Source: Fidelibacterota bacterium (GTDB lineage Bacteria; Fidelibacterota; Fidelibacteria; Fidelibacterales; Fidelibacteraceae). Taken from it: a DNA stretch of 18,765 nucleotides. The stretch is taken from assembly GCA_034723415.1 (NCBI GenBank), contig JAYEOX010000038.1:1-18765 (forward strand), written 5' to 3'. The position numbers were made by a program, and so were the translations under genes. Below, one piece after another: positions 1 through 18,765 of this stretch (position 1 is the stretch's first letter; every line of letters begins with the position of its first letter). The notes under the pieces are model-generated. The model did not search any database. It had not been told where the DNA came from and saw nothing but the letters and a program-made list of their open reading frames with translations.

Positions 1-716
1 GTTTTAAGTATATTTTCAGCATTCAAAATTTCTTTTCTTGTAAAATTAAAATATTTCATCAAATATTTGTGTGCGATTTTTCTATTTTTATATTTTTCAA
101 TCGTATTTTTTTGTCTTATTTGAACATATTCACCGGAGATGAAGATATGTTTATTATTTATAATTCTCGAAGCAACTATTTTATTTAAATAATCAAATGA
201 TCTGATCCAGTATTCTTTAAATTTTTCATCGGTAATGCAAGATTCAGAAAATTTGTATCGAAATTTTTTCTTGCTGTTCTTGATTGAATATAATTCATAA
301 TGTTTTTCATTATTATATTTTAGTAAATATTTTGTGATTGATGTTGAGAATTCCATTACTTCTTTTTTAGTTAGCTTTACAGGCTCATAGATCATAAAAC
401 CCGGGTCAACAATATATTTTTCGTCATTAATATTAATAATTACAAAAAAGTGTGGAAATGTCTCTCTTTCCATTTCGCCTATAATAGCATTTGCTGAAAT
501 ATTATTATTTCTCAATAATTGCATAATAGTATTAGATAAAGAAAAGCAAGTTCCACCTCTAAATAATTCTTTATTTTCTTTTAATAATAATGAAAAATTT
601 CTTGGTCGGTTTTCGGAAGATAAAACTAATCTAAATATTTTTGTAATGTTTTCATAAGGAATTGTTTTAATTTCTAATAAGATATTATTTAATATTTCTA
701 TATTATTTTTTTGCAT
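1..716 (-). CDS. Arylamine N-acetyltransferase family protein (3' end runs off the window; absent from the ORF track)
   Basis: Manual translation from ATG at 716: MQKNNIEIL...KTIPYENITK...LFRGGTCFSLS...TFPHFFVII...EKYIVDPGF. This matches the NAT motifs PFENL, RGGxC, H and YLVDVG, which carry the Cys-His-Asp triad. The frame stays open to the window edge. Confidence 0.8.
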   Translation of the reverse strand, partial: MQKNNIEILNNILLEIKTIPYENITKIFRLVLSSENRPRNFSLLLKENKELFRGGTCFSLSNTIMQLLRNNNISANAIIGEMERETFPHFFVIININDEKYIVDPGFMIYEPVKLTKKEVMEFSTSITKYLLKYNNEKHYELYSIKNSKKKFRYKFSESCITDEKFKEYWIRSFDYLNKIVASRIINNKHIFISGEYVQIRQKNTIEKYKNRKIAHKYLMKYFNFTRKEILNAENILK

Positions 717-726
717 ATTAAACTAA

Positions 727-1392
727 CTATTTTGTCAATTCTAAATGTAAACTTCCATATTTTAAATCAAATTCAATAATGATTGGTTTCATAGGAATTG
801 TTTTAGACATCCAAATAGATAATCCCATTCCACCTTTTTTCTTTAATTTGGAAGATGATTTATGTGTTGGCTCATAGAAATTGCATAATACCTGCTTACC
901 ATTAAATAAGATCCGTTTATTTTTTGTTTTGATAAATTCATAAGATATTTCTTTTGATTCTTTGAATAAGTTTAATCTTACCTTGTAACTATTGACATAA
1001 ATTGAATCCATTAACATGATCATTGCTGTATATTCATCACGAATGGGGCTTGATAGGGAAGATGTATCAATTTTACTGACATCAAAAATAATATGTTTAT
1101 GATATTTACCTTCGTTTATTTTTCTGTCTAATTTGATTGTATGATAATTCGGATAACTTGCTATTACAGTTATTGTATCTCTAATTTTATAGAATTTATC
1201 AACTAATCCGGTAGTTTTTAAAAGAAATTTTGCTGTAACATTATTGTTATTTTTATTAATAGTTAATTTTGCTTTTCCGCCTTTTATTCCCTTAAAATAA
1301 ATTTTGTAATTATATGTTTCTGATAATAAAATTGAATTAAGAAATAATAAAGCAAATAAAATGAATATTAAAATTTGAATTTTTTTGATCAA
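727..1392 (-). CDS. Exported DUF3108-like protein
   Basis: N-terminal hydrophobic signal peptide. Segments YNYKIYFKGIKGGKAKLTI, KTTGLVDKFYKIRD, EGKY and C-terminal IWMS...PIIIEFDLKYGSLHLEL resemble DUF3108. TTG start. Confidence 0.6.
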   Translation of the reverse strand: MIKKIQILIFILFALLFLNSILLSETYNYKIYFKGIKGGKAKLTINKNNNNVTAKFLLKTTGLVDKFYKIRDTITVIASYPNYHTIKLDRKINEGKYHKHIIFDVSKIDTSSLSSPIRDEYTAMIMLMDSIYVNSYKVRLNLFKESKEISYEFIKTKNKRILFNGKQVLCNFYEPTHKSSSKLKKKGGMGLSIWMSKTIPMKPIIIEFDLKYGSLHLELTK

Positions 1393-1404
1393 AATACGCT
1401 CATA

Positions 1405-3216
1405 TTAATCAATTTTATGGTTAAATTGTTGAAAATAAAGATTCTCATATTTTGGGCAATTTTCTAATAACTCTTCATGTGTGTCTTGACATATAATTTC
1501 ACCATCTTCCAATACAATAATATTATCTGCATTCAGAATAGTTGAAAGTCGATGAGCAATTACTAAGCTCGTTCGTCCTTTCATCAATTTATTGATACTT
1601 GTCTGAACAATTTTCTCTGATTCGGTGTCGAGTGAAGATGTGGCTTCATCAAGTATAAGTATAGAAGGATTTAAAAGAAGTGTGCGAGCGATTGATATTC
1701 GTTGTTTTTGTCCACCTGATAATTTTATTCCTTGATCACCAATAATCGTGTCCCAACCATTTTCTAAATTTTCAATGAATTCACTTGCATTTGCTATCTC
1801 AGCTGCATTTTTTATTTCTTCAATAGAAGCGCCGGGATCCCCATAAGCAATATTATAAAAAATAGTATCATTTAATAGTTGAACGTCTTGTGAAACGATG
1901 CCGATCAGCTTATGTAATGAATCGGCTTGAATTGATTGAAGATCTGTTCCGTCTATTGATATTGTGCCTCTTTCTTGAAGATAAAATCGTGCTAATAGGT
2001 CAGCAATTGTGGATTTTCCGGATCCACTTGCTCCAACTAATGCATAAGTTTTCCCTTTTGGGATAGTAAAATTAATATTTTTTAAAACATGCTGAGTTTC
2101 ATATCTAAAATAGACATTTTTAAAAGTAATATTATTTTTAAAAACATATATTTTTTTAGCATTTGGAAGTTCCATTTCCTTTATTGGTGTATTTAAAATG
2201 TGAAAAATCCTATCTGCTGCAGAAAGTCCTGTTTGGATTTGTTCATTTACTTTTGTCAATTTTTTTATTGGCTGTAAAACATAGAATAATAGGAAAATAT
2301 ATCTCAAAAAATCTTCAGAATCCATACCTGTTCCTTGAATGACCATTCTGCCGCCAATTGTAAATATTACAATACCGGTTATTACTCCGATCATTTCACT
2401 TAATGGTGAAGATAATGCAGATAATTTAATTTTACGAAATTGTACACTAAAAAATTTTCTATTATTTTTTCTGAAGTTTTTTATTTCATCACTTACTCTA
2501 TTAAATGATTTTACTAATCTTACAGCATTAAGCATTTGTTGTAAAAAACTTGTAATTACACCTATTTGTTTTAAAGATCTTCGACCTTTTCGTCTTATAG
2601 ATGCTCCTACGACCCAAAACAATAGACCGGTAATTGGAAACATAATAAACATATAAAGCGAGAATTTTAAACTAATATCAAAAAGAGCATATAGTATAAA
2701 TATTACAGTTAACGATTCTGTCAATAATTTATTAAAAATTGTAGTTATAGCTATTCTATATTTAGTAACATCATTCATAATAATTGACATAAATTCGCCT
2801 CTGGATCTTCTATCAAAGAAGTCCATTGGCTGTTTTGTAATATGAGCATACAATTTATTTCTAGTATCATTAATTATCAATAATTCCATTTTACCGAATG
2901 TTATTTTTTTCAGAAAAAAGAAAATGCTTTTTAATAAAAATAAAATAACTATAAGAAATGTTAATCTTTGGAGTGCATCAATGGGGGATACCTCAGAAAT
3001 GAAATTACGGACAGTATATTTTAAGTAACTATTTAAATTATTTATTGTCAATGGATCTGGCGATGTTATTTTCTGCGGTACAAAAATAGTTTGAATTAGT
3101 GAACTAATAATCCAAATTGAGGATACAGATGCCAATGAATAAAACAAAGAAAAAATAAGACCTGGTATTACATATCTTAAGTAGTGAAAAGCTGTCTTTA
3201 ATAATTTTTTAAACAA
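1405..3216 (-). CDS. MsbA-like ABC exporter (fused transmembrane and ATPase domains)
   Basis: N-terminal transmembrane helices, Walker A GASGSGKST, signature LSGGQKQR, Walker B ILILDEATSSLD, H-loop IAHRLST. Confidence 0.9.
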   Translation of the reverse strand: MFKKLLKTAFHYLRYVIPGLIFSLFYSLASVSSIWIISSLIQTIFVPQKITSPDPLTINNLNSYLKYTVRNFISEVSPIDALQRLTFLIVILFLLKSIFFFLKKITFGKMELLIINDTRNKLYAHITKQPMDFFDRRSRGEFMSIIMNDVTKYRIAITTIFNKLLTESLTVIFILYALFDISLKFSLYMFIMFPITGLLFWVVGASIRRKGRRSLKQIGVITSFLQQMLNAVRLVKSFNRVSDEIKNFRKNNRKFFSVQFRKIKLSALSSPLSEMIGVITGIVIFTIGGRMVIQGTGMDSEDFLRYIFLLFYVLQPIKKLTKVNEQIQTGLSAADRIFHILNTPIKEMELPNAKKIYVFKNNITFKNVYFRYETQHVLKNINFTIPKGKTYALVGASGSGKSTIADLLARFYLQERGTISIDGTDLQSIQADSLHKLIGIVSQDVQLLNDTIFYNIAYGDPGASIEEIKNAAEIANASEFIENLENGWDTIIGDQGIKLSGGQKQRISIARTLLLNPSILILDEATSSLDTESEKIVQTSINKLMKGRTSLVIAHRLSTILNADNIIVLEDGEIICQDTHEELLENCPKYENLYFQQFNHKID

Positions 3217-3230
3217 GATTTTCTCTCTTA

Positions 3231-5624
3231 TTATTTTTCAATTGCGTATTTTAATACATCCAACATATCATCAGTAAAATGAAATGTCAATTTCTTTGAT
3301 ACTTCTTTGGGAATTTCTTCGATATCTTTTTTATTTTTTTGCGGCAGAATAATTTTCTTTAGTCCTGCTCGATGAGCTGCAATCACCTTTTCTTTTATTC
3401 CACCAACCGGTAATATTGTACCGCGTAATGTTATTTCTCCTGTCATTGCAACATTATTTTTAACTTTTTTATCAGTTAAAACACTCACCATTGCTGTCAA
3501 GAGCGTAATTCCTGCCGATGGGCCGTCTTTAGGAATAGCTCCGGCTGGAATATGAACATGCATATCGCATTTTTTATTAAAATCTTTGTCTATATTTAAT
3601 TCATCTGAATTTGCTCTAATAAAAGTCATAGCTGCTTGTGCGGATTCTTTCATTACTTCACCAAGTTTACCGGTAAGAATTAGTTCTCCTTTCCCCGGCA
3701 TTTTTGAAGCTTCAATAAAAAGAATATCGCCGCCAACAACAGTCCAAGCTAATCCTATTGCAATTCCCGGACGAACCATCCTTTCGGCAACTTCACTATA
3801 ATATTTTTGAACACCAAGTAGTTCTTTAACCCTGTCTTGAGTAATTTTTTGTTTTTTCACTTTCTTATTTTCTACAATTATTTTAGCGACTTTTCTGCAT
3901 ATATTTGCAATTTCTCTTTCTAAATTTCTTACTCCTGATTCTCTTGTATATTGCTCAATTATTAATTCTATAGCTTTTTTTGTAAAAGAAATATCTGATT
4001 TTGTTAATCCGTGTTCTTTAAGTTGTTTTTTTATTAAAAATTTCTTCGCTATTTGAATCTTTTCATCTATAAGATATCCGGGGAAATTTAAAAATTCCAT
4101 TCTATCTTTAAGTGGTCCCGGAATGGGGTCGTACCAATTAGCAGTTGCAATAAACATTACATTCTGTAAATTAAATGGTACTTCTAAATAATTATCTGAA
4201 AAAGAAAAATTCTGCTCGGGATCTAATACTTCCAATAAGGCACTTGCGGGATCGCCTCTAAAATCATTGCCTAATTTGTCAATTTCATCTAACATAAATA
4301 TGGGATTGTTGTAGCCGACTTTTTTAATTCCTTTGATTATTCTACCGGGCAGAGAACCAATATAAGTTCGACGATGTCCTCTGATCTCTGCTTCATCTCT
4401 AATACCACCTAAAGATATTCGATAAAATTTACGTCCCATTGCTCTGGCTATCGATTTTCCTACAGAAGTTTTACCTACACCAGGAGGACCTATAAAGCAT
4501 AAAATAGATCCTTTAACAGCAGCATCGGGATTCTTTTTTAATTTCAATTTCCGTACAGATAAATATTCAAGGATTCTAAGTTTTATTTTATCTAATCCAT
4601 AATGATCTTCATTTAAAATATTTTCTGCAGTAGATATGTTTAAATTATCTTTTGTGGTTTTAGACCAAGGCAGATTTATCAACCAATCTAAATAAGTTCT
4701 GATAATATTATATTCCGGCGATATCTTAGGAACTCTTTTTAAACGGTTTAGTTCCTTTTCTGCAACTTCATTTGCTTCATTAGGCAATTTGGCATTTTCT
4801 AATTTTTTATTTAATTCTTCTATTTCAACATCATCATCTTCTTCACCAAGTTCTTTTTTAATAGCTATCAATTTTTGCCTTAATAAATGCTTTCTTTGAT
4901 TTTCATTTATTGCACTGTTTACATCGGATTTTATTTTTTTATCAATTTCAGATTGGTACATTGATTCGTTTAGTAATGAAATTCCCAAAGCTATTCTTTT
5001 TTCAACATCGGCAGTTTTTAAAATATTCTGTTTTTTATAGAGTGGTGTCTTAATTATTGATGTAATAATATCAATTAACTGGCCGGGATCTTTTATACTA
5101 TTTATTACATCAGAGTGATCTGTTGTTATATAATTTGACACCAATGCAATTTTTTTAAATGATTTTTTTAAATTGTCAGAAATAGTGATCGACTTGTCAT
5201 TATCTAATTTATTTTCTTCAACTATTTCAATTTTGCCTGTATAAAATGAATTGCTCTTTGAAAATGAATGAATTTTTATTCGTTTTACACCTTGAATAAA
5301 AATACTGCTAAATTTATCAGGCATTTTAAATGTTTTTAATAAGACAACTAAAGTACCATATTTATATACATCATCGAAAGTAGGATTTTCTATTGAAGCG
5401 TCTTTTTGAGACACAACCGCAAACAATTTATTTCCTTTTACTATTTCATCTAATAATGCCAGAGAGTGTTTTCTGCCAATATAAAGTGGTATAGATTGAT
5501 TGGGAAATAAAATCGTATTTCTTAATGGTAGAATAGGAATTGAATTTGGTTTTGAATATTTGCGTATTTCCTGTGAATTAATTTCTACATCGAAATTTTC
5601 TTTTTTAAAATTAATATTAGACAT
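3231..5624 (-). CDS. lon: ATP-dependent protease La (LonA)
   Basis: N-domain PILPLRN..LFP, Walker A GPPGVGKTS, DEAEIRGHRRTYIG, catalytic Ser in PKDGPSAG and Lys in GGIKEK. Confidence 0.98.
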   Translation of the reverse strand: MSNINFKKENFDVEINSQEIRKYSKPNSIPILPLRNTILFPNQSIPLYIGRKHSLALLDEIVKGNKLFAVVSQKDASIENPTFDDVYKYGTLVVLLKTFKMPDKFSSIFIQGVKRIKIHSFSKSNSFYTGKIEIVEENKLDNDKSITISDNLKKSFKKIALVSNYITTDHSDVINSIKDPGQLIDIITSIIKTPLYKKQNILKTADVEKRIALGISLLNESMYQSEIDKKIKSDVNSAINENQRKHLLRQKLIAIKKELGEEDDDVEIEELNKKLENAKLPNEANEVAEKELNRLKRVPKISPEYNIIRTYLDWLINLPWSKTTKDNLNISTAENILNEDHYGLDKIKLRILEYLSVRKLKLKKNPDAAVKGSILCFIGPPGVGKTSVGKSIARAMGRKFYRISLGGIRDEAEIRGHRRTYIGSLPGRIIKGIKKVGYNNPIFMLDEIDKLGNDFRGDPASALLEVLDPEQNFSFSDNYLEVPFNLQNVMFIATANWYDPIPGPLKDRMEFLNFPGYLIDEKIQIAKKFLIKKQLKEHGLTKSDISFTKKAIELIIEQYTRESGVRNLEREIANICRKVAKIIVENKKVKKQKITQDRVKELLGVQKYYSEVAERMVRPGIAIGLAWTVVGGDILFIEASKMPGKGELILTGKLGEVMKESAQAAMTFIRANSDELNIDKDFNKKCDMHVHIPAGAIPKDGPSAGITLLTAMVSVLTDKKVKNNVAMTGEITLRGTILPVGGIKEKVIAAHRAGLKKIILPQKNKKDIEEIPKEVSKKLTFHFTDDMLDVLKYAIEK

Positions 5625-6785
5625 CTATTCTTCCTTTTTTGATAAATCTTTTGTTGGTTCTGTTTCAGTATCTGATTGTTCTTGTAAAAAAATTGGTTTT
5701 TTGGCAGAAGTTCTGCCACCGGATTTGATTTTATATCTTTTTACGATTTTTTTATGTGTGGAATAATAGTTATGAAATATTTCTATTACTTTACCAGTAA
5801 TTAATTCTCTATGGTATTGAGTTTCAATATCATCATCATACCAGTATCCGTCTTCTCGCTGTTTTTCATTAATAATATTTAAAAATTTATTTAATTTTTC
5901 ATTTTCCTTTGTATATCCTAAACGATTAAAGACCTCTAATATTTTTAAAATTCCACCTTTGAATGAATCCTTATTAAAGTGTTTATTAGAAAATTTGTTC
6001 CATATTTCTTTTCCACTGACAACTCCACCGCTATTTTGATCTAAATAATTATTTAATATGAAATCGGCTCCTTTAAATATTTTCTTGCGATTCTGCATTA
6101 TGGAATGATAACTACAAGCGTTAAGAACTTTTAATGTAATCCAAATATCTGATTTTCCGTTTGCATTGCCCCAACCACCGTCACTATTTTGTTGTCTTAT
6201 TAACCAACGAATTGCTTTTTCAGCAAATTGATTGTGTTCATAATTATATTTTAATATAAGTTCTATAATATATACATTTAAATAAAAATTATAGGGGAAA
6301 CTACCATCACTTTCTTGTTGTTTAAAAATATAATAGAATGATTTTTTTATTGTATTCATCCTGTTATGACAAAAATAATCATAGAGTTCGCTTAATGTTT
6401 TAATTAATGTTATTAATTGGTAAATACTCATTTTATTGTCTGGAATATTAGAAATTTCGTAATTTATCTCATCCAATGTTTTTAAATTGCCGACTCTATG
6501 AAAATCGTTCTTTAAATTTTCTAATGAACTTTTATATAATGGATCAGCAGGCAAAAGACGAAATATAAAGGTTACTAATTTATAATGGACAAGAGAATTT
6601 TTTGAATCCATTAATTTCTGGATTGGATTTACTTTTAATTGATTTAACCATTCAAGATTTTCATCAGTTTGAATGTCTTTAATTTTAAGTTTTTCCGGAG
6701 GGAGCTTTTGAGGAGCGATGTTCTTATCTGCCCTTTCTTCCCAACTAAGTAATTGGATTTTTTTTACGAGGTGTTCTATTTGCAT
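5625..6785 (-). CDS. Prenyltransferase/squalene oxidase (QW-type) repeat protein, function unknown
   Basis: Repeats KQQESDGSF, WLIRQQNSDGGWG and KQREDGYW. The TAG stop directly abuts the lon ATG. Confidence 0.65.
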   Translation of the reverse strand: MQIEHLVKKIQLLSWEERADKNIAPQKLPPEKLKIKDIQTDENLEWLNQLKVNPIQKLMDSKNSLVHYKLVTFIFRLLPADPLYKSSLENLKNDFHRVGNLKTLDEINYEISNIPDNKMSIYQLITLIKTLSELYDYFCHNRMNTIKKSFYYIFKQQESDGSFPYNFYLNVYIIELILKYNYEHNQFAEKAIRWLIRQQNSDGGWGNANGKSDIWITLKVLNACSYHSIMQNRKKIFKGADFILNNYLDQNSGGVVSGKEIWNKFSNKHFNKDSFKGGILKILEVFNRLGYTKENEKLNKFLNIINEKQREDGYWYDDDIETQYHRELITGKVIEIFHNYYSTHKKIVKRYKIKSGGRTSAKKPIFLQEQSDTETEPTKDLSKKEE

Positions 6786-6887
6786 AATTCTCTTCTAACT
6801 AATTTCATATTTTTCAAAATAATTTTTTTGAATATAAATCACATTCAAAAACAATGTAAATATAACAATTTATTTTTAAAATTAACT

Positions 6888-8129
6888 TTAATTTTTTCTT
6901 AAAATTTTACCTTCACCCATTACCATAATAGGATATGCACCCAAATGAAGAGGATTTTTATTCCATACTACCATACTTGCAAGTTTACCTTCTTCGATGG
7001 TTCCCAGGATATCGTCAATTCCCAAGATCTTAGCGTTTTTATATGTAATGATCGAAATTGCTTCTTCTTCTTTCATTCCGTGAATTAGAAAATATTTTAA
7101 ACTATCTCTTAAGTTTGGAGACCAAATTACCGGATGATCGGTCATTAAACCATAAAACGCTTTTGATTTCATAAGTAGTTTTGTGCTTTTATAACTTGCA
7201 TGAGCCAATTCAATTTTTGCTCCGATTCCACCTAATGGTCCAAAAACAATTGGAATATTATTTTTTGCTAATTCATCAAAAATTTGTTTGTGAAATACAT
7301 CTCCTGTATGCTCAGCAGTTGCATTTATTCCATATTTTTTTACTAATTTTATCAGATATAACACATCATCTTCTTTGTGAACATGAATTTTTGCCACTTT
7401 TTCTCCGGATAAAATATCTAAAAGTGCTCTATCTTCATTAGTAAAAGTTAATTCATATTCTTTTACAATATCTTTTTGTTCAATTTCAAATTCAGCTTTG
7501 GTTAAATTTTGTTTTTTGTCAATCTTTTTTTTGTTGAGTTTTCTTAATGCTTTTTCTTTTTTTAGAATTGCTTTTTCTTTCTTTTGGATTGTTTTATCAA
7601 ATTTATCTTCTAACATTGCATAAATCCCCATTCTTGTATCCGGTCTAGTTCCTTTCCAATCAAGTGTTGAACGGGGATTAAAACCTAATGCCATCTTGTA
7701 TCCATAATCTTTGATAAGTGCATTTTTTCTGTTTTCAACAAAATTTCTAATTATCATTGCTTTACCTGCAATCAAATTTCCACTTCCGGGAACTATACAA
7801 TTGTATAAAACACCAAAATCTACCGTATCTTTGAAAGCTTTATCATCAAAATAAACACTGTTTAAAGGATCGTTAAATGGTAGGAATTGATTTGTAATAT
7901 CGTTGCCTTCTTGTTCATTATCCGGTTCGCCATCACGATATAATCCAATGTGTGAATGTGCGTCAATGAATGCGGGTGTAACATATCCTTCATAATCTGC
8001 TTTTATTTTTTTGTGTTCACGAACTTCAATGATTTTATCATTTTCTACAATAATTGATCTGTTTTCATATCTCTTTTTCCCGTCAAATAATACCTTTGCA
8101 TTGATAACCAATTTTTTCTTTTTTGTCAT
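6888..8129 (-). CDS. Amidohydrolase family protein (imidazolonepropionase-like)
   Basis: TPAFIDAHSH (HxH), KMALG, HVH, EH, TDHP and GTIEEGKLA motifs. Confidence 0.88.
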   Translation of the reverse strand: MTKKKKLVINAKVLFDGKKRYENRSIIVENDKIIEVREHKKIKADYEGYVTPAFIDAHSHIGLYRDGEPDNEQEGNDITNQFLPFNDPLNSVYFDDKAFKDTVDFGVLYNCIVPGSGNLIAGKAMIIRNFVENRKNALIKDYGYKMALGFNPRSTLDWKGTRPDTRMGIYAMLEDKFDKTIQKKEKAILKKEKALRKLNKKKIDKKQNLTKAEFEIEQKDIVKEYELTFTNEDRALLDILSGEKVAKIHVHKEDDVLYLIKLVKKYGINATAEHTGDVFHKQIFDELAKNNIPIVFGPLGGIGAKIELAHASYKSTKLLMKSKAFYGLMTDHPVIWSPNLRDSLKYFLIHGMKEEEAISIITYKNAKILGIDDILGTIEEGKLASMVVWNKNPLHLGAYPIMVMGEGKILRKN

Positions 8130-8143
8130 TTTATCCTCTCAAT

Positions 8144-8812
8144 TTATATGTTAATTTTTTCAATTATTTGCTTTATTGTTTTGCTCTTATCCTCTGACTT
8201 AAAAATTGCATTGCCAATCACGAATATATCTACACCTAATTTAGATAATGTTTTTGAATTTTGCAAGGAAACTCCACCATCCACTTCTAACAAAATTTTA
8301 TCATTGTTATATTTTAGTTTCATTTTATTAAATTTCTTTATTTTATCGATTGTAGTGGGAATGAAAGTTTGACCTCCAAAGCCGGGATTAACAGACATTA
8401 ATAAAACATAATCAATAATTGGGAAAATATCACTGATCAATTCAATAGGAGTGGAAGGATTTAATACTACTCCGGCTTTTATATTTTTTGACTTGATATG
8501 TGAAATCAATCGATTTAAATGTGTAACCGCTTCGTAATGAACAGAAATGTAATCAGCACCGGCGTCAATATAACTGTCAATTGTTTCTTCTGCATTAGTG
8601 ATCATTAAATGCACATCAAGTGGTAAAGTAGTAATATTTTTTATCTGTTTGATTATAGAAGGACCAAATGTCAAATTCGGAACAAAATGTCCATCCATAA
8701 CATCACAATGAATAATATCCGCGCCGGATCTTTCAATTAATTTAATCTCATCTTCTAAATTTAAAAAATCCGCCGATAGGATAGAGGGAGCTAATAGTTT
8801 TTTATTTTTCAT
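8144..8812 (-). CDS. rpe: Ribulose-phosphate 3-epimerase
   Basis: APSILSADF, HCDVMDGHFVPNLTFG, DVHLM, MSVNPGFGGQ, EVDGG. Confidence 0.98.
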   Translation of the reverse strand: MKNKKLLAPSILSADFLNLEDEIKLIERSGADIIHCDVMDGHFVPNLTFGPSIIKQIKNITTLPLDVHLMITNAEETIDSYIDAGADYISVHYEAVTHLNRLISHIKSKNIKAGVVLNPSTPIELISDIFPIIDYVLLMSVNPGFGGQTFIPTTIDKIKKFNKMKLKYNNDKILLEVDGGVSLQNSKTLSKLGVDIFVIGNAIFKSEDKSKTIKQIIEKINI

Positions 8813-8842
8813 AATTTTTCTCTTAAATTCAAATTTCTTTTG

Positions 8843-9736
8843 TTAGTTCTTGTTTGTTTTAGTTCGTTGCAAAAATGATTCAAAATACTGATCTGCATGA
8901 TAAGAAGATCTGACCAATGGACCGGATTCTACATGAATAAATCCAAGTTCCATTCCAATATTTTTATAATAATCAAATTTTTCAGGAGTTATAAATTTTT
9001 CTACTTTTACATTTTCTTTTGACGGTTGCAGATATTGTCCGAGTGTGAAGTATTGAACTCCAACTTGATATGCATCTTTCATAATTTGAATTATTTCATT
9101 TCCACTTTCACCTAATCCAACCATTATTCCGGTTTTTGTAGTTGCACCGAGTTTTTTTGCATTCTGAAGTAAAGTTAATGATTGTTGATAATTTGCTTCC
9201 GGTCGTATTTTTTTATATAATGATCTTGCTGTTTCTAAATTGTGTCCTACAACATCCGGTTTAGCATTTATTACAGTTTTCAAACTCTCAATATTACCAT
9301 TAAAATCCGGAATTAATATTTCTACTTTACAATTTTGATTTACGGACTTAATTGTTTCAATACTTTTTGCCCAGATTTCTGCTCCGCCGTCGAATAAGTC
9401 ATCACGAGTTGGTGAAGTTAAAACCACATATTTTAATTTCATTAATCTAACTGCATTGGCAACTCGATTCGGTTCATCATTATCCGGTTTTGAGGGAATA
9501 CCGTTTTTTACATCACAGAATCTACAATTGCGGGTGCAAGTATCGCCTAATATCATAAATGTAGCAGTGCCATTAGACCAACATTCCGGCAAATTAGGAC
9601 AAAATGCCTCTTGGCAAACTGTATGTAAATTATTATCCTCAACTATTTTTTTTACTGCGAGATAATTTTTACCACCCGGTATTTTTGTTTTTAGCCAGTT
9701 TGGTTTTGTTTTGTTTATTTTTTGTTTTTTTTGCAT
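8843..9736 (-). CDS. lipA: Lipoyl synthase
   Basis: CQEAFCPNLPEC (CX4CX5C), CTRNCRFC (radical SAM), GQYLQPS, GPLVRSSYHA. Confidence 0.98.
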   Translation of the reverse strand: MQKKQKINKTKPNWLKTKIPGGKNYLAVKKIVEDNNLHTVCQEAFCPNLPECWSNGTATFMILGDTCTRNCRFCDVKNGIPSKPDNDEPNRVANAVRLMKLKYVVLTSPTRDDLFDGGAEIWAKSIETIKSVNQNCKVEILIPDFNGNIESLKTVINAKPDVVGHNLETARSLYKKIRPEANYQQSLTLLQNAKKLGATTKTGIMVGLGESGNEIIQIMKDAYQVGVQYFTLGQYLQPSKENVKVEKFITPEKFDYYKNIGMELGFIHVESGPLVRSSYHADQYFESFLQRTKTNKN

Positions 9737-9790
9737 AGTGTAATTTAAAAATATTTATCTGTTTTGGAAAGTGATTTATTAAGAATCTTT

Positions 9791-9819
9791 TTGTATATTC
9801 ATATAATTCCTATTATATT
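9791..9819 (+). promoter_or_regulatory. Candidate sigma70-type promoter for the rightward restriction-related region
   Basis: TTGTAT (9791-9796), a 17-nt spacer, then TATATT (9814-9819). The AT-rich background weakens this call. Confidence 0.35.
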
Positions 9820-9839
9820 ATTAATGTTATGAGCAAATG

Positions 9840-10135
9840 TATGGATTTATATACTGTTATATGAACCTTTTTAAAGAATTTTATTCGTATAGTGGGAAGT
9901 TATATGTAATAGTTTCATTAATTAGATAAATAAAAAGGAATTTAAAAAGGTTTAAAATCTTCATTACCTCTAAACAGGAACAGGATAAGATTGCTAATAT
10001 AATGGAAAAAGTAAATAATAAAATATAGCTGATTGAAAAGAAAAAAACTGGAAGAACTATTTATATCAATTAATGACAGGGCAAACGAAAGTGAATGAGT
10101 TGAAATTTGAGAAAATAAAAGAGGAGATAAATTAA
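9840..10135 (+). pseudogene. hsdS: Decayed 3' remnant of a type I restriction-modification specificity subunit
   Basis: Fragments across frames: YGFIYCYMN, INKKEFKK, FKIFITSKQEQDKIANIMEKVNNKI*LIEKKK (TAG at 10026), [29 protein letters not shown]. These match the conserved HsdS C-terminus (IPLPPLEEQxKIAxIL..D.KI...LEEL...QLxTGxIRV). The TAA at 10133-10135 overlaps the next ATG. Confidence 0.8.
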
Positions 10136-11931
10136 TGTCTATTCAACAATATTCTGTAAATCAACATCCAATTCAAACATTATTAACTTGGATTGAATCG
10201 GGTGCGATCGCAATACCGGAGATTCAAAGACCATTTGTATGGAACGGAGTAAAAGTAAGAGATTTATTAGATTCTCTCTATCAGGGCTATCCTGTGGGAT
10301 ATCTAATTGCTTGGAGAAATCCTACAGTTAAATTAAAAGATGGAACTACATCAACAGGTAAAAGAATTCTCATTGATGGTCAGCAGCGTGTTACTGCTTT
10401 AATGACAGCTATTTTAGGAAGAAGAATAATTGATAAAGATTATCATAGAAGAACCATTAAAATTGCTTTTCATCCTGAAAAAAGAAAATTTGAAGTTTCT
10501 AATCCAGCTATTCAGAAAGACAAAGTTTGGTTATCAGATATATCAAAAGTGTTATCTCCGGAATTGAAGATGTTGAAATTTGTGAGAGAATATTGTGAAA
10601 TAAATCCAGATTCGGATCAGGACAATATTTATGAGAGCATAGAACTTCTACGAGGAATTATTAATAACCATATTGGTTTAATTGAACTAAATTCTGACTT
10701 AGACATAGAAACAGTAACTGAGATATTTATACGAAGTAATTCAAAAGGAGTTGTTTTGAGTCAGGCTGATTTTGCTATGTCAAAAATTGCATCAAATGAA
10801 ACTTATGGAGGAAATGAACTTCGTAAATGTATAGATTATTTTTGTCATTTGGCTGTTGCACCGGAATTTCATGAAACTTTGAAAGATTTGGACAAAGATT
10901 TTTCTCAAACTTTATATTTTCAAAAAATGTCTTGGCTCAAAAACGAAAATGATGATATTTATGATCCATCCTATACAGATATGCTTCGTGTTGCTTTTAC
11001 TTCTGAATTCAAGAGAGGTAGATTACAGGTTTTAGTTGCCTTACTATCAGGTAGGAATTTTGAAACACGAGAATATGAAGATACAATTGCAGAAAGTTCT
11101 TTTAAGCTTCTGAAAAAAGGAATATTCAATTTTATGAATGAAATAAATTTCAAACGATTCGTTATGATAATACGTTCGGCCGGATTTGTTGAGTCCTCGA
11201 TGATAAGATCTCAAAACGTAATAAACTTTGCTTATATTGTTTATCTTACTTTACGTTCACAAAACATAAACCAAGCCTTAATCGGATCTTATGTAAGAAA
11301 ATGGTTAGTTTTATCAATATTAACAAGACGATATTCAAGTTCACCGGAATCTCAATTTGATTTTGACATAAAGAAAATTGATGAAATTGGGTTTGAGAAT
11401 TATTTAGAACAAGTGACCAGTGCTGAATTATCTGATGCGTTTTGGGATTTTGGTTTACCACAACAATTTAATACTTCAGTTGCAAGCAGCCCTTATTTCA
11501 ATGTTTACTTAGCGGCACAAGTAAAGCTTAATGATAAAGGATTTCTATCTAAAGATATTTCTGTTAAAGATTTAGTTACTCATAGAGGTGACATTCACCA
11601 TATATTTCCACGAGATTATTTGAAACAACATGGTCTGACTCGTGGTAGATATAATCAGATTGCAAATTATGTAATTATGCAAAGTGAAATAAATATCTCT
11701 ATTGGCAATAAATCTCCGGATATCTATTTTAAAACAATTTTAGACCAATGTAATGGTGGTGGTTTGAAATACGGTGGAATTACAAAAAAATCTGAGCTTA
11801 AGGAAAATTTCGAAATGAATTGTATTCCAGATGGAATGGAAGAAAAAAACATTGATGATTATGAAGATTTTTTACTTCAAAGAAGAAAATTAATTTCACA
11901 GAAAATTAAAGATTATTATCAAAAGATATAA
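10135..11931 (+). CDS. DUF262-domain GmrSD-like protein (putative modification-dependent type IV restriction endonuclease)
   Basis: DUF262 motifs [19 protein letters not shown] and [10 protein letters not shown]-terminal His-Me finger-like DIHHIFPR...NQIANY...EIN. RBS GAGGAG at 10121-10126. Confidence 0.85.
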
Positions 11932-11933
11932 TT

Positions 11934-11995
11934 ATGGCAGGTCCAATAGAACATAGATCAGTTCAAAGCAGAATTTTATAATATTTAAAAAAATC
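11934..11995 (+). pseudogene. hsdR: Probable 5' remnant of a type I restriction subunit R
   Basis: ATG two bases after the DUF262 stop gives MAGPIEHRSVQSRIL*YLKK, resembling HsdR N-termini of the type MPxPxEHKTVQARILxYA (recalled, not searched). In-frame TAA at 11979 and abrupt truncation. The position fits an hsdS-DUF262-hsdR order. Confidence 0.55.
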
Positions 11996-12007
11996 GACCA
12001 ATAAACA

Positions 12008-12059
12008 ATAAACACAAAAATAATTTTTATATTAAAATGAATATATTTTTTGTAAATTA
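12008..12059 (+). repeat. Direct repeat A, copy 1 (52 bp, identical to 12978-13029)
   Basis: ATAAACACAAAAATAATTTTTATATTAAAATGAATATATTTTTTGTAAATTA. Weaker similarity continues to about 12077. Confidence 0.97.
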
Positions 12060-12106
12060 GATAATTAGGAAATAGGTTTTTTTATTATCAAAATGAGAGA
12101 TAAATT

Positions 12107-12943
12107 ATGGATAGACAAGATAAAATTCAACTTTTTCAAAAGCAAAAAGTAAGAACGCATTGGGATGAAAATGAAGAGAAATGGTATTTTTCAGTTGTAG
12201 ATGTGATTGAGGTTTTGACTGATAGCCCAAGACCACGGAAATACTGGAATGCCCTAAAAACCAAGTTAAAAGAGGAAGGAAGTGAGTTGTCCCAAAAATT
12301 AGGACAACTGAAAATGCAATCATCTGATGGTAAATTTTATAAAACAGATGTGCTTGATACAGAAAATTTATTACGACTTATTCAATCAATTCCATCACCC
12401 AAAGCAGAACCTTTTAAATTGTGGTTGGCAAAAGTGGGTTATGAGCGGATTGAAGAGACCGAAGATCCTGAACTTGCTTTTGATAGAGCGATGGAAACCT
12501 ACTTAAAAAAAGGTTATTCTAAAGAGTGGATAAATCAACGATTAAAAAGTATAGAAGTCAGAAAAGAACTTACAGATGAATGGGATACAAGAGGTGTTAA
12601 AAAAGGTTTGGAATATGCCATACTTACCAATGAAATTACTGAAGCATGGAGTGGCCTGGATGTAAAAAATTATAAAAAATATAAAGGATTAAAGAAAGAA
12701 AATTTAAGAGATAATATGAGTAATCTTGAATTAGTTCTTAATATGTTAGCAGAAGCAACAACAAGCGAAATCAGCAAAGAGAAAATGCCAAAAAATTTTG
12801 ATGAAAATAAAGTAGTTGCTAAAGAAGGTGGCACTATTGCCGGAAATACAAGAAAAGAAATTGAGACGAAAACCGGAAAAAAAGTTGTGACAAAGCTCTC
12901 TACTAAGAAATTTTTAGAAAATAATAAGAAGAAAAAAAGTTGA
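12107..12943 (+). CDS. Bro-N domain (phage antirepressor-like) DNA-binding protein
   Basis: N-terminal KVRTHWDENEEKWYFSVVDVIEVLTDS...YW..LK.KL, LRLIQSIPSPKAEPFKLWLA, and C-terminal KGLKKENLRDNMS.LEL. Confidence 0.85.
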   Translation: MDRQDKIQLFQKQKVRTHWDENEEKWYFSVVDVIEVLTDSPRPRKYWNALKTKLKEEGSELSQKLGQLKMQSSDGKFYKTDVLDTENLLRLIQSIPSPKAEPFKLWLAKVGYERIEETEDPELAFDRAMETYLKKGYSKEWINQRLKSIEVRKELTDEWDTRGVKKGLEYAILTNEITEAWSGLDVKNYKKYKGLKKENLRDNMSNLELVLNMLAEATTSEISKEKMPKNFDENKVVAKEGGTIAGNTRKEIETKTGKKVVTKLSTKKFLENNKKKKS

Positions 12944-12977
12944 TTAAAATTTTCAATATCTTATTCTTAAAATATTC

Positions 12978-13029
12978 ATAAACACAAAAATAATTTTTAT
13001 ATTAAAATGAATATATTTTTTGTAAATTA
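12978..13029 (+). repeat. Direct repeat A, copy 2 (nadE upstream region)
   Basis: Identical to 12008-12059 at an offset of 970 bp, ending 23 nt before the nadE ATG. Confidence 0.97.
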
Positions 13030-13052
13030 TATAAATAAAAATTAGGTGATCT

Positions 13053-14663
13053 ATGAAAAATATAAAAACAGCAATTGCACAGAAGAACTTCACAGTTGGC
13101 GATTTGAGAGGAAATTCAAAAATTATTATTGATTCAATTGAAAATGCGAAGAAGAATAATGTTGAAATTGTAGTTTTTCCTGAACTCTCTGTAACCGGAT
13201 ATTTTCCCAAAGATCTACTATTTAACAAACAATTTATTGAAGATAATTTGAAATATTTAGACAAAATCGTAAACTCTTGTGATTTAATAACCGCTTTGGT
13301 TGGATTTGTTAATAAAATTGAGGATGATATTTATAATTCCATTGCAGTTATCCAAAATAGAAAAATTGTAAAAATAATTCATAAAACAAATCTATCAATT
13401 GATGAAAAAAGATATTTTGCACAAAATGAAGATATTAAACCGGTAAATATAAAAATTAAAGATCAAAATGTTAAAATTGGAATTGAAATATCTGAAGATT
13501 TTGAAAATAATGAAAATAAAATAGATATAACTAGAAAACTTGCTGAAAATGGAGCGGAAGTAATATTTTGTTGTAGTGCTTCACCATATTATTTTAATAA
13601 ATTAGAAAAGAAACAAAAATATATTTCAAATAATGCAAAAGAGAATAATTTATCGATCATTTACACTAATTTAGTTGGCGGACAGGATGATCTGATCTAT
13701 GATGGAAATAGTTTTGCAGTTGATGAATATGGAAATATTTTAGCTGTTTGTAAAGGTCATAAAGAGGAGATAAAGTATTTTAAAATTGGGAATACTAATA
13801 AGATTTTGTCCTTTCCAAAGATAAATAAAATGGAAGAATTGTATAATTCGCTCGTTCTTGGAATTTCTGATTATTTTCGTAAAACAGGTTTCAAAGAGGC
13901 GATTTTGGGCTTGAGTGGTGGAATTGATTCTGCGTTGGTTGCAGTTTTGGTATCGGAAGCGATCGGTAGCGAAAATGTTTATTGTTACGCTTTGCCGTCT
14001 GAATTTAGCAGCAATCATTCTATTGAAGATTCCGAAAAATTAGCAAAGATTTTGGGAATAAACTATACGGAAATTTCGATAAAGAATAGTTATAATAATT
14101 TATTGAATACATTAGGAAAAGAATTTGAAGGAACGGAATTTGGAATTGCAGAAGAGAATCTACAAGCAAGAATTAGAGGGACGCTCTTAATGTCAATTGC
14201 AAATAAATTCGATCGTTTGGTGCTTACAACAGGAAATAAAACTGAAATTAATTTGGGATATTTTACTTTATATGGTGATTCTGCCGGAGCTCTGGCACCA
14301 ATTAGTGATTTAAATAAACTTGAAGTTTATGCTCTTTCAAATTATATAAATAAGAGATCCGAAAAAGAAATAATTCCACAAAATATAATTACTAAAAAAC
14401 CATCTGCAGAATTAAAAAATGGTCAATATGATCCATTTGATTATGAAATAGTCAGTCCATTGGTTGATGAAATCATTAATAACAATAGAAGTAAAAATGA
14501 ATTGCTGAAGTTAGGATATAATAAAAAATTGATTGATGAGGTTATTGAATTAATAAGGAAATCTGAATATAAAAGACATCAACTCGTTACAGGATTGAAA
14601 GTTTCAGAAACGATGGTTCATAAAGATAGAAAAATGCCGATCGTAAATAAATATACTTTTTAA
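13053..14663 (+). CDS. nadE: NAD+ synthetase with two-domain (glutamine-dependent type) architecture; glutaminase nucleophile Cys replaced by Ser
   Basis: Nitrilase-fold N-domain (FPELSVTGY, NLVGGQDDLIYDGNS) and synthetase domain (GLSGGIDSA, ENLQARIRG, TGNKTE, GY.TLYGD, PSAEL...Q.D). Confidence 0.95.
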   Translation: MKNIKTAIAQKNFTVGDLRGNSKIIIDSIENAKKNNVEIVVFPELSVTGYFPKDLLFNKQFIEDNLKYLDKIVNSCDLITALVGFVNKIEDDIYNSIAVIQNRKIVKIIHKTNLSIDEKRYFAQNEDIKPVNIKIKDQNVKIGIEISEDFENNENKIDITRKLAENGAEVIFCCSASPYYFNKLEKKQKYISNNAKENNLSIIYTNLVGGQDDLIYDGNSFAVDEYGNILAVCKGHKEEIKYFKIGNTNKILSFPKINKMEELYNSLVLGISDYFRKTGFKEAILGLSGGIDSALVAVLVSEAIGSENVYCYALPSEFSSNHSIEDSEKLAKILGINYTEISIKNSYNNLLNTLGKEFEGTEFGIAEENLQARIRGTLLMSIANKFDRLVLTTGNKTEINLGYFTLYGDSAGALAPISDLNKLEVYALSNYINKRSEKEIIPQNIITKKPSAELKNGQYDPFDYEIVSPLVDEIINNNRSKNELLKLGYNKKLIDEVIELIRKSEYKRHQLVTGLKVSETMVHKDRKMPIVNKYTF

Positions 14664-14675
14664 ATTTAAAGTTAA

Positions 14676-16841
14676 ATGAGAATCAGTACAAAAAAACGAA
14701 GTATTGATAACATATTTCAAAGAACACCGGTATTAAGTTTTTTGATATTATTTGTAATTGGTATTATTATTGCAAATTATTTTGAAATAAGTATGCTACT
14801 GATTTCATTGATTTTGGCTCTACTTTTAGGATTGACATTCATTACATCAATTAAAACTAACGATTATTTCTTTATCATTATAATTATTTTTGCGGGAATG
14901 TTGAGATTGACAATTACCGAAGAGATAATTTCAGATAAAAGAAAAATTGAAAATATACCTGATAAAGTAACTGTACAGATCAAAAAACTTAATACAAATC
15001 CATTTTATATTAAATCGTATAATTGTAATGTAAAATTTGAAAACAATTCATTTCAGTCGGTTTTATATCTAAAAAATAGTAAGCAAATATTAGCCGCCGG
15101 AAAAGAGTATGAAATTTCAAATATAAAAAGCGAAATAATTGAGTCCAATAATAATCCATTTGTTTTTGATTACAGAAGATATATGGAAGTAAATGGAATT
15201 ACACATACATCAAAGACAACAAAAAATTCACAAATTGTTGAAAAACAAATTTACAATCCTTTTTTATATTATTCTCAAAGATTCAGACGGAACATTTCAT
15301 CAAAAATAATTTCGGTTTATGGTATCAAAAAAGGGAGTTTATTAAACGGATTTTTGCTTGGATTGAAAAAAGAAATACCGGAAAATCTATCAAATTCTTT
15401 CAAAGATTTAGGAATTAGTCATTTACTCGCGGTTTCAGGATTACATGTTGGATTTATTGTTTTGTTGTTTTATCAGTTGTTTGTTTTTGTTTCCATTCCT
15501 AAGAAAACCAGAATAATTTTAATATTATTTTTAATGTTTGGTTATTGTTACATAATCGGATTTTCTGCTTCAATTGTCAGAGCTTCATTGATGATGGGTT
15601 TTTATCTTGTTTCGCCGCTTTTTAATCGAAAACATAATGCCTTAAATTCTGTAGCGAGCGCAGGTTTAATACTTTTATTATGGAATCCGATGACATTTTT
15701 TGATGTTGGTTTTCAATTCTCGTTTTCAGCTGTTTTTGGAATTATTTTGATCTATTCACGATTAAAAAGAATGATAAATTTTAATCCAAAAATAAAAATT
15801 ATTGAATATATTTACAACTTGATCTTGGTATCATTTTGTGCCGCACTTGCTACTGCTCCATTAAGTATTTATTATTTTGATGTGTTTAACTCATTGGCAA
15901 TTTTCGTAAATATTATTTTTATTCCACTAACATTTTTGATCCTAAGTTCTACGATTATTACTTTACCATTTTTATATTCTACTCATTTTTCCGCAAATCT
16001 TTTTATTAACGGATTAGATGCACTGATTACATTGTTTCTCAAGATGATTCAAGTTACAGATAATTTTTCATATTGGACTATTCACTTGTCGGAATATAAA
16101 GCAATTTTTATCACCGGAGTATTGATAATTTTCATTTTGATATTAGTAAAGAAGAGTAATTTTAGAAAATATTTATTATCATTTTTAATTGTTTTAGCTA
16201 TTGTTATTACTATTTGGAACAAGCAAGATGAAGTAATTACTTTTTCTTTAGAAAAGGGGAAAAGCGTATTAATAAAAAATTCAAGCAATTCTGTTTTAAT
16301 AAATACCGGTAATGCTTCATATTTTAATAATGATTTTGAGAAAACGATTAAACCGGTAATGGATAAATTAGCAGTTAAAAAAATAACGGTTATTGTTACA
16401 AAAATAAGTAAAGACCGTGCATATAATTTAGAAAAAGTGTTACATAATTACGAAGTGGAAAATATCTATTCTCCTGAAAAGTTAGATTATATTTCAGATG
16501 AAAAAGTTACAGTAATTAAAAACGATTCAACCGTAAATATAGGAAAAACAACTTATGACTTTTCTAAATCCACTTATTATGGCAAAGGATTGCTCAATGT
16601 ATCAGTGAATTTACATAACAAAAATTTATTAATTTATGAACACAATTTGCCACAATTAAAAAATAATACGATAATAGTTTCAAATACAAAAAGATTGAAT
16701 TTAGAAAAGCTGCCGAAAAATTCGGAATTAATTTATGTTACAAGGCAAGGAAAAAGTAAAGTTCCAAATGTCTATAACTTAAATAAAAACAGAGCAAAAA
16801 GATGTAAATTGATCTTTAATAAATGGATAAGTTTATTTTGA
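14676..16841 (+). CDS. comEC: ComEC/Rec2 competence DNA-uptake membrane protein with a degenerate C-terminal metallo-beta-lactamase domain
   Basis: NPFVFDYRRY, GISHLLAVSGLHVG, SIVRASLM, NP..FFDVGFQFSFSAV, and many transmembrane segments. Confidence 0.92.
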   Translation: MRISTKKRSIDNIFQRTPVLSFLILFVIGIIIANYFEISMLLISLILALLLGLTFITSIKTNDYFFIIIIIFAGMLRLTITEEIISDKRKIENIPDKVTVQIKKLNTNPFYIKSYNCNVKFENNSFQSVLYLKNSKQILAAGKEYEISNIKSEIIESNNNPFVFDYRRYMEVNGITHTSKTTKNSQIVEKQIYNPFLYYSQRFRRNISSKIISVYGIKKGSLLNGFLLGLKKEIPENLSNSFKDLGISHLLAVSGLHVGFIVLLFYQLFVFVSIPKKTRIILILFLMFGYCYIIGFSASIVRASLMMGFYLVSPLFNRKHNALNSVASAGLILLLWNPMTFFDVGFQFSFSAVFGIILIYSRLKRMINFNPKIKIIEYIYNLILVSFCAALATAPLSIYYFDVFNSLAIFVNIIFIPLTFLILSSTIITLPFLYSTHFSANLFINGLDALITLFLKMIQVTDNFSYWTIHLSEYKAIFITGVLIIFILILVKKSNFRKYLLSFLIVLAIVITIWNKQDEVITFSLEKGKSVLIKNSSNSVLINTGNASYFNNDFEKTIKPVMDKLAVKKITVIVTKISKDRAYNLEKVLHNYEVENIYSPEKLDYISDEKVTVIKNDSTVNIGKTTYDFSKSTYYGKGLLNVSVNLHNKNLLIYEHNLPQLKNNTIIVSNTKRLNLEKLPKNSELIYVTRQGKSKVPNVYNLNKNRAKRCKLIFNKWISLF

Positions 16842-16854
16842 GGGAAAGTAAAAT
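16771..16854 (+). repeat. Direct repeat B, copy 1 (last ~23 codons of comEC plus downstream RBS region)
   Basis: Aligns with 17517-17601 with 3 substitutions and 1 indel over about 85 nt. Confidence 0.97.
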
Positions 16855-16914
16855 ATCTTGAAATTATTTGGAAAATAATTATATTATCAATAAGTTTAGA
16901 TTAAATAAATAACA

Positions 16915-16943
16915 TAAACAAAAAATAATATTTGTGTTATAAT
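16915..16943 (+). promoter_or_regulatory. Probable promoter of the toxin-antitoxin operon (extended -10)
   Basis: TAAACA-N17-TATAAT with a perfect TGnTATAAT at 16935-16943, followed by RBS AAGGAG (16951-16956) and ATG at 16963. Confidence 0.65.
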
Positions 16944-16962
16944 TAAGTGAAAGGAGAAAACA

Positions 16963-17181
16963 ATGAAAATAAAATTACCTTTAGATAAAATGACTATAGC
17001 AGAAAAGCTTCAGACCATGGAAACTATTTGGAATAACTTGATGCGTAGATCTGCTGAATTTCCAACACCTCCTTGGCATAAAGATATATTAAAAAAACGT
17101 GAAGAAAATATTATTAATAAGGAAGATCACTTTACTAGTTGGGAAAAAGCAAAAAAGAAAATAAGAAATACGGTTCAATGA
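16963..17181 (+). CDS. Addiction module antitoxin (TIGR02574-like putative addiction module component)
   Basis: 72 aa; LPLDKMTIAEKLQTMETIW...PPWHKDILKKRE...WEKAKKKIR. ATGA overlap with the downstream toxin. Confidence 0.85.
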   Translation: MKIKLPLDKMTIAEKLQTMETIWNNLMRRSAEFPTPPWHKDILKKREENIINKEDHFTSWEKAKKKIRNTVQ

Positions 17182-17471
17182 AAATCAAAATTCTTGAATC
17201 TGCTATAAACGATTTAATGGATGGATATTGGTTTTATAAAAATCAACTAGATGGATTGGGTAATTATTTCCTTGATTCTTTGTTTTCTGATATTGATTCG
17301 TTAACTATTTATGCCGGCATTCATTCCAAATATTTAAATAAATATCATAAAATGCTTTCAAAACGTTTTCCTTTTGCAATATATTATAAAGTGGAAAATG
17401 AAATAGTGCTAATTTATGCTGTTCTTGACTGTAGAAGAAATCCTGGATTTGTAAAAGATAAATTAACTTAA
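17178..17471 (+). CDS. RelE/ParE family type II toxin
   Basis: MKIKILESAINDLMDGYWFY..Q..GLGNYFLDSL...KRFPFAIYY....VLIYAVLDCRRNP. The likely start is the ATG at 17178, overlapping the antitoxin TGA, rather than 17139. Confidence 0.88.
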   Translation: MKIKILESAINDLMDGYWFYKNQLDGLGNYFLDSLFSDIDSLTIYAGIHSKYLNKYHKMLSKRFPFAIYYKVENEIVLIYAVLDCRRNPGFVKDKLT

Positions 17472-17516
17472 GCATTAATCTAATTTAATAAATTTTTTGA
17501 AATTAAATCAAAAATA

Positions 17517-17601
17517 TCTATAACTTAAATAAAAACAGAGCAAAAAGATGGAAATTGATCTTTAATAAATGGGTGAGTTTATTTTGAGGGAAAGGTAAAA
17601 T
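17517..17601 (+). repeat. Direct repeat B, copy 2 (orphan copy of the comEC 3' end carrying the rnhB RBS and start)
   Basis: Translates as YNLNKNRAKRWKLIFNKWVSLF* versus comEC YNLNKNRAKRCKLIFNKWISLF*, and runs into the rnhB ATG at 17600. Confidence 0.97.
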
Positions 17602-18568
17602 GAGTAATCAATTAATAGAATTCGACAAGAATAAATCAAAAAACATAGACTATCTCGCCGGAATAGATGAAGCTGGAAGAGGACCGTTAGCCGGACCTGT
17701 TACAGCTGCTGCTGTAATAATTGAGAAAGAAAATGATCTGATAAATGATTCCAAAAAACTCTCAGAAAAGAAGCGAGAAAAAGCTTATAAATGGATAACA
17801 GAAAATGCTGTGAGTTGGGCTGTAGCATCGGTAGGAATTAAAAAGATTGATGAGATAAATATTCTAAATGCGAGTTTGTTGGCAATGGAAAAGGCAGTTA
17901 GTAAACTAAAAGTTACTCCACAAAAATGTTTGATCGACGGCAACAGAATTCCTAAAAATATGAACAACGCAGAAGCTGTGATAAAGGGAGATAAAATATC
18001 ATATTGCATTGCAGCAGCTTCAATAATTGCAAAAGTTACGCGTGATAATATTATGAAAAAGTGGCACAAAGTTTACAAAGAATATCATTTTGATAAACAT
18101 AAAGGATACGGTACGAAGTTACATTTAAAAGCAATTGAAGAATATTTTCCAACACCGCTTCATCGCTTGAGCTTTGCACCCGTAAGTGCCTTTAAATTCC
18201 CGCCTTATCCTAATAGAATTAAACTTGGTAAATGGGGCGAAAATTGGGCGATCTATTATTTGATTCATAAAGGATATAAATTCGTTCAACGAAATTATTT
18301 TGCCGGTAAGTTTGGAGAGATCGACATTATTATGAAGAAAAACGAAAGATACATTTTCGTTGAAGTGAAGACAAGAGGTCCAAAAGATCATTATGATGTT
18401 GTAGAATCGATAACAAGAGCAAAAGTCAGCAAGATGTTAAAGTGTTCAGACCATTATTTTTATAATAGAAAGATAGATGAATTTGAAGTTGGATTTGATG
18501 CCATAATTGTAAATGCAAAGAATTGGCAAAAACCGGAAATAGAACATTTTGAGGATATTAATTATTAG
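17600..18568 (+). CDS. rnhB: Ribonuclease HII fused to a C-terminal YraN (UPF0102) PD-(D/E)xK nuclease-like domain
   Basis: AGIDEAGRGPLAGPV, DSKKL, IDGN, IAAASIIAKVTRD, HKGYGT, HRLSF, then GKWGENWA..YL..KGY....RNY...GEIDII...IFVEVKTR. Confidence 0.93.
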   Translation: MSNQLIEFDKNKSKNIDYLAGIDEAGRGPLAGPVTAAAVIIEKENDLINDSKKLSEKKREKAYKWITENAVSWAVASVGIKKIDEINILNASLLAMEKAVSKLKVTPQKCLIDGNRIPKNMNNAEAVIKGDKISYCIAAASIIAKVTRDNIMKKWHKVYKEYHFDKHKGYGTKLHLKAIEEYFPTPLHRLSFAPVSAFKFPPYPNRIKLGKWGENWAIYYLIHKGYKFVQRNYFAGKFGEIDIIMKKNERYIFVEVKTRGPKDHYDVVESITRAKVSKMLKCSDHYFYNRKIDEFEVGFDAIIVNAKNWQKPEIEHFEDINY

Positions 18569-18624
18569 AATGCTTTGTATAACTAAACCAAATAATAAGA
18601 ATCAAAATAAAATAATAAAAATGT

Positions 18625-18654
18625 TTAGAAGGTTAGAAGGTTAGAAGGTTAGAA
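18625..18654 (+). repeat. 8-bp tandem repeat (TTAGAAGG) x3.75
   Basis: TTAGAAGG TTAGAAGG TTAGAAGG TTAGAA read directly. Confidence 0.95.
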
Positions 18655-18711
18655 ACGATATCAAAATCCTAAAATAAAAATTTCAGAAATGATAAAATAG
18701 AGTTTAGATAG

Positions 18712-18763
18712 AACGCGGATGACACGGAGAAAGAAAATTAAAGAAAGCCACTAATTCACGAAT
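18712..18763 (+). repeat. Short degenerate CACGGAT/CACGAAT-type repeat units
   Basis: AACGCGGATGACACGGAG (18712-18729) and GCCACTAATTCACGAAT (18747-18763), GC-richer than the surrounding spacer. Confidence 0.55.
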
Positions 18764-18765
18764 AA

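Follow-up and report, generated by a model that had tools for sequence, protein, structure and literature searches.

Accessory cassettes bounded by long duplications of host gene junctions in a Fidelibacterota genome

Introduction

Insertion with long target duplication is said to have been described by Nobusato et al. in 2000. Many chromosomal toxin–antitoxin (TA) and defence genes lie outside any recognizable mobile element, and their route of arrival is an open question. In the class set out by Furuta, Abe and Kobayashi (2010, PMC2853133), an insert of less than 20 kb is flanked by a duplication of more than 30 bp that occurs nowhere else in the genome and differs in length from case to case. 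According to the available text of that paper, such inserts carry no mobile-element gene, a relative retains the empty site, the repeats run across translation starts or stops and spare the host genes, and the hosts are mostly competent. The class was described for restriction-modification (RM) genes, and the available part of PMC3874152 mentions RM cases only. In E. coli, RecA-dependent single crossovers of circularized fragments generate duplications of 109–950 bp (PMC3240628, available text). Within the literature searched, which did not extend to subscription journals, we found no TA-specific case of long target duplication.

Here we analyze a window of 18,765 nucleotides, meaning the whole stretch of DNA under study, from the genome of a brine bacterium that belongs to an uncultured lineage and is represented by a metagenome assembly. 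The original prediction held that two unrelated cassettes in this window form a candidate non-disruptive gene-insertion system. We find that the insertion scar is real and of a kind already described for RM genes, and we find no support for a new dedicated insertion machine.

Results

All window features given with coordinates below lie on the forward strand. The first cassette is located upstream of nadE, which encodes a glutamine-dependent NAD synthetase (13053–14663; PF02540 and PF00795). Its flanking repeat, repeat 1, has an exact core of 52 bp (12008–12059 and 12978–13029, spacing 970) within a full extent of 70 bp at 93% identity (12008–12077 and 12978–13047). The right copy is the functional nadE upstream region, while the left copy is its duplicate, now positioned ahead of the phage-type Bro-N domain gene (12107–12943, 278 aa; PF02498, E 2e-11), the single ORF enclosed. 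The congener G003 matches the right copy from position 12967 on, and the congener match of this copy reaches 11 bases further upstream than that of the left copy. A promoter-like site in the left copy (12009–12038) is a consensus match only, with 8 such sites found versus 6.2 in shuffles. A Bro-N paralogue with 74% identity is present on contig C145 of the same genome, and Bro-N occurs in 9 of 33 family genomes. Among Bro-N relatives elsewhere, unrelated long repeats flank three of seven gene copies, corresponding to two of six loci.

Further upstream, a GmrSD-family gene (10135–11931; PF03235, E 2e-29) is probably another variable insertion. Its contigs end inside repeat 1 and have about half the depth of their neighbours in all four sequencing runs, depth being a weak measure. 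A search for a direct repeat around this gene returned just short AT-rich matches, the best agreeing at 16 of 17 bases.

The second cassette lies between the competence gene comEC (14676–16841; PF03772) and rnhB, which is fused to UPF0102/YraN (17600–18568; PF01351 and PF02021). Repeat 2 (16766–16854 and 17512–17601, spacing 746) aligns over 90 columns at 94.4% identity; it comprises the last 76 nt of comEC and the rnhB ribosome-binding site, and ends at the rnhB start codon. The left copy holds the comEC 3′ end and stop codon in actual use, together with a spare rnhB ribosome-binding site (shorter by one base), and the right copy combines an untranslated duplicate of the comEC end with the functional ribosome-binding site. 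Five diagnostic differences separate the two copies. The cargo is a predicted type II TA module, consisting of a PF09720 antitoxin and a putative ParE/RelE toxin. The gene for the antitoxin, an addiction-module protein of 72 aa (16963–17181; PF09720, E 5e-13), overlaps the downstream gene for the 97-aa ParE/RelE-like toxin (17178–17471), as in type II TA modules. The toxin call comes from the ESM Atlas only (0.96 to RelE/ParE clusters); the ORF has no Pfam or NCBIfam match, and its sole PDB match is ParE2 at E 0.14. Within the family, 2 of 33 genomes have a PF09720 antitoxin.

Ahead of the antitoxin, the cassette contains a promoter-like site with an extended −10 element (16915–16943; 10/12 consensus match plus TG), which we treat as a lead only, since 9 such sites were found versus 6.2 in shuffles. 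We judge a retro-copied mRNA origin of the TA cassette to be unlikely, because the cassette holds about 100 bp 5′ of the start, including this promoter-like site. An apparent match between the TA leader and other contigs was rejected as AT-rich intergenic resemblance.

The architecture proposed in the original prediction is largely reproduced. In each case the repeats copy the local host junction, namely the nadE upstream region or the comEC end with the rnhB ribosome-binding site, and the host genes remain intact, each of these elements being kept in working form. Both repeats, put at 52 bp and about 85 bp, are real, although the first figure describes the core alone and the second repeat spans all 90 columns. 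The predicted lack of a mobility enzyme and of terminal inverted repeats also held within the window: its ORF list, with ten ORFs compared against Pfam, contains no mobility-enzyme ORF, and inverted repeats at the cassette ends were at shuffle level (p 0.46 and 0.37). Repeats 1 and 2 are unrelated to each other in sequence and have two copies each genome-wide. A shared att-like element, already doubted in the prediction, was sought along with conserved cassette ends and found in none of 24 cassettes, the sites having no sequence in common.

Repeat pairs of this kind number 285 in the real genome versus 0 in each of three local block shuffles. Contigs from four public runs (one study) cover both cargos and break inside both repeats; no RNA data set was among the runs listed. 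Among the listed contig joints, none jumps forward or back by 746 or 970 bases; contigs break anyway at identical stretches of 34 and 52 bp, so the joint listing is no evidence on excision either way. In runs X1 and X4, a joint leads from 16847 back to 16658, which may reflect a second allele carrying other cargo and a duplication of 190 bp. The TA contigs reach 1.2–1.5 times the flank depth in three of four runs, a weak hint of activity in this population.

We compared both sites with those in relatives. As anticipated, the comEC–rnhB site is empty and single-copy in the congeners G001 and G003 and in the metagenome contigs L041 and L042. The last two, which are identical across the comEC-end stretch, were the only loci returned by a metagenome scan with ComEC. 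Rebuilt empty sites align continuously with G001, the closest congener compared, for 4 of the 16 cassettes tested from this genome (the window TA cassette, a TA cassette on C37, and cassettes on C39 and C133), and for none of 15 G001 repeat pairs was a continuous empty site found in the reverse direction. The window and C37 cassettes are both clean cases of a TA insertion for which an empty site exists. At nadE, G003 carries another cargo (Abi_2) with its own decayed duplication; the 52-bp core is present there in one copy, with the contig ending close upstream and the Abi cargo just downstream. G002 differs in its neighbour at this site. No exact empty site for the Bro-N cassette was found, nadE lying outside the compared part of G001.

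The predicted genome-wide recurrence was likewise observed: further such cassettes occur at other positions of this genome, and a congener has them too, after 17 of the 31 rows of the genome-wide list, all from the repeat-rich contig C1, had been set aside. Across cassettes, repeat length spans 38 to over 200 bp, and the repeat sequences are unrelated. The recurring cargo types are TA pairs, Bro-N, Fic, Abi, ORF6N and AAA-DUF4143, and stacked arrays of cassettes are present in G003 and at L035. To place these scars among all indels, we used the first 20 kb of each of 140 of the approximately 160 G001 contigs (1.43 Mb). This comparison yielded 71 indels, of which 7 containing N were dropped. 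The long-repeat scar marks just 4 of the remaining 64; the other 60, several with accessory-looking cargo, have no repeat of at least 39 bits. In the control, 1 of 143 gene flanks had a repeat of at least 40 bits.

The differences between repeat copies vary among pairs. In the glycyl-tRNA synthetase/Fic case, 15 of 20 differences fall at the third codon position (p 2e-4), as do 11 of 15 in C14 (p 2e-3). This codon bias is absent in C41 (3/9) and in a second C14 pair (3/10); C14 and C41 are cases without a demonstrated empty site. Over nine pairs, which were picked by eye, third positions account for 35 of 62 differences. In the untranslated comEC copy, all three amino-acid differences are residues present among five congener sequences, as are 9 of 182 random single changes. 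Near-exact repeats also occur elsewhere, with 44 bp at 100%, 49 bp at 98% and 89 bp at 99% identity.

Discussion

On balance, we favor the reading that both blocks are accessory inserts with long target duplication, made by general host recombination or repair with no element-encoded enzyme. The empty single-copy comEC–rnhB sites, the Abi_2 cargo at nadE and the unrelated, variable repeats speak for host recombination. The genome carries recA, dprA and comEC. We hypothesize that DNA from a related cell would carry the cargo beside a short host gene end or promoter, and that this DNA would circularize on entry or leave a repeat-bearing donor as a circle. One RecA crossover inside a patch of 70–170 bp would then integrate the circle, giving a patch–cargo–patch product with repeats of variable length and unspecialized ends. 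Where the patch covers a stop codon, ribosome-binding site or promoter, the insertion would survive because both host genes stay complete. The reverse crossover would lead to cassette loss. TA addiction counters the loss of TA-bearing DNA and would resist this step in TA cassettes. For RecA to recombine efficiently, patches of 50–90 bp are short. Some pairs differ like working alleles, which favors RecA single-crossover capture of donor DNA with a homology patch; the Campbell-style route of the original prediction therefore appears to be the best-supported mechanism, with a precedent in the available text of PMC3240628.

A broader proposal is that TA, Bro-N, Fic and Abi genes travel as small excisable circles bearing a host-junction patch, re-enter related genomes at that junction and stack into arrays, through a general capture route that is enzyme-independent or host-encoded. 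We regard this as distinctly improbable. If true, chromosomal defence and addiction genes would have a mobility cycle that has gone unrecognized and that operates in this population.

The chief rival to donor-patch capture, possible but on the unlikely side, is a true target duplication within one cell. Foreign DNA would be caught at a break, and break repair or template-switching synthesis would restart 50–170 bp upstream, so that both copies would be recipient sequence that diverged later. Several cassettes have the exact or near-exact repeats that this predicts; indeed, the 52-bp core and the near-exact repeats fit a fresh target duplication as well as they fit a donor patch. In C37, each copy is most congener-like on its host-facing side, as relaxed selection predicts, and the genome encodes break-making nucleases (GmrSD in the window). 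The discussion of PMC2853133 (Kobayashi group), as available, also suggests double-strand breakage. The comEC pattern in the window, which we read as allele-like, could follow from the working copy changing after a true duplication. However, an excess of third-position differences, as in C105 and C14, would require coding selection on both copies.

We consider it very unlikely that the cassettes are non-autonomous units moved in trans by an IS1549/IS1634-type transposase that makes long, variable duplications. Elements of this type do exist, with repeats of 8–514 bp (PMC2266710, available text), and one unclassified DDE transposase (PF01609) is encoded on contig C57. However, no repeat was detected around that gene, and PF01609, the sole transposase family searched, is found in none of four congeners, at least two of which bear scars. 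The window cassettes lack terminal inverted repeats, and p values of 0.05 or below were obtained for just 4 of 24 cassettes in a liberal shuffle. Shared ends number 1 and 2 among 276 pairs, a frequency close to chance. More doubtful still is an integron-like or site-specific event driven by a tyrosine recombinase whose gene lies elsewhere. The genome has five PF00589 matches, but a core-motif search found 0 attC core pairs on both strands of the two window cassettes and the C37 cassette, the repeats share no sequence across sites, and the targets are gene ends and promoters with no common att site. An assembly artefact, conceivable in a metagenome assembly with scaffold repeats, is hardly credible, as the copies within each pair differ whereas the local artefacts are perfect 127-bp repeats at a spacing of 227, contigs of four runs cover both cargos and break inside both repeats, and congeners have matching empty sites.

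The original prediction of a new dedicated insertion system is not upheld: the architecture is already published (PMC2853133, available text), no termini are shared among the 24 cassettes, and the scar marks just 4 of 64 indels. The finding is thus not evidence for a new enzyme or tool. The allele-like copy differences nevertheless make donor-patch capture and true duplication distinguishable with strain-level data.

As far as the available texts allow comparison, the cassettes resemble IS1549/IS1634 (PMC2266710) in that their direct repeats are long, vary in length and duplicate the target sequence, but differ in having neither a transposase gene nor terminal inverted repeats. With RecA single-crossover or homology-facilitated illegitimate recombination (PMC3240628) they share a homology patch plus an illegitimate joint, variable duplications and independence of a dedicated enzyme; that work concerned a laboratory plasmid, E. 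coli conjugation and longer homology, whereas here natural repeats of 70–90 bp are known from sequence. The class of Furuta et al. (PMC2853133) is matched by the window duplications of 70 and 90 bp, which exceed 30 bp and are unique in the genome, by units of 970 and 746 bp that enclose only the Bro-N and TA ORFs and no mobility gene, and by the single-copy empty site of the TA cassette in G001, G003, L041 and L042. In contrast to that class, restriction and modification genes are absent and the cargo is TA, Bro-N, Fic, Abi, ORF6N or AAA-DUF4143; since the window cargo is Bro-N and TA rather than RM genes, we count the window cassettes as a variant of the class and not as members. Beyond what the available text of that paper describes, some copies here resemble two working alleles, although its supplements may hold closer cases. 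With these cases from an uncultured lineage, the cargo known to leave such a scar widens from RM genes to TA, Bro-N, Fic and Abi genes.

Two accessory cassettes bounded by copies of host sequence

The window's genes all lie on the + strand, in the order gmrSD, repeat 1, bro-N, repeat 1, nadE, comEC (which ends within repeat 2), antitoxin, toxin, repeat 2 and rnhB-yraN. The direct repeats originally noticed around bro-N and the toxin-antitoxin (TA) pair are both present as described. Repeat 1, situated before nadE, has an exact core of 52 bp (12008-12059 and 12978-13029, + strand, spacing 970) and extends beyond it to a total of 70 bp at 93%. Repeat 2, at the comEC-rnhB junction (16766-16854 and 17512-17601, + strand, spacing 746), aligns over 90 columns at 94.4%. 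The genome contains 285 repeat pairs, compared with 0 in three local shuffles. The antitoxin belongs to PF09720, and the toxin, which had no matches in Pfam or NCBIfam, groups with RelE/ParE clusters (ESM Atlas, 0.96). Downstream, positions 17600-18568 encode RNase HII fused in frame to a UPF0102/YraN nuclease; sequences matching most of this 322-residue fusion are found in the majority of the 41 genomes covered by the search. An intergenic element with short tandem 8-mers lies 3' of rnhB (18555-18660) and has many copies in the window's own genome (G000) and in the congener G003.

Empty sites and recurrence in related genomes

In the congeners G001 and G003, as well as in two metagenome contigs, comEC and rnhB are adjacent with a single repeat copy, as expected of an empty site. 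The congener G002 carries a different filler at this junction (L004:1234-1500, 265 bp), with an uncharacterised 64-aa ORF and without a long repeat. No exact empty site at nadE turned up among the relatives compared. G003 carries the 52-bp core once there; next come a defunct copy of the nadE start, an Abi_2 gene and the functional nadE start, which amounts to an independent insertion with a shifted and decayed duplication. The left copy of repeat 1 was probably clipped, because the right copy continues to match G003 over a further 11 bases on the upstream side.

Contigs carrying gmrSD (9867-12037) end inside repeat 1 and, in all four brine-metagenome runs, are about half as deep as the contigs next to them, which suggests that only part of the population carries gmrSD and hints at a later, variable insertion beside repeat 1. 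In each of two runs (X1 and X4), one contig links position 16847 back to 16658 (190 bases) through intervening sequence of unknown nature; this may be a second allele in which the duplication is longer and the cargo different.

The original prediction called for further cassettes genome-wide, and these were found. Listing the two-copy repeats with an ORF between them produced 31 rows for G000, of which 17 on the repeat-rich contig C1 were set aside. The 14 left include a second PF09720/ParE-like pair between 79-bp repeats at 87% (G000:C37:15796-16629), an MNT-HEPN pair with a 49 bp repeat and, with a 171 bp repeat, a Fic gene that follows glycyl-tRNA synthetase; some may be plain paralogue remnants. 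The toxin of the second TA cassette is 27% identical to that of the window, and its cassette has a clean empty site in G001. Within the part of G001 compared (140 of about 160 contigs, 1.43 Mb), continuous empty-site alignments were obtained for 4 of 16 G000 cassettes tested. The G001 list comprises 15 rows, with AAA-DUF4143, Fic, HNH, AbiEii, ORF6N, Bro-N and some housekeeping genes as cargo, and none of these rows has a continuous empty site in G000. Bro-N relatives are flanked by their own, unrelated repeats in three of seven copies. At one G003 locus (L035:610-3999), an ORF6N gene forms a stack with two Bro-N genes that are almost identical to each other. The genes are separated by 7-base tandem repeats and by copies, 90-140 bp long, of the region upstream of the next host gene downstream. 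Elsewhere in G000, two 285-bp copies (G000:C43:1-282 and 2297-2575) contain the 3' terminus of a gene for a tyrosine recombinase and bracket two housekeeping-like genes, with a Fic-like gene adjoining.

Between G000 and the compared part of G001, a repeat of at least 39 bits accompanies 4 of 64 clean indels (control, 1/143), two of the four being the TA cassettes. Because so few indels carry it, the long-repeat scar does not typify how genes are gained or lost.

Origin of the repeats

A Campbell-style integration through a homology patch had been proposed, and differences between repeat copies favour it in part. A fresh copy decaying later should accumulate differences spread over codon positions. 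Third positions account for 15 of 20 differences in the Fic/glycyl-tRNA synthetase pair, 11 of 15 in a pair on contig C14 and 35 of 62 across nine pairs picked by hand; the bias is absent in C41 and in a second C14 pair. In the window's untranslated comEC copy, all three amino-acid differences are congener residues, a match that 9 of 182 single changes made at random would produce. The simplest reading of these allele-like differences is that DNA from a related cell would have brought in the cargo beside a homology patch, and that the resulting unit would have integrated through a single crossover, which we regard as the probable route. As described in the available part of PMC3240628, circularised fragments generate 109-950 bp duplications by RecA-dependent single crossovers. 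How cargo and patch were first joined is left unexplained by the patch model.

True duplication during break repair seems rather unlikely; the congener residues could also stem from alteration of the working comEC copy after such a duplication, and the exact core of repeat 1 is compatible with both origins. A cycle of mobile circles for TA and defence genes appears improbable; assembled contigs break inside the repeats and so carry no information on circles or empty alleles in the population. Selection is the simplest explanation for why inserts persist at starts, stops and promoters. An assembly artefact is very unlikely, as the scaffold artefacts of G000 are perfect 127-bp repeats unlike repeats 1 and 2; contigs from the four brine-metagenome runs, all of one study, cover both cargos, with breaks within both repeats.

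Search for dedicated machinery and comparison with known systems

No motif is common to the inner ends of 24 cassettes (p ≤ 0.01 in 1 and 2 of 276 pairs), and neither terminal inverted repeats nor attC cores were detected in the two window cassettes. G000 has five tyrosine-recombinase matches and, in a transposase search limited to the DDE family, one DDE transposase, which was not found in four congeners; recA, dprA and comEC are present. One tyrosine recombinase is split between two ORFs (G000:C135:27957-29030), the second continuing into unrelated C-terminal sequence. The window cassettes are not the new insertion system originally suggested, their scar being already known.

IS1549/IS1634 produce repeats of 8-514 bp and, in the portion of PMC2266710 consulted, encode a transposase, whereas the window cassettes enclose bro-N or a TA pair. 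The closer counterpart is the insertion with long target duplication, defined in the accessible part of PMC2853133 by a duplication of >30 bp, a length of <20 kb and no other mobile element. Its examples there include 46-bp unique repeats, the repeats frequently cover a start or stop, which keeps the target gene whole, and most of the species are competent. Searches of the openly accessible literature returned no TA-specific cases. Against that part of the source, the window fits every tested criterion except restriction-modification cargo, in place of which it carries Bro-N, with no exact empty site found, and a TA pair. It is a real and well-supported instance of this known scar, carrying cargo that is new to it.
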